Source: Promethearchaeia archaeon (lineage in GTDB: Archaea; Asgardarchaeota; Lokiarchaeia; Sigyniarchaeales; SOKP01). From it: a stretch of DNA of 64,000 bases. The notes beneath the pieces are model-generated. The model was not told where the DNA came from and ran no database searches. It saw only the letters and a program-made list of their open reading frames with translations. Both the position numbers and the translations under genes were made by a program. The first letter of the stretch is position 1, and every line of letters begins with the position of its first letter. Shown piece by piece: positions 1-64,000 of the stretch. Where the stretch lies: contig JAHQWJ010000009.1 in the NCBI GenBank assembly GCA_029856125.1, forward strand, positions 1 to 64,000. Direction: 5' to 3'.

Positions 1-832
1 TCAAGTCCTCGAATGCTATATGAATTAACGAATCTTTGGTTTTATCTCCTTTCAACTGTATAATGAGGTCTTTTTTAATCTTAATTTTTTTGATATCTTC
101 AAACTTAATATTGAACTCCTTTTCAAATTCTTCCATCTTTCGTTGGTCAAATTCAAAGTTCTCGTAACAAAATAATCCTAAACAAAACTCAATGTTCTGT
201 GAAGGAATAATGCCGAGATCTTGCATACACCTGATGGTATAAATTTGACACGGAGTACCGACCACCGCCAACTTTTTAAACTTCGTACTTCTTATCTGCG
301 GAAGGGAACTTGAATAGGAATGAATCTTCTGGACTTCATCCAATTGTTTTGAAATCCCCAATTTAAGCCCTGAAGCACTCAGCAACTCTTCTTTGTTCTT
401 GGCAAGAAATGGTTCTCTTGAGAACGGAGCATTCGTTTTAGCTACAACTGCTCCATCTATTAACTTCTTTTCAAACATATAATTCAATAAAGAGTTTACA
501 ACTCCTCCATCAGTTCCATGGCGTAAAAAATCGTAATCTACTGCCTGGCACGAATAGAGATCGCATGTATTACCAAGAGGCATCGACGAAAAATCTAACA
601 GATTAAATGTTCTATTAAGTTCGTCGTCTAATACATGAGTTTGTGGGCATAAATAATAACAAATTCCACATTTAAGACAATTGTCCTTGTTCAAAAACAC
701 TGGGGGAGAATTAGGATCCTCGTAACCAATAACATCGTAGTCCATTGAGTTACAAAAACTAACGCATCCACCACATTGTTGGCAAATCCCTTTATTATGG
801 ACTTCTTCTATCAAATCTTCAAAACTTTTCAT
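1..832 (-). CDS. Coenzyme F420 hydrogenase/dehydrogenase beta subunit (FrhB/FdhB family), 3' end runs off the window
   Basis: Not in ORF track. Manual translation from ATG at 832: MKSFEDLIEEVHNKGICQQCGGCVSFC...CLKCGICYYLCP...TDGGVV...VVGTPCQ...LGLFCYENF (two 4Fe-4S motifs plus FrhB motifs); AGGTGTG upstream. Confidence 0.88.
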   Translation of the reverse strand, partial: MKSFEDLIEEVHNKGICQQCGGCVSFCNSMDYDVIGYEDPNSPPVFLNKDNCLKCGICYYLCPQTHVLDDELNRTFNLLDFSSMPLGNTCDLYSCQAVDYDFLRHGTDGGVVNSLLNYMFEKKLIDGAVVAKTNAPFSREPFLAKNKEELLSASGLKLGISKQLDEVQKIHSYSSSLPQIRSTKFKKLAVVGTPCQIYTIRCMQDLGIIPSQNIEFCLGLFCYENFEFDQRKMEEFEKEFNIKFEDIKKIKIKKDLIIQLKGDKTKDSLIHIAFEDL

Positions 833-1182
833 TTTCTTATCACACCTTTTTTGCTATATTTCGATCATGTAATTTATGTTTTCAGACATAAATTTATTGC
901 TTAACACAATTCTGTATATTTCCCTACATCTTCACTATCAGAATACTCAATTAAATAATAGAAACCGAATATAAAAATGTTCGCATTTTGAACAATAAAC
1001 TATCGATACCGGACAAACATGTGATCATTCTCACCCATTTTTCGGGGATTTTTAACAATCGACATTAAGCTAGTAGAAATTAAATCAAATCATAAATGGG
1101 TGTGATTAAAACCGCATGTTTGGAATTTATATATGAAACATTTCTTTCGATATCGCAAAATTTATGATCGAAAAAGAAAAAT

Positions 1183-1220
1183 AAATGATCGATTTGATCA
1201 AATATTAAGATCGATCATTT
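1183..1220. repeat. Perfect 11-bp inverted repeat AAATGATCGAT-N16-ATCGATCATTT overlapping a 12-bp palindrome ATTTGATCAAAT (1192-1203)
   Basis: Read directly; lies in the divergent intergenic region between the frhB-like and SBP genes. Confidence 0.6.
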
Positions 1221-1436
1221 TCTAGTATTGGTAGATTCACATATTTTCTTCTAAATTGAAAAAATTTACAACTTAGGAATAAGCTCCCCAACTCGGGCTT
1301 GGTTAGATTGATCAATAAGATTAATCGCAGAAATAATAAAATTAAAAGAAAAAAGGAGGGTGAGAAAAGTTTATATTGTTACGAGATAAAGTAAAAGTAG
1401 AGATTCGACTCGAAGAGACAAAGTAAATCTAAAAAA

Positions 1437-3140
1437 ATGGATCGTAAAAATGTTATTATAGCGGTATTAGTAGCATTAAATGTAATTGTGGGATTTTTTT
1501 TTCTTCCAAGGATTTATCCAGGTCCACCGCCTAGACCCCCTTTTATCCCCCGTTTCATCACAAGTACTAGTTCTGGTCCAAGTACGCTAGAACTTGTTGA
1601 CGCTTGGGATAGTGCTTCGAACAATGTATTGGAACAAGTTGTCGAGACCTTGTTTTCTTATAATTTTAGTGATCTCAATTTGCCTCGAACAAATCACCTC
1701 GCGTATTCTTATTGGTGGAAGGACAATGTAAATCTTCATATAAAGTTAAGAGAGGGGATTCTATTTCACGATGGCACTCCTTTTGATGCCCAAGCCGCAA
1801 AGTGGAATTTGGATAGATTGAGATACCTTACAAACTGTTCAGGGTCCAATAAAGGTGAAGTAGCTCACACACAGTCCCTATGGATGTTACCTGACGGAAG
1901 AACTCCATTAATGAAAGAAATCACTACAATGGGTGAATATAATATCTCTATTACCCTTAATAGCCCATACGCGCCCCTTTTAAACGCTCTAGCTTACATA
2001 AACGCGGGGATGATTTCTCCTACCGCTCACGCTGCTGATGCGGAACGGTTTATCGATCTTACCACGGGTAAACCTATTGGAACTGGACCTTTCAAATATA
2101 TAAGGTTCATTCCAAATGTAGAATGTCGATTAGAGCGATGGGACGAATATTGGATGGCTCCTGCTAACTTCCCTATTGTAATCTTTGCAATTTATAGCGA
2201 TGCTACAACAGCTCACAACGCTTTTTTGGCTTATGCCATTGATGCGAATCCAATGGCTTCAGATCAAGATCTTATTCAATATGAGACCAATCCAAGCGTT
2301 TCTGTTAAAAAATTTACAGACGATAGCGGCAAACCAAGTTTAGTTTATCAATATATAGCCTTCAATAATGAAAAATATAATCGTACGTGGAGAAAAGCGA
2401 TGTCCTACGCAATAAATTATACTTATATTATAGAAAATCTCCGTATGGGAAATGCCGTCAGAGCTATCTCACCAATTTCTCCAGGATTTGGTTCTTCTTA
2501 CAACAGTTCAGTAAAAGGCGTTGATTATAATCTTACAAAAGCGCGCGAGACTATGATCTCTATGGGATTTGGGAATTTGAGTTGGACTGATGCTCAATGG
2601 ATATCAATCGCAGAGAGCGGACAATCTTTCGCTTCCGTGTTGTACTCATACACTACGGGAAATATATTTAGAGAGGATCTTTATGTTGCATTAAATGATT
2701 GGTTTAAGTTAATTGGTATTGAATTAATTGATGATCCCTGTAGTTGGGTATGTTGGATTGATTGGGGTTCTTGTTGTTGTTTTTGGTATGATTATGATAA
2801 TTGCGGTATTTTCGCAACAGGATGGGCGCCTGATTATTTTGATCCTTACAACATGCTCGAACCGTTATTTAATAATTTATCACGTTCCAACTCTGCTCAA
2901 GTTAACGACCCCACTCTTCAGGTAATGTTGACATTAGCTTTAGAAACTACTGATGACGGCGAAAGAACCAAAATTTATAAAAATATCCAATCATATATTT
3001 CTGAAGTTGGGTTTTTCCACGCTCCCCTTTATCATTCAAAGGTAGTTATTAATCATATGGCAAACATCTATGAAGTACCCTATAATTCGATGGGAGCTCA
3101 GAGAATCTATCCAATGTATCGTGGGTTATTCACAATTTGA
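1437..3140 (+). CDS. ABC transporter substrate-binding protein, family 5 (DppA/OppA-like), N-terminally membrane-anchored
   Basis: LREGILFHDGTPFDA, PIGTGPFK, WAPDYFDP motifs; N-terminal TM followed by a Pro-rich linker. Confidence 0.9.
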   Translation: MDRKNVIIAVLVALNVIVGFFFLPRIYPGPPPRPPFIPRFITSTSSGPSTLELVDAWDSASNNVLEQVVETLFSYNFSDLNLPRTNHLAYSYWWKDNVNLHIKLREGILFHDGTPFDAQAAKWNLDRLRYLTNCSGSNKGEVAHTQSLWMLPDGRTPLMKEITTMGEYNISITLNSPYAPLLNALAYINAGMISPTAHAADAERFIDLTTGKPIGTGPFKYIRFIPNVECRLERWDEYWMAPANFPIVIFAIYSDATTAHNAFLAYAIDANPMASDQDLIQYETNPSVSVKKFTDDSGKPSLVYQYIAFNNEKYNRTWRKAMSYAINYTYIIENLRMGNAVRAISPISPGFGSSYNSSVKGVDYNLTKARETMISMGFGNLSWTDAQWISIAESGQSFASVLYSYTTGNIFREDLYVALNDWFKLIGIELIDDPCSWVCWIDWGSCCCFWYDYDNCGIFATGWAPDYFDPYNMLEPLFNNLSRSNSAQVNDPTLQVMLTLALETTDDGERTKIYKNIQSYISEVGFFHAPLYHSKVVINHMANIYEVPYNSMGAQRIYPMYRGLFTI

Positions 3141-3237
3141 TTCTAATCGAGTTTTAAATTTTCTAAATTAATATCTTTAAAAACATATAAATTAAACATA
3201 AAACTAATGTATTAATTATTAATTACAACATTTCTAG

Positions 3238-3861
3238 ATGAAGACAATGACAATAACATTTAGATATTTCTTTGATACTTTTTTGTTAATGGATTTAGTG
3301 GAAGCCGTTTTCCTCATACTTGTGTATGTGTCGATCTTTCTAGCATCGAAAAATCAGCTACGAGATAAAGAATCTGTAAGGTTACTAAGAAACTCAAGCC
3401 TGATTGGAATCATACTTTCTATTGTTCCTGTAATAGCTCCTGTAGTAGTCTGTACCAATTGCAGTGACTTAGAAATGATAATGGCAGGTTCAATTGCATT
3501 AAGTATTACGACATTGTCGATATTGCCGATGTTAATTTGCTTGGGAATAGGTTTTTTACTGTTCGGAAAACGAAATAGAGAAATATATGGCAACCTTCTC
3601 TTTCTTTCAGGAGTTTTTTGGATATTGGCATTTGTGGGAAATATATCAATATTGGCTAGCCTCTCATTTATGCTTCCGGGAGGAGGATTTAATTTTTTTC
3701 TTTCGTTGTTTGGCATTTTAAATCTTTTTCTATTACCTGCTCTTATTTTACTAATTATCCATGGAGCAAAAATGAAAGATAAGAATTTTATTCTAGCTGG
3801 TGTTTTCTACATACTTTCTTACCTATCGATTTTTATGGCATGGATTCCACTACCACCTTGA
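3238..3861 (+). CDS. Hypothetical multi-pass membrane protein
   Basis: About 6 hydrophobic segments, no recognisable motif. Confidence 0.65.
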   Translation: MKTMTITFRYFFDTFLLMDLVEAVFLILVYVSIFLASKNQLRDKESVRLLRNSSLIGIILSIVPVIAPVVVCTNCSDLEMIMAGSIALSITTLSILPMLICLGIGFLLFGKRNREIYGNLLFLSGVFWILAFVGNISILASLSFMLPGGGFNFFLSLFGILNLFLLPALILLIIHGAKMKDKNFILAGVFYILSYLSIFMAWIPLPP

Positions 3862-3934
3862 TAGTTATGGAACTTAAAAAGCTTAATATTTGAAACGGAA
3901 GAAAAAGAGAATAAGGATAACTGATATAAGAACT

Positions 3935-4282
3935 CTATTTCCTTTTCAACCAAAAATCAAAAGATCTTCCTGGTACAAATATATCAATCCCGGTAGATGG
4001 CTCATCTAGCATGTTTTTTACAACGTGAGTTTCATTTTCTGGGATAAAAACTGAATCACCCTCATATAAGGTTGCTTTTTGTCCTTCTTCATTAATTACC
4101 GAAATTTTGCCTTTTAAAACGACCAAAACTTGGGCATTTGGATGTTGATGAGAAGGAGATGCATGGTTTGGTGGTTTTACAAAATGTTCTACTGAAATAT
4201 CTTTTTCTTTACAAAGACTTACCCGCTTCCAGTTTTTCTCGGGTTCGTAACTTTCAGCGTCGTTAAAATGTATAACATTCAT
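3935..4282 (-). CDS. Cupin domain protein
   Basis: HQHPNAQ...G and IPENETH cupin motifs. Confidence 0.85.
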   Translation of the reverse strand: MNVIHFNDAESYEPEKNWKRVSLCKEKDISVEHFVKPPNHASPSHQHPNAQVLVVLKGKISVINEEGQKATLYEGDSVFIPENETHVVKNMLDEPSTGIDIFVPGRSFDFWLKRK

Positions 4283-4357
4283 AGTTAAATAAGATTATTG
4301 ATGGATTTATCTTTATCTAAAATCATTAAAAAAATAGGAAAATAAAAATAGAAAAAA

Positions 4358-5482
4358 TTAGGATTTATTGAGGAGATTTTGTTTTCTTATGAGTATCTCA
4401 TTATACATTTCTTCAGAATTTTGAGGAGGAATAATTTCCTTTTCTTTTTCTTTTCGAATTAACTGCATAGCTTCTTCTGGGCATACAGTTACACAGTTCC
4501 CACAGCCTATACAGCGCTTCGTTATTACTTTTGCGATGTCATTTTTTATTTTAATAGCGTTCATTTGGCACCTTTCTACACAAGTTCCGCAACCTACACA
4601 TAGTTCACTATCTACTTGGGCGTAGTAATTCGTGTGAAAGAAATCTATCGGACGTGGTAAGTCACTTAATCCCCTTAATACGCCACAACAGCAACCACAG
4701 CAACTACAAATGAAACTTGGTTTGATTGCGTTCCCTGCTTGCAGTATTAATCCATCTTCTTGATTTTTTCTAAGGATATCTAAAGCTTCACTTTTAGTGA
4801 TTTCTCTCCCTCTTCCGATATCAATAGGAAATTGCATATCCTCTCCGAATCCCATACAATTTTCTCGCAAAGAAGTTTGTTTGCATGGATCTCCCTGTAA
4901 ATCGTGATTTTGACGACAGATGCAATTAAAGAGAGCTATTGGACCCTCAATATTTTCGATAATTTTTGCTACTTCTTCGTAAGTTTGGAGATGATGTTCT
5001 GGAGTTACGCTTTTTTCCACTGGAACGGTGCGCATTTGTGGGAACCTAGCACCAATAAAAGCGATATTAAAACCCTCATCCTCAAATTGGTTTATGTCGT
5101 TTATAAATTCTAAAGTTAAGTTGTTTACTTTTGCTTCGTACATACCTACTGCGAAAATATCAGCAGCATACTTTTTTACTCCATCTCTAATAGCATATCT
5201 AATAGAACCCTTTTCTGCTAGGGTATCTAACTTATTCTCTAACTCTTGTTTTGTAAAGTTTAATTCTTTTGCGATTTCATGTATTTCGTTCACGCTCTGT
5301 AATTCCCACTTCAAGTATGTCCCGATTTTTGCCTCTTCTGGCGTGAAAAAATACGTTAAGACTTTCAAATCGATTCCGGATTTTGTAGCGGGAAATCCTA
5401 TCGGTAACTTATCAAGATTTTCCTGTAACTTCCGATATATGTCTGCGTTGGGCACTTCTATCTTATTATCTAGTTCTACCAT
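4358..5482 (-). CDS. 4Fe-4S dicluster protein with N-terminal HTH-like region
   Basis: CICR, CSCCGCCCG, CVGCGTCVERC and CIGCGNCVTVCP motifs. Confidence 0.85.
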   Translation of the reverse strand: MVELDNKIEVPNADIYRKLQENLDKLPIGFPATKSGIDLKVLTYFFTPEEAKIGTYLKWELQSVNEIHEIAKELNFTKQELENKLDTLAEKGSIRYAIRDGVKKYAADIFAVGMYEAKVNNLTLEFINDINQFEDEGFNIAFIGARFPQMRTVPVEKSVTPEHHLQTYEEVAKIIENIEGPIALFNCICRQNHDLQGDPCKQTSLRENCMGFGEDMQFPIDIGRGREITKSEALDILRKNQEDGLILQAGNAIKPSFICSCCGCCCGVLRGLSDLPRPIDFFHTNYYAQVDSELCVGCGTCVERCQMNAIKIKNDIAKVITKRCIGCGNCVTVCPEEAMQLIRKEKEKEIIPPQNSEEMYNEILIRKQNLLNKS

Positions 5483-5664
5483 AATTCAACCCTTTTTTTT
5501 AGATTTCAAGTTATGATTTAAGTAATCTTTCTTTTTAACATTATTCTCAGCTAATGCTAAAAGTATTGCTTAAGATTTAGGTAACTCGGAGTTCAAACAC
5601 CGGTGAAGTTTAAAAACCACTAATTTAGTTAATAACCTAACTTTTAATAGTTTACTTTTAAAAC

Positions 5665-6582
5665 TTACATTAATAATTCAGCAATAGCAATCCCGCTTTC
5701 TCCAGCTACAGAATACAACAGATAGGTCTTATCCTTCTCTTCATAGATGGCGGGATCACGCAATTGACATACCTTTTCATATACGGGTCCTCGCACGGAG
5801 GGAGTTGGTATTAAATTTCCACCTTCCCAGTCTTCCTCGGGATGTAATATTTTCATAGGAGCAGAAGGTTTCCATTTTAACCAATCTTCGGTTAAATCTA
5901 TAATCGAAAGTAAGATACTTTCCGGAGAATCCCCAACTTTGGTCCAAAATACCTGTAACTGGTTACTTAAGATCCTTAAGGCAGAATGGCGCATGTTCAT
6001 AGGAAAAAGTCGTTTTCCCATTTCGAAATGATCCAGACCGTTTAGAGATCGATAAAAAATACCAGGCATGCTCATTCCATAATAATATCCATTATAATGG
6101 AAAATCCGTAGATACGGTGGAGTTATTATCTTTGGTTTAGCTTTGAAGTGAATTCCATCTTTTGAGATAGCAACTCTAGATAATTGACGTACTTTCGATT
6201 CTAATCCATGAAAATACATCCTAATTTCTCTTTTAGCATCTATCACATGTACGTCAGGAGATGCGATATGTGGGACATTTTCATCCAATAAACTAGTTCT
6301 AATTTTGTGAGTAGGAGGATCTGTAGGAAAAAACGATTCTTCAATGTGAAGGCTACCCTTTTTGTAAATTTTCCAAGGTCCTTCCACTTGTTCGGCAAAC
6401 GCTAACCGGATGTAAGTACCTTTATGACCGGCGAAGTAAAGATAATATTTTCCAAGTGGATTTTCTATCCAGTCTGGTACTCGAATTAAAGAAGGACCTG
6501 CAATATTAGTACCTATGCTAGAATCTAATCTTGGAAATATTATTGGATTTCTCTCTAATCTTTTAATCTTGATGTCAGCCAT
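5665..6582 (-). CDS. Glycoside hydrolase-like five-bladed beta-propeller protein (GH43/32/130-like clan)
   Basis: NPII, YYLYF, HIASPDV, LRDPAIY and YLLYSVAGE blade motifs. Confidence 0.7.
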   Translation of the reverse strand: MADIKIKRLERNPIIFPRLDSSIGTNIAGPSLIRVPDWIENPLGKYYLYFAGHKGTYIRLAFAEQVEGPWKIYKKGSLHIEESFFPTDPPTHKIRTSLLDENVPHIASPDVHVIDAKREIRMYFHGLESKVRQLSRVAISKDGIHFKAKPKIITPPYLRIFHYNGYYYGMSMPGIFYRSLNGLDHFEMGKRLFPMNMRHSALRILSNQLQVFWTKVGDSPESILLSIIDLTEDWLKWKPSAPMKILHPEEDWEGGNLIPTPSVRGPVYEKVCQLRDPAIYEEKDKTYLLYSVAGESGIAIAELLM

Positions 6583-6686
6583 TACTATAATATATGTGTT
6601 AAAGCCTATTTTAATTTTCCCGGCTATTTAATAAAACTTTATTCTAAAAATGTCTTAATCCCAAGAATATAGAAAGTGCGAAACAG

Positions 6687-7058
6687 ATGATCGAAGGATT
6701 TAAAGCAGAAAGTGTCAGTCAAGTTAGAAAACCTATTGCTCGTGTATTCCGCATGATCGCAGAAGCAGGCGATAACGATTTACTTGCTTTAGCTGCTGAA
6801 AGGTCTGGTAGTCTTAATAATTGGTTTAAAATTTTAGCAACACCTACCCAAAGGAGAGAGGCTTTGAAAAAAATTAAAGTACCTGTAATGACCGTTGTAG
6901 GATCTACTGAGCTTCTCCTTGGAGACAAGACTTTAGTGGCTCAATTAGTTCCAGATGCGTGCCACTTTCAAATCCAAGGGAAAGATCACTCTACAATGAT
7001 ACCAGATCCTAAATTCCACATGGTTGTTAAAGCATTTCTCGATTTTGTTAATGATTAG
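6687..7058 (+). pseudogene. C-terminal fragment of an alpha/beta hydrolase
   Basis: LKKIKVPVMTVVGS...GKDH C-terminal motifs present; nucleophile-elbow half absent; only about 100 bp to the divergent gene. Confidence 0.6.
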
Positions 7059-7076
7059 TAGAGAGATTAAGTAGTT

Positions 7077-8741
7077 TTAACCAATTTTTCTCAATATTTC
7101 TTTATTGAGATCTGTGCTGTAAGAATTATAGAAATTTGAACTATATTTTTGGAAAAAGTCCTCTTTCTTTGCTAAGATAGATTTAGATTTTTCTGTTTTT
7201 GGTTTACCGCAAGCCCAAAAGATTTTACCTGAACTATTCAAATTAATATTTTCGTGGTCTTTTATTACTTTACCTGATTTTATTACATATTCCATATTTC
7301 CGAGAGCAGATTTGAAAGTTTCATAGTCTTTTGATATATCAGTTTCACTTAAATTCAAGTCTATAATATTGAGGTCACCGTCAGCTCCTAAACCTAAGGC
7401 CCCTTTAACAGATCCTATACCAAGAGATTTAGCAGGACTCGACCGAGTTAGAATAATAAACTCATTAAACGATAAAACATTACTAGTACTACTAATTGAG
7501 TTGTCCTTTAAGAACCCAGCTTCCATATCATTCATATAATGTTCGCGGGCGTTATTACTAATTAACCAACTTGCGATTTCGGGAAGATTTGTTATATCTG
7601 CGTAGTTTGGATAATTAATTGAAAACTGTAGTTGCCATGGAGATATATTTAATGCTAAATCAATCGCGTTCGCCCACATTAAGCAATCTTCTTTCGTTTT
7701 TTTACTGAATTTTCTGAGGGTAGCAAACGAGTCTCCTTCAGATTCTACAGAAGATCTAACTAGTTTGTATGGGTTTGTTGAATTATTTAGCTTGTTTATA
7801 AGATGCCGATCGGAGGTAATTAATGGATTTATTGCGTTAAAACCTATAAATCCCAAATCCATGTCAAATTCTTGATTTTCGTTGTAAAATTTAATCAACT
7901 CTGAGTTATCTCCGTCTATGTTATAACTTGAAGCATGAGCAAGGTGAAATATTTGAGATCGCTTTATTCCAAAATCGTTTTTTGGATTAGGTTTTAATCC
8001 AAGTGATTTCACCTTGTTTAAAGTTGCGAGTAAGTTTTCTTTAGAATATTGGGATTCGTACCCTTCAATATGAGCGTGAATAGAATGAGGCAACCCTAAG
8101 TGCTCAACAAATCTAGCAAGTTTTTCATACACATCCATAGGGGCGAAGTTGAATAGCCTTCCTTTTTCGGTTAGGTTTTTCCTAACTACTTTCCAATTCC
8201 AATACTCCGCTTCGAAAGGATTGTAGGCTTTCAAACCAAAACCTTTAACTTTCTCCAATAGATTTGATAAAAAAACAGCACCTTCTTCAACCAGCTCTTT
8301 CTGGAACTCAAGCTCTAGTGACCATAAATTGCTGGTATTTAATAAGAATGCCTTATCTAATACAGGTAATCGTTGTAAATCAAAAATAGTCTGTTTTGTT
8401 AGCGATGGGAAGACATTAGCTTCAAGGATAAAAGTATATCCGTTAGAAACATAATCTTTAGCGATAGAATTTAAAGTCAAGCCGTTCCAAAGGTTCTGGA
8501 AATCTTGGTTGTTAGAACCTAATAATCGAACCCAATTAAGTTGCTGGGAGGCTACATGAGCGTGAATCTCTAGAGCCGCTGGAATAACTGTTTTCCCTTT
8601 CGCGTCTATTTCTTTAACATCGCTACTGCTTACGAATTTATCTACGACCTTGCCGTCTTCAATTAAAATATCCTTTTTTTCGCCTTCAATGCTATTAAAG
8701 GGATCAAAAACAAAACCGTTTTTTACATGAAGTTTTGTCAT
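7077..8741 (-). CDS. fwdA: Formylmethanofuran dehydrogenase subunit A-like amidohydrolase (divergent)
   Basis: KNGFVFDP, IHAH, GYT, GLKAYNP, LGLPHSIHAH, PAKSLG motifs; TDHPN is replaced by INYPN. Confidence 0.85.
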   Translation of the reverse strand: MTKLHVKNGFVFDPFNSIEGEKKDILIEDGKVVDKFVSSSDVKEIDAKGKTVIPAALEIHAHVASQQLNWVRLLGSNNQDFQNLWNGLTLNSIAKDYVSNGYTFILEANVFPSLTKQTIFDLQRLPVLDKAFLLNTSNLWSLELEFQKELVEEGAVFLSNLLEKVKGFGLKAYNPFEAEYWNWKVVRKNLTEKGRLFNFAPMDVYEKLARFVEHLGLPHSIHAHIEGYESQYSKENLLATLNKVKSLGLKPNPKNDFGIKRSQIFHLAHASSYNIDGDNSELIKFYNENQEFDMDLGFIGFNAINPLITSDRHLINKLNNSTNPYKLVRSSVESEGDSFATLRKFSKKTKEDCLMWANAIDLALNISPWQLQFSINYPNYADITNLPEIASWLISNNAREHYMNDMEAGFLKDNSISSTSNVLSFNEFIILTRSSPAKSLGIGSVKGALGLGADGDLNIIDLNLSETDISKDYETFKSALGNMEYVIKSGKVIKDHENINLNSSGKIFWACGKPKTEKSKSILAKKEDFFQKYSSNFYNSYSTDLNKEILRKIG

Positions 8742-8742
8742 A

Positions 8743-9120
8743 TTATTTGTTCACCAAGAGTTCTTGTATTATTTCTTTAAATTTCATTATTGGCTCGCGT
8801 GTAGCTTCCATATTCACAATGATGTTTTTATAGAGAAGATCATTATTTTGAACTACTGATAATCGATTTGACCATATAGAAACGGGCATTAAAACCATTC
8901 CTTCAGGAATGTTATCATCTTTTTCAACTTTAACTATAACATGCTTCTCCTTGTTCGATATTTTTAAGTGTAGGCTTGAAACGAGATTTAATTTTTCAAA
9001 ATCTTTAGGGTTAATAAAACAAATAGCTAATTTCTCTTCTAAGGATTCTTCAGTCCCAAAGGCATGTTCTTTTACTTGATCGTTATCGATTCTTCTAATC
9101 GAGTTTAATATAAATTCCAT
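8743..9120 (-). CDS. fwdD: FwdD-like molybdopterin dinucleotide-binding subunit (divergent)
   Basis: INPKD...GMVLMPVSIWSN; sits between fwdB and fwdA with 1-bp gaps. Confidence 0.8.
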   Translation of the reverse strand: MEFILNSIRRIDNDQVKEHAFGTEESLEEKLAICFINPKDFEKLNLVSSLHLKISNKEKHVIVKVEKDDNIPEGMVLMPVSIWSNRLSVVQNNDLLYKNIIVNMEATREPIMKFKEIIQELLVNK

Positions 9121-9121
9121 G

Positions 9122-10429
9122 TTATTCCGACCTCCCTTGATTTAATAATCCATACAATTGATTGAGTAATTCCTCGTCTGAAGGAAGGTTATTAGGTGGA
9201 TTTATTATTTTATTTAACTCAATGGGTACTTGATCTAGGCGATATGCTAATCCACCGCTTTCAATTCCCGTTATTGTTGTTGGTAACACTACCTCTGCTA
9301 TTTGTGAAGTAGCTGTGTTATGGTTATCAATAAGAATTAGTGGTTTTTTTGCCATTTTTGAGCTTAGAACATGAGGTAAATGAGAAATGGGATCAGTTCC
9401 AACGATAATGGAACAATCGAAATCCTCTTTTTCAATTTTTGAGGCGAATCCTTCTTCTGTTTTTATGTTTTGATTGCCTTTAAATTCTAAATGACCCGAT
9501 ATTCCATAAGCAGAAAGCGCTACATGGTCGAAGCCTGCCATGTTAAAATGACCTCCTAATAGCATTAAAGAAATTCGACCTTTTTCTTGTCTTTCATTTA
9601 TCAGTTGTAACAAATCTAATAGTTCTTCTACTAAATCATAATCAGAATGGGGCTGAATAACACCCTGACCTAGAATAATCACTCCATTTTCTGCACCAGT
9701 AAGATGGAGTAATAAGCGTTTAAGATCGCTTTGATCTATTCCTGCTACTCCTTCAGAAGGTATGCTATCTGCAGAACAGCACTCTTCTTTTAGCATTCGT
9801 ATAAGTTCAATATCCTTATTTGGTTCAACCATCAATGCTAGGTCTCTGACGCCCATGACTCCAAAGGAGGCTGTCTTTACAGGATCGATTATTGCTAATG
9901 TTTTAATTTCTCTTCCAGTCATACGAAATTTACCCCGAGAAAAGAGAAGTTTATTTAGTAATCGAGGAATCGTCTCTGCGGGATTAGCCCCCCATAGAAT
10001 TATCAAATCCCCTTTGTTAATGACTTCAGTAATGGTCGTAAAATTTATTCCTAAGCTTTTTGCTTTGTTCAAAAACTTCCCCTGACAAATTGAAGCATTT
10101 GAGTCTATGAAACCATTGATCTCTCTTGCTAGTTTTATGCCTGCTTCTTGAGCTTCGCATGTTACATTTGAAAATCCATAAAGAACAGGTTTATTAGATT
10201 TTTTTATAATTTCTACAACTGAATTCATTGCTTCATCCCAAGATACCTCAATCAATTCACCGTCTTTTCTAATCAATGGGCTAGTAATCCTATTTTTAGC
10301 ACTCACTTGATCAAACCTTTCTTTTCCCTTTAAACAAGCCCCTATAACTTCACTAATAAACATTCCATCGCTTTGAACGATGATATCGTCGCATAGGAGC
10401 GAACAACCGGAACAAGTAAATCTTTTCAT
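9122..10429 (-). CDS. fwdB: FwdB-like subunit (divergent)
   Basis: CSGCSLLCDDI...C 4Fe-4S motif, ICQG, WGANP, GHFN, GIESGGLAYRLDQVPI. Confidence 0.87.
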   Translation of the reverse strand: MKRFTCSGCSLLCDDIIVQSDGMFISEVIGACLKGKERFDQVSAKNRITSPLIRKDGELIEVSWDEAMNSVVEIIKKSNKPVLYGFSNVTCEAQEAGIKLAREINGFIDSNASICQGKFLNKAKSLGINFTTITEVINKGDLIILWGANPAETIPRLLNKLLFSRGKFRMTGREIKTLAIIDPVKTASFGVMGVRDLALMVEPNKDIELIRMLKEECCSADSIPSEGVAGIDQSDLKRLLLHLTGAENGVIILGQGVIQPHSDYDLVEELLDLLQLINERQEKGRISLMLLGGHFNMAGFDHVALSAYGISGHLEFKGNQNIKTEEGFASKIEKEDFDCSIIVGTDPISHLPHVLSSKMAKKPLILIDNHNTATSQIAEVVLPTTITGIESGGLAYRLDQVPIELNKIINPPNNLPSDEELLNQLYGLLNQGRSE

Positions 10430-10464
10430 AATAAATTCCTCAATAAATTTAAGTAAATCCCTAA

Positions 10465-10932
10465 TTAAACATATTCAATCTTAACTGCTTCGCGAGGACA
10501 ATAGGTTTCACAAACGCGACATTCCCTCTCTCTTCCTCCCGCTTCTAACCTTCTACAATGTTCAATTTTTAACAATTCACATTTTCCTCCTACTACCTGA
10601 AAGAGTTGGTGTTCCTCAGGAGGATATTCTGGAGCTTTACCACTTAAACTAGATGGACAATATCTTGCGTTTACGGGACAAACAGTGACGCAAATTCCAC
10701 AACCATCACAAAGATCTTCATCGATATTTATTTTTAGCTCCTTTTGTTGCCCTTCTTCTGAACCAAGAATCTCTTTTAATGTATCATATTGTTTTTTATA
10801 CTTCGGCTCTAAAAGCGGAGGGCAATCGTCAATTTTAACTTTACCCTGCAATAAATCTAAACTAAACGCCATACATGTAGGCTTTCCGCATTTTTTACAG
10901 TTGGTTTTTGGTAGAAATTTATACAATTCCAT
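10465..10932 (-). CDS. FwdG-like ferredoxin with N-terminal putative Fe-S (RnfB/CdhE-type) domain; true start possibly 10950
   Basis: LPKTNCKKCGKPTCMAF...CP; CDGCGICVTVCP; CRVCETYCP; first gene of the fwd cluster. Confidence 0.8.
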   Translation of the reverse strand: MELYKFLPKTNCKKCGKPTCMAFSLDLLQGKVKIDDCPPLLEPKYKKQYDTLKEILGSEEGQQKELKINIDEDLCDGCGICVTVCPVNARYCPSSLSGKAPEYPPEEHQLFQVVGGKCELLKIEHCRRLEAGGRERECRVCETYCPREAVKIEYV

Positions 10933-11086
10933 AAAGTTTTGAACTGGTAAATTAATTCACCTTATAAGTATAATTAATATAGAGTCTCACGAGTCTATAA
11001 TATTTAGAAACTTATTAATTTCTTTAGATTATTGAATATAAATTAATCCGCTCCTACTGCTCATCTCAACATATAGGCGGAAATCT

Positions 11087-11221
11087 ATGTTAGTTAATTA
11101 TAAAGATCTTATTCCATCCATTGTCCTGTTGATAACTGTTATTATATATTGGAAATTTTATCCCATTACACCACAAGTATGGATGGAAAATAAGAAAAAG
11201 CTCAAAGAACTTGGATTCTAA
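11087..11221 (+). pseudogene. Remnant C-terminus of an MFS/GPH-type transporter
   Basis: Manual translation MLVNYKDLIPSIVLLITVIIYWKFYPITPQVWMENKKKLKELGF*, which resembles the last TM and tail of MFS_2 transporters. Confidence 0.55.
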
Positions 11222-11261
11222 TCAAAAAATAAATTTAAATCCTTCTTTTTTTTTAATTTAG

Positions 11262-12185
11262 TTATAATTTTGAGAGAACGTGTTTTAGTTTTGTGTATAT
11301 GCTGTTAATTGCTTGACTAGCGTCTGATTCGGGTGCGTAATCTACAACAGGTTTTGCGTAAGACATAGCTTCCGGAATAGACAGGTCGAAGTTGATTTTG
11401 CCTAAAATTTCATGACTCGATTTTTTGATGTAGCTGTTTAATTGCTTTTGGGATGCGCTTTTTAAATCTGCTTTATTTATGACAATCCCGAAAGGAATGT
11501 TAAACTGGGTAACCATTTCAAGTGCTCGTGTTAAATCGTGTATTCCTGAAGGCGTTGGCTCTGTAATTGCAACTACATAGTCTAAACCTGAAACTGTAGC
11601 AATTACGGGGCAGCCTATTCCTGGTGGACCATCAATTAGAATTAAGTTTGTATCTTCATATTTTTTAAGATGATTTGCGTGTTCCTTAACCTCTGAAACC
11701 AATAAACCAGAGGTGGTGCTTCCCAATTTAGTTTTTCCATAAATTAAAGGTAATTCGCTACTGGTTTCATAAGATATTATTTCTCCGCTTTTAACTGGAT
11801 TAATTTCAAAAGCGCTTTCAGGGCATAAAACTTTACAAGCTCCACATCCTTCACACGCTAAATAGTTGATAATAGGAATATTATTGTTCTCATCCCAATT
11901 TAACGCTTTAAATTCACAAAAATGCTCGTCATAACATTGTTTGCATTGTGTGCATTTATCCTCTAAGAATGTGGCTTTTTTTGTCGTATACATATCTTGG
12001 GTTAGTACTTCTTCCTTAGACTTAGCTGGTAATATTAGGGCTAAATTAGGGGCATCGACATCGCAATCTAATACTATTAGATTAACATCGTGATCTTTGT
12101 GAGCTAAACTAGCTAACGAAGCTACGAGGGAAGTTTTTCCTACTCCTCCTTTTCCAGAGATAACAGCAATCTTCTTTCTATTCAC
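11262..12185 (-). CDS. MinD-superfamily P-loop ATPase with inserted 4Fe-4S domain
   Basis: SGKGGVGKT, DCDVDAPN, CEGCGACKVLCP, DGPPGIGCP, TEPT. Confidence 0.92.
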   Translation of the reverse strand: MNRKKIAVISGKGGVGKTSLVASLASLAHKDHDVNLIVLDCDVDAPNLALILPAKSKEEVLTQDMYTTKKATFLEDKCTQCKQCYDEHFCEFKALNWDENNNIPIINYLACEGCGACKVLCPESAFEINPVKSGEIISYETSSELPLIYGKTKLGSTTSGLLVSEVKEHANHLKKYEDTNLILIDGPPGIGCPVIATVSGLDYVVAITEPTPSGIHDLTRALEMVTQFNIPFGIVINKADLKSASQKQLNSYIKKSSHEILGKINFDLSIPEAMSYAKPVVDYAPESDASQAINSIYTKLKHVLSKL

Positions 12186-13099
12186 TTTGAAAATTCACTC
12201 CACTCTATAAGATTCTCAAAAATTTTAGTAAACGATTTGTAGCCAGCTCCATCCCTATCAAACTTGCTTTTTTCTTCCATTAAAGGAATCCCTTGACAAT
12301 ACGAACTCACAATTTCTTCGTCTAAAGGAATGTCGCCTAAAACTTCTACACCATTTTCTTCTAATTCTTTTAAAAATTTCTCTTTATAACCCAGCAGCGA
12401 TGATCGATTCACAATAGCCTTGTATTCTTTTTTCAATAAAGTAATCAGTTCTATGATTCTCAGTAAATCGAGCTTTCCGAACCTCGTGGGTTCTGTAACT
12501 GGTATGACAAGATCAGCTCCATTAATCAATTCTTCTACGTCGCAATGAGCTCCAGGTGCTGTGTCCAATATAACGATGTCATATTTCTCTGGCTCTGTTT
12601 CTATAACCTCTTCTAAATTCTCCATGAGTTTATTTACAATCACGGCTGAGCGCGCTTCCGATGGCTTTAATTCGCCTAGAAAAAGATCTATGTTAAGTGC
12701 GGAGGCTGTGTAAGTCCATCCAATAACTTTTAAGTCGGGTTCAATGGCGTTAGTCGGACAAATCTTATAGCATAATTTGCAACCTGAACAGACAGTCGAT
12801 ATCGGAATTGGATAGGAATCTTTTATGTATAATAGTGCGTGAGTTCCGCAATTTTCTGCGCACAACCCACACTTATTACATTTATCTTCATTTATTTTTG
12901 GTAGGAAATATAAAACTTCTGTTTTATTCTTAAGCTTTGCGTTCAATAATAAAAACGTATTAGGATTTTCAACATCGCCGTCGATAAGAAGTACTTTATA
13001 TCCCTTATTTTTAAACATTATTGCCAAATTCACGGCCACGAGCGTTTTTCCCGTTCCGCCCTTGCCACCTGTAACACAGATAATTTTAGGTTTGACCAT
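12182..13099 (-). CDS. MinD-superfamily P-loop ATPase with inserted 4Fe-4S domain (paralog)
   Basis: GGKGGTGKT, DVENPN, two CxxCxxC motifs, DTAPGAHC, TEPT; 4-bp overlap with the next gene. Confidence 0.92.
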   Translation of the reverse strand: MVKPKIICVTGGKGGTGKTLVAVNLAIMFKNKGYKVLLIDGDVENPNTFLLLNAKLKNKTEVLYFLPKINEDKCNKCGLCAENCGTHALLYIKDSYPIPISTVCSGCKLCYKICPTNAIEPDLKVIGWTYTASALNIDLFLGELKPSEARSAVIVNKLMENLEEVIETEPEKYDIVILDTAPGAHCDVEELINGADLVIPVTEPTRFGKLDLLRIIELITLLKKEYKAIVNRSSLLGYKEKFLKELEENGVEVLGDIPLDEEIVSSYCQGIPLMEEKSKFDRDGAGYKSFTKIFENLIEWSEFSK

Positions 13100-13154
13100 T
13101 TTAATCTAGCTTTTTATTAAATAGGTTATCCATATTTATTTTACTAAATTAAAA

Positions 13155-13589
13155 TTATTGTCTCCTTCTACCGCCACCACCGCCCATGCCTGCGCCTCGG
13201 CCTCCGCCCATACCTGCGTGAGCTCCAACATTTGAAGCCGTAAGAACTGGCAATTTATCACTTAAACGTAAGTCTATCAATTCTTTCACAGTTAAACTTC
13301 CACCCTGTGATTGATAAATTTTAAGATTCAAAGCGCTTAAAGAATTCATTGCGTTAGGACCTAAATTGCCTACAATGACTTCTGTAGCTCCGTTATTACC
13401 AATGACTTGAGCTGCTGCAATTCCCGCACCGCCCATCGCACCCTGCGCATCATTCGCAACGGATTTAACTTCTACTATTTCGTTATTCTCAATTGTAACA
13501 AAGGTGAAGCTGCTGCACCTTCCAAAACGTTGATTCATAACCTCTTTCAAGCCTTGATTTCCAAAAGTAGGAATACCAACTATTACCAT
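13155..13589 (-). CDS. NifB/NifX-family (dinitrogenase FeMo-cofactor-binding domain) protein with Gly/Arg-rich tail
   Basis: RFGRCSSF, GAG, GNLGPNA; tail GMGGGRGAGMGGGGGRRRQ. Confidence 0.88.
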   Translation of the reverse strand: MVIVGIPTFGNQGLKEVMNQRFGRCSSFTFVTIENNEIVEVKSVANDAQGAMGGAGIAAAQVIGNNGATEVIVGNLGPNAMNSLSALNLKIYQSQGGSLTVKELIDLRLSDKLPVLTASNVGAHAGMGGGRGAGMGGGGGRRRQ

Positions 13590-13648
13590 TTTTTATATAT
13601 CACCATTTAAAGTATGAGTAAACTAAATTTTATTATAATATAAGTTTT

Positions 13649-13664
13649 ATGAATAATTATTCTA
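13649..13664. promoter_or_regulatory. Palindromic operator candidate ATGAATAATTATTCTA
   Basis: Matches the recurring ATGAATnATnATTCAT motif; about 60 bp upstream of the NifB/NifX-MinD operon. Confidence 0.65.
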
Positions 13665-13809
13665 AATAATTATCACGAAGAACAAATAACTTATAATCAC
13701 TCTTCTGAAAACTCAGAAGGATAATCGGCTTGTTTTCTTAAAAATGTAATTTATTGGGTTCTGTTAAAAAAAACAAGCAATCTATAAAAATTCCACAAAG
13801 GAGTACAAT

Positions 13810-14196
13810 TTACGCCAGATCTCTATCAAATATAAGATCTTCTGCCGGAGTTATTTTTAATTTCCCTTTTAAATAAAGAGCTAATAGATCTTTTACGAGT
13901 ATACTTCCATCAGGCGCTTGGTATGTTTTAACATTTAAAGAATTTAGTGCCATTGAAGCATTTGGCCCCAATTTCTTAACAATCAACTTTTCGGCGCCAT
14001 TATTTCTAACAATTTTAGCTGCTAAAGTTCCTCTACTTCTGGTTTCATCAGCCGCAGAATTTTCAATTACTTTAACCTGTGTAATTTCATTATTATCTAA
14101 TGTAATGAAAGTAAAACTCTCGCACATTCCAAATTTGGGGTGGACCTTTTCGTTTAATCCTCCCTCCCTATGACTCGGGATTGCTATTATTTCCAT
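13810..14196 (-). CDS. NifB/NifX-family protein
   Basis: HPKFGMCESF, LGPNA motifs. Confidence 0.85.
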   Translation of the reverse strand: MEIIAIPSHREGGLNEKVHPKFGMCESFTFITLDNNEITQVKVIENSAADETRSRGTLAAKIVRNNGAEKLIVKKLGPNASMALNSLNVKTYQAPDGSILVKDLLALYLKGKLKITPAEDLIFDRDLA

Positions 14197-14376
14197 TTTA
14201 GTATTACCTCTATATACTAATCTTAACCTTAATTTGATTTATACTTAACTAGAAATGTGGTTATAGACTTGAATAATTAACTAAAAATTTAAAAGGTTAT
14301 TATAGATGCAACCACATATTCCAAATAAATTTCTATACCAATTCCTTATATAATGTGAGGGAAAAATTAAAGAATA

Positions 14377-14392
14377 AAGAATAATTATTCAT
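14377..14392. promoter_or_regulatory. Palindromic operator candidate AAGAATAATTATTCAT
   Basis: Motif copy midway in the divergent NifX/Mrp intergenic region. Confidence 0.6.
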
Positions 14393-14568
14393 AAAATGAT
14401 TTTGATTTTATAATTAAATCTGGATAAATTAAACTTAAATATAATTGAAAGCATGTAAGCCTTTTCAAAATATTAGCGATAAATTAAAGGAGATAATTGT
14501 ATATTTAAAATCATAAGCATAAATTAAAGAAATTAATAGTTAAAATCAATTAAAAAAGTGAATGAAAT

Positions 14569-15441
14569 ATGGGAGAAGATGAAATACCCGATATAGATTT
14601 AAAAGAAACAGTAGCCCAAGGTAAGCAAGAGAAACTGGACCAGCAAACGTTGAATATTAATGATAATATGGCTAAAATAAAACATAAAATCGTGGTCATA
14701 TCAGGGAAGGGAGGCGTTGGTAAAACAACTGTAGCAGTGAACCTCGCAATGAGTTTAGCAAGCGTAGGTTTACGCGTAGGGATATTAGACGTAGATATAA
14801 CGGGACCTAATGTAACTAAGATGTTAGGTATTGCCTCTGATGTTAGACCTCGAGTTGATCCCGATGCTAAGAAGTTTTACCCCGTTGATGGCCCCTTAAA
14901 CACTAAAGTAGTTAGTATGGCTTTTCTGATAGAAGATAGCGATACTCCAGTAATTTGGCGAGGTCCAATGAAAATGTCGGCAGTAAGACAATTTTTGGGA
15001 GAAGCCTTATGGGGAGACCTTGATTACCTAATCTGTGATTTACCTCCTGGCACTTCTGATGAAACTCTTGATATACTACAACTAATTCCAGACGAAAATG
15101 TAGTTGTTGTATCCACACCGCAAGAAGTTGCACTTATGGACGCTCGAAAGACAATTGTAATGGCAAAAACAATGGAAAGACATGTCCTTGGGATAATTGA
15201 AAATATGTCCGGTTTTAAATGCCCTCATTGTAGCGAATATATTGATCTTTACCCTCCTGGCGGCGCAGAAAAGGCTTCCAAAGATTTTAATATAACATTT
15301 TTAGGACAAATTCCTTTTGAGGTCGAAGTTAGTCAACAAGGAGATAGGGGTTTACCATTTATATTAAAATACCCTGAAAGCGCAAGTACTAAGGCATTTA
15401 AAGCAGCTGTATCTAAAATAAGAGAAGAATTAGAAAAATAA
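14569..15441 (+). CDS. Mrp/NBP35 (ApbC) Fe-S cluster carrier ATPase
   Basis: SGKGGVGKT, DVDITGP, PVIWRGP, DLPPGTSD, ENMSGFKCPHC. Confidence 0.93.
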   Translation: MGEDEIPDIDLKETVAQGKQEKLDQQTLNINDNMAKIKHKIVVISGKGGVGKTTVAVNLAMSLASVGLRVGILDVDITGPNVTKMLGIASDVRPRVDPDAKKFYPVDGPLNTKVVSMAFLIEDSDTPVIWRGPMKMSAVRQFLGEALWGDLDYLICDLPPGTSDETLDILQLIPDENVVVVSTPQEVALMDARKTIVMAKTMERHVLGIIENMSGFKCPHCSEYIDLYPPGGAEKASKDFNITFLGQIPFEVEVSQQGDRGLPFILKYPESASTKAFKAAVSKIREELEK

Positions 15442-15470
15442 ATTTTTATAACTTTTTATTTTAATTTTTA

Positions 15471-15857
15471 TTAGCAGTTATGATCTGAGTGACCACTACC
15501 GCTACCTGCACATTGGGGCTCATTTAGAGATTGTAAATTACCTTGTAAAAATAATTGGATATTATCAGCCAGAGTTCCCTTTACTCCTTTAAATAATCCA
15601 ATTCCATAGTGAGTGAACCCTGCATATGGTCGTCCACCTATGCCTCCCACAATCATATCTGTTACGCTTCTTTGTTTCATGTCATTAACTGGTTCCATAC
15701 AACCCTGATGCCCATTATTTTGTAAAGAAAATACCTTCTTCACATTTTTTTCTTCGTCAATTTCAATTCCTACATAATACCTACAATGACCAAAATGTTC
15801 TGAAATTGCGTCGGATAGTTCTGGTCCATCGGAAGGAATTCCTATAACTTGATTCAT
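15471..15857 (-). CDS. NifB/NifX-family protein
   Basis: SEHFGHC, HQGC, GGIG motifs. Confidence 0.87.
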   Translation of the reverse strand: MNQVIGIPSDGPELSDAISEHFGHCRYYVGIEIDEEKNVKKVFSLQNNGHQGCMEPVNDMKQRSVTDMIVGGIGGRPYAGFTHYGIGLFKGVKGTLADNIQLFLQGNLQSLNEPQCAGSGSGHSDHNC

Positions 15858-15889
15858 TTATATCAGCTTTAATTATAATGTTTTTTTAA

Positions 15890-15905
15890 CTGAATGAGTA
15901 TTCAT
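15890..15905. promoter_or_regulatory. Palindromic operator candidate CTGAATGAGTATTCAT
   Basis: Motif copy about 30 bp upstream of the NifB/NifX gene starting at 15857. Confidence 0.6.
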
Positions 15906-16144
15906 AAGAAGATAAAGTTATCGATTATAAAATATCAAGTCTTTATCTATAGAGAAAAATTAACAATGTGCTATAACCGACAAAAAGTTAAAAGTCCTTG
16001 AAGTCCTATGAACTCTGGGAGTATATATCACCATAATATAAAGTCTGATAAATAAAAAAGAATTTAAACATTTAATTATATGATTTTAATACTCAACTGG
16101 AGAATTTGAAAATCTTCATAATAACAGGGTAAAGGTAATCAAAA

Positions 16145-16636
16145 ATTAACTCAATTCAAAAATCAGATGTTTCAAGGTTTTTAAAAGGGATTATAATTTG
16201 CAAAGAAACGGGTATATATTTATTGGATCTCATTTTGGATTCTGAAATTAATCCTATGTTGCTCTCATCGTTTGTAGGGGCATTGTCCCTATTTGGATCG
16301 GAGAGCTTGGGAAAGATTGAAGAAATTACAATTAAAGGTTTATCCATTCAGATGATCATTGTAAATAAATTTGACCTAGTTTTAATTGCGATAATGGATA
16401 AAGATTTTGTCAAAGAAGATATAAGGGAAGAAGCAGAAAAAGCGCTCGACATGTTTTATCACCTATACCAAAACGAAATTAGTGATTGTACCGATGTTTC
16501 TCAGTTTGAATCATTTAAAAAACTCTTATACGACCAAATTGTTGAGTACTTCAACCGAGTTAATGGGGAAAACACTAAAAAAGAAATCCGAGACTTTGGA
16601 TTTTTCACTGAAGCAATCGCACAAACGAAAAACTAA
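16145..16636 (+). CDS. Longin/roadblock-like protein (Asgard type); ORF-track start 16223 is probably too far downstream
   Basis: In-frame upstream extension FLKGIIICKETGIYLL (beta-hairpin), then LLSSFVGALSLF, F..LY, FESF; open frame back to a TAA at 16136. Confidence 0.7.
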   Translation: MNSIQKSDVSRFLKGIIICKETGIYLLDLILDSEINPMLLSSFVGALSLFGSESLGKIEEITIKGLSIQMIIVNKFDLVLIAIMDKDFVKEDIREEAEKALDMFYHLYQNEISDCTDVSQFESFKKLLYDQIVEYFNRVNGENTKKEIRDFGFFTEAIAQTKN

Positions 16637-16685
16637 AAGAACTAATCTAAATCTTAATTTACAACCTTTTTCTCTTTCTATAACT

Positions 16686-17570
16686 TTAAAAATTCTCAGT
16701 TTTTCTCTTAAAAATTATGTGTCCTTCTTTAACGGAAAACAACCTTACCATCAATGAACATTTAGCTTTTAGTAAATAATATAGTTCTTTATTTGGTATT
16801 TCCATACCGTGTAAGCTTTCGAAATTACCTTGACCTTTTGATAAAATCACGCCATCCTTTAGAAAAAAGTGCTTCTTGAACTCATCTGTAGTTGTTGGAA
16901 GGTCAATACCCGGTGATCCACTTGCTTCTATGACTTGAACTAAATCAGTTAAACCAACGAATTTTGCATCTTCCAAGGTTGCATCGTTGATAATAGGGGC
17001 TGATCGAACCGAACATATAATTTCTAGTTCTGGAAAAGTTTTAAGCATAGTTTCTACCAATAACTTATCAAACACAATCTCCCCGGCATTATCTAATAAA
17101 ATAAGTAAGTGGTCAGTATCTAGAAGCGATTGTTTAAATGTTTCGTAGTCGTTTATTGCTAACTTGTCTGGTGTAAAATTTTTAATGTCATGTATGAAAT
17201 CAATTTTATGGCTGGTGCCAAAATCTATAGTATTTCCAAGAGCAGCCACAATAATGGCCTCAAATAAAGGATCTTCAGCGTTAGTAACTATGTTTCTAGC
17301 CTCATCGTAGAATTGTAAAGCTAACTTATTATATTGTTTTTTTATTGAAGCGTAGGGATCTTTTACACCTAATGCCTCAGAGACAAGGTTGTACGCCACT
17401 TTACCGATTATCGGAGATGCTCTTTTTTCTAAGTCAAAATTAATGAGATACTCCATTAACTTCCTCTGAGTATCTATAATTATCTCACGGGGTGTATCAG
17501 GTTTCAACAATTGAAAGGCTCTCAATACTTGATTAATAAGGCACGGTATACATTCTGGTTCTAAGTACAT
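16686..17570 (-). CDS. DUF89/ARMT1-like damage-control phosphatase
   Basis: ECIPC, GNTIDFG, DNAGEIVFD, INDAT, KGQGNFESL. Confidence 0.92.
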   Translation of the reverse strand: MYLEPECIPCLINQVLRAFQLLKPDTPREIIIDTQRKLMEYLINFDLEKRASPIIGKVAYNLVSEALGVKDPYASIKKQYNKLALQFYDEARNIVTNAEDPLFEAIIVAALGNTIDFGTSHKIDFIHDIKNFTPDKLAINDYETFKQSLLDTDHLLILLDNAGEIVFDKLLVETMLKTFPELEIICSVRSAPIINDATLEDAKFVGLTDLVQVIEASGSPGIDLPTTTDEFKKHFFLKDGVILSKGQGNFESLHGMEIPNKELYYLLKAKCSLMVRLFSVKEGHIIFKRKTENF

Positions 17571-17721
17571 TTCTATTTATCCTTTTAGTCTTATGATAAG
17601 AAAAATTGTTGAAAAATTATAAATCCTTTTGATTATAATAAAAAAAAAAGAATTTTATATATCAAAAGAAAATTATTGTATATTATCATTAAAATCTACT
17701 TTAAAAAAATATGTGATAAAA

Positions 17722-19029
17722 ATGTCAGAAACATCAAAATTTAGAGTTGGACAGACTTTTACTATCGGTTTAGCTTTCTTTTCCTCTGAGATTGCATGGT
17801 CACTGTATAACGCACAAGTTCCTTTGTTATTAAGCGATTATTTTAGTTCTTTATTCGTAATTGGTTTACTTATGGCATTAGATAACATGATTGGGGTAAT
17901 AATTCAGCCTATTATGGGTTCAATCTCCGATAACACACGTACTAAATTCGGAAGAAGAATGCCATATTTGATAGTAGGTATTCCTTTAGGTGCGCTGTTT
18001 TTCTTTTTAATTCCTACACAAACCTCCATTATAATGCTATTAATCTATATGTTCTTTTTTGGATTAAGTATGGGCTTTTACAGAGCCCAAGCTGTTTCAT
18101 TGATGCCAGATTTCGTAAGACCAGTTAATAGAAGTAAAGGAAACGCAATAATAAATCTTATGGGGGGTCTTGGAGTAGCAATCGGATACGGATTTAGTAT
18201 CTTACTCGGCATCATTACCCTACAACTAATGTTTCTTATTATTTCAATAATAATGGTAGTTGCTCTGCTGGTACTATTATGGCGAATAAAAGAAAAAGAT
18301 TCATACAGTTATCAATTAATTCTGGAAATGGAAGGAAAAGAAGGAGAAAAAGTCAAAGAAGAAAAGATTACTCCTGGATTGATCGAGAGTATTAAGGACA
18401 TAGCCTCCGAGGAAGATAGGAGCACCCTTTTTATGTTATTAGCGATCTTCTGTTGGTTCATAGGATACCAGGGAATTGTTGCGCTTATTTCAATTTATGG
18501 CGTGCAGGTGTTAGGTTACAGCGAAGGTCTTGCGGGGTTCTTGCCTTTTATAGTAACTGTTCCTCTTTTGATATCAATATATCCTCTATCGTACCTTCCT
18601 GGAAAAATTGGGAGAAGAAAAACAATTAAAATCGGAGTTATACTTTGGACAGTTATGCTAATTGTTGGATTCTTCATGGGGCTTGCCCAAGTTCAATTAT
18701 ATATAATGGCAATTCCACTTGCTTTACTTGGAATCGGATGGGCAATGATTAACACTAATTCTATCGTAATCGTATGGGAATTAGCTCCTAGTGAAAAGAA
18801 AATTGGGACATATACAGGTCTATATTACTTTTTCAGTTACTTTGCTGCTATATTAGGTCCGATGGTCGTAGGCGGGCTCACTGATTTAATGGGGATACCC
18901 TTCTTACTCCTTAATGGTGCTATATTCTTCATCTTAGCCTTTATTATGATGATGTTCGTAAAAAGAGGCGAAGTAGAACTTACGGAAGAAGAAAAATTAG
19001 CAAGACAAAAAAAAATCCAAGAATTATAA
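17722..19029 (+). CDS. MFS transporter (maltose/sucrose-like); likely start ATG 17722
   Basis: SDNTRTKFGRRMPY motif, about 12 TMs, GTYTGLYY; GTGA 5 nt upstream of ATG 17722. Confidence 0.9.
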   Translation: MSETSKFRVGQTFTIGLAFFSSEIAWSLYNAQVPLLLSDYFSSLFVIGLLMALDNMIGVIIQPIMGSISDNTRTKFGRRMPYLIVGIPLGALFFFLIPTQTSIIMLLIYMFFFGLSMGFYRAQAVSLMPDFVRPVNRSKGNAIINLMGGLGVAIGYGFSILLGIITLQLMFLIISIIMVVALLVLLWRIKEKDSYSYQLILEMEGKEGEKVKEEKITPGLIESIKDIASEEDRSTLFMLLAIFCWFIGYQGIVALISIYGVQVLGYSEGLAGFLPFIVTVPLLISIYPLSYLPGKIGRRKTIKIGVILWTVMLIVGFFMGLAQVQLYIMAIPLALLGIGWAMINTNSIVIVWELAPSEKKIGTYTGLYYFFSYFAAILGPMVVGGLTDLMGIPFLLLNGAIFFILAFIMMMFVKRGEVELTEEEKLARQKKIQEL

Positions 19030-19156
19030 TATAAACAATATTTTTTTTTTATTTTATTAAACTTCATCTACGAGAAGATAGATTCAACTAAGAATCTAAA
19101 GATATTCTTGACTACGATGTTTTAGATTACGAAATTCGATAATTAAGACAAAAGAA

Positions 19157-19309
19157 TTATAGTTCTATTTCAACATTAATCGATTTGATGTCTTCAGGGA
19201 TACCTTTTGCTGCTTTTAAATATGCCAACAACAGGTTTTTCAACATCTCTTCCATAAAATCGTTTAAAGGAACTTTTTCATCGTTTACTTTTATAATTAC
19301 ATTTGACAT
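19157..19309 (-). CDS. Small protein resembling the MobB C-terminal domain
   Basis: Not in track; manual translation MSNVIIKVNDEKVPLNDFMEEMLKNLLLAYLKAAKGIPEDIKSINVEIEL* (50 aa). Confidence 0.7.
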   Translation of the reverse strand: MSNVIIKVNDEKVPLNDFMEEMLKNLLLAYLKAAKGIPEDIKSINVEIEL

Positions 19310-19354
19310 GATTTCTAAGTGATTATTAAAAGATTTAAATTTTGAGTTTATTTT

Positions 19355-19762
19355 TTAAATATTTTCTTGAATTACTTTAAGAGAAAGGTTTTCTAACGCA
19401 TCTGATATTTCTGGCGTTATCGTATGCTCTATTTTGCAGCAGAGTTCGTCGAGTTTATATGTGTTGTCCACGCCTAAAACGTCTTCAAAGAAAAGCTTCA
19501 ATTGGTTATACTTATTAATCGTTATTAACGCAATTTTTTTGCCCTTCGCAGTTAGTCTTACTGATTTCCTTGGATACCAATGTATGTAATTATTCTCTTT
19601 TAATTTATATAACATGCTTGATACTGAAGCGGGCTTAACTTTAAGAAAGTTTGAAATTTCTGAATTTGAGACCCACCCGCCCCTGTTTTTCTTCGATACC
19701 ATATAAATTGCTTTAAGATAATCTTCGTGGGTATCTTTTATTTGCGACATCGTACTCAGCAT
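19355..19762 (-). CDS. DtxR/MntR-family metal-dependent transcriptional regulator
   Basis: EDYLKAIY, VKPASVSSMLYKL, LTAKG, KIEH; true start may be 19750. Confidence 0.88.
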   Translation of the reverse strand: MLSTMSQIKDTHEDYLKAIYMVSKKNRGGWVSNSEISNFLKVKPASVSSMLYKLKENNYIHWYPRKSVRLTAKGKKIALITINKYNQLKLFFEDVLGVDNTYKLDELCCKIEHTITPEISDALENLSLKVIQENI

Positions 19763-19820
19763 TTAATAGCCTAAATTTCTTAATATTTAATTTTTGGTTA
19801 TAAAAAAATGAAAAAAAAAA

Positions 19821-20198
19821 TTATTCTTTTTGTTCTAGTTCTTCAATGCGTTTGGTTATGTCTTCAAGAGCATTACTAATTCCTTTAACTTCGGATTCCA
19901 AGTAAGTTTTTTCTTGTTTTAGCATTGTTAATCTATCTACTGGTTCCAAGGGGGCTCTTGAAGTATAAACCGGGGCAGTATTAATAATTGGAGGATACAT
20001 CGGCTCTCTATAACCCCATCCTCGCCCATATCCTCTACCTCGTCCGGAACCCCAGGCCATTCCTCGACCTCCACCTCGTCCATAACCAAATCCTGGACCG
20101 TAAGCTGATCCTGGAGCATCATATCCCGCACAATAACCTAATGCTCTTCCAGTTCTTGCTCCAAGGCCTCTAGGGCCAGTTCTATCTCCACCAGGCAT
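19821..20198 (-). CDS. DUF5320-family protein
   Basis: MPGGDRTGP.G.G..TGR.LGYCAG, Gly/Arg-rich middle, C-terminal coiled coil. Confidence 0.88.
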   Translation of the reverse strand: MPGGDRTGPRGLGARTGRALGYCAGYDAPGSAYGPGFGYGRGGGRGMAWGSGRGRGYGRGWGYREPMYPPIINTAPVYTSRAPLEPVDRLTMLKQEKTYLESEVKGISNALEDITKRIEELEQKE

Positions 20199-20251
20199 TA
20201 TTTTCTTATCATCTCCTTATATTTTGTTTGTTTTTTTATAAAATTTCAATT

Positions 20252-20285
20252 TTGAATAATCATTCATTTATGAATAATCATTCAT
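20252..20285. promoter_or_regulatory. Two tandem operator palindromes TTGAATAATCATTCAT and ATGAATAATCATTCAT (18-bp period)
   Basis: Direct repeat of the motif in the DUF5320/NifX divergent promoter. Confidence 0.72.
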
Positions 20286-20327
20286 TTCATGCTATGAATA
20301 GAATATCAAATACAATATTTAAGTATT

Positions 20328-20343
20328 ATGAATAATTATCCAA
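20328..20343. promoter_or_regulatory. Operator candidate ATGAATAATTATCCAA
   Basis: Motif copy about 56 bp upstream of 20400; extends to a 25-bp match (2 mismatches) with 13649-13673. Confidence 0.6.
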
Positions 20344-20399
20344 AATAATTACTTATAAAATATTATAAATAATAAGTAAAAAAAAAAGTGATTTAAAAG

Positions 20400-20813
20400 T
20401 TGAAAGTAGCTATATGTACAGAAATGGGAAGTGTTTCGCAACATTTTGGTCGGGCTCCAGAGTTTACTTTTGTTTCAATTGAAGATAACAAAGTAGTTGA
20501 AAAAAAAGTGTTACCTAATCCAGGACACGAAATTGGGAGTATACCACAATTTATTAACGAAAATGGTGCCACTTGTATGATCGCCGGGGGAATTGGTCAT
20601 AGAGCCGTTGATTTCTTTAGTCAATACGGGATTGAAGTTATTAGGGGTGTTACTGGCCAAATTAACGATGTTATTGCTAAAATTTTAGACGGAACGTTAG
20701 AAGGTGGAGAAAACATTTGTTCTCCGGGTGGAGGTAAAGGTTATGGTGTAGAAAAAATCCACACTGACGCAGACGATAATAGCGATCACGATCATCATCA
20801 CCATCAGCATTAA
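20400..20813 (+). CDS. NifB/NifX-family protein with His-rich tail
   Basis: SQHFGRAPEF, NPGH, AGGIG; C-terminus DHDHHHHQH. Confidence 0.9.
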   Translation: MKVAICTEMGSVSQHFGRAPEFTFVSIEDNKVVEKKVLPNPGHEIGSIPQFINENGATCMIAGGIGHRAVDFFSQYGIEVIRGVTGQINDVIAKILDGTLEGGENICSPGGGKGYGVEKIHTDADDNSDHDHHHHQH

Positions 20814-20892
20814 TTAAAATGAATCGAAAATCTTTTGACCCATTAATTTTTCTATTAATTAAATTTTAATTAATAAGAGTAGTTCATTTTAA

Positions 20893-21339
20893 ATGCCTAA
20901 AGATAAATTTGACTTGTATGTAGAAAATCTTCAAAAAATGATACTTGAAGAGGAAATTAGAGATTATAACGAACGCATAGTTGAATTATATCACGATCCT
21001 AAAAATTGGGGTAAACCCTCTGATGATGAAATTACCGTTTCTAAATCTTACGAGGGTCCATGTGGGGATACGATGTCGTTCTTTTTGAAAATAAAAAATA
21101 ATATTATTGAAAAAGCCAATTTCCTTACTGACGGGTGCGGAGCTTCAGTGGCAACAGGATGTCAAACAACTCTTCTCATAGAGAATAAATCGTTAGATGA
21201 TGCTGAAAAAATAAAGGCAGAAGACATTGACGCCTCGTTAAACGGTTTACCAGAAGATCACAAACATTGTGCGGAATTAGCATATAGAACTTTACAATTA
21301 GCGATAGCGGATTATAAAGGATTAGTGAGTTCAAAATAA
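20893..21339 (+). CDS. IscU/NifU-N Fe-S cluster scaffold protein
   Basis: PKNWG, GPCGD, DGCG, LPEDHKHCA. Confidence 0.9.
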   Translation: MPKDKFDLYVENLQKMILEEEIRDYNERIVELYHDPKNWGKPSDDEITVSKSYEGPCGDTMSFFLKIKNNIIEKANFLTDGCGASVATGCQTTLLIENKSLDDAEKIKAEDIDASLNGLPEDHKHCAELAYRTLQLAIADYKGLVSSK

Positions 21340-21406
21340 TAAAAGAGATTTAATTAAAAAATTCTGGATTGTGCTTACGAATCGTATTTTTTTATAAAAA
21401 AAGAAA

Positions 21407-22339
21407 ATGAAATATGTATATGGACCAGTTCCTAGTAGACGATTAGGGAGTTCTTTAGGGATTGACCCTATTCCTTCAAAAACGTGCAATTTTCAGTGCA
21501 TATATTGCCAATTGGGAAAAACGACTAATTTTACAAATGAGAGAAGAGATTTTTATCTCACAGAAGAAATTTATAAAGAAATGGAAGAAGCTATTAAGCA
21601 AAACAAAGAAAAATTTGATTACATTACATTTGTAGGTAGCGGCGAACCTACATTATACAAGAGTTTAGGAAAACTGATTTTAAAGGCAAAAGAATTCTCA
21701 AGCAAACCAATCTGCGTAATTACAAATGGAGCTTTATTATATTCTCCAGAGGTTAGAAGAGAGCTAATGAATGCTGACGTAGTTCTGCCTAGTTTGGATG
21801 CGGGAGATGAAAAGTTATTCATTAAAATAAATCGTCCTCATCCCTCCATAGAGTATGAAAAAATAATTCAAGGATACATCGATTTTAGGAAAGAATTTAA
21901 CGGTCAATTCTGGATAGAAATAATGGTAATGAAGGGAATTAACGATTCAAAAGAAGAATTAGTAAAAATAAAAAATAAATTAGATTTAATCAAACCGGAT
22001 AGAATTGACATTAACGTTCCAATAAGGCCTCCTATTGAAAGTTGGGTACAAATTCCTGATAAAAACGTTATTCCGATTTTAAACGATGTTTTTGGAGAAT
22101 ATAATAACATAAATTTTCCTGAGCGGGGAATATTTAGTGTTTTTAGTTCTAATTTTGAAATGGAATTAAAGATTTTGCTTGAAAGACATCCAATGAGACA
22201 AGAACAAATTCTTGAAACATTTAGTTCAAAAAAGTTTAATGAGCAAGATGTATTACTTGAATTGAATACTCTAGCATCGCAGAATAAGATTAAAAAAGTA
22301 ATTTACAATAACCAGACCTTTTGGAAATTAATAATTTAG
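21407..22339 (+). CDS. Radical SAM protein (TYW1-like/Fe-S oxidoreductase family)
   Basis: YGPVPSRRLGSSLGID, CNFQCIYC, GSGEPTL, INRPH. Confidence 0.9.
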   Translation: MKYVYGPVPSRRLGSSLGIDPIPSKTCNFQCIYCQLGKTTNFTNERRDFYLTEEIYKEMEEAIKQNKEKFDYITFVGSGEPTLYKSLGKLILKAKEFSSKPICVITNGALLYSPEVRRELMNADVVLPSLDAGDEKLFIKINRPHPSIEYEKIIQGYIDFRKEFNGQFWIEIMVMKGINDSKEELVKIKNKLDLIKPDRIDINVPIRPPIESWVQIPDKNVIPILNDVFGEYNNINFPERGIFSVFSSNFEMELKILLERHPMRQEQILETFSSKKFNEQDVLLELNTLASQNKIKKVIYNNQTFWKLII

Positions 22340-22360
22340 CCAATAACCTGATGAGTAGCT

Positions 22361-22852
22361 ATGCCAGTTTGTACGAAATGTAAAAAGGAAAAAGGATTAA
22401 ACCAACTCGATAAATTTGATGACAAATTCATGTGTTATTCGTGTTTATATGAGAATAATAAGCCGTTTAAGATATTTCCAATCGGTTTTGTAGAAAATCT
22501 ATTAGAAAAAGGAGAAGGATTTGGGTTGAAAGGGAGTAGAAATAACGTCTCTAAAATCCACCTTTTTGAATCTCAACGAGATTTTCTTTACAAATTAGAA
22601 GAAGATGAATGGATTACTGTTGTTTTTTATTTTCATAAACAGCACAAAATTCTATCCACTTTTTCTCGAGGTATAGATGGGAAAGAGGTAGGTATTTTCG
22701 CTTCTCGGACGCCTAATCGATTATCTCGCATTGGAATTACTAATGTTAAATTAGTTAAAATTGAAGACACTACTTTATTTGTTAAAAATCTCGATGCGAT
22801 TAATGGAACACCAATTTTAGACATTAAATTGGGATCTAAAGCAAAATGGTAA
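22361..22852 (+). CDS. TrmO/TsaA-like SAM-binding protein with N-terminal CxxC...CxxC ribbon
   Basis: PIGFV, GIFASRTPNR, LDAINGTPILDIK. Confidence 0.82.
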   Translation: MPVCTKCKKEKGLNQLDKFDDKFMCYSCLYENNKPFKIFPIGFVENLLEKGEGFGLKGSRNNVSKIHLFESQRDFLYKLEEDEWITVVFYFHKQHKILSTFSRGIDGKEVGIFASRTPNRLSRIGITNVKLVKIEDTTLFVKNLDAINGTPILDIKLGSKAKW

Positions 22853-22882
22853 TTAAGAGATTTTAAATTCGTTAAATCTTAT

Positions 22883-23317
22883 CTATGTTCCCTTTACATC
22901 TATATTTGGGATTATTGCGTTGTTTGGACAATCTTTAAAACATTTCAAACAATTAAAACACTTATCCGTTGATGTATTATTAAACTTGATGTATTCTTTG
23001 TTTGTATCTGACTCAACGCAAAGGTTAAATAAATTTTGAAAACAGAAATTTGACTCTAAACATTTTTTACAAACGGTACATCTCTCTTTATCAATTTTAA
23101 AATCAATTAAACGCCCCTCTTCTAACGAGATTACTTCTATAGCGTTGTGTTCGCAAACACTCACACATTTTAGACATCCTTTACACTTATTATAATCGAC
23201 GTATCGAAGTGAATCTCGAAAAAATATTGCTTTTGTTGAACACGAATAAGAACACTTTTCACACCGGACGCAAAATTGTGGATTTATACTTATAGGAAAT
23301 AATTTTTCCATTTTCAT
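22883..23317 (-). CDS. Polyferredoxin (up to four 4Fe-4S motifs)
   Basis: CVRCEKCSYSC, CKGCLKCVSVC, CTVCKKC, CFNCLKCFKDCP. Confidence 0.85.
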   Translation of the reverse strand: MKMEKLFPISINPQFCVRCEKCSYSCSTKAIFFRDSLRYVDYNKCKGCLKCVSVCEHNAIEVISLEEGRLIDFKIDKERCTVCKKCLESNFCFQNLFNLCVESDTNKEYIKFNNTSTDKCFNCLKCFKDCPNNAIIPNIDVKGT

Positions 23318-23338
23318 GCAGTTACAGTTATTGTAATT

Positions 23339-25747
23339 CTAAAATTTATTTTCTAATCGATCTATGATGTCGTTCTGAATAGGAATCCCTAAATCAACAA
23401 AAGTCGCGTTATACCCTCCAACTTTTACAATTAAATCTGCGTAGTTCTCGGGATGGATCTTTGCGTCTTTTAAAGTTTCAGTTGAAACCACGTTTGGTTG
23501 AATCTGCATTCCTCCTTTTTCAAAATAGCCTTTTAACAGGTGATAAAACTTTTCTATGTTTTCTTTACTTTCCAAATTTTGGGGATGTAATCGCACATTA
23601 ACGGCCACTCCGTTCATAGCGCAATCGTAGTTTAATTTTGCGATTGAATTCATTATGGCGGTGATTCCGTTCTTTTCAACTCTATTCACAGGAGATAAAC
23701 TATTTGAGATGGGTCTTCCAGCTTTTCTCCCATCAGCTGTTGGTCGAGTTAATATACCTTCCATTACATGGATGCCCATTGAATAGGCTCCCGCATTATA
23801 TTGACCTCCTCTTAAAGGTGTATTCTTAACGACCTCTTGCGTAAACAAATCCCATAATTCAATAGCAAAGGAATCAATTTCAGCACCATCGTTCCCCCAC
23901 TTTTCGTAATTATTAATTAATTTTTGTCGAAGAACTTCATTATCCTCAAAATTTGAATTGAGAATATCTATAATCTCTGGTAACGTCATTAACTTTTCTT
24001 CGTAAACGACTTTTTTAATGTTATACATGGAATCGACTAAAGTAGCAAACCCATAAGCAGTAATCGACGAATAATTGTACTTTGCCCCTCCACACACGTA
24101 ATCCTTCGCACTTTCCAAGCACCCATCAAGCGTAGCAGATACAATTGGATGTTGAAAGAAGTTCATAACTACTTTATCTCCAGCGTCGGCAATCCTCACA
24201 GAATTTTTAATGTTATGTTTAAGTTGGCGTGTAAACGCATTGTATAATAGATCGTATGTGGTAAACTCTCTTGGGTTTCCTGTCTGTAAACCGTCTATTT
24301 TTCTAGAGAAATTGCTATATCCATTATTTAAAGTTAATTCCAACACTCCTGGTAGATTTAGGAACATCCTACCCGTTGCTGAAAAGCTATTTCCTTGGCC
24401 TGTAGGTTCTACACATCCGATTATAACGTAATTCCGAGCATCCTCAAGAGAATAACCGGTACTTTGAAGTGCTGGAACTATAACTTCATCGTTATAAAAT
24501 GCAATACCTGAAGTGTGTTTAAAAACTTTAATCGCGTTTTCAAAGAATTCTTTTGGAGTTTTTTTATGAATTCTTACAGAAAGATCAGTTGTAAGAACTT
24601 TTACATTCTTATACGCTTCAAGAAATAGGTAGGATAACTCATTTGTTGCGTCTTTACCGTTTAAATCCATACCGGCAATAGTAATTGTCTGGGTGTTCTG
24701 ACCAAGTGCGTTAGCTACCAAAGTAAAGTCTGTAGGTAAAATTGTAACGTTCCAAGTTAATTTTAAGTTGAGTTCTTCTATTAATTCCAACGCGTGTTCT
24801 TTATCAATCTCCCCGTTTTTAAGATCTTGAACATAGTAAGGCCATAAAATCTGATCTAATCGGCCAAGAGCTACAACGCTTCGTTGGTAAGTAATATTTA
24901 TGACATTTTGAGTAAACCATATAAATTGAACTGCCTCGTAAAAGGTTTCTGGAACTGATTCAGTAAATTTATCCATCATAGCTCCGATAATATTAAGCTC
25001 TTTTTTTCGTATTTCGTTGCTTTGAGTTTTCGCCATTTCTTGAGAAAGAGCTGAAAACCTGCGTGAAAATTCTATAGCCGCTCTATAATATATTTTAACT
25101 GCTTCGTAAAAATTATATTTTTCTTGATAATCGTTACCCGCTTTATCTAACCGGGATTTATATGATTCAGCTTCTTCAATTATCCCTCTGTATCCAAGTT
25201 TTAAAAGTTTTTCGTACCCAGCACATATATGTCCTTCTGTCGTTCCAATTTGAATGGAAACATTTGGTGCTAAGGAGGTAATTTTTCCTTCTCCTTTGAG
25301 AAGTTTTTCTTCCCGTAATTTCTTATTAATCCGACCTTCTAATAGCGATTTTTCTTTCCAAAAAGGAATCACTTCGAGTAACTCATCAATCTCCGGCTCT
25401 TCGATAAAAAAAGGTTGAAGTTTTCTTCTTCTTAGCTTCTTATAGGTTGACCTCTTTTCTAAGCTGTTATCATAACGCTGAAGATCGAGATTGATTTTTT
25501 CACCCAAATTTTTACTTGTTTCATTTCCAACCAGTAATTCATCGTCTCTAATAAAAATGGTCATATTTTTTAGAGTATGTGCTATAGCTTTCGCTCTCTT
25601 AATAACTTCAGGATCGTCCGGATATTGTTTGTATATCTCAGTGAAAAATCTCATGCGTTCGATACATAATTCATACTTGCTTGATAGCATGTTACTTTTG
25701 AGATTATTAATCCGTTCGGAAGGAGTTTCAACAGTCAAATTCTTCAC
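23339..25747 (-). CDS. Glycyl radical enzyme (PFL-like superfamily, GCVEP eliminase-type)
   Basis: GRLDQ, IIGCVEPT Cys loop, ADGRKAG, QPNVVS, Gly loop LIVKVGGYNATF. Confidence 0.93.
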   Translation of the reverse strand: MKNLTVETPSERINNLKSNMLSSKYELCIERMRFFTEIYKQYPDDPEVIKRAKAIAHTLKNMTIFIRDDELLVGNETSKNLGEKINLDLQRYDNSLEKRSTYKKLRRRKLQPFFIEEPEIDELLEVIPFWKEKSLLEGRINKKLREEKLLKGEGKITSLAPNVSIQIGTTEGHICAGYEKLLKLGYRGIIEEAESYKSRLDKAGNDYQEKYNFYEAVKIYYRAAIEFSRRFSALSQEMAKTQSNEIRKKELNIIGAMMDKFTESVPETFYEAVQFIWFTQNVINITYQRSVVALGRLDQILWPYYVQDLKNGEIDKEHALELIEELNLKLTWNVTILPTDFTLVANALGQNTQTITIAGMDLNGKDATNELSYLFLEAYKNVKVLTTDLSVRIHKKTPKEFFENAIKVFKHTSGIAFYNDEVIVPALQSTGYSLEDARNYVIIGCVEPTGQGNSFSATGRMFLNLPGVLELTLNNGYSNFSRKIDGLQTGNPREFTTYDLLYNAFTRQLKHNIKNSVRIADAGDKVVMNFFQHPIVSATLDGCLESAKDYVCGGAKYNYSSITAYGFATLVDSMYNIKKVVYEEKLMTLPEIIDILNSNFEDNEVLRQKLINNYEKWGNDGAEIDSFAIELWDLFTQEVVKNTPLRGGQYNAGAYSMGIHVMEGILTRPTADGRKAGRPISNSLSPVNRVEKNGITAIMNSIAKLNYDCAMNGVAVNVRLHPQNLESKENIEKFYHLLKGYFEKGGMQIQPNVVSTETLKDAKIHPENYADLIVKVGGYNATFVDLGIPIQNDIIDRLENKF

Positions 25748-25858
25748 TGAAATTTAAAATTAATTGTAATTAATGTAAATCAACAATCTAATAAGTATTT
25801 TAAAACTTTAAAAAATAAGTAAAATAGCTTAACAACAATTATTCTCTAATCGTTCGAA

Positions 25859-26656
25859 ATGAAAGTTACACTAAACCCAAATACCATCTATAAGAAAATA
25901 CTTCAGAATAAAATAACGAAGATCGAAGGTATTGAATTTCTAATTTCGATTATCGAAAAATCTCATAATACTAATGCTAGATTGAGAAGCTTAGAGATTC
26001 TATTCAAGCTTAAAACTCAAGAACACATAGTTTTTAAAATATTAGAAAATTGTATAATTTCTGACGAAAATGAAGAGATTAGGATAGTTTCCGCTAAAAA
26101 TGTTTTAGAAAATCATTTACATATTGGAGAAAAATGCTTGGAATGGGCTCTTTTAAATGATAAGTCATCTAGATTAGTTAAAATCCTTGGAAAGTTGTTA
26201 AATAATCCAAAAGTGGATCGATACAAGGCTCTCTACGCAATTTATCTTCATCGATTAGAGAAAATAGCCGAAAAGTTTGATGTTGTTTCTGATGAAGTAC
26301 CATTCTTATTGGATATAGAATTTAATATTGAAAATTATAACAGTTTTAATTGGGGTTCAAACAGTAAACTGATCTATGATGACGAAGTAATGTTTAAAAT
26401 TCAAGACCAACACATTTTAGAATTAAGCGTCTCCCTAAGGGATCAAATTCCTTCCTCCATTAATTTATTGAAGAATTTAAGTAATTTGGATCTTAGCTGT
26501 AATAATTTAACTGATTTGCCAGATACCTTCAGCGACCTTACAAGTCTTGAAAGTCTTGATTTGAGTTGGAACGACTTTAAAGTTGTCCCAGATGTCTTGA
26601 ATGAGTTAAAATCGATTGAGAAAATTCATTTTCATAATAATCTCACTCAGAACTAA
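25859..26656 (+). CDS. HEAT-like plus leucine-rich repeat protein
   Basis: LKNLSNLDLSCNNLTDLP and LTSLESLDLSWNDF LRRs; N-terminal LENCIISDENEEIR. Confidence 0.85.
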   Translation: MKVTLNPNTIYKKILQNKITKIEGIEFLISIIEKSHNTNARLRSLEILFKLKTQEHIVFKILENCIISDENEEIRIVSAKNVLENHLHIGEKCLEWALLNDKSSRLVKILGKLLNNPKVDRYKALYAIYLHRLEKIAEKFDVVSDEVPFLLDIEFNIENYNSFNWGSNSKLIYDDEVMFKIQDQHILELSVSLRDQIPSSINLLKNLSNLDLSCNNLTDLPDTFSDLTSLESLDLSWNDFKVVPDVLNELKSIEKIHFHNNLTQN

Positions 26657-26724
26657 CCTAACTGAAATTTGAAAGAGATAGCCTTTTCAATAAGTTTCAA
26701 ATTCTTTAGAACTTTAAAAGAAAT

Positions 26725-27504
26725 ATGACATTTCCAAATTTTCCAAATAAACATCACGAGAAAGCTGTTGTTCAGGCTGAAGATTTCTGGAAGTATAAGA
26801 AAGAACTTGGCGTATATCCTGATATTGAACCTCCAGAGGGAGTAATAATTTGTTATTCCCCTACAATCTTGAATTACATAGTAGAAAATTATTCTCTTAC
26901 TAAAGTTGACAATGTTCATGCAAGTAAATTTTATCTTTTGAACGATTCTGACAAAAAGATTGCACTTTGTGGAACTTTTGGAATCGGAGCTCCAGTAGTT
27001 GGAATTCTCTTGGAAGAACTTAAAGCTTTTGGTGTTAAATTATTTGTTTCAATAGGGACCGCTGGCTCTCTACAGAAAAAACTCCAATTAGGTAGTACCA
27101 TTATCTGCACGAGAGCAATTAGAGACGAGGGAACATCGCATCATTACGCATTAAGTGAAAAGTACTCGTATCCTTCTCGTGACTTGACTGAAAAGTTGAT
27201 CGAAATAGCTAAAGAAATGAAATTAAATTACCACCGTGGAACAAGTTGGACAACTGACGCCCCTTATCGCGAAACTTTAGTTGAGTTAAAACATTACCGA
27301 GATGAAGGTGTATTAACAGTTGAAATGGAAGCAGCTGCTATATTTGTGATTGCAAAGTGTTTAAACATCGAAGCAGGGGCAATTTTTACTATTAGCGATT
27401 ATTTGACTGAAGAAAATTGGGAGCTTCACTTTCATTTAACTGAAGAACATCTACATACTTTATTTACTCTAGCTAAAAAGACATTAAGTTCTCTATTACT
27501 GTAA
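26725..27504 (+). CDS. Nucleoside phosphorylase (PNP/UDP family)
   Basis: GIGAP, GTAGSL, AIRDEGTSHHY, WTTDAPYRET, VEMEAAA. Confidence 0.92.
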   Translation: MTFPNFPNKHHEKAVVQAEDFWKYKKELGVYPDIEPPEGVIICYSPTILNYIVENYSLTKVDNVHASKFYLLNDSDKKIALCGTFGIGAPVVGILLEELKAFGVKLFVSIGTAGSLQKKLQLGSTIICTRAIRDEGTSHHYALSEKYSYPSRDLTEKLIEIAKEMKLNYHRGTSWTTDAPYRETLVELKHYRDEGVLTVEMEAAAIFVIAKCLNIEAGAIFTISDYLTEENWELHFHLTEEHLHTLFTLAKKTLSSLLL

Positions 27505-27577
27505 TTGTTAAATCCCGAGCTTAAGCTCAGTCCTAAATTATAAATTCAAAAGTGTTTTTATTAAATTACTAAAAAAA

Positions 27578-28432
27578 GTGATAAAAGTGAATTTTGAGAC
27601 TATTAAATTTGAATTAAAGGAAAATGGAATTGGAATTCTTTCCTTAAATCGTCCGGAAAAATTGAACGCTATTAACTTCCAAATGGAAAAGGAGTTACAC
27701 GAGTTATTTGATCATTTAATGGTTAATTTGGATTGTCGTGTGTTGATTTTTAGAGCTGAGGGAAGGGCATTCTGTGCAGGAACTGATTTACAGGAAGCGT
27801 TGATCTTAAACACTAAAAAGAAACCTGAAGGGTACGAGAAATATTATTTTCTAAACGTTTCAGAACCAATTAAAAAAAAAATATACCATCAGTGGCGTAT
27901 TAGTTCGATTTTTATGAAAATGCGCAAGATTAGCCAACCAATTATCGCTTTAGTTCACGGTGCGGCTGCTGGAGGTGGATTTGGCTTTGCTATGGCTTCA
28001 GATATCCGGATTGTAGGTAATAATGTTAAGTTCATTAACGCCTCAATTAATATTGGGTTAACGGGAGCAGATGTAGGCGGAAGTTACTTTCTTCCTCGAT
28101 TAATAGGATTATCGAGAGCTTCTGAGATAATGTACACTGGAAGACAAGTTGGGGCGGAAGAATCGGTCAAAATTGGATTAGCTTTAAGATCTGTTGAGTT
28201 AAAAGATCTATTAGACTCTGGGTTGGAGTTAGCTGACGAGATGCTAAAGAAGAGCCCGTTAGGTTTGCGAATGACTAAACAATCGTTAAATTTAACTCTT
28301 GATTCTCCAAGTTTAGAAACAATATGTCAATTGGAAAACTCCAGTATTGTGCTCACTTTTAGTTCTAAAGACGTGAACGAAGCCTCTGCTGCTTTTTTTG
28401 GGAAGAGAGATCCAAAATACCCTTTAAGTTAA
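27578..28432 (+). CDS. Enoyl-CoA hydratase/isomerase family protein
   Basis: LNRPEKLNAI, FCAGTDL, PIIALVHGAAAGGG, SDIR. Confidence 0.93.
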   Translation: MIKVNFETIKFELKENGIGILSLNRPEKLNAINFQMEKELHELFDHLMVNLDCRVLIFRAEGRAFCAGTDLQEALILNTKKKPEGYEKYYFLNVSEPIKKKIYHQWRISSIFMKMRKISQPIIALVHGAAAGGGFGFAMASDIRIVGNNVKFINASINIGLTGADVGGSYFLPRLIGLSRASEIMYTGRQVGAEESVKIGLALRSVELKDLLDSGLELADEMLKKSPLGLRMTKQSLNLTLDSPSLETICQLENSSIVLTFSSKDVNEASAAFFGKRDPKYPLS

Positions 28433-28486
28433 ATCTGATTTTAGAATGAGAAAATAAAAATAAAAAAACAAAGAATAACTAGTAGA

Positions 28487-28996
28487 TTATTCTCTTATTT
28501 GGAGTTTTGGAGTAATAGGTGAAGCCCCACCCAAATTAGTTATAACTGGGCAATGAGAAAATACTTTTTCCATCAATTCCTCAATTTTTTCTTTAGGGGC
28601 GTCTGCTTTAATCCTAACAACAGGTTCGAGTTTATCGTAACCCGCAAGTTTACTGTCGTCAAGTCCAAAAATTGCTCCAAGATTAATATGACCACGAGAA
28701 AACACTTTCAATTCTGTGATTTTTATATCCATAATCTTGGCCCAAAATTTCGTAACTGCAACTATACATGCGCCTATTGAGGCTAAAATAACGAGTAGTG
28801 GAGATGGTCCTTCATTTGTTCCGTCTAAGCCCAGAGGTGCATCAATTAATATTTCAAAAGGCTTTGCTCCCATTGTGCATTTAACTTGCATACCTTCCGA
28901 TAGCATTTCACACTCAATGTTAAAATTCTTTTCCCCCTTGTTCCAATCTTCTTTTATTGCTTCATACGTTTCTTTAAAGCTTGGCATTTTTTTCAC
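28487..28996 (-). CDS. OsmC/Ohr-family protein
   Basis: DAP..LDG...GPSP...ASIGAC and HCPV (two conserved Cys). Confidence 0.88.
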   Translation of the reverse strand: MKKMPSFKETYEAIKEDWNKGEKNFNIECEMLSEGMQVKCTMGAKPFEILIDAPLGLDGTNEGPSPLLVILASIGACIVAVTKFWAKIMDIKITELKVFSRGHINLGAIFGLDDSKLAGYDKLEPVVRIKADAPKEKIEELMEKVFSHCPVITNLGGASPITPKLQIRE

Positions 28997-29019
28997 TTTT
29001 TGTTAATATTTTTTCTATA

Positions 29020-29035
29020 ATGAATGATTATTCAT
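29020..29035. promoter_or_regulatory. Operator palindrome ATGAATGATTATTCAT
   Basis: Exact reverse complement of 20270-20285; about 23 bp upstream of the OsmC start. Confidence 0.72.
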
Positions 29036-29205
29036 AATTTGTACTTATGTATAAAGAATAATTAATTCTATTTAAATTTCTCTAATTAGAAGAGCTGCTA
29101 GCAGCGTGCCTTTTTGTAGATATTTTAAATTAAAAGAGTTACCTTTATCATTAGTTTTATCATTTGTATCTTAAAAACAGATTAGATAACTAGTGGTAGA
29201 TTAAA

Positions 29206-29721
29206 TTGGAAGCTAAAACAGTTTCGCAATCAAAGGTTGAGATTGCGCAAGTAATGATGCCAGAGCACGCAAATCCCGCTGGGAACGTACACGGGGGTAA
29301 TCTTTTAAAACTTGTTGACCAAGCGGGAGCTATTGTGGCAGCGAGGCATACGCACACTAATGTAGTTACAGCATCGGTAGATCGTTTCGATTTTATTTCA
29401 CCGGCCTATATTGGTAACCTTGTTTTTATTAAAGCATCAATGAATTATGTTTCAAAAACTTCGATGGAAATTGGAGTAAGAGTGGAGGCGGAATGTCTTA
29501 AAACGGGCACTCATACCCATATTGGCTCCGCTTACCTTACATTTGTAGCTCTGGGCAAAGGCGATAAACCAACTGAAGTACCAGGACTGATTTCAGAGAC
29601 GGTAAGGGAAAAAAGACGCTTTGAGGAGGCTAAAAAAAGGAGAGAAATTAGATTACAACACGCTAAACCTCATCGTCATCGTCAACAAGCAAGTATAATT
29701 AGACCGGAAAAGTTAAAATAG
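29206..29721 (+). CDS. Acyl-CoA thioesterase (hotdog fold, YciA-like)
   Basis: ANPAGNVHGG, VVTAS, TSMEIGVRV, YLTFVAL. Confidence 0.93.
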   Translation: MEAKTVSQSKVEIAQVMMPEHANPAGNVHGGNLLKLVDQAGAIVAARHTHTNVVTASVDRFDFISPAYIGNLVFIKASMNYVSKTSMEIGVRVEAECLKTGTHTHIGSAYLTFVALGKGDKPTEVPGLISETVREKRRFEEAKKRREIRLQHAKPHRHRQQASIIRPEKLK

Positions 29722-29811
29722 ATATATATCTTTTTCTGAGTTAAAACGATTTAAAGGTTTCAAATGTAACTTTTTATTAAGCGAAGTATAGAATTATTTA
29801 TATTTAGTAAG

Positions 29812-31167
29812 GTGAGTTTGTTGGAAGAAGTTAAGAAAAAACCTGAATTAAAAAGAAGAATATCTTTATTCGGTGTTACTCTCTACGGAATTGGAAACAT
29901 CCTCGGAGCAGGCATCTATGCCTTAATTGGGGAAGTAGTAGGACATACGGGAAATATTTCGTGGTTAGTTTTTATAATAGCCTCGGTTATTGGAGCTTTA
30001 ACAGGTTTATCATATGCTGAACTGTCTGCTATGTACCCCAAAAGTGCTGCTGAGTTTGTATATACAGAAGAGGCTTTCAAAATCCGGCTTTTATCGTTTC
30101 TCTTGGGATGGATAATAATCTTTTCAGGGATATTTTCGGCAGCTACTGTTGCGTTAGGTTTCGCGAGTTATCTAGCCGCTTTAATCGGGATATCTCCGAT
30201 TTTTCTTGTTGTAACATTTGCCGTTTTACTCATAGTTATCCTAAGCCTTATTAACTTCGTTGGTATAAGGGCATCTACGTGGACAAATATTCTATTTACA
30301 TTAATTGAGGCTTCTGGACTCATCTTAATTATTATAATTGGCATACCGTATTTAGGTAGCGTCAACTATTTTGTTCTCCCTATAGGAAGCTCCTTTGGGT
30401 CTATTTTTTCGGCGGTCGCTTTAATATTTTTTGCGTATATTGGGTTCGAGGATATCGCAAATGTCGCTGAAGAAGTTAAAAAACCAGCTAGAAACCTTCC
30501 TCGAGCTATAATTTATTCAATTATTGTTACAACAGTTCTATATTGTTTAACTGCGATATCAGTAGTTAGCATTCTACCTTATGACGAGATTGCAAACTCT
30601 CAAGCTCCTTTAAGCAGCGTTGTTTCTGCAGTATTAGGTCCTATTGGAGGAATACTCATGTCGTTTATTGCTCTCTTTGCTACAGCAAACACCGTTCTGA
30701 TAATGATGATTGTCACTTCCAGAATGATGTACGGAATGGCAAGAGATAAAGCGTTACCAGAAGGATTAAGCAAGGTATCGACTAAATTTAAAACACCCGC
30801 TTTAGCTGTATTAGCAACGATGATTTTAACGATAATTCCTTTAGGCTTATATTTTATTGGGGACATATCTACTGTCGCAGAGGCTACTGTTTTTGGAGTG
30901 CTAATTACTTTTTTCCTCGTGAATCTAAGCTTAATAGTTTTGCGTAAGAAAAAACCCGAGCTTGAACGACCCTTTAAACTAAAACCAAATATCCGTTGGC
31001 TGCCAATAGTTTCACTACTAGGATGTATTGCTTGCTTCGGATTATTTTTTTCATTTGCAAATTTAGAAGGTCTATTGACAATAATTATTCAGGCAATTAT
31101 CGTATTATGTGGAGTAGTAGTTTTTTACGCAATGAAATCAAAAATCGAAACAAAAGCCAGTAAATAA
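29812..31167 (+). CDS. APC-family amino acid permease
   Basis: ILGAGIY, YAELS, FFAYIGFE, EEVKKP, SRMMYGMARD. Confidence 0.93.
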   Translation: MSLLEEVKKKPELKRRISLFGVTLYGIGNILGAGIYALIGEVVGHTGNISWLVFIIASVIGALTGLSYAELSAMYPKSAAEFVYTEEAFKIRLLSFLLGWIIIFSGIFSAATVALGFASYLAALIGISPIFLVVTFAVLLIVILSLINFVGIRASTWTNILFTLIEASGLILIIIIGIPYLGSVNYFVLPIGSSFGSIFSAVALIFFAYIGFEDIANVAEEVKKPARNLPRAIIYSIIVTTVLYCLTAISVVSILPYDEIANSQAPLSSVVSAVLGPIGGILMSFIALFATANTVLIMMIVTSRMMYGMARDKALPEGLSKVSTKFKTPALAVLATMILTIIPLGLYFIGDISTVAEATVFGVLITFFLVNLSLIVLRKKKPELERPFKLKPNIRWLPIVSLLGCIACFGLFFSFANLEGLLTIIIQAIIVLCGVVVFYAMKSKIETKASK

Positions 31168-31185
31168 ATCAAAAGTGCTTATAAA

Positions 31186-31353
31186 TTAATCATATTTGTC
31201 TTTCCACTTTTTTTGCCTTTCTTCACTGTCCCCTTTCATTTTGCAAGTTTTATGAATTTGGTCCTGCATTTCCCATTGTTTATCTAATTCGTCTTCAGGG
31301 TCGTCTTCCATCTTGTCATTTTCTTTATTGGATTCTTTATTATCTTTGCTCAT
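31186..31353 (-). CDS. Small charged hypothetical protein (55 aa)
   Basis: Not in track; MSKDNKESNKENDKMEDDPEDELDKQWEMQDQIHKTCKMKGDSEERQKKWKDKYD*; SD AGGTGA 6 nt upstream. Confidence 0.65.
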   Translation of the reverse strand: MSKDNKESNKENDKMEDDPEDELDKQWEMQDQIHKTCKMKGDSEERQKKWKDKYD

Positions 31354-31364
31354 TTTTTTCACCT

Positions 31365-32123
31365 TTAGGCATCAAGATACTCGTATAATTTATCTATCTT
31401 ACTATATCCCACTACATCATCTCTTAAATAGATTTGGAAGGGTAAATCCATATTTCTATAAGGCTTTAGGATATTGAGTAGTGTAAAATGTTCTGGTTTT
31501 TGAAACTTAAGCTTATTTTCTTCACCAATGCCATCGGAGTACTGATATTGTTGAAGGACAAAATTCCCTCGGAACTTATTTTTTCTTAGGAATAAAATAA
31601 TCTTATCAATATCGTTAGATTTCATCAAATTTCCCACATAAGTCGTTCTTATTTCAAAATCAATATCCTCATAATTGTTTACAGTCTTAAATGTCTCAAT
31701 AATTGAGTTAAAATTCACCTGACTTCCTGTAATTTTGGCTAGTCTTTTATTATTGAGTGGACCTTTCATATCTAAGGCAACTCTGTTGATATATGGTAAC
31801 AATTCTGTAATAGATTTCGGATTTGTTCCATTTGTATCAATACTGATATATTTTCCAACATTCTTTATTTCTTTACACAATTCAAGTAAATCCTTTTGAA
31901 GCGTAGGTTCTCCTCCAGAAATGCTTACACTACTAACTAACATGTTGCTTTTAATTTGCTCCATTAATTTAGGAACGTTGATGTCTCTTCCTACGCCCTC
32001 ATGTAGTAGATATTTATTGTGACAAAATTCACAGCTTAAATTACACCCAACCGTGAATATAACCATTGTTGACCTATTAGGGATGTCTTTTGTTGATATA
32101 TCTACAATTCCCCCTACTCTCAT
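31365..32123 (-). CDS. nrdG: Anaerobic ribonucleotide reductase activating protein-like radical SAM (glycyl-radical activase family)
   Basis: GCNLSCEFCHN, SGGEPTLQ, DTNG, MKGP, FEIRTT. Confidence 0.8.
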   Translation of the reverse strand: MRVGGIVDISTKDIPNRSTMVIFTVGCNLSCEFCHNKYLLHEGVGRDINVPKLMEQIKSNMLVSSVSISGGEPTLQKDLLELCKEIKNVGKYISIDTNGTNPKSITELLPYINRVALDMKGPLNNKRLAKITGSQVNFNSIIETFKTVNNYEDIDFEIRTTYVGNLMKSNDIDKIILFLRKNKFRGNFVLQQYQYSDGIGEENKLKFQKPEHFTLLNILKPYRNMDLPFQIYLRDDVVGYSKIDKLYEYLDA

Positions 32124-33022
32124 TGAACGTATTCCTCCCTTACAAATTTTTCAACCGCACTTAATTGTAATGAAAAGGGTTCGATTGATTCCATTTTAAG
32201 CGAGGTTAACGCTGCAGAAAACCTTAAGGAATCTTCTGGACTTTTGGTTATTCGCGATCCTAAATAACTTATAAAGGCAGTATCTCCTCTACCTGTCCTT
32301 CCAATATTACTTATGTTTTTCCAAGGAAAGTAGTACGATTCATCTCTTAAAGTTAAGTTTATTCCGTTTTTGTGGGTGATAAGAACTTCTCTCGGACCTA
32401 GTTTGATTAGCTCCTTTCCTGCTTTTGGTAAAGAAGATAGGTTTGTAAGGACTTTTGCTTCAGTTTCGTCAACTTTTAAGTAATCCACTTTAGATATTAT
32501 TTCAACCTTCTCTTTTTCAGTCAAGCTGAAATTTTGCATCTTACTATCCTTTACACCTCTAATAAACCCTTGAATGTCAAGCCCCAATCTGCCGTTATAT
32601 CTCTCATTCAAATATTTTAGCAGCTCTAAATTAATTTCACCAGCAATTATCGAACCTATAACAAAAAATTTTGTTTTAATATCTGGGATTTCTTCCTTAT
32701 TAAACGCACCCGCAAAACCTAAAGGCTCATAACTTCTAGATTCCATATTTTGCGAGGAGTATATGTTTTTAATTCCTGAAGTTTCTTTAGCTGGATACGC
32801 AAAGTATTTGATATTGTTTTTCTCAAATGAATCCAAAATTTGGTAATCTTCGGCCTTCAACCGCGTAATGATCGCTACTTTTAATCCCATTCGACTACCA
32901 GCTAGCCCGCCGTAATATACGGCACCTCCCAATACCGGTTTGCTCACTCCGTCGATTTCTATAATATCTTTTGCTACATGCCCAATTATTACAATATCTG
33001 ACTCAAATACTTCTTTATCCAT
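32120..33022 (-). CDS. PfkB-family carbohydrate kinase
   Basis: GGAVYY, DIQG, RTGRGDT. Confidence 0.88.
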   Translation of the reverse strand: MDKEVFESDIVIIGHVAKDIIEIDGVSKPVLGGAVYYGGLAGSRMGLKVAIITRLKAEDYQILDSFEKNNIKYFAYPAKETSGIKNIYSSQNMESRSYEPLGFAGAFNKEEIPDIKTKFFVIGSIIAGEINLELLKYLNERYNGRLGLDIQGFIRGVKDSKMQNFSLTEKEKVEIISKVDYLKVDETEAKVLTNLSSLPKAGKELIKLGPREVLITHKNGINLTLRDESYYFPWKNISNIGRTGRGDTAFISYLGSRITKSPEDSLRFSAALTSLKMESIEPFSLQLSAVEKFVREEYVQ

Positions 33023-33363
33023 AATGAATGGTTTTAAAATGAACTATTTGTTTAAGAAATTATCTTTTTTAATTTATAAAGTAAGAAATTTCTCGAAATA
33101 AGATTTAAAAAAAGTTGTAAGAAAAATAATTTAATAAAATTACTCGTAAATTAATAAAGGATTTTCCTTTGGATTGTTTAGAATACTATCTAAAATTTTC
33201 TGAACAGATTTCAAAGAAAATGAGCTTAAACCGACAAAAAATGAGACTTAATAAGAGTCCAAGAGTTCAGTTAAAGTTTTAGATAAGAAACTAATAATAT
33301 ACTTTTAACCTTATTTTATTTAATTAAAAACTCAAATAAAAATAAATTAATGAAAAATAAAAG

Positions 33364-33702
33364 GTGGTTAGCGTGATTGAAGAACAATTATATGTGCTTG
33401 AAGAGAAAGAGGATAATTCAGATAGAAAAGCAAAAATTGAGAGTAAAAATACCTTTATGGGTAAATATTATGCGTATTTATTACATAAAAAACCTTTGAA
33501 AGCTCTATTAATCGCAGGTGCAATTTTAGGGTTTATTGTATCAATTTATCTTATGGTTGGAGGAGGGCTTTCGTGGTGGTGGATTCCGCTTAGTACAATG
33601 TTTATCGGACCAATAGGTTTAGTCTTTTTTGCTTTGATACTTCCATTCATTCCTTACATCCTTTATGGCATACTGATAGTTATCCTCGAGATGCTGAGTT
33701 GA
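33364..33702 (+). CDS. Hypothetical membrane protein (start possibly 33373)
   Basis: Charged N-terminus, 2-3 TMs, SD-like AGGTGG. Confidence 0.55.
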   Translation: MVSVIEEQLYVLEEKEDNSDRKAKIESKNTFMGKYYAYLLHKKPLKALLIAGAILGFIVSIYLMVGGGLSWWWIPLSTMFIGPIGLVFFALILPFIPYILYGILIVILEMLS

Positions 33703-33786
33703 GAAAATCAATCTGACATTCATCTATTTTAGTTTATTATTATAGACGCAATTCTTAAAGAGGGATGTTCATTTACCTTTTTAACA

Positions 33787-33993
33787 ATGCATAAACGGAA
33801 AAAAGATTTTTTAAAATATACACTTCTTTTTATTATATTTTTAATAGCTGTTATCTTAGCTATCGTATTTCTAGTGACAGCTGAGTTTAACAATTGGATA
33901 GAGTATCAAATTTCTATTATTGTAATGGTAACATTAATCTTCTTTATGAGTTTTTTCTTTTTTTCCGCATTCCATTACATTATCCGAAAATGA
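33787..33993 (+). CDS. Small two-TM hypothetical protein
   Basis: Basic N-terminus plus two hydrophobic helices. Confidence 0.45.
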   Translation: MHKRKKDFLKYTLLFIIFLIAVILAIVFLVTAEFNNWIEYQISIIVMVTLIFFMSFFFFSAFHYIIRK

Positions 33994-34021
33994 TTTGCAT
34001 TTAACGCAATACTCTTAGTAT

Positions 34022-34747
34022 TTAGTTTATTGGAATCAAATTTATTACTGCGTTGGTTATAGCTTTTACAAGAGTTTCTGTAAGTTTGAAGTCTAATCGA
34101 ATACTCTTTGCTACCTCAATTTGAAGTGCGTTTATTTGGCTTTTTTTAAAAAACTGCTGAGTGATATATCCCCCCGAATAAGATAAATTATGTTCAGTTA
34201 AGGCCAGGCCGTCATCCATTTTAAAATACTTTGAAATCTCGGTTTGCAACTGTGAACAACCCCAATATTTTTTACAATCTTGTTTGTTTGAATCTTCTAA
34301 TAAGTCGAGGGTTTTCCCGAAGATGTGACCAAAAATTACATCTGGATATTCTTTATAGGGTTTTGTATATCCATGAAAATCTATTATTAACGCTCTTCCG
34401 TAATTTGTTACACACTCTTGAGCGAAATCGTTTAAAAGTTCTTGATAAGAATGAAAAATCGTCTTGGCTTCAATAGATGTAGGATTGAAGGCACTCTCTG
34501 ATTGCGAGGGCCTGTTTAAATCTACTTTAGTTCTGTGGATTTTGTTAAGAATGTAAAAGATTCGGATATTATTAACTTTTAATAAACTTATAATCAACTT
34601 TGCGATGAAGTAAGTATTCTTGTCAGCAATTCGAGGACCGAATGCTTTATCTGGTATTCTATTTGGCTTTTTGTAACCTCCATGAGGGCAAGATAGGATA
34701 ACAGGTGTGTTGCCTTTTTCGAATTCAAAATATCTACTAAAGTCCAT
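34022..34747 (-). CDS. N-formylglutamate amidohydrolase-like protein
   Basis: PHGG, VDLNR, DFHG, YSGGYIT, ALQIE. Confidence 0.85.
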   Translation of the reverse strand: MDFSRYFEFEKGNTPVILSCPHGGYKKPNRIPDKAFGPRIADKNTYFIAKLIISLLKVNNIRIFYILNKIHRTKVDLNRPSQSESAFNPTSIEAKTIFHSYQELLNDFAQECVTNYGRALIIDFHGYTKPYKEYPDVIFGHIFGKTLDLLEDSNKQDCKKYWGCSQLQTEISKYFKMDDGLALTEHNLSYSGGYITQQFFKKSQINALQIEVAKSIRLDFKLTETLVKAITNAVINLIPIN

Positions 34748-35012
34748 TCAAGTTTAAAAATTATTTCCAAGTAATAAATTTTGATAAATTAATTTGAGAT
34801 TTGAGATTTATTATAATCCAGTTTATTTTGAGGTGTGATTAACTTCAAGGATTATTTTGTCGTTGTGGAATTTAAGCTCATTCTTTAAATTATTAGTTTA
34901 TTTCATTATTAGCTTAACAATTATTTTCAAAATGTTTTTTAATTTTGAAAATTTTAATTTATTACATTTAAGTAAATTTAGTTATTACCATTTAAATGAG
35001 GTAAGGGATAAA

Positions 35013-35300
35013 TTGGCTATTGATGATTTGATAAGTTTTTTAAAGAAGAAAGGTTTTAGGGATACATTGGAAGTCCTTATGAACTCTAAAGGGCATAAAA
35101 TCGATAAACACTCCTTTTATAACGAATTGAACAAGTTCAGCTACTATAATTCGTATTTCCGAGTTAAAGAGGATTTAATTGACAGGGGATTGATTACGAT
35201 TGAGCAAAACAACAAAAAGAAGTTCGTAAAATTAACATCTAAAGGGTTGGATGTTTATAATAGATTAGAAGAAATCAATAATCTAATAAACAATAAATAG
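35013..35300 (+). CDS. Small winged-helix DNA-binding protein; likely start TTG 35013
   Basis: LIDRGLI...KLTSKG wing motif; GAGGTAA SD upstream of 35013. Confidence 0.72.
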   Translation: MAIDDLISFLKKKGFRDTLEVLMNSKGHKIDKHSFYNELNKFSYYNSYFRVKEDLIDRGLITIEQNNKKKFVKLTSKGLDVYNRLEEINNLINNK

Positions 35301-35407
35301 ACTTCACTTAATACTAAAATCTACATATTCTAAGCGATTATTTTTAATCTTTCTTTCTTTTTTTATTAATAAGATATGATTACCTAATTAGAAGGAGTTA
35401 AGAAAAA

Positions 35408-36040
35408 ATGATTTTCAAAAAGCTTATCGTAGGACAATTGGGTACTAATTGCTACATTTTTGGGTCAGATAAAACAAAAGAAGTTGTTGTAATCGATCCT
35501 GGAGGAAACGCCGAAGCAATAATAAATAGTGTTGATGAATTGAACGGAAAACCAATTGCAGTTTTATTAACGCACGGTCATTTCGATCACACAACAAAAG
35601 TAGGTAAAATACTTCGCCATTTTCAAATACCATTGATGTTCAATAAAAAAGAATACGATTCTGGAACATTTAAACAAAAAGAAGCTAATCGGTGGCTAGT
35701 TGAGGGCGACATTATTAAAATCGGAGAGATTAACCTCCTTACTTTAGAAACGCCAGGTCATAGTCCTGGATCTTTATGCTTTTACACTTCCGATGTTGAT
35801 AAGTTTAAAGGAAATGAAATTAGCGGCATAGTCTTCACGGGTGATTTACTTTTTAGAGGTAGTATTGGAAGATCGGATTTTCCGGGTGGGAATCAGAATT
35901 TATTATTTGAAAGCATACGAAAGAAGATTATGTATAACAAAGGAATAAACGATAACTTTATCGTGTGCCCAGGGCATATGGGTTTATCAACTGTAGGAGA
36001 AGAAAGAGCAAATAACATGTTTAAGAAATTTTTTCTCTAA
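35408..36040 (+). CDS. MBL-fold metallo-hydrolase (glyoxalase II-like)
   Basis: TNCY, IDPG, THGHFDH, TPGHSPGS, FTGDLLF, PGH. Confidence 0.93.
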   Translation: MIFKKLIVGQLGTNCYIFGSDKTKEVVVIDPGGNAEAIINSVDELNGKPIAVLLTHGHFDHTTKVGKILRHFQIPLMFNKKEYDSGTFKQKEANRWLVEGDIIKIGEINLLTLETPGHSPGSLCFYTSDVDKFKGNEISGIVFTGDLLFRGSIGRSDFPGGNQNLLFESIRKKIMYNKGINDNFIVCPGHMGLSTVGEERANNMFKKFFL

Positions 36041-36106
36041 TTTTTGAAAAAATCCACATAAAAGCAAACAATTTTATCATATAGGATCAAGAAAATAAAA
36101 GATTGA

Positions 36107-36391
36107 TTACTTAAGGATAATTAGAATAAGTTGTTCTTCAAGAGCAATCATAGTCTCTCCCTTATTTGTTTCCAGGCGAATAAACTTCAAGCCTCCTTCC
36201 TTTAAAGCCTCTACGACTTGTTTTCCTTTACCGATTAGTGATGTAACATAAGCTGAAATTTCTTCGCTTATTTCGATATCCATGTTAGAATCTATAGGTA
36301 AACCACTCGAATCGCAGATTATAACGCCCCTGATCCCCTCTCTTTCCTCAAATTTTCTTATGATAGCCTTGACTTCTTGTCTATTTATCAC
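36107..36391 (-). CDS. Roadblock/LC7 domain protein
   Basis: EGIRGVIICDSSGLPIDS, IRLETNKGE. Confidence 0.88.
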   Translation of the reverse strand: MINRQEVKAIIRKFEEREGIRGVIICDSSGLPIDSNMDIEISEEISAYVTSLIGKGKQVVEALKEGGLKFIRLETNKGETMIALEEQLILIILK

Positions 36392-36652
36392 GTTAAATCA
36401 AATATTTAAGTTAATTTTGATGATATAATTATAATATGTTCCCTATTTAAAAAATTATCATCTTCTTTTAATTCTTTTAATGTGTTGTAAATAATTAAGC
36501 GGTATTTTAGAAAAAAAAGCTTGAGATACTCGAAGGAAAATAAATTTAAATTAGTTTAATCTATATATATATTTAAGTATTGAACTACAAGATTTAGATA
36601 AGCTAATTCAGAATTCAAACTTATAACTAAAAAAATAAAGAGTAGTGTAACT

Positions 36653-37006
36653 ATGTTCGACAAGGAAGTTATCGAAAAGAAATTAGCAAAATTATTTGAT
36701 GTCGTCCCTGAAACTGAGGGCTTAATTGCTTCTGATCTGGAAGGAAAAGTAATCACAGGACAAACTATTACAGATATGGACCACAATGGGATCGCAAAAG
36801 CATGTACTACACTTCTAAAAAATGTAAATGCTTTAGGAGAAACCACAGGTAAAGGAGGCATAAAAACAGCAATTATAGAATTAGAAGAAGGATATGCAGT
36901 AATTGTTAGTTCTGATAACGGGATTTTAATCGCTTTAGCAGGATTAGATGGTAAAGCGTCCTTATCTCTTCTTAAAAGAAACCTAATTTCAATTTCAAAC
37001 TTATAA
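36653..37006 (+). CDS. Roadblock/LC7 (MglB-like) domain protein
   Basis: VPETEGLIASDLEGKVI, IELEEGYAVI. Confidence 0.82.
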   Translation: MFDKEVIEKKLAKLFDVVPETEGLIASDLEGKVITGQTITDMDHNGIAKACTTLLKNVNALGETTGKGGIKTAIIELEEGYAVIVSSDNGILIALAGLDGKASLSLLKRNLISISNL

Positions 37007-37063
37007 ATTTATTCCATCTTTTTTTAAAAATAAGAGAAATATAGAAGTTAACACTTCTAATAA

Positions 37064-40000
37064 TTAATCTTTAAGACCCTTTTCTTCTAATAACGAATCT
37101 AAATCTGTAGCAGGAGGTGTGTCCTTTTTCTCGGCTTCTGGTTTTTTCTGTTTTTTCTTCTTGGAACGTTTCTTGGTTTTTTTTTCGGTATAATCTATTG
37201 GTTGTGTTTCTGGAATTTCTTCTTTCGGTAATTCGCTCACTGCTACATATTTTCCTTTTCGTTGCTTCCTTATATCAGGTTCTTCATAAGGAGTTTCAAT
37301 TCTCTTTGTTGTCCTTTTGATATAAAAATACATGATCCCCCAGATTAAAATAAAAATAGAAATCATGAAAAGGGTAAATATGTTTAGGAAATAATCAGCA
37401 AGTTGCACATCATATATCTCAAACAACTTCGAAACCTGAAAAGTAAGTTCTTCATCAGTAATATCATTTTTTACGCCTAATGAGACAGATACATTTATCA
37501 GATCGATTGTTGGAACATCGATTTTTATCAAAATAACTGTTATATCTCCGGGTTTGAATTGTCCTAACGTTAAATAATCAATCTCAACTATGCTATATGT
37601 TAAATTGGGCAATACCCCTATAGAAATGTCAGGGACGATTACTCTGAGTTCCGAGTCTCCTATATTTTTTAATGTTAATTGAATGGTGGTTTGAGCGTTT
37701 CTATAAATCTGGTCTACATTCGATCGAAGTTCTAATGCTATATCATTCAACGCGCGATACAATAGAACAGTAACATTACGAGAGTTTTCTAAAGTATATT
37801 GATCTCCTTGCCAAGTTAAGCGAAATTTAAACTGATCATCGCTTGGTAGGCTTAATGTATCAATTTCAAAATTAGTAATACCATCTATATCCGAAATTTG
37901 AGTTGAAATGTTTTTCCATATTCCATTATCATAAAATTGACAAGTAACATTCTTATTTGGAATTATATCTCCTAACTCTGTTTTTAATACAGAACTTATA
38001 TTAAACGATTGACCGTAAATCGGTGCTTGGGGTAATGTTTGAATTTCTGTAAAATCACTATTAATTTTCAGAGAAAATGAGTCAATGAATTCGTTGTAGC
38101 TACTTACGTAATTTCTATCGTAGATATTGATTATAAATGTAGTTTGATTGGGGAGATACTGACATTCATCTCTCTCAAAAGGCTTCGTAATTGTAGCTGC
38201 TGTAATATCGCTGTCTGATTTTAAAGCGATGATATAACCTTCAAACACATCCTCTGTACTGTTGATAATTAGGGAGTATTCATCGCTTTCAAAAGTATCA
38301 ACCTCATAACTTTCACCACCGTATTCGATAAAAATTGTGACTCTTGTTTTTGCTCCTCCTTTTCTTATTGGGGCATTTACTCCGTGCCAAATTCCATCTC
38401 CGGGAAGTGTTGGTATTGCGATATCAACGGAAAAATCTTGGGTGTCTTCGCCATCGGGATCAATACTTGGTTTTAAAGTCTTGAGATCAGTCGTCTGTTC
38501 AGCAATTATCCATTCTTGATTAACTAAAGATACAAGTTGTACGTTAACTCTTAGATCAATGTCAATAAAGTCATGCATATTTTGAATTCTTGTGCTAATT
38601 CGGATATTTTCGTTAGGATTTAAAATGGTTTCGTTTTGCAGAAAGCTTTCAATTAGAATTGGAATATCATTATCGCCGACAGTATGAATAAACTCTTGAT
38701 TAATATCAGTTTTATTTACAGCGTAAAATAAAGGGTAGTATTTATCATCCGTGACATTAACGGTACCGATTAAGATTGAATATTCTTCATCAGCATCCAC
38801 CCTAACGACACTTCCATCGAGAATATTTTGGTTCAATGTTGGTTGGAAGATTAAATTATTCATCTCGACATCGTACTTATTAATAAACAACTTAAGTTTC
38901 TGACATCCTATCGCAGAGCCATTTTCCCAGAAGAATCCTAAATAATAATTACCAAGAACGGGTATAGCGTTTGTCACGTCGTAAATAGATTGATTATTGA
39001 AGTCGTAAATTAGAGAATTTCCGTTAATTATTCCTGATCCTGAATTTAATTCAGCCCCAGGTACTTTTGTTGAATTATTTGGATAAAAAAGAACCACGTT
39101 AGCGTTACCACTAATAGGAGGATTAGAATTAGGATCACTTATATCGAGTTTTACTGATACATTATCTCCATACATAAATCCGTTAGTTTCCCAAAGAATG
39201 TCATTGTAATTAATATAACTATTCATATCAGATATGAGGTTGCTACTAGTGAGGTTAAGTGAGTAAATTCCGCTTATACCGTCTATAATATCGTTTGATA
39301 CTGAAATGAATTCGAATGAAGGTCGATTGGGCAGTGGTTTTTCTCCGCCTGTCTCGTTTACGACATTCTCGAAAATTTCAACGGAATTTGGATTCGTTAA
39401 GTTTTTTGCATTATAGTCGCTTGGGAATAAATACCAAAATTCCAGTAAATTCCAGTTATCGAAGTTTTTATAGCCTGTGTTCAAAGTATAGTTTAACTCC
39501 CATATCGGAGTAGTATCGTATGACACTCGATATGCACTATTAGCTTGTTCTATCCAGTATCCTTTTACCATGTAGGTAACATTAAAGTTAAAACCTTGAA
39601 TTTTGCTATTGTTCCATGTCAAGTCTATTTGGAAATTATACGAAGGATTGTTAGCAATTGAAGTAGTAAAATTATAATCCCATTGACCTAAACCCCATGT
39701 TAAGGAAGAACTTGTATCATAAGGAGCACTATTATTGATCTGGTTAATAATAGGAATGTCTTGAATCTTTAAAGTATCTTGACTATCGTCAGGATTCGTA
39801 AAATCTGAGGGCATATATGCTCTAGTGACATTCAATTTAAAAGCTGCTGCGTCAAGTATTTGAGAGTCATAGGTTGGTGTAGCAATAACTTGCTTTCTAG
39901 CTACATTCCATGATAATCCACTGTTACTGCTTGTTCTTAGTTGATGATCTACAGTCAAATCAGGATCGCCAAAGTCTTCCCTGGGTATCGTAACTAAACT

Positions 40001-41275
40001 GAAAACATTCTCTTGGTTTGCTTTAATAACAATAAAATAATTGCTGAGACCTAAGTTTTGTGTGTTTGCAGGATTGAACTCGAAATACGATAAAGAGTCC
40101 CCATGATAATCGATATAATCAAAAATTTGGGAATCAATTAATTTGGCAGTATCAGGTTCTAAATTTTCTGCTATTAGATTTGATGATGTTCTAGCTATCG
40201 TTGCATTTGCTTCGTATAAGGTTATGTTTAACTCAGCAGTTAAAGCTTCAGTAAGGTTCAATGTTCTTATCCAGGCATAGAATCCGTTTACGCTTGAACT
40301 TTTCCCCTTTAAGTCAAATTCCAAAGCAACCTGATTACTATCGGTGATTGGTAAATCAAATCCGTAAGTAGAGGCCAATTTAAATTCTTCTAATGTAAGG
40401 ATAAAGTCAGTTGTATCAATTCTGTCAAAATAGAACTGTATTTGGCTTATATCTGACGCATTAATATAATTTAAATTTTCATTAATGAACTTATTTTCAA
40501 AGTCTTGCGTACCTAAGTTACTATCTATGAAAAAGGGGTCAACTACACTTATCCAAGATGAGCTTGATATATCATATATTTTAAGCGTTAAAGTAACATT
40601 CATGTTGATACTGCCTGAAAATTGCGAAATTAGCCCTAATATGTACGATTTATCAAAATTGACATCGAATAAGGGTCCATCATAAATCGTACTTGCGAAG
40701 TTTGATGCTATTGTGAAATTTAAAACGCCATTAGACGAATTTAATAACACATAAGTTGAAGGGATTCCGTCTACTAAATTATTAAAATCTATTGTATTAA
40801 GATTTTCACCAGTATTAATCTTCATAGAAGAAGCGTCTTCGTTATATATAAAATCAATAAAATCATCTGCTTCAAAGGCGTTCGTATCTTCAATAATATA
40901 ATCGGTCGTGAAGTTATTCTGGAATGTAAAATTAAAATTTCCATATGTCAGATAAGTTGATTCTGTCGTTGACATAGATGGAATATCAAAGGAATTTTGA
41001 TTGTTATCGTTTGAAAATGAATTATTTAAAGCGTAAATTCTTACCTCTTGATTATCTCCTGTACCTGATATGATATAATCTGTTAGATACGGATCGATAT
41101 CGGAAGTTAGAATATTTGTTTCATCAATTGACCAATCATATTGTTGGTTATTGTTCATATCTACATTAAAGTCACTCAATATCAGAGTATTTACTAACAT
41201 CATTGAAAAGATGAATATACTCGCAAATAAAATTCTTTTTCCCTTCTTTGTTCGTCGTAAAATCAAATTAACCAA
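37064..41275 (-). CDS. Large secreted/surface glycoprotein with C-terminal TM and Lys-rich cytoplasmic tail
   Basis: N-terminal signal/TM, many N-x-S/T sequons, beta-rich Ig-like segments, TM near residue 1300, KKTKKRSKKKKQKK tail. Confidence 0.8.
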   Translation of the reverse strand: MVNLILRRTKKGKRILFASIFIFSMMLVNTLILSDFNVDMNNNQQYDWSIDETNILTSDIDPYLTDYIISGTGDNQEVRIYALNNSFSNDNNQNSFDIPSMSTTESTYLTYGNFNFTFQNNFTTDYIIEDTNAFEADDFIDFIYNEDASSMKINTGENLNTIDFNNLVDGIPSTYVLLNSSNGVLNFTIASNFASTIYDGPLFDVNFDKSYILGLISQFSGSINMNVTLTLKIYDISSSSWISVVDPFFIDSNLGTQDFENKFINENLNYINASDISQIQFYFDRIDTTDFILTLEEFKLASTYGFDLPITDSNQVALEFDLKGKSSSVNGFYAWIRTLNLTEALTAELNITLYEANATIARTSSNLIAENLEPDTAKLIDSQIFDYIDYHGDSLSYFEFNPANTQNLGLSNYFIVIKANQENVFSLVTIPREDFGDPDLTVDHQLRTSSNSGLSWNVARKQVIATPTYDSQILDAAAFKLNVTRAYMPSDFTNPDDSQDTLKIQDIPIINQINNSAPYDTSSSLTWGLGQWDYNFTTSIANNPSYNFQIDLTWNNSKIQGFNFNVTYMVKGYWIEQANSAYRVSYDTTPIWELNYTLNTGYKNFDNWNLLEFWYLFPSDYNAKNLTNPNSVEIFENVVNETGGEKPLPNRPSFEFISVSNDIIDGISGIYSLNLTSSNLISDMNSYINYNDILWETNGFMYGDNVSVKLDISDPNSNPPISGNANVVLFYPNNSTKVPGAELNSGSGIINGNSLIYDFNNQSIYDVTNAIPVLGNYYLGFFWENGSAIGCQKLKLFINKYDVEMNNLIFQPTLNQNILDGSVVRVDADEEYSILIGTVNVTDDKYYPLFYAVNKTDINQEFIHTVGDNDIPILIESFLQNETILNPNENIRISTRIQNMHDFIDIDLRVNVQLVSLVNQEWIIAEQTTDLKTLKPSIDPDGEDTQDFSVDIAIPTLPGDGIWHGVNAPIRKGGAKTRVTIFIEYGGESYEVDTFESDEYSLIINSTEDVFEGYIIALKSDSDITAATITKPFERDECQYLPNQTTFIINIYDRNYVSSYNEFIDSFSLKINSDFTEIQTLPQAPIYGQSFNISSVLKTELGDIIPNKNVTCQFYDNGIWKNISTQISDIDGITNFEIDTLSLPSDDQFKFRLTWQGDQYTLENSRNVTVLLYRALNDIALELRSNVDQIYRNAQTTIQLTLKNIGDSELRVIVPDISIGVLPNLTYSIVEIDYLTLGQFKPGDITVILIKIDVPTIDLINVSVSLGVKNDITDEELTFQVSKLFEIYDVQLADYFLNIFTLFMISIFILIWGIMYFYIKRTTKRIETPYEEPDIRKQRKGKYVAVSELPKEEIPETQPIDYTEKKTKKRSKKKKQKKPEAEKKDTPPATDLDSLLEEKGLKD

Positions 41276-41429
41276 CTGTAATTGTCAATATTTTAGTTAT
41301 TAAATAATCTAAGAATATTAAAATTTGCTAATTATATATTAAATTTATTCGATAGATTACTTTATGTTAAAATATTAAGATAATAAGTACGATCAGAGAA
41401 TAAATTCACATATAAGGTAGAAAGATTAA

Positions 41430-42788
41430 ATGAGTGTAGAAACTATCATAGCCAAAATTGAGCAGAATAAAGAGATATATGTTGAATTTCTTAGGACGCT
41501 TATTCAATGTGATTCTGTCAACCCACCGGGAAATGAAAAAAATGTAGCACTGGTTATTGAAGAATTCTTAAAAGATGTAAACATTAAAACGGAAATTTTT
41601 CCCTTTGGAAATAATCGCGCAAATCTAATAGCTTATTTAAATGAAAATTTTGAAGGAAAAAATCTGCTATATAACGGGCATATGGACGTTGTCCCTCCAG
41701 GATCCGAAAAGGATTGGAAACATCCCCCTTTCTCGGCTTTAGTTAAACGCAATAAAACTATGTTTGGCAGAGGTACTACTGATATGAAAGGAGGGTTAGC
41801 CGCTATGGTTATTGCTTTAAAAGTTTTAAAAGAGTTAAAATTAGATGTATCGGGAAATTTAATTCTAAACGGCGTGGCTGATGAGGAAACAGGGGGAAAA
41901 TTTGGAACCGGTTGGTGTGTCGAAAACCCCCTAAAGGAGATAAAATGTGATTTTACGATTATTGGAGAGGCTACAGAACTTAATCCACTTCCAAAAGGTA
42001 TTTTTGTAGGGGAAAAAGGCCATCTTCAGGTAAAAATAATTACAAATGGTATTTCTGGTCATTCTGGAATGCCTGCAATGAGTAAGAATGCAATTTACAT
42101 GATGAGCGAAATTATTGAAAACTTAGATAAACTTGATAATTATATTCCTAAAACAGAACCACCAATGAGTATGGATAAACTCAAGAAATTAATTAATGTG
42201 GTTTTTCCAAGCGAGGAAATTTTTGAAAGAATTCTAAAGGAACAACCTGATCTACAAAGTATTATTCACTCCCTAACAACCTTTTCTAAAGCGTTAACAA
42301 TGATAAAAGGTGGAATTAAACTAAACGTAATTCCTGATTTATGTGAAGCAGTTCTTGATATCAGACTATTGCCTAAACAAAAAATTGAAACCATTATGAA
42401 GGCGTTACAAAAACTGATTGAAGAAGACTTAGGTTATGTAGTTAAAGATCAACCAACTGCTACTTCAAAAGAAGTTTTCGTTGAGTTAGAAATTATTAGA
42501 TACGGTGAAGGGTCTTATTGGAGCCAATGGGAGGATTCTGTCGATCTACAAGAGTTTTACGATCTTGTTGAAACAATTTACGAAAAGAAGCCTTTTTACT
42601 TTCTATTACCCGCTTCTGCTGACGCTCATTATTTACGTAACGACGGTTTTTGCCCACAAACTATCATATTTGGACCGGGTAAAGGAAGAACCGCTCACGC
42701 AATTGATGAAAATATTGAAATATTAGATTTTATTAGAGCAATAAAGGTTTATGCGATTTTTGCTTACAAATTTCTAAGTAAGAAATAA
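41430..42788 (+). CDS. M20 metallopeptidase (ArgE/DapE family)
   Basis: NGHMDVV, GRGTTDMKGG, DEETGG, AHAIDE. Confidence 0.93.
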   Translation: MSVETIIAKIEQNKEIYVEFLRTLIQCDSVNPPGNEKNVALVIEEFLKDVNIKTEIFPFGNNRANLIAYLNENFEGKNLLYNGHMDVVPPGSEKDWKHPPFSALVKRNKTMFGRGTTDMKGGLAAMVIALKVLKELKLDVSGNLILNGVADEETGGKFGTGWCVENPLKEIKCDFTIIGEATELNPLPKGIFVGEKGHLQVKIITNGISGHSGMPAMSKNAIYMMSEIIENLDKLDNYIPKTEPPMSMDKLKKLINVVFPSEEIFERILKEQPDLQSIIHSLTTFSKALTMIKGGIKLNVIPDLCEAVLDIRLLPKQKIETIMKALQKLIEEDLGYVVKDQPTATSKEVFVELEIIRYGEGSYWSQWEDSVDLQEFYDLVETIYEKKPFYFLLPASADAHYLRNDGFCPQTIIFGPGKGRTAHAIDENIEILDFIRAIKVYAIFAYKFLSKK

Positions 42789-42897
42789 TTTAATTTGAAA
42801 TAAAAATGTCAACAATTTCACACGTGAATAGTAATCTATTTAAGGTCTTTTTTTTTAATAGTTTTAAATTCATTGAATTTTTAATGGCAATAAGGTA

Positions 42898-44073
42898 ATG
42901 CAAGATTTAATAAAAATAGAGGATTGCGTAGTTCTTATAGATTCTTCGAGATCTATGGTTAGGAAAGATTTTAAACCTAATCGTCTATTAGCTGCACTGG
43001 AAACAGCAAAAAACTTTATTCACGAGAAATTTATAATAGATCCGAAGGATAGAATAGCAATTCTATCTTTTGGTGCCACGATCAAGAAACTTTGTTCATT
43101 TAGTTATGATGAAGAACAATTGGTTAAATCGTTAGAAAAAATCCAAGTTTCTGGTATTGGTTTGCTTGACGAGGGATTAGCTTTCGCAATTCAATTTCTA
43201 GTGGGTGAAATGCGAAAATTAGGAGGTAAAACCAGTAGAATTTTTATTATATCAGACAATAAATTAGAATACAAAGAAAAAATCCAAAAGACAATTGATA
43301 TTGCTAAAGGTTTAGGAATTTATGTTGACGCTTGTCAATTGGGGAAAACCCAAGATTATTCTCAAAGCATCTTAAAAAAAATTGTAAGACTTACGGGAGG
43401 GCAATTTGGATTCTTTAACAATTCAAAGGCATTATTAAATGCCGGGGTGTCATTTGCATCAAAAAAAGAACTTAAGACCTCAACGGATTATTATTCGCAA
43501 GATAAAAAAAGCGATTTGGCGCCCATGATAAGTGATATAGCGCTACAATTGAGAAGACCTAGCGTTTTAGATATAAGGCTAATGATGGGTAATAAAGAGA
43601 GAGGCCAAGAAAAATGTCAAATCTGTCACTCTGTAAAAGCACCAATAACGAGTTCAGATTTTTTTAGTGAAGGTCGATACTGTCCTTCCTGTGAACGCCC
43701 AATGCACCTTTCGTGTGCTGCTATGTGGGCAAAGAAATCTGAATATAAAGAGAATGTGTTTAGATGTCCGTTCTGTTTCTTTTTGTTGGAACTTCCGCCA
43801 GCAGCAGCTAAATTAATAGAAGAGAAAACTGAGGAAGAACCAAAAATCAAATTAATTGATGAAAGCGGTATAAACACAACACAAATGGCTTTAATTCCAG
43901 AATATGATGTTGAAGATATCAATTCGTCTTGCACGTATTGCCACAGTATTTTTTTGGGTGATTACAAGGTATTTCAATGTCAAAAATGCGCAGCTTATTA
44001 CCACGAACCATGTTTAAAGAAGATGCATTCTGAAATTAAGGCTTGTAGAGCTTGTGGAGCGCAAATCCTATAA
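42898..44073 (+). CDS. vWA domain plus two C4HC3 RING-like zinc fingers; TFIIH p44/Ssl1-like
   Basis: IDSSRSM..KDFKPNRL, GKTSRIFII, RLTGG; CQIC...CPSC....H..C...CPFC; CTYC...CQKC....H..C-x10-CRAC. Confidence 0.8.
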   Translation: MQDLIKIEDCVVLIDSSRSMVRKDFKPNRLLAALETAKNFIHEKFIIDPKDRIAILSFGATIKKLCSFSYDEEQLVKSLEKIQVSGIGLLDEGLAFAIQFLVGEMRKLGGKTSRIFIISDNKLEYKEKIQKTIDIAKGLGIYVDACQLGKTQDYSQSILKKIVRLTGGQFGFFNNSKALLNAGVSFASKKELKTSTDYYSQDKKSDLAPMISDIALQLRRPSVLDIRLMMGNKERGQEKCQICHSVKAPITSSDFFSEGRYCPSCERPMHLSCAAMWAKKSEYKENVFRCPFCFFLLELPPAAAKLIEEKTEEEPKIKLIDESGINTTQMALIPEYDVEDINSSCTYCHSIFLGDYKVFQCQKCAAYYHEPCLKKMHSEIKACRACGAQIL

Positions 44074-44262
44074 GTATTAGTATTATTTTAGCAGAACCGT
44101 TAAAAAATTAAAATTGAATAAAAAGATACTGATTCTTAATGAGATACATTTCTCTCATAAAGTTGAAACACTAAAGTAGATTACTTTAACAATCATTATT
44201 AGTTATTATATATATAAGAAAAAACTCACGCTCGTCCAATTAAAAGAAGGTGGTAATACAAG

Positions 44263-46311
44263 ATGTCGAAGAATGAAATTACTAAATGGGTAATTACTTC
44301 AGCATGGCCCTATGTGAATGCTATACCTCACATAGGGAACATGATTGGAAGCGTCTTGTCCGCCGATGTATTTGCGAGGTTCTGTAGACTAAAGGGGGAT
44401 GATGTTGTATTTGTTTCTGGATCTGATTCTCATGGAACCCCCGTTGCGGTAGCAGCTAAGCAACAAAACATTCCCACGAAGGAATTAGCAATCAAGTATC
44501 ACAACATTATCAAAGAATTATTTGGAAAATGGCAAATCTCCTACGATAACTACACGATTACTCACAATCCAACTCATATCGATTTTGTGCAAAAATTTTA
44601 CCTGGATGTTCAGAAAAATGGATATGTCTTTGAAAAAGATTTAGAAATGCTTTATTGCGAGAATGATAAATTTTTTCTTCCAGATCGATTTGTCGAAGGA
44701 GTTTGCCCTCATTGTGGAGATGAAAACGCAAGAGGAGATCAATGTGATAAATGTCAGAAACTACTCACACCTGTAGAGTTGAAACAACCTCGTTGTGCCA
44801 TATGTGATAAGACTCCTATTCTCCGTAAAACAAAACACTGGTACTTGGATTTTCCTAAATTACAGGATCGACTGAAAGACTTAATAAACCAAAACGTAAT
44901 AATTCCACAAAATGCGCGAAAAATGTGTTTAAACAGCATAGCAGAAGGTATTCCAGAAAGAGCAATTACTAGAGATTTAGAGTGGGGGATCCCTGCGCCT
45001 TTTGAAGGTGCTGATAACAAAAGCATTTATGTTTGGTTTGAAGCAGTATTAGGATATGTTTCAGCGGTAAAAGAGTGGGCTGATAATATTGCTAAAGACG
45101 AGACAAAATACGATTATTTCTGGAAAGATCCAAATACGAGAACAGTCTTTTTTATTGGAAAAGATAATATTATTTTTCATCTAATTGTGTTTCCCGGTCT
45201 ACTTCTAGCTTTCAACGAAGATAAAAGCGATAACGAGAAATTAACACTACCATACAATGTGTCATCTACAGAATTTCTAAATTACGAAAACGAAAAACTT
45301 TCTAAATCAAGAGGAAATGGAATATGGATCGATGAGGCTTTAAAATTAGCTCCTTTGGATTATTGGCGCTTTACATTAGTATATAATCGCCCAGAAACGA
45401 GCGATACTTCATTTTTGTGGTCAGAATTTGAAAACAATATTAATACTTTAAATGATAATATCGGCAACTTTATCCATAGAACGCTAACTTTCATTGATAA
45501 ACAATTTGAAGGAAAAATTCCAAAAAAATTAGAAAATGATGATGTTGATATACAATTCATTGATCGCATAAATTCAATCAGTGAAGAAATCGGTGAAAGT
45601 ATACAGAATTTTAAATTAAGAAAAGCGTTAAGAGATATAGTTAATTTTGGAAAGGAAGGTAATGTTTATCTCAATGACAAAGCCCCTTGGCATTTAATTA
45701 AACAAAATAAGGATGCAGCTGGACACGTATTTAATATATGTGCTCAAGCTGTTTACGCATTCGGAGTTTTATTAAGTCCATTTATTCCTGGATCATCTGA
45801 AAAGATTCTTTCTTATCTGAATGTGCCAAATTCTAAGGATTTAGCTTGGGATAGTATAGATGAAAATGCTATTAGAGAAGGCTTGAAAATTAAAAAACCA
45901 AAGCCATTATTTCAAAAACTTGAGATTGATGATTTAAAAAAACGACTTGAAGAAATTAGAAAAAAGAGTGAAAAAAAAGGTGAGAAAGAGTTGGTGTCAT
46001 ACGAAGATTTTAAGAAACTAGATATTAGAATTGCTGTAATTGATAATGTTGAAAAGGTTCCTAAAGCAGACAAATTGTATAAATTATCTATTTCCTTAGG
46101 GGAAGAAAAGAGAACTTTAGTTGCGGGTTTAGCGGAACAATACAAAATCGAAGAGTTAAAAGGTAAAAGTATTGCTATATTAGCAAATTTAGAACCTAGG
46201 AAATTGAGAGGGATTTTAAGCGAAGGAATGCTTCTTGCAGCTGTAGATGGGAAGAAAGTATCTATCTTAACACCAGATAGAGATATTCCCGCCGGAGCTA
46301 AAATTGAATGA
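44263..46311 (+). CDS. metG: Methionyl-tRNA synthetase with C-terminal tRNA-binding domain
   Basis: AWPYVNAIPHIGN, GSDSHGT, Zn knuckles, YVWFEA, KLSKS, C-terminal Trbp111-like domain. Confidence 0.97.
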   Translation: MSKNEITKWVITSAWPYVNAIPHIGNMIGSVLSADVFARFCRLKGDDVVFVSGSDSHGTPVAVAAKQQNIPTKELAIKYHNIIKELFGKWQISYDNYTITHNPTHIDFVQKFYLDVQKNGYVFEKDLEMLYCENDKFFLPDRFVEGVCPHCGDENARGDQCDKCQKLLTPVELKQPRCAICDKTPILRKTKHWYLDFPKLQDRLKDLINQNVIIPQNARKMCLNSIAEGIPERAITRDLEWGIPAPFEGADNKSIYVWFEAVLGYVSAVKEWADNIAKDETKYDYFWKDPNTRTVFFIGKDNIIFHLIVFPGLLLAFNEDKSDNEKLTLPYNVSSTEFLNYENEKLSKSRGNGIWIDEALKLAPLDYWRFTLVYNRPETSDTSFLWSEFENNINTLNDNIGNFIHRTLTFIDKQFEGKIPKKLENDDVDIQFIDRINSISEEIGESIQNFKLRKALRDIVNFGKEGNVYLNDKAPWHLIKQNKDAAGHVFNICAQAVYAFGVLLSPFIPGSSEKILSYLNVPNSKDLAWDSIDENAIREGLKIKKPKPLFQKLEIDDLKKRLEEIRKKSEKKGEKELVSYEDFKKLDIRIAVIDNVEKVPKADKLYKLSISLGEEKRTLVAGLAEQYKIEELKGKSIAILANLEPRKLRGILSEGMLLAAVDGKKVSILTPDRDIPAGAKIE

Positions 46312-46312
46312 A

Positions 46313-47557
46313 TTACAGTTTTAGAGAGAATATAGGATTTAGTCGAGCAATAATTTCACCGAGTTCTAATTGAATGGATTTGAGGATAACATCTCTTCCT
46401 CTGTATTCGAATTGTAATTCCTTTACATTTCTCACGATTTTTAATTTTTTTGTATCTTTTTCTAGTTCGCACGCAAAATATCTTTGATACTTGTATTCTA
46501 AAACTTTTTGAACTCTCCTTACATCAGGTAGCATGTATCCTCCACCGTGAGGTAGTACGTCAGCGTTGCTCAGCAAGTCTAGAAGCTCTAAATTTTCAGC
46601 TCTATTGAAAAAATCGTTGTTTCTTAATGCAGTTCTCGAAAAGCTCTTTTTACCCTTCCAAAGATAACAAGCCAAATCGGCGCGTAAGGCAGTAGGGAAA
46701 ATATTAGTGCGAAGGTTGTAGTTTTCTATGTCAGTACAATTACTTCCTAAATACATATTATTAAAATCTTTTAAGAATTGGTGTGGAGTGTTACATATTA
46801 CTTTGTAATCAGGATTAAAAATCTTGCTAGCTATCATTTCTCTCTTCTTATTTGAAAAATGAAGTGCTTTTTTATTAAATTCAAGATATTCAACTGCATC
46901 GGAGTCTAATAATATATGTTGTTTTCCAAAAATTGTCTGTTCTTCAGTAGCACGTTCTTTTAATGACTTCGAAGTGTCAACATACAGACCAATTCCATGC
47001 TTATCGTCGCGAAATTCAGGAGCAGAGCCGTGAATCATGAACATATACGGGGGGAAGTTTGCATCAGATAGGTTCTTCGTTTCAAAACAATTAATAAAGT
47101 GATTAGAAACACCATAATCCCAATTAATTAATATATCATCGTAATATAATTCGGTACTCTTTACAGTGTCTATTTTTTTTATAATGTCGTAAGGATCAGG
47201 TAACTCTTCTAATCCTCCTACTAATAATCCACAACAATTAGGCTTAACATTTAAGAATATTAATTTATCGTCCCCATCTCCCCAATTTAATCTTCCACCA
47301 TACCCTAATCCAGAATTCCAACGGAAATTATTTCTTGAAATCGTCTCATCAGGGGAGGAAATAAAGGTTGCTTTAGGTTTAAAACCGTATTTTTCTTGAA
47401 TAAGATGGAATTGAGCTAAACCATATTTCATGTTTGCTTTACACAGTTTCGAAGCGCCGTCATTCAATCCCGAAGAAAAAATGAATTCTTTTGCCCTCTG
47501 AAGTAAATCTTCCTTTAACAGTTCACCTATTTTATTGGACAATCTAATTGAACCCAT
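46313..47557 (-). CDS. Divergent RtcB-like RNA ligase-fold protein
   Basis: Ordered motifs SPD, PNCCG, SNHF, IHGS, PHQ, PHGGG. Confidence 0.6.
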   Translation of the reverse strand: MGSIRLSNKIGELLKEDLLQRAKEFIFSSGLNDGASKLCKANMKYGLAQFHLIQEKYGFKPKATFISSPDETISRNNFRWNSGLGYGGRLNWGDGDDKLIFLNVKPNCCGLLVGGLEELPDPYDIIKKIDTVKSTELYYDDILINWDYGVSNHFINCFETKNLSDANFPPYMFMIHGSAPEFRDDKHGIGLYVDTSKSLKERATEEQTIFGKQHILLDSDAVEYLEFNKKALHFSNKKREMIASKIFNPDYKVICNTPHQFLKDFNNMYLGSNCTDIENYNLRTNIFPTALRADLACYLWKGKKSFSRTALRNNDFFNRAENLELLDLLSNADVLPHGGGYMLPDVRRVQKVLEYKYQRYFACELEKDTKKLKIVRNVKELQFEYRGRDVILKSIQLELGEIIARLNPIFSLKL

Positions 47558-47634
47558 ACTAATTATATAGTATTATACTTATACTTATATATACAATCCT
47601 ATCTTTCGTATTAAGGAAAAGCTAACTTGATTCA

Positions 47635-48282
47635 ATGCTAATTATGAGTAATACCGAAAACATTATCATATACGATTCTGTGAAAGGCATAAATTTAGAA
47701 GGAGACTTCCAAGGATCGATAATTACGCGATGCAAGGATGACAACAATTCCATTATTTTCTCAGACAAAGTAAAAATATCCGATTCAGAGGGTATTTTCA
47801 TTAATAATGGCCTCAGAGTTGGATTCGAATTAATTTACGATAAAAAAATAGCATTTTCTCGAAAGATAGAGGCGCAGTGGTACGAGGATTTTGAATCGAT
47901 TGAATATTCAATCTTAATATCAGAAGATCTCATGCAAGTTTACGATGAAGGTCAGTTTTCTGACGCTTTTCCTTACACATTGAACAAGTTAAACACTGCC
48001 GCCCTGTATTTAGACGATTATAAATATGGAATTAATCATCTGGAATTTTTTAGAGAAGAAATGCTCAGGAATCCCGTGTCATTAGTAGGAAATGGTGTTA
48101 TCTTAGCTGATAGGGTAGTAATTGATGAAAGAATAGATCCGGTGTTCTATGATTGTTTGATCGTGGGACGCGATGAAAACGAAAATCTCCTCGTTTCCTT
48201 TGAGCCTTACATGAATGTAAAAAAGTCGTTAACTGATGTGAAATATATTATAATCCTTGGAATTGAAGAATTAAAGCTATAA
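47635..48282 (+). CDS. Hypothetical protein
   Basis: 215-aa ORF, 13 bp upstream of the ATPase gene. Confidence 0.7.
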   Translation: MLIMSNTENIIIYDSVKGINLEGDFQGSIITRCKDDNNSIIFSDKVKISDSEGIFINNGLRVGFELIYDKKIAFSRKIEAQWYEDFESIEYSILISEDLMQVYDEGQFSDAFPYTLNKLNTAALYLDDYKYGINHLEFFREEMLRNPVSLVGNGVILADRVVIDERIDPVFYDCLIVGRDENENLLVSFEPYMNVKKSLTDVKYIIILGIEELKL

Positions 48283-48295
48283 GTTTTTTTTAAAC

Positions 48296-49528
48296 ATGAT
48301 ATTATACGAAAATAAAAAAGAATTATTGCTCAATGTAATCAAATGGGGGAATAACCCTTTTAAAAAATTTGTTAGTACGGGTGAGATTAAAGAGGATATA
48401 GATTTAGTTAATTCGAGAATAAGCCTAATTCATAAAATTAAAGAACTAGTAGAAAATGAGACTACTTTTATTCTTCCTATCATTGGAGGTGTAGGTTCTG
48501 GAAAGACCCACCTATTTTGGGCTTTAAGAAATAATCTTTATTATTACAATACGATCTATATTTCACTTGAGTACGTTTATAAAAAGCTTTTTTCTAATAT
48601 TTATTCCGAATTTATAGAAAACCTTGAAATAGAGCCTTTGAAATTTATCATAAATCAATTGTGTGACAAATGGGGTGCATTAGAAAGAAAATTTGGATTC
48701 TTTCATGTCGTAGATATCGAAAAAGTGCAAAAATTCGCTTTCGAACAGCTATCAAATAAATATAACGAAGTAGAACCTGAAACGCTAAAGGACGTGATAA
48801 ATGGAATTACTATCCATCAGTTAGATCCTTATAAAAAAATCGAAGCAGAGAGGTGGTTACTCGGCGAACTAATGGATGCTAAGGAATTATCAACTCTAAA
48901 TCTCACTCACGATCTTCGCAAAGGGAAAAATGCTTATTTAATGCTACAACTTCTCGTTGAAAACTCCAAATCAGGGACAATTTTATTTATAGACGATTTT
49001 GGAAAGATAATTTCAATTATAAGCACACGATCTGAACAAGCCGAGGAGGTTTTCGATCCTAGTTGGTTATATGGAACCGAAGTGTCTCCAAACGATATCG
49101 CTGCTGATAAAATATTTAATAAAATAGTTCAGCTTCAAAAAATTGAGGGTTTGCGTGTAATTATTACTTTGAAATCAAAGGAAGCTTTAGAAGAAATCAG
49201 GACCAAATATAGTGAAAAAAACCCTGAACTTTTATCCTCTATAAGAGAACCACTTTATATTTCGGAATTCAAAGAGGAAGATGTTTTCGAGTTATACAAT
49301 AGTACAATGAGCAAGTTCTATGAAAGCATCGATAATACCGATTTTAGCAAGGCGTTTCAAAACCCTTATTACCCGTTAAATAAGCGTACTATAAAGTATG
49401 TATTTGAAAGAGCTGAAGGTAATCCAAGAGCGATAATAAAATTATTAATAAAAATTTTCAACGAGATAATATATTCAAATGAATCTATTGAAAGCATCCT
49501 CAAAGATTACGAAAATATTAGTAATTAA
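48296..49528 (+). CDS. P-loop ATPase, BrxD/STAND-like
   Basis: Walker A GGVGSGKT, WLLGE, Walker B ILFIDD, PYYP, GNPR. Confidence 0.75.
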   Translation: MILYENKKELLLNVIKWGNNPFKKFVSTGEIKEDIDLVNSRISLIHKIKELVENETTFILPIIGGVGSGKTHLFWALRNNLYYYNTIYISLEYVYKKLFSNIYSEFIENLEIEPLKFIINQLCDKWGALERKFGFFHVVDIEKVQKFAFEQLSNKYNEVEPETLKDVINGITIHQLDPYKKIEAERWLLGELMDAKELSTLNLTHDLRKGKNAYLMLQLLVENSKSGTILFIDDFGKIISIISTRSEQAEEVFDPSWLYGTEVSPNDIAADKIFNKIVQLQKIEGLRVIITLKSKEALEEIRTKYSEKNPELLSSIREPLYISEFKEEDVFELYNSTMSKFYESIDNTDFSKAFQNPYYPLNKRTIKYVFERAEGNPRAIIKLLIKIFNEIIYSNESIESILKDYENISN

Positions 49529-49534
49529 CTTAAC

Positions 49535-50896
49535 CTAAATATCAGTCTGATTGTTGATTGGCTCGTCGGGGGTATTGTTTTCAGAAACCCTATCTTCTCC
49601 AACAGCTAACTTTTTGTTTTTGAGAAAGTTTTGAAATTCCCAATCGTTTATTTTTTCTAAGTCTAAAGCACCACTGTTAATCAAATAAGACTTAAAATCA
49701 GTTACTATCTCGATTACTTCTTTTTGATTAAACATCTGTTTTAAAATCAATCCGCTCTTCTTTAAGGTGTATTCGGAATAGAACCAATAAAAGAGTATCG
49801 TAATCAATAACACAGCAAAATTAATTACTAAATTAACTTGATATCGATTAGTGTAGGTAGCAGGAATAAAGCCTGCTCCCGTGATCATGACAAGTTGGCC
49901 TTCTATATAAATTAATGTAAAGGCAAAAAGGAAAAACGCTAAATTGTTAGGATTAAAAATACGAAATTTAAAAGTTCTACTTCCTAAGCCTCTTATTACG
50001 AGAATAGCTGTAAATATCATTAATACGATGTCAATAAATGCCCGAAATGCATCGATACCTAATGCAGAGGAAACACTCCTAAATGAATTTATAAAACTAA
50101 AAGAACGATACCAAATAATTAAATATACCAAAACAAAAAAAATTGAAGAAAAAATGTTAGGAGTATTATTATTTATGCTTTTAATATAGAGAAACACCAA
50201 TCTATAGGAAATAAAAAATATCACAATATACATAGCTATATTCCAACCGTTAAACCATATTAGTGAAGAATCTGTCGGAGTTTGAGGCTCAAAATATGAA
50301 AGGAATCCGAAATATGTCACTAACTGAGTCAAGATAGCTATTGAAATTGCTATTATTAAAAAGACAATGCTGATATATTTGTTTCTATTAGAATTTGAAT
50401 CTGATAATACTCTATTATTTACATTAAACGCAATGTCTTCAAAGCTCGTTTTTAAAAAAAAAATTTGAGCTAGATTCCATCCAAAATAAACTAAAATATA
50501 AAAACCTGGAAGTATGTAGTCCCACCCTATAAATTGAATCGGAATTTGATTGGAACCACCAAATAGGAAATACAATGAGATGATAACAAAACTAAAACCT
50601 AATGTCGTTATAAAAATTACTGTTTTATGTTGATCCAAGCTTTCGGAAAAAAGATACGACTCGAATTTGGAAGAAACTCCTATAAACATTAATAATATAA
50701 ATGATAGCGAGAAAACTGTAGCTAAAAATAACCCAATATTGCCTAGAGTAGTGCTACCTAGAAAATAAAACACAATTAAGATAAGAACTTCAATAAAAAA
50801 AAATATAGTGTAGGCAAGATGACTCGGACTAAAAATTTTATGGAAATACTTATCTAGTTTTATCTTGAATTTTGAATCAGATACCGGTTCAGACAT
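49535..50896 (-). CDS. Hypothetical polytopic membrane protein
   Basis: About 11 hydrophobic segments, soluble C-terminal tail. Confidence 0.75.
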   Translation of the reverse strand: MSEPVSDSKFKIKLDKYFHKIFSPSHLAYTIFFFIEVLILIVFYFLGSTTLGNIGLFLATVFSLSFILLMFIGVSSKFESYLFSESLDQHKTVIFITTLGFSFVIISLYFLFGGSNQIPIQFIGWDYILPGFYILVYFGWNLAQIFFLKTSFEDIAFNVNNRVLSDSNSNRNKYISIVFLIIAISIAILTQLVTYFGFLSYFEPQTPTDSSLIWFNGWNIAMYIVIFFISYRLVFLYIKSINNNTPNIFSSIFFVLVYLIIWYRSFSFINSFRSVSSALGIDAFRAFIDIVLMIFTAILVIRGLGSRTFKFRIFNPNNLAFFLFAFTLIYIEGQLVMITGAGFIPATYTNRYQVNLVINFAVLLITILFYWFYSEYTLKKSGLILKQMFNQKEVIEIVTDFKSYLINSGALDLEKINDWEFQNFLKNKKLAVGEDRVSENNTPDEPINNQTDI

Positions 50897-51238
50897 TTGA
50901 AATAAACTCCATCTAATATGAAACAGAAAATTCTATAAAATTTAAATTATGATATGAAAGATATCTTCCTAAAATATAATTTTAACTATATACTATATCT
51001 ACATCGTTTTTATCAAAATAACTACATAAGAATGTGGGGCGATACTTTAACTTATTTTCTTAGACATTTAGCAAGATTTATTAATTTTTGTCAAAAATGT
51101 AAATGATTTGATATTGAGTTGAATAGATAAATTTATATAATTAAATCGTGATAATCTCGTAATAAATCCATTTTTTAAAAAAATTGATTTAATAATTTAC
51201 TACAAAAGTGAAAAACACTTACAAAATTGTGAAATACA

Positions 51239-53479
51239 ATGATAAAAATTAAAACTAACAAAAAGAATTTGATAATACTATTGACTTTAGCAATGCTTTT
51301 AAGCGCATCTAGTTTACCGCTTACAGTAAAAGCTAACTCTGTAGATTTACGCACTAACGATCTTACTCCAAAGAGTTCACAAATTATTCCCAGAACGATT
51401 CGAGTGGCAATCTACAATGAACCAAATGTGACACAACCAGGTTACACAAGTGGAAATACATTTACTAATAATTATACAGCTTTGATCTTACTCTTAGAAT
51501 CCGCTGGTGTTGAAGTAACTGAATTAACTGGTGCTGATATATATAATCATAAACTTACAACGGCAGATTTTGATGTATTTATCTTGGTTGACAACGTACC
51601 ACGAGAAAATATAACTAATAATGTGAAAGAATTCTGGTTAGGAGGCGGGGGAATTTTATCATTTGATAGCGCTCTACCTTATTTATGTTACGCGGGGATA
51701 ATTATACCTGAATCAGAAGGAGATGACGGAAGACTTACCTACTGGACTTACCAATCTGGTATTGACCATAATGTTTCAACACGCCATCCTATTACGAAGG
51801 ATTATCAAGTGAATGATAAATATTCAACAGGAATATGGATGAACTATTTTTATTGGAGCGTTGTACAAGGGACATCTGTAGGTTCTGAAATTGTAAAACT
51901 AACAAATAGAGATGGAAACGACGATTATGCTACAGCCGTAGCACTCCGTCGTAGCGATATGGGTGGACCCATAGTTCATTTACCTGGGACAGCAGATATT
52001 ATAGGAATTAATATGAGTAGTTTGATTACGAATGCTATAGATTGGCTCTGTCCAAGACCTAAGGGAAGAATCGTTTATGATTTATCTCATAATCCCCGAT
52101 TAGGTGTTGATAATTGGGACGATTTAACGGCATATCCAGGGTATTACGAAGAATGGCGGAATGAAATAGTTAGTCGAAATTACTTGTTCGATAAACTCTA
52201 TCCATCTTCTTCGGGAAACTTTACTCTATCCCGCCTAAATTCCTACGATTTATTAGTAGTAGTAAGCCCCGATACAAACATAAGCGCATCCGAAGCAACC
52301 ACAGTATCCAATTGGATTAATAACGGCGGAAGTTTATTAGCTCTTGGTGATAATCCAACTGCTGCCAATTTTGATTTAACTGATCAAGAAATAAATAAGC
52401 TATTAACAGGTCGTGATTTAACTCTAAACCTTATTTTTGGTGCTGCGGGTAACGATGACTTAACACCTGTTTCACATCCTACAATTGAAGGATGTAATGA
52501 TTTAGAAATGGGCTCTAGAGGCGCTATTAATTTAACAGGTGACGCTCGTTCCTTATGGGAACTTGGGGGTAATGTTCATATAGCTTGCCAAGATACTGGA
52601 AATGGAAGGATAATCGTGAGTAATGATATGAATTGGTTAGCAGATACAAACATAGGAAATCAAGAAAATCGACAATTCAGTATTAATATAGTTAATTGGT
52701 TAACTTCAGACGACGCGGAAGTACTTCTCTATGTAGACGAACCAGACAGTCCAAACTATTACATAACACCCGTTTCTAATGCTCTTAATGAACTAGGTTT
52801 AAATTTCTACCTAACTTTTGACACGGACTATTTGAATTTATCTCTTAATTTGAATAATTGGGAATTACTTATTATTGACAACCCTTGGCCACCTCTTGGT
52901 GATTCAACTTTGACAACAGTGAATAATTTTGTTAAAGATGGAGGTTGGTTAATTATGTCCACTTACACTGTGAGTTTGGATCCTACTCATTCTCTATGGT
53001 CTAGATTGGGATTTGAGTATGATCAAGCACAACCTGGCAGCTCCTCTCTGTATATATGGAATGCAGCTCATCCAATCTTTAACTTTCCTGTTGATTATGG
53101 TGCAGCTAGATTTGACCCTATTAGAGATTATGGTGATGAAGGTGATCTACTTAGAGTTTATCCAAATGCTACTTCTTTAGCAGGATATACAGTCTCAGAA
53201 ACGGAAAACAATACAAATATAGTTTTAGCAAATGGTGGAAAGACATTATTTAATGGTTACCTTATCGATCAATTTACTGGAGATTATGACGACTCTGCCT
53301 ACACCGATAATTTTGAGTTGTGGATAAACGAAATTACATTTATGTGGGCTCAGATCGTAGCTGAACCTGTAATTGATGGTGGAATTCCTGGATATGATGT
53401 CTATTTGGTGTCTTTTGCAGCAGTCTTTTCAATAGGGATTATAACTATTATTACCTTACGAAAAAAGCGTAAAAATTAA
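51239..53479 (+). CDS. Secreted protein with tandem GATase-like (DUF4350/GIFT-type) domains and Loki-CTERM-like anchor
   Basis: Signal peptide; repeated GGG.L modules; IVYDLSH; C-terminal IPGYD + TM + RKKRKN. Confidence 0.78.
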   Translation: MIKIKTNKKNLIILLTLAMLLSASSLPLTVKANSVDLRTNDLTPKSSQIIPRTIRVAIYNEPNVTQPGYTSGNTFTNNYTALILLLESAGVEVTELTGADIYNHKLTTADFDVFILVDNVPRENITNNVKEFWLGGGGILSFDSALPYLCYAGIIIPESEGDDGRLTYWTYQSGIDHNVSTRHPITKDYQVNDKYSTGIWMNYFYWSVVQGTSVGSEIVKLTNRDGNDDYATAVALRRSDMGGPIVHLPGTADIIGINMSSLITNAIDWLCPRPKGRIVYDLSHNPRLGVDNWDDLTAYPGYYEEWRNEIVSRNYLFDKLYPSSSGNFTLSRLNSYDLLVVVSPDTNISASEATTVSNWINNGGSLLALGDNPTAANFDLTDQEINKLLTGRDLTLNLIFGAAGNDDLTPVSHPTIEGCNDLEMGSRGAINLTGDARSLWELGGNVHIACQDTGNGRIIVSNDMNWLADTNIGNQENRQFSINIVNWLTSDDAEVLLYVDEPDSPNYYITPVSNALNELGLNFYLTFDTDYLNLSLNLNNWELLIIDNPWPPLGDSTLTTVNNFVKDGGWLIMSTYTVSLDPTHSLWSRLGFEYDQAQPGSSSLYIWNAAHPIFNFPVDYGAARFDPIRDYGDEGDLLRVYPNATSLAGYTVSETENNTNIVLANGGKTLFNGYLIDQFTGDYDDSAYTDNFELWINEITFMWAQIVAEPVIDGGIPGYDVYLVSFAAVFSIGIITIITLRKKRKN

Positions 53480-53497
53480 TAAATTCAATATTAAACC

Positions 53498-53510
53498 TTT
53501 TTTTTTTTTT
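53498..53510 (+). terminator. Oligo-T archaeal terminator candidate
   Basis: T13 tract 18 bp after the stop at 53479. Confidence 0.55.
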
Positions 53511-53675
53511 ATTTTTAAATATTAAATTGCTAGTACCGAGCAATCCTATGTCTTTAAAAAGAGTTATTCTTGTAAGGCAGAAACATTTTCAAGAAGGAAC
53601 ATAAATTTAAATAAAAAGGTCGCTCATAAATTCTTATTAAATCCAAATTTATTTAATAACAAGTATGTGTAAAAA

Positions 53676-55328
53676 ATGAAATCTAAAAACAAACAGTTTG
53701 TCCTTTTAATCGTAATATTATTAGCTTTACCAATAGTAAGTATCAATCTTAGTATAACAAACTTTGCATCTGTAGAGGATCTTGAACACAATAACGCTTT
53801 TGAAAACTTAAAAACCTCCACAGTACATAACGAATCTCTTTATATCGATGATGATAATCCATTAATAAATTGGGCCAATAGAAGTGCTGAAGGGTACTGT
53901 ACTGGTTCAGGAACATCTGGAGATCCATATGTAATTAGTAATGATATTTTTGATACAGACCCAAATCCTTATGGAATATTTATTCGGGATTCACGGAAAC
54001 ACTATAAAATTGTTGATTGTGAATTTATTTCCTCTGGGACATATGGAATATTCTTATTTAATACTACAAACGGTATTATTGAAAATAATCAAGTGTCAAT
54101 ACCTGGAACTAGCTTTGCAATTGATGTTACTAATTGTACTGATATGGTTTTTAGAAATAATAATTGTTCTTTAAATGGGTACGGTTTTCATATCAGTGGA
54201 ACAAGTAGTTTATCATTTATCTCCAATACTGTGAACGAAAATTTATTTGATGGTTTTGTTCTTGATAACTGCGATGATAGCACTTTTGAAGATAACACTG
54301 CTAATGAAAATGGTGATGAGGGATTTGATATATTCACCTGTAGCAATAACATTTATAGAGGTAATACAATTCTAAACAACTCGGATTATGGTATGTCCTT
54401 CCAATCAACAAGCTCTTTTAATCGATTGGAATCTAATACCGTGAACTACAATGATGATGGTATTTATTTAGCAGGTTCTTCAAACTTTAACGTAATATCT
54501 CAAAATATAGTTAAAGAAAATGACGATGATGGAATTTATATTAATAGTTGCAACTTCAACGAATTATTAGATAACACCGTGGAAGATAATGTAGATGATG
54601 GGATATATTTAACTTCATGTCAGGATAGCATTCTATCAGAAAACACTGCGACTTTAAATGGGGGTCACGGATTTCGATTAAACTCAGTGAATAACTTAAC
54701 CTTCTCGGATAACATAAATAGTTACAATTCTGAGGCGGGGATATTCGGTAATAACATAGATAATAGCTTGATTGAAGAAAATTACGCCCATCACAACGGT
54801 TGGGATGGATTTCGATGTGTATCTGGCGAAACCAACTTGATTAGAAATAATCAATTAACTTACAATAACCAGAGTGGCGTTCATTTAACTAGCGGTTCAG
54901 GTAATAATCTCTTCTCCCAGAATTTAGCCAATAGTAATTATCAGCACGGTATTTCGGTTTCTGGTTGCGATAATAATGTTATCAGTGGAAATACTGCTAA
55001 TAGTAATCAAATGAACGGTATTCATCTGCTGAATAGTGACAATAACTTTATCCTATCTAATACCGCCAATAACAATAATAACGGAACTTATTTAGATACC
55101 AGTGGTAATAACTTAGTAATAGGAAATATTATGCTTAACAACGGAGTGTGTTACAATGAAACTGGGAGTACTGGAAATGTTTTCGAAGATAATATATGCA
55201 GTTCAACAGAACTTCCTGCTGTTCCATTAGATCCATTTATCCTAGGATTAATAATTGGTTTGATTATCGGTCTTGGAGCTTTAGCTGCAGTAGTAATTTT
55301 CAGTTTAGTACGAGGAAGAAAGAAATAA
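53676..55328 (+). CDS. NosD/pectin-lyase-like right-handed beta-helix surface protein with C-terminal TM
   Basis: GSGTSGDPYVI, repeated GIYL....N....N units, TM + RGRKK. Confidence 0.88.
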   Translation: MKSKNKQFVLLIVILLALPIVSINLSITNFASVEDLEHNNAFENLKTSTVHNESLYIDDDNPLINWANRSAEGYCTGSGTSGDPYVISNDIFDTDPNPYGIFIRDSRKHYKIVDCEFISSGTYGIFLFNTTNGIIENNQVSIPGTSFAIDVTNCTDMVFRNNNCSLNGYGFHISGTSSLSFISNTVNENLFDGFVLDNCDDSTFEDNTANENGDEGFDIFTCSNNIYRGNTILNNSDYGMSFQSTSSFNRLESNTVNYNDDGIYLAGSSNFNVISQNIVKENDDDGIYINSCNFNELLDNTVEDNVDDGIYLTSCQDSILSENTATLNGGHGFRLNSVNNLTFSDNINSYNSEAGIFGNNIDNSLIEENYAHHNGWDGFRCVSGETNLIRNNQLTYNNQSGVHLTSGSGNNLFSQNLANSNYQHGISVSGCDNNVISGNTANSNQMNGIHLLNSDNNFILSNTANNNNNGTYLDTSGNNLVIGNIMLNNGVCYNETGSTGNVFEDNICSSTELPAVPLDPFILGLIIGLIIGLGALAAVVIFSLVRGRKK

Positions 55329-55365
55329 ATTCTAAACTTTTTTTTTAATTTTAATTTAATTTATC

Positions 55366-56100
55366 CTATTTACCTACAACTCCAACATATATAGTAGTTT
55401 CATTTTTTCCATCGATTTCGAGAAATTGGTTAAGCTCATCGTCATATATAGCTCCTATCGTACAAGCGCCTAAATTGAGAGCTTCAGCAACTAAATAAAA
55501 GTTTTGGCCTATATGCCCCGCATCTAAGTAAATATATCGGTAACATCTTTGAAGGTATTTCCATTGAGAGCGGTCTATCATAGCCGTCCAAATGAAGTTA
55601 ACAGCGGAGTCATATGCAATTTTTTGATCAAGGCACCCCTCCGCTACTTTTTTTCGGAAGTCTCCTTCTTTTAGTAGCTCTATTGAATGGTTCTGAATAT
55701 TATAGTGATACAATCCTTCTTGCATATTCTTTATGTTATTGACGACGGGATAAATTTCAATAGGAAACAAACCTCCCGCTGAGGGTACAGTTCTAAACGA
55801 AAATTGTGGAAAAATCCTATTTAATCCAGACATACCAAACAAAAGTAAACTAAAATCCATCAAGGATAAAGGTTCTTCAGTGAATTCTCTAGTCGAATGC
55901 CTATTTTTGATTACGCTCCAAAATTGGATTGTTTCGTCAAATTTCGGTTCAGGCAGATCAATTTTTTTAACAGCATCAGGATAAGTTTTAAATGTTTTAG
56001 GCTTTCTTGACCAATCTAAAGCGTGTCGAGGTATTTTATTCCTAACGTATTTAGACTTCTGTTGGAACTCATCCCCAAAATTGTTTTTAAACTCGTTCAT
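55366..56100 (-). CDS. SagB/ThcOx-family nitroreductase-like dehydrogenase
   Basis: RHSTREF, RTVPSAGGLFPIE, YRYIYLDAGHIGQN. Confidence 0.9.
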   Translation of the reverse strand: MNEFKNNFGDEFQQKSKYVRNKIPRHALDWSRKPKTFKTYPDAVKKIDLPEPKFDETIQFWSVIKNRHSTREFTEEPLSLMDFSLLLFGMSGLNRIFPQFSFRTVPSAGGLFPIEIYPVVNNIKNMQEGLYHYNIQNHSIELLKEGDFRKKVAEGCLDQKIAYDSAVNFIWTAMIDRSQWKYLQRCYRYIYLDAGHIGQNFYLVAEALNLGACTIGAIYDDELNQFLEIDGKNETTIYVGVVGK

Positions 56101-56191
56101 AATATAGAAGATAATTCCGACTTATATAAGATTTATTTTAAAGAAATCTTCTTTCTTACCAAAAAGAAAGTTTAAAATAGAGACTTTAAAT

Positions 56192-57571
56192 TCATTTTAT
56201 TTTTACTCCTTGATTTTCAAGGGTTGTCTGGACTAGTGAAATATCTACATCTCTACATATCATATTTTCTTTAATCGATACTGCAGCGGCTACCCCCGCA
56301 CCTTGCCCAGTGGCAACACAACAAACCATCTGGCGAGTGGCAGCGTGAGACATCTTATCTCCTGCTACCCATCGTCCAGCTACAAGAAGATTTTCGACTT
56401 TCTTTGGAAGGATGATTCCATATGGGATTTGGAAGTATCTACCTGTAGTAGGCATAATTACAGTACCATATGCGTCGAGGAATTCAGGACAAACTCCTAT
56501 AGAATCCTCAAAGTGGGCTTGGTTTTTAACGTCCCATTCAGTGATGTTGTAATCGCCAATGATTTTACGCGATTCCCTTGTTCCTAATGACGATCCTATA
56601 TTCTTTAGCCTTGCTTTTTCAAACCCAGGAGTACGCCTTCTCAAAGAGTTAATTAATTTAATTATTCGCCTTCTTCCTTCTATCTCAGCTTTAGTAAGAT
56701 CGAATACATCTGTACAGTCTATATCACTTATATGGATACCATTAAAAGAATTGATAATTCCTAATTCTACATATTGATTCCATATCTTTTTTATCGGGAT
56801 GCTCTCAGGTATAATATCTTCTTTATTAGCTCTGTTCATTGGCTCTAAGAAACAAGTAAAATCATCTATAAAAAACAATTCTCCGGATTGTTGAAGATAT
56901 GGAAGGAACTTGGGTTTTTTCTGAATTTTTCTTAAAAGATAAGTAAAAAATTTATCAATATCAACGCCACTACAACCAAAATTGACTGTAACTCCCATTA
57001 ATTTATTTTTGGGGTCTTTCTTATAAGGAGCTCCAGCGTAATAAGCTATATCAGCATCTCCCGTCGCATCAATTACTCGTTTAGCCATGATTGCCTGCCT
57101 TCCTGATTTACTTTCCGTAATGATTCCTGTAATAGTATTTCCATTCATGATAGCATCAACAGCCTGACAATGTAGTAAAGGAGTTACTCCTGCTTCCTCT
57201 ATTAAATTATCAGCTAGAACTTTAAAAATTTCAGTATCTAAGATTTCATAGGTCGGGACACCATCTACCAATAAACCTTCTTTTTCGAGAAATTTTCCTA
57301 TCTCAGTCGTTTTTATTTTTTTATTAAACGTATTAATAGTCCCACTCATTTCTTTTGCTTTAAGTTCAAATTCTTTAATTATACCTCCAGCATCTATGGT
57401 TTTTACATAACGATACCAAGTAGGAGTCCCTACCATTGTTTGGGTTATTACACCGCCAAAAGAACCATAGCGTTCTACTAGTAAAGTATCGACGCCCTCT
57501 CTAGCTGCGCCAATAGCTGCAGCAAGACCTGCAGGTCCTCCACCAACAACTAAAACATCTGCTTTTGCCAA
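56192..57571 (-). CDS. FAD-dependent oxidoreductase; true start probably 57607-57613
   Basis: DVLVVGGGPAG, IDATGDAD, RESRKIIG, IPYG, NLLVAGR; conserved-looking ITEPSKNIPI in frame upstream of the TTG. Confidence 0.9.
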   Translation of the reverse strand: MAKADVLVVGGGPAGLAAAIGAAREGVDTLLVERYGSFGGVITQTMVGTPTWYRYVKTIDAGGIIKEFELKAKEMSGTINTFNKKIKTTEIGKFLEKEGLLVDGVPTYEILDTEIFKVLADNLIEEAGVTPLLHCQAVDAIMNGNTITGIITESKSGRQAIMAKRVIDATGDADIAYYAGAPYKKDPKNKLMGVTVNFGCSGVDIDKFFTYLLRKIQKKPKFLPYLQQSGELFFIDDFTCFLEPMNRANKEDIIPESIPIKKIWNQYVELGIINSFNGIHISDIDCTDVFDLTKAEIEGRRRIIKLINSLRRRTPGFEKARLKNIGSSLGTRESRKIIGDYNITEWDVKNQAHFEDSIGVCPEFLDAYGTVIMPTTGRYFQIPYGIILPKKVENLLVAGRWVAGDKMSHAATRQMVCCVATGQGAGVAAAVSIKENMICRDVDISLVQTTLENQGVKIK

Positions 57572-57757
57572 TATAGGAATATTTTTTGAAGGTTCAGTAA
57601 TAAAGACGCTAATTCACCTCCATGGTGAAATCATTATAATTTTCATTATCTTTGTTCATAATTAAAATCAATTAAACTCATATACGAAATTTAAATTGAT
57701 GTTATGAAAACATATAGTAAGTAAGAAAAAAAATAAAAGAAAATGAGTTATATATTG

Positions 57758-57994
57758 TTATTTTACTGCTTCAAAATAGATGTGCCACAGCTCGTCATCA
57801 TCGAGAAAATCTGTTCCTAAGTGTTTGTGCTTAGTTTTTGCTAAATCACGCGGAACTGATTCAGATGCGGGTTTATAGTCTGTTATTACCTTCAATACGG
57901 TACCCGGTCTCATCCTCATGAGTTGTTTCTTGGTTTTCAACGCAGGTACGGGACAGACTAAGCCGGTCACGTTTAATTCTTGGTCGAATTTCAT
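57758..57994 (-). CDS. tusA: TusA-family sulfur carrier
   Basis: LNVTGLVCPVP (CPxP), LKVITD. Confidence 0.88.
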   Translation of the reverse strand: MKFDQELNVTGLVCPVPALKTKKQLMRMRPGTVLKVITDYKPASESVPRDLAKTKHKHLGTDFLDDDELWHIYFEAVK

Positions 57995-58030
57995 AATTTT
58001 TACCTCTTTATTTTTTAATATTGTTTTTGA

Positions 58031-60496
58031 TTAATCTTCACATACAGGTGAAAAAATTGGCTCGTCCATACCAGGCTCAACATTCATTTCAATCTGGTTT
58101 AATTGAACTAACCTTAAAGCTTCGTATCTCACTTTTTTTGCTTCTAAATCTAAAATTTCAGAAATTTTACTAATAGTGGCAGATCCTATGCGTGTGATAT
58201 AATTTAAGACTTCTTGTCTAGGTGTTTTATTTAGTAATTTTAATTCTCTTTTTGACTTCAGATTGATTGCTTTCTGTAATTCTTCTTCGTTAACGCTTCC
58301 TTCTTCAAATAAACCTTTTTTAATACCGTTTTCAATTATATCCTTTCCTCTATCTGTCCATGCTACAACCGTAGTAAATCCTTCTTTAGAGCCTACTTCA
58401 CCAGCTGTAAAGTCCGAATAAATTGCAGGAAAATCTTGGCAATGCAAACAGTAATGATTACAACTTAAGCAACGCTTCGCTTCTGCTAACGCCATATCTT
58501 CGTTAAATATCGCATCAATTTCATCAAAGTCCCATTTAATATTCTCTGTAGCCATTTCTAACGATTCTGGTTTTAAAGAAAAGTCTTTTGGTGGTTTCTT
58601 CTGTCCAGCGAAAAACATTCTATCTTCTTTATACCTATCAGTTGTAAGATCCTGGCCTAGTAAATAACGATCTATCGAAATGGCAGCTTCTTTTCCGTGA
58701 GCAATTGCTGCGATAGCTACAGCTTTTGAGTTTGCGATAATATCCCCACCAGCAAAAACACTTGGAATGTTTGTTTCAAATGTTATAGGATTGATATCAA
58801 TTTTATTCCGTTCTTTTTTGAGTTTGTTATTAGTAGCTATATCAATCAAATTATAATCAACGGTTTGTCCAACAGCAATGACAATAACATCGATTGGAAT
58901 TTCATAATCAGAGCCTTCAACTTTATTTAGTTGGCGTCTACCAGTCTCGTTACGCTCTCCCCACTTAATTTTGTAACTATTTAATATCAAACCGTCTCCT
59001 TTTCCTTTGGTTATTTTAGTGGTTGAGGTTCCAAAATGGTACTCCATGTATTTGTATTCTTCTTCTGGAATCTCTCTTAATGTAAGCTCAAGATCTTTCT
59101 CAGACATAATATCTACAAGGTGTATTTTTTCAGCGCCTAATCTCAGAGCCGTTTGAGCTACATCAACTGCTACGGAACCCCCTCCTATAATACCGACGGT
59201 TTTACCCTTAAATTCTTTTAGGTTTGTCCATTCGCGATATTTCCTATCGATAAGAAAATTTATAGCAACAAATACATTTGGGAGGTCCTCACCTTCTAGA
59301 TGCAATGTAAGGGGTTTATATTGACCTGTTGAGATAAATATTGCTTCAAATCCATCTTCTTTTAAATCTTCAACAGTCATATCAGGACCTAATGGAGTAT
59401 TAAATACAATTTCCACACCAGCATTCTTAATAGTCTCTACATCGTAATCGAGTATGTAATTAGGTAATCGGAATTGAGGCACTCCGAATCTTAACATTCC
59501 ACCCGTTTGATCTGTTTTTTCGAAAATCGTGGGCGAATATCCTTTAAGTGATAGAAAATATCCCGCTGTTAAACCTGCTGGTCCAGAACCTATGATTGCA
59601 ACCTTCTTTCCCAGTTTTTTGATTTTTTGAGCTTTTGTAGCTCTCCCATGTTCAATTTCATATTCAGTAACAAATTTTTTTAATTCTCGAATAGCGACGG
59701 GGTTATCGGATCCTATCAATGAGCATCCATGTTCACATTCGTGCGTACAGATTCTTCCACAAACCGAGGGTAAAGGATTATTTTCACGTACTAATTCCAC
59801 AGCTTCTAAATAATTTCCTTCACGAATTAAAGAAATGTAACCTCGGGCATCAACTCCTGAAGGACATCCACTAGAGCACGGTGAATGAATTAAACCTCTA
59901 TCAGTATATTCAGTTCGAATACTTGAATTACAAAATAAGCCCATTTTAAGGATATCTCTATTCATTTCCTCCTCAAGTTCAGCAGCACCTCTTATTTCAC
60001 AAGGAACACCAATAATTCCTAGAGGTTCGAAATCTTTTCCTGTTTCCTCCACTAATTTTTGTAAAACCCCTGATCGTCCATACACAACCCCAGCTCTTTG
60101 AACAACATCATCAGGGTTGGATACTATACTTGCTTTTGGTAAGTCGTCAACATTTTGTACCATAACGATTTTGGATAGTTCTTTTTCTTTTAAAAGATCC
60201 TGTGCAATAGTAGTTACAAATCCACCGCTGCTTGCTCTTGCTAAAATTTCGGAGTTATTACTTCTTAAGGAATAGATTCCTTTTAGTTGTATTTCTTTGA
60301 ATTTTTTCTGGATTACTTGCGGACAATTTTCGTAGCATTTTCCGCATTTTTGTCCGTCTCTTTCTAAAATACAATAATCTTTTAATATCGGACGCAATGT
60401 TTCCATTTCTACATGCTTGCAATATCCTACACACAGACCACAGCCCTGACATAAACCAGCGTCAATAACTTCACTTTTTAATAGTTCGAAACTCAT
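58031..60496 (-). CDS. FrhB-family protein with a GltD-like FAD/NAD(P) module inserted internally and a C-terminal wHTH
   Basis: N: CQGCGLCVGYC, SSGGFVT, GVPCE, GLFC; middle: PCSSGCP, CGRICTHECE, GSGPAG, FAGGD, EAKRCLSC; C: CLHCQDF..YSDFTAGEVGS..GFTTVV..TDRG. Confidence 0.85.
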   Translation of the reverse strand: MSFELLKSEVIDAGLCQGCGLCVGYCKHVEMETLRPILKDYCILERDGQKCGKCYENCPQVIQKKFKEIQLKGIYSLRSNNSEILARASSGGFVTTIAQDLLKEKELSKIVMVQNVDDLPKASIVSNPDDVVQRAGVVYGRSGVLQKLVEETGKDFEPLGIIGVPCEIRGAAELEEEMNRDILKMGLFCNSSIRTEYTDRGLIHSPCSSGCPSGVDARGYISLIREGNYLEAVELVRENNPLPSVCGRICTHECEHGCSLIGSDNPVAIRELKKFVTEYEIEHGRATKAQKIKKLGKKVAIIGSGPAGLTAGYFLSLKGYSPTIFEKTDQTGGMLRFGVPQFRLPNYILDYDVETIKNAGVEIVFNTPLGPDMTVEDLKEDGFEAIFISTGQYKPLTLHLEGEDLPNVFVAINFLIDRKYREWTNLKEFKGKTVGIIGGGSVAVDVAQTALRLGAEKIHLVDIMSEKDLELTLREIPEEEYKYMEYHFGTSTTKITKGKGDGLILNSYKIKWGERNETGRRQLNKVEGSDYEIPIDVIVIAVGQTVDYNLIDIATNNKLKKERNKIDINPITFETNIPSVFAGGDIIANSKAVAIAAIAHGKEAAISIDRYLLGQDLTTDRYKEDRMFFAGQKKPPKDFSLKPESLEMATENIKWDFDEIDAIFNEDMALAEAKRCLSCNHYCLHCQDFPAIYSDFTAGEVGSKEGFTTVVAWTDRGKDIIENGIKKGLFEEGSVNEEELQKAINLKSKRELKLLNKTPRQEVLNYITRIGSATISKISEILDLEAKKVRYEALRLVQLNQIEMNVEPGMDEPIFSPVCED

Positions 60497-61734
60497 AATA
60501 ATCCCTCGTTAATTTTAAATTCTGTTATAATGCCATCTGGATTAATGGCATATTTTATCGCACCATTTTTGTAGTTTCCTTCCACTACATCAAAAACTTG
60601 TGCTTTATATTCGTTAAAATCATCGTTAGTATCGATAATTGACTTAAACCCACCAAAAAATATGTTTGATAAGTTCATATTACCCGCAACAAATCGGATT
60701 TTATCCGTAATTTCTTTATATTTTGTTGAATCTTCGTTATTAATAGCGATTTGTAAATCTTTTTCTAGTTGTAGGAGTTCGTTCCGGTATTTTTTTGTCT
60801 GTTCGCTTACTTCTATTTGATTTGCTTCCTCATAGGATTTGATGAATTTAAGCGTTAAAGATACCGACTTGGCGCCACCTAAAAGTCCTGTTATCAAAGG
60901 TACTTCCTCTATTAGCCTACCAATAAAAATATCTTCTAATAAAGTTCCTGAAGAAGGGATTCTACCTTTTGGTAAACCAGAAGTAGGTAATGTAAATCTG
61001 AAAAAATTTCCAACGATATCAGGTAAACTGTCTGTTAGATCGTCGTCATCGTCGCCTAACTTGTCAGTTGCTCCTTTCACTGAGTGTTCCGTTGCAATTT
61101 CAATGTTCCCAGCTAAAGTACCGAATAATGCTAACATACGAATTCCAGAACGATCTATGCTTGGTTTACAACCTCTACAAGGAGTGTTGTAATCGATACA
61201 CTTCTCTTTGCATTCAGTTGAAGTAAAGCCACTGCACAGAAAACCTAGGTCGTTAAAACAAGTTTCAGAATCTTCCATTTCAATTTGTCTATGAATTTCT
61301 TCTAAATAATCACAAGTTGCTTTTCTTGAGCAAACTTGACATAAGCTTTTTAATTTTGGAACATCTGTTCCATCAATCGCTAATTTTAATTCTTCAATTT
61401 CGCCTAAACATCCATATACGCTACTTGAAGCTTCAATTAAGTTTGATATTGGCATTATATCGTGTCCTTTTTGATTTGCTAAAGCAAATAATCCACCTGT
61501 AACCGTGCAATCTCCATAAGCAATAACCCTATCTGAGTTGTTTTTAATTATTTCTAATTGTTTCAAATCATTAGGGAGTAAATAGCCTGTAATAACCGAT
61601 ATGTCAACCTTTTTTTCTTTCCAAGCCTTAGGATCAGAAATAAATTCCACTTTATATAAAGAGTTTTCTTTAAGTAATAAAGCCTCATTGAAGCACTTTT
61701 TACATCCGTTAAATTGGAATACCTTAACATCCAT
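60493..61734 (-). CDS. MvhG-like (NiFe hydrogenase small-subunit fold) Fe-S protein with long C-terminal extension
   Basis: GCKKC, IAYGDCTVTGG, YGC, CQVC, CFNDLGFLCSG, PCRGC. Confidence 0.78.
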   Translation of the reverse strand: MDVKVFQFNGCKKCFNEALLLKENSLYKVEFISDPKAWKEKKVDISVITGYLLPNDLKQLEIIKNNSDRVIAYGDCTVTGGLFALANQKGHDIMPISNLIEASSSVYGCLGEIEELKLAIDGTDVPKLKSLCQVCSRKATCDYLEEIHRQIEMEDSETCFNDLGFLCSGFTSTECKEKCIDYNTPCRGCKPSIDRSGIRMLALFGTLAGNIEIATEHSVKGATDKLGDDDDDLTDSLPDIVGNFFRFTLPTSGLPKGRIPSSGTLLEDIFIGRLIEEVPLITGLLGGAKSVSLTLKFIKSYEEANQIEVSEQTKKYRNELLQLEKDLQIAINNEDSTKYKEITDKIRFVAGNMNLSNIFFGGFKSIIDTNDDFNEYKAQVFDVVEGNYKNGAIKYAINPDGIITEFKINEGLL

Positions 61735-62179
61735 CTTTTATCGTCCCCTTTTCTGTAATTGCAGTTGTTAATCGATCTATGATATCTTCGAAATCACCAA
61801 CAGCAGTTTCACCTTCCGCAGCTCGTGAAGTGTATTGATTTACAAATTGATCGCTATAGCCTAACTCTTTGAAGACCTTTTTCATCATTTTTATTCTGTG
61901 CATCGAAATTACGTTGCCATTAAAAAAATGACACGCACCTAAACAACATCCAACACAAGCAACAGCGTCCGCACCGTTATTTAGCGCTTCCATGATCTGA
62001 ATCGGTCCAATTTGACCCGTGCATTGTACTCTAATTATTCTAATTGCAGCATCGTACGACATACGAGCGACACCCGCAGTGTTTGCTGAGCCTTGACCAC
62101 ACTCGTTACACATGAAGACAACAATATTCTGAATCCTCTCTTGAATATATTCATTAGTAGTTTCGCAATTTTCACTCAT
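61724..62179 (-). CDS. mvhD: Methyl-viologen-reducing hydrogenase delta subunit (2Fe-2S)
   Basis: FMCNEC, IRIIRVQCTG, GAD, GCCLGACHF..GN; ATGA overlap with the hdrA stop. Confidence 0.88.
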   Translation of the reverse strand: MSENCETTNEYIQERIQNIVVFMCNECGQGSANTAGVARMSYDAAIRIIRVQCTGQIGPIQIMEALNNGADAVACVGCCLGACHFFNGNVISMHRIKMMKKVFKELGYSDQFVNQYTSRAAEGETAVGDFEDIIDRLTTAITEKGTIKDGC

Positions 62180-64000
62180 TCGCACACAGCACCTCCACCT
62201 GATACGGCAATAATTTCATCGTATAGTTGATTGTCTGTGAAATTAATCAATTGAATTGCGCTTGTTGGACAACTTGGCATACACATACCGCACGACCTGC
62301 ACGCTATTTTGTTAACAGTAGGTCTCCCGTTTTCGTCAATATCAATAGCGGCTGGTGCACAAATCGTTTTGCAAATTCCGCAATTAACACATAAATCGTA
62401 ATCTATTGAAGGTACCAACATTTCCTTTTCTATGTAGCCTTTAACTAATGGTGCAGCGGCTAAAGCGGCAGCACTACCCGCGTGAGCTACGGTCTCTGAA
62501 ATATCTTTTGGTCCCTGAATCGCTCCCGCTAAGAAAATTCCTCCCTTGCTACTCAACGTAGGGTTCATCTTAATGTGAAACTCTTTTAAGAAACCTTCCT
62601 TGGAACGTAAAACTTTTAGTTTAGAACCGAGAGGTCCAATGCCTTCTGGAGGAACCATAGCGGCTGACAACACTATCAAATCAGCTTTTAATTGCAAAGG
62701 CGTCATACTCAAAGTGTCTTCTACAATAACTTTTAACTCTCCACTTATAGGATCCTTAATAATTTCTGAAGGTCTTCCGCGGATGAATCTGACTCCAACT
62801 TCTTGAGTCGATTTATACATTTCTTCGAAATTTAATCCTGGAGTTCGTATGTCTATATAACAAATCGTCACATCGGTGTCAGGATACATTTCCTTGACTA
62901 TTCGAGCGTTTTTTATCGCAAATTTGCAGCATACACCCGTACAATACTGATTACCAACTTGATCATTTCTACTTCCAACACATTGAATCATTACAATGCT
63001 TTTGGGAAATTTTCCGTCAGAAGGTCGCAATACTTCGCTACTAGTCAAAGAAGTTGGTGATAACATTCTTTCCAATTTCAATTGAGTAATAACATCTTCG
63101 TATCCATCTTGTCCATAGTGATAGGGTTCAATTTCCGTAGGATCGTATTCACTATAACCAGCGGCAACTATAATTGAACCAACTTTAACCTTTTTAGTCT
63201 CAGGTTGCATAGAAAAATCAATCGCTTGGACTGGGCATATGTTAATACATGTATTACACTCAATACAAGCCTTTTTGTCCCTTACGAATGTAGCGGGAAT
63301 TGCTTGAGGATACGCTTTATAAATAGCGTTCCGCATAGACATTCCTTTATCCCATTCACTAGGAACTTCTACTGGGCAGTGTAAGGAGCACTCGCCACAA
63401 GAAGTACAATTATCTTTAACATAGCGAGGCTTAATTTCGATTTCAACTTCAAAATTTCCTAGCGATCCATCAATGCTTCTAATTTGAGCATTTGTATAAA
63501 GCTCAATGAGCGGATGATTCGCAACTCCATTAGTTAAAGGCGATATCGAACATTGTGGACATTCAAGAGTGGGAAATGTTTTATTCAATTGTGTCATGTG
63601 CCCACCAATTGTAGAATTTTTCTCTACTAAAAACACTGGTATACCTAATTCTGCCAAATCATTAGAAGATCTAAGACCAGCGATACCCGCACCAATAACT
63701 AATGCAGCTTTAGTGGTCGAAATTCGCCTGGTTTCTACGTCTTCAAGTTTTCGAGCTCGATTTACTCCAGCTTCGACCAATCGAAGTGCTTTTGCAGTAG
63801 CTTTTGCTTCGTCTTTTTTATGAACCCAACTACAATATTCTCGAACATTGACTTGTTGGTGTTTGTGTTTATTAATGCCCTCTTCAGCAATGGCTTTCGC
63901 AAAAGTCTTACCGTGTTGATTTTTAGAACAACTTGCTACCACAGTTCTATTAACTCCTAATTCTTTAATTGAATCCTTTACCATTTGAACTCCTGGCTTT
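62176..64000 (-). CDS. hdrA: Heterodisulfide reductase subunit A, 5' end beyond the window
   Basis: Frame open to the edge (KPGVQMVKD...); VVASCS, NVREYCSWVH, GAGIAG, KTFPTLEC, QCVGSR, YIDIRT, QGPKDI, C-terminal 2x4Fe-4S. Confidence 0.95.
   Translation of the reverse strand, partial: KPGVQMVKDSIKELGVNRTVVASCSKNQHGKTFAKAIAEEGINKHKHQQVNVREYCSWVHKKDEAKATAKALRLVEAGVNRARKLEDVETRRISTTKAALVIGAGIAGLRSSNDLAELGIPVFLVEKNSTIGGHMTQLNKTFPTLECPQCSISPLTNGVANHPLIELYTNAQIRSIDGSLGNFEVEIEIKPRYVKDNCTSCGECSLHCPVEVPSEWDKGMSMRNAIYKAYPQAIPATFVRDKKACIECNTCINICPVQAIDFSMQPETKKVKVGSIIVAAGYSEYDPTEIEPYHYGQDGYEDVITQLKLERMLSPTSLTSSEVLRPSDGKFPKSIVMIQCVGSRNDQVGNQYCTGVCCKFAIKNARIVKEMYPDTDVTICYIDIRTPGLNFEEMYKSTQEVGVRFIRGRPSEIIKDPISGELKVIVEDTLSMTPLQLKADLIVLSAAMVPPEGIGPLGSKLKVLRSKEGFLKEFHIKMNPTLSSKGGIFLAGAIQGPKDISETVAHAGSAAALAAAPLVKGYIEKEMLVPSIDYDLCVNCGICKTICAPAAIDIDENGRPTVNKIACRSCGMCMPSCPTSAIQLINFTDNQLYDEIIAVSGGGAVCE

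Follow-up and report, generated by a model that had tools for sequence, protein, structure and literature searches.

Hdr Complexes Related to the Operon

The MvhAGD-HdrABC and VhuAGD-HdrABC complexes of hydrogenotrophic methanogens (PDB entries 5ODC and 9SW2) contain a long HdrA, an HdrB with two CCG motifs, an HdrC with two clusters, the connector MvhD, a three-cluster MvhG, and the catalytic hydrogenase subunit MvhA. The Lokiarchaeial operon described here shares all of these but the last, together with the compact hdrCBA-mvhD-mvhG gene order. In contrast to Mvh-Hdr, it lacks the catalytic MvhA, its MvhG carries a cysteine-free relic of ~150 residues (the composite protein is referred to here as MvhG*), a flavoprotein is encoded in the place of mvhA, and five sulfur-carrier genes lie within the operon. 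The organism also lacks Mcr: McrA (Pfam ID PF02249) is not found in the 99%-complete host genome, with control methanogens positive, and CoM-S-S-CoB is therefore not expected as the substrate.

The Elp-Hdr complex (ElpABC-HdrABC) of nickel-limited Methanothermobacter is F420H2 dependent and includes the FrhB-like ElpB, a truncated, noncatalytic FdhA (ElpA), and an MvhD homolog (PMC12350162). It shares the logic of the present operon, in that an FrhB/FdhB-type F420 subunit replaces the H2 module and an MvhD homolog, together with a dead enzyme serving as scaffold or wire, links it to HdrA. However, the dead scaffold is a formate dehydrogenase in Elp-Hdr and a hydrogenase (MvhG plus the MvhA relic) here, an NAD(P)H module is nested in the F420 subunit here, the substrate would not be CoM-S-S-CoB, and the present system is known from its genes alone. 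No FdhA-like gene is seen at any annotated locus; it is the gene for MvhG* with its relic that sits between mvhD and the FrhB-type gene.

The role of HdrABC in nonmethanogenic archaea, above all in Asgard archaea, is an open question for models of syntrophic metabolism. Published reconstructions of Promethearchaeum syntrophicum MK-D1 name only MvhADG-HdrABC (PMC7015854). A preprint on Nerearchaeum marumarumayae suggests that a cytosolic Asgard Hdr reduces TusA- or DsrE-bound persulfides (10.1101/2025.07.22.663070). In that model, H2 feeds Hdr via a group 3c [NiFe] hydrogenase, unlike in the reading proposed here, and there is neither an MvhG*-relic/FrhB::GltD module nor a 12-gene operon. We found no paper in the literature describing an Hdr complex with this module. 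The operon supplies a candidate substrate, sulfur on the co-encoded TusA, DsrEFH, and DsrE2, and a candidate non-H2 electron partner, F420 and/or NADH.

Gene Content and Organization

The window (the whole stretch of 64,000 nucleotides that was analyzed) ends with five minus-strand open reading frames, whose domains, checked against Pfam and NCBIfam profiles, are those named in the initial annotation (Table 1). The junction sequences bear out the tight coupling of the genes, with ATGA overlaps at hdrA/mvhD and mvhG*/fusion and an 11-bp overlap at mvhD/mvhG*. The start of tusA does lie 36 bp past the fusion stop and is preceded by a GAGGT motif. The T-rich tract past tusA is likely an archaeal terminator at which the operon stops; which genes follow tusA varies from relative to relative in the annotated loci.

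Table 1. Features of the Lokiarchaeial hdr locus within the window
Feature	Positions	Strand	Evidence
hdrA, 3' part, 607 codons in the window	62176-64000, open to contig end 64124	minus	profile matches
mvhD, 151 aa, [2Fe-2S] connector	61724-62179	minus	PF02662
mvhG*, Oxidored_q6/MvhG-like, 413 aa	60493-61734	minus	domain match
mvhG* residues 1-255, complete MvhG-type small subunit	60970-61734	minus	PDB profile matches, Cys
mvhG* residues 256-413, Cys-free [NiFe] large-subunit relic	60496-60969	minus	hhalign and VIA
FrhB_N/GltD/FrhB_C protein, 821 aa	58031-60496	minus	domain matches
Fusion residues 1-196, 2x[4Fe-4S] ferredoxin and first FrhB part	59909-60496	minus	PF04422, FpoF model
Fusion residues 197-680, nested NfnB/GltD module	58457-59908	minus	PF14691, PF07992, PRK12771
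Fusion residues 681-750, FrhB resumes (CxxC.DF...AGE.GS)	58247-58456	minus	PF04432, 3zfs_C
Fusion residues 751-821, helical tail resembling winged helix	58034-58246	minus	alignments, model
tusA, 78 aa, second TusA of the operon, CPxP Cys	57758-57994	minus	PF01206
T-rich tract 3' of the tusA stop	57715-57757	minus	direct sequence reading

The ATG at 63984, taken initially for the start of hdrA, is internal. The frame continues without a stop codon as far as the contig end (contig C9, 64124 bp), and its extension gives a canonical HdrA N terminus, VFVCHCGHNIAG. Both hdrA and the operon are truncated by the assembly at this point. The absence of mvhA and hdrBC, noted at the outset, holds for mvhA, which is missing from the operon as a whole, but not for hdrBC: these are missing from the window because the contig ends inside hdrA, and hdrC-hdrB lie directly 5' of hdrA in every relative whose contig reaches there. 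A search of the assembly for the upstream half of the operon gave only paralogs with at most 51% identity. As the upstream seven genes are absent from the assembly, the full operon in this genome is deduced from relatives with 75 to 93% identity. A dsrEFH set on another contig (C8) stands alone, away from hdr genes.

Distribution and Variants

The five genes of the window are the distal part of a 12-gene operon that in Lokiarchaeial relatives has the order tusA-dsrE-dsrF-dsrH-dsrE2-hdrC-hdrB-hdrA-mvhD-mvhG*-frhB::gltD-tusA. This order is identical in all 20 loci of relatives with enough contig, which represent three families within the order. Two of the loci are in closed genomes, both from cultured organisms, Lokiarchaeum ossiferum (CP104013.1) and P. 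syntrophicum MK-D1 (NZ_CP042905.2). Transcriptomes and proteomes of these two already exist, which makes the reading developed below testable now.

MvhG* is encoded in 71 of the 161 genomes of the class, representing 12 of its 30 genera. A genome-wide scan with Loki-specific peptide patterns, which more distant versions would escape, finds 74 loci among GTDB species representatives, all labeled as Asgard and mostly from Promethearchaeota. The gene association seen in the window recurs: of 60 complete loci from species representatives, 56 retain the fusion and tusA together with hdrA-mvhD-mvhG*, and tusA lies 3' of the fusion gene in all relatives whose contig permits the comparison. A decaying pseudo-operon was rejected in view of the 50 to 93% identity across families with all cofactor ligands invariant.

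Two variants are found. In rare relatives (variant B), the GltD insert is lost and a plain FrhB is left; these operons have a second hdrC-hdrB pair after tusA, which the variant in the window does not have. In “Candidatus Harpocratesius” (variant C), the whole flavoprotein core is lost, and the ferredoxin domain and the tail remain. The core can therefore do without the flavin donor, a point against the reading developed below. These deletions of the donor module came later, in few lineages.

The HdrABC-MvhD Core

HdrA scores 662.7 bits with the NCBIfam HdrA2 model and 584 bits with the HdrA model over residues 1 to 595. Neither score reaches its curated cut-off; the contig end truncates the gene, which also lacks the MvhD domain that is fused to HdrA2. 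Pfam places Fer4 domains at residues 186 to 265 (inserted) and 527 to 580 (C-terminal), and an FAD fold is present. HdrA thus has both ferredoxin domains of the long, bifurcating type, and it shares 93% identity with the complete 678-residue HdrA of the relative L002.

MvhD matches PF02662 with 107.6 bits and the VhuD model with 92.7 bits and has six Cys residues invariant in 19 orthologs. In orthologous operons of relatives, HdrB (19 operons) has two CCG motifs and 10 invariant Cys residues, and HdrC (14 operons) has 8 Cys residues for two [4Fe-4S] clusters. With hdrBC directly upstream in the relatives, the Hdr core is therefore a standard HdrABC-MvhD.

MvhG*: a Small Subunit Fused to a Large-Subunit Relic

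The MvhG* profile matches the small subunits of the solved Mvh-Hdr complexes over residues 3 to 261 (9sw2_E, E value 9.6e-21; 5odc_E, E value 1.6e-19), and structure comparison with 5odc_E gives a VIA Z score of 11.5. Its 13 Cys residues, invariant in 16 to 27 orthologs, comprise the ligands for three [4Fe-4S] clusters.

The remaining part of the protein gives nothing above threshold in Pfam and PDB sequence searches and was detected solely by an exhaustive VIA search and hhalign. Against an alignment of 23 Lokiarchaeial MvhA/VhuA sequences, its profile gives an hhalign probability of 85.7, an E value of 5.4e-6, and a score of 45.6, compared to at most 22.6 for 30 column shuffles, 20.6 for the reversed query, and at most 17.3 for unrelated alignments. 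Residues ~265 to 325 align with the L1 region (residues 41 to 101), and the RICGxC motif there reads GLLGG. VIA-align superimposes 141 residues (model range 263 to 413) on FrhA (6qgt_A) with a Z score of 9.1 and an rmsd of 3.0. In the ESM Atlas, the features of the relic score 0.84 against NiFeSe_Hases clusters, a value below the counting level and taken only as a lead; a search with the whole MvhG* returns its own cluster only. The AlphaFold2 model of MvhG*, built from 16 orthologs, is poor (pLDDT 60, below 50 in the cluster region 128 to 258), and Foldseek with this poor model finds small subunits only. Prediction of a complex of MvhG* with the plain FrhB of variant B, from two alignments, scores 0.00, which gives no call either way.

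Free of Cys, the relic cannot form a Ni-Fe site. No gene for a NiFe large subunit with the RxCGxC and DPCxxC ligands is found in the operon in any of the 20+ loci, and the operon order upholds the initial view that the place of the hydrogenase catalytic subunit is taken by a flavoprotein of the F420 and NAD(P)H type. MvhG* would thus be left as an Fe-S wire and scaffold. Such a protein would record the conversion of a hydrogenase into a nickel-free wire, a parallel to the dead formate dehydrogenase of Elp-Hdr.

Group 3c large subunits are encoded at other loci in the host and its relatives, so that the operon could, in principle, specify an ordinary H2-dependent Mvh-Hdr whose MvhG* borrows a large subunit made elsewhere. 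This seems barely conceivable. The mvhA genes of the host lie on two other contigs (C106 and C18), each with its own adjacent small-subunit gene, and MvhG* already carries a fused relic that aligns to the L1 region of the large subunit. The closed genome of MK-D1 contains a single mvhA, ~3 Mb from the operon, and that of L. ossiferum a single mvhA locus ~0.4 Mb away.

The FrhB::GltD Flavoprotein

This protein was initially described as a two-flavin FrhB/GltD fusion. Both domains are present, but they are not joined end to end: GltD is nested within FrhB, and the protein ends in a tail resembling a winged helix. The N-terminal part contains FrhB_FdhB_N (PF04422) at residues 75 to 145 and matches the FpoF model over residues 9 to 196. 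The closest solved chains for the ferredoxin and FrhB parts are 8rja_E (E value 2e-36) and 8riu_B, F420-reductase subunits of the same build, the former being a proven one (PMC11493965). FrhB_FdhB_C (PF04432) is found at residues 665 to 737, of which 683 to 737 align with FrhB (3zfs_C). By homology, the FrhB part may bind F420; the F420 biosynthesis genes cofH and cofE are found in the host genome with scores above the curated cut-offs.

The nested module, with two [4Fe-4S] clusters, an FAD fold, and an NAD(P)H fold, scores 88 bits with PF14691, 82 bits with PF07992, and 392 bits with PRK12771. The AlphaFold2 model (m0716f2c828c6) has a pLDDT of 87.9 and a Foldseek E value of 5e-40. Its closest PDB sequence is NfnA (9n5u_A, E value 1e-119), followed by 9bov_A and StnA (8oh5_C), and it is a close relative, with the same clusters and folds, of components of NfnABC/StnABC and NfnSL (9N5U, 9BOV, 8OH5, and 5JCA). 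Unlike these, the module (residues ~197 to 680) is nested in FrhB and neither fused to a formate dehydrogenase-like domain nor paired with NfnA/S. In addition, the β2 strand of its nucleotide fold ends in the acidic VDI, instead of the NADPH signature YRR, in nearly all members, which suggests a preference for NADH. The first CxxC of its cluster domain is located at the C-terminal border of the insert.

Sulfur Carriers and Candidate Substrates of HdrB

Five carrier genes, tusA-dsrE-dsrF-dsrH-dsrE2, precede hdrCB, and tusA is found at both ends of the operon in three families; the association with sulfur carriers goes beyond what can be seen in the window alone. The catalytic Cys is conserved in TusA1, TusA2, DsrE, and DsrE2, with the CPxP Cys of TusA and the Cys of DsrE invariant in 14 to 18 orthologs. 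The TusA of the window matches PF01206 with 66.6 bits, and its VCP.PALKTK motif is invariant in 18 orthologs. DsrH has no conserved Cys column in the ortholog alignment, and DsrC/TusE (PF04358), the usual DsrEFH acceptor, is not found in the 99%-complete host genome or in three closed genomes of relatives. Since Mcr is absent as well as DsrC, carrier-borne sulfur is the likeliest substrate of HdrB, although the lack of a conserved Cys in DsrH and of DsrC/TusE in the relay counts against this reading.

The same two gaps, and the CCG pattern of HdrB, which is identical to that of the methanogen HdrB acting on a small heterodisulfide, would fit a complex with the same donor whose substrate is a low-molecular-weight disulfide, i.e., a Lokiarchaeial thiol cofactor, with TusA and DsrE feeding cofactor or cluster biosynthesis or another pathway. 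We consider this rather unlikely. Five carrier genes are kept in fixed order in three families, with a tusA at each end, and the operon contains no thiol-cofactor biosynthesis gene.

The carriers could also move selenium, with the complex reducing selenotrisulfide-type species to selenide for selenoproteins. The top NCBIfam match of the window TusA is the selenium-linked YedF (E value 1.3e-8), and the selenoproteome of Asgard archaea is reported to be large, with subunits of Hdr and Vhu among its members (PMC11227280). Yet the YedF match is below the curated cut-off, there is no selD, yedE, or SECIS-related gene in the operon, and a 12-gene bifurcating machine would be oversized for a trace-element demand. 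Such a function is very improbable.

The initial annotation drew an analogy with sulfur-oxidizing Hdr systems, which breaks down on architecture. The sHdr-LbpA systems of Hyphomicrobium and Metallosphaera (PMC11094781, PMC4175335) resemble the present loci in the co-location of hdr genes with TusA/DsrE-family genes (TusA, DsrE3, and DsrE2) but differ in having a short nonbifurcating HdrA that lacks ferredoxin domains, duplicated HdrC1B1/C2B2, a hypothetical subunit, an obligatory LbpA, and no MvhD or MvhG. The operon here encodes a long bifurcating HdrA of ~675 residues and MvhD, and no LbpA-type domain is annotated at the loci (no lipoyl/GcvH-type domain is listed among their called genes). 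An sHdr-type system was rejected for these reasons.

An oxidative or confurcating direction is another proposal. In this scheme, 2-oxoacid oxidation would supply reduced ferredoxin, which with carrier thiols or sulfide would reduce F420 or NAD+; alternatively, sulfane sulfur would be oxidized in an sHdr-like manner. Carriers of the TusA and DsrE families beside hdr genes are an sHdr hallmark (PMC11094781, PMC4175335), and variant B has its additional hdrC-hdrB pair. The long HdrA with both ferredoxin domains, the presence of MvhD, the missing hdrC2B2 in the variant of the window, and the absence of a lipoate-binding protein domain from the annotations of the called genes argue against it, and an obvious sulfite sink is wanting in such anaerobic fermenters. 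Textbook potentials do favor electron flow from reduced ferredoxin and sulfide to NAD+. On balance, this direction appears improbable.

Proposed Reaction

We judge it somewhat better than an even chance that the operon encodes a bifurcating HdrABC-MvhD complex that draws its electrons from F420H2/NADH rather than H2, its probable target being sulfur carried by TusA and DsrE proteins; we infer its assembly, donor, substrate, and direction as follows. The complex would be a soluble, methanogen-type HdrABC-MvhD, capable of flavin-based electron bifurcation or confurcation, with its H2-oxidizing module disabled. Electrons would enter or leave through the F420 reductase with its nested NfnB/GltD FAD/NAD(P)H module and would be conducted by the three Fe-S clusters of MvhG*, whose relic holds no Ni-Fe site. 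For the intact CCG site of HdrB, the likeliest substrate would then be sulfane sulfur, a disulfide, or a trisulfide borne by TusA, DsrEFH, or DsrE2. The most likely reaction would be 2 F420H2/NADH + oxidized ferredoxin + carrier-bound S(0)/disulfide → reduced ferredoxin + thiols/H2S.

The textbook potentials of NADH (~ -320 mV), F420 (-340 mV), ferredoxin (~ -500 mV), and S(0)/H2S (~ -270 mV) leave a small driving force; bifurcation with a persulfide therefore needs low sulfide or a more positive di- or trisulfide. A more specific version holds that in Lokiarchaeia, including both cultured strains, F420H2- or NADH-driven bifurcation reduces ferredoxin and, at HdrB, a TusA/DsrE2 persulfide or trisulfide, and that this complex evolved from an H2-dependent Mvh-Hdr by loss of the hydrogenase and gain of a two-flavin donor. 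This version is possible but doubtful. If true, it would be a previously unknown energy-conserving reaction in Lokiarchaeia and would directly couple redox balance in Asgard archaea to sulfur, an assumption made by hydrogen-sulfur syntrophy models of eukaryogenesis.

The C-Terminal Tail of the Flavoprotein

Pfam and PDB sequence searches with the tail give nothing above threshold; a sub-threshold Pfam match is to HVO_A0114 (E value 0.015). The model has helices at residues 759 to 798, followed by two strands. Alignments show that the tail is kept even where relatives have lost the flavin domains.

Gene organization

The operon at the end of the window encodes a predicted Hdr-based bifurcating complex that is hydrogenase-less, fed by a flavoprotein, and tied to a sulfur relay; it differs from the known Hdr complexes. 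Its assembly, donor, substrate, and direction are proposals from gene content. The initial annotation described hdrA-mvhD-mvhG-like-frhB::gltD-tusA as a candidate electron-bifurcating complex. All five co-directional genes are on the minus strand with the expected domains, and the sequence bears out their junctions: ATGA, 11-bp, and ATGA overlaps, followed by a 36-bp spacer before tusA. The spacer contains a GAGGT motif, and a T-rich tract follows tusA. The proposed hdrA start at position 63984, however, has to be abandoned: the frame is open to the end of the contig (C9), 124 bp past the window, and encodes a canonical HdrA N terminus, so this ATG lies within the gene, and the contig end truncates the operon. 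The observation was real and its interpretation is supported in part, but the operon was seen only in truncated form. The genome (3.69 Mb in 153 contigs, 33% G+C) is 99% complete by marker genes.

Coordinates and domain composition of the operon products, with the positions of this genome's canonical hydrogenase-Hdr loci
Feature	Position	Strand	Description
hdrA	62176 to window end	-	long type, FAD and both ferredoxin domains
mvhD	61724-62179	-	
MvhG*	60493-61734	-	Oxidored_q6 protein, 413 aa
FrhB/GltD fusion	58031-60496	-	821 aa
tusA	57758-57994	-	
Fusion, segment 1	residues 1-196		two-cluster ferredoxin domain and start of F420-reductase (FrhB) domain
Fusion, segment 2	residues 197-680		NfnB/GltD module
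Fusion, segment 3	residues 681-750		FrhB resumed
Fusion, segment 4	residues 751-821		conserved winged-helix-like tail
Canonical locus	G000:C106:1324-5676		hdrA-mvhD-small subunit-NiFe large subunit
Canonical locus	G000:C18:66247-69693		small subunit-large subunit-hdrC-hdrB

The order tusA-dsrE-dsrF-dsrH-dsrE2-hdrC-hdrB-hdrA-mvhD-mvhG*-fusion-tusA is fixed in relatives, which were compared at 78-90% identity and, for more distant ones, down to 45-55%. It is kept in 20 of 20 loci, to the extent that each contig reached, and these loci represent three families of the taxonomic order. Among them are the loci of two closed genomes, “Ca. Lokiarchaeum ossiferum” B35 (CP104013.1, ~2.411-2.424 Mb) and Promethearchaeum syntrophicum MK-D1 (NZ_CP042905.2, ~655-666 kb), and an Lrp/AsnC regulator gene is usually found nearby. 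The upstream seven genes are absent from the present assembly, which yielded only paralogues at ≤51% identity.

MvhG* is found in 71 of the 161 genomes of the class, representing 12 of 30 genera. When 185,579 species representatives were scanned with patterns of Loki-specific peptides, which could miss distant versions elsewhere, 74 loci were retrieved, every one Asgard-labelled. The proteins homologous to MvhG* and to the fusion are likewise labelled as Asgard, mostly Lokiarchaeota or Promethearchaeota. A 10-kb contig binned in a different family of the phylum (L053, G073:C137) carries the operon at an identity typical of genus g12; as this bin has 9% contamination, mis-binning is more likely than transfer. 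In MK-D1 (L048:1-2618) and at locus L063 (1-1747), a second hdrC-hdrB-hdrA set, 40-45% identical, adjoins the end of the operon where tusA-dsrEFH begins and is transcribed divergently from it. In locus L055 (G164), hdrA is split in two frames (7924-8217 and 6329-7933), reflecting a frameshift or a sequencing error.

MvhG* and the large-subunit relic

Residues 1-261 of MvhG* represent a full MvhG, with profile matches (E ~1e-20) to the MvhG/VhuG chains of the solved Mvh-Hdr complexes, and the protein contains 13 invariant Cys residues, enough for three [4Fe-4S] clusters. The rest (residues ~256-413) is Cys-free and matches no Pfam family and no PDB sequence. Its profile, compared with an MvhA/VhuA profile built from 23 Lokiarchaeial sequences, aligns to the L1 region (41-101) with a probability of 85.7%, an E value of 5.4e-6, and a score of 45.6; the controls scored ≤22.6 (30 column shuffles), 20.6 (reversed query), and ≤17.3 (unrelated alignments). 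In this alignment, the nickel-binding RICGxC motif is replaced by GLLGG. In an exhaustive structural search, FrhA (6qgt_A) matched model residues 263-413 (Z 9.1, rmsd 3.0, 141 residues aligned) and was the sole match outside the small-subunit domain among the top 50. On the basis of the profile alignment, the motif replacement, and the FrhA match, this extension is a shrunken [NiFe] large subunit. An Atlas feature match of the relic to NiFeSe_Hases (0.84) serves as a lead only. Elsewhere in this genome, contigs C106 and C18 encode group 3c large subunits, each beside a small subunit of its own, and the large-subunit genes of MK-D1 and L. ossiferum lie 3 Mb and 0.4 Mb away from the operon, respectively.

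The FrhB/GltD protein

The FrhB and GltD parts reported in the initial annotation do belong to one protein, but the GltD module is nested inside FrhB rather than joined to it end to end; the AF2 model has high confidence (pLDDT 87.9, pTM 0.81). Among proteins of solved structure, those most closely related to the FrhB part are the F420-reductase subunits found in the Fwd and CODH complexes of Ethanoperedens (8rja_E, E 2e-36); these subunits share its ferredoxin-plus-FrhB architecture, and their F420 reduction has been measured (PMC11493965). Complete F420 biosynthesis has been reported for Lokiarchaeota, and cofH and cofE score above the curated cut-offs in this genome. For the GltD insert, the best-matching proteins are NfnA and StnA, which are subunits of the NfnABC/StnABC transhydrogenases (E 1e-119; Foldseek E 5e-40). 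In nearly all members, the β2 strand of its nucleotide fold ends in VDI, not YRR, which by the usual rule suggests that the module would prefer NADH. Among the matches listed from 1.84 billion cluster representatives, only two clusters, at 54% and 46% identity, cover the fusion over its full length, apart from fragments; the others have the GltD module alone in common. GltD inserts within HdrA itself have been described for ANME-1 and Bathyarchaeota.

Many FrhB, HdrA, and MvhD paralogues are found on other contigs of the genome, and a further FrhB-like ORF (window 167-826, minus strand) is 24% identical to fusion residues 2-189. A paralogous GltD module (G000:C112:10621-12090, plus strand, and P0128), which shares 53% identity with fusion residues 205-694, lies inside a ~925-aa protein that has ferredoxin and CCG (HdrD-like) domains and is found in many genomes of the family. 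In one relative (L049:1650-4090, G140), tusA is followed by a second, split fusion copy in pieces of ~150 aa and 670 aa (38-46% identity).

The fusion is present in 56 of the 60 complete species-representative loci. Two loci encode a 380-aa plain FrhB in which traces of the GltD insert persist from both of its edges, which indicates its derivation from the fusion by deletion; these operons have an extra hdrC-hdrB pair after tusA. In “Ca. Harpocratesius repetitus” (one locus), the protein is reduced to its ferredoxin domain fused to the tail (142 aa), and Sigynarchaeum (one locus) has an in-frame stop. With four loci lacking an intact fusion, the flavin donor is usual yet dispensable. None of these variants has lost the MvhG*-relic, the Hdr core, or the carriers.

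Hdr core and sulfur carriers

In relatives, HdrB keeps the ten Cys residues of its two CCG motifs, HdrC its eight Cys residues, and MvhD its cluster Cys residues, so that the Hdr core is predicted to be intact. The catalytic Cys is invariant in TusA1, TusA2, DsrE, and DsrE2; DsrH has none. Neither McrA nor DsrC/TusE was found in this genome, and three closed relatives lack DsrC as well. Given these absences and the invariant carrier cysteines, carrier-bound sulfur is the best candidate substrate at the HdrB site, a proposal whose sole basis is gene linkage.

A literature search found no description of the operon or of the MvhG-relic. The only Hdr complexes named in the MK-D1 paper are MvhADG-HdrABC and FlxABCD-HdrABC (PMC7015854). 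In a model put forward in a 2025 preprint, an Asgard Hdr receives its electrons from a 3c hydrogenase and reduces TusA/DsrE persulfides (10.1101/2025.07.22.663070). Elp-Hdr, in which an F420 subunit and a dead scaffold take the place of Mvh, provides a functional precedent (PMC12350162).

Downstream genes

Directly downstream of the operon, past the T-rich tract, is a gene for a 459-aa FAD_oxidored protein (PF12831, 312 bits; window 56192-57571, minus strand). It was not seen at the corresponding place in the relatives examined and therefore probably does not belong to the operon. A SagB-type nitroreductase/dehydrogenase (TIGR03605, 153.8 bits) is encoded at window positions 55366-56100 (minus strand). 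In several relatives (loci L002, L003, L061, and L062), a nitroreductase-family gene is again present within a few kilobases past the end of the operon. A 746-aa DUF4350/ABC_transp_aux protein with a sub-threshold match to the IFT52 GIFT domain is encoded at window positions 51239-53479 (plus strand), and loci L003, L061, and L063 likewise have homologues of it close to the operon.
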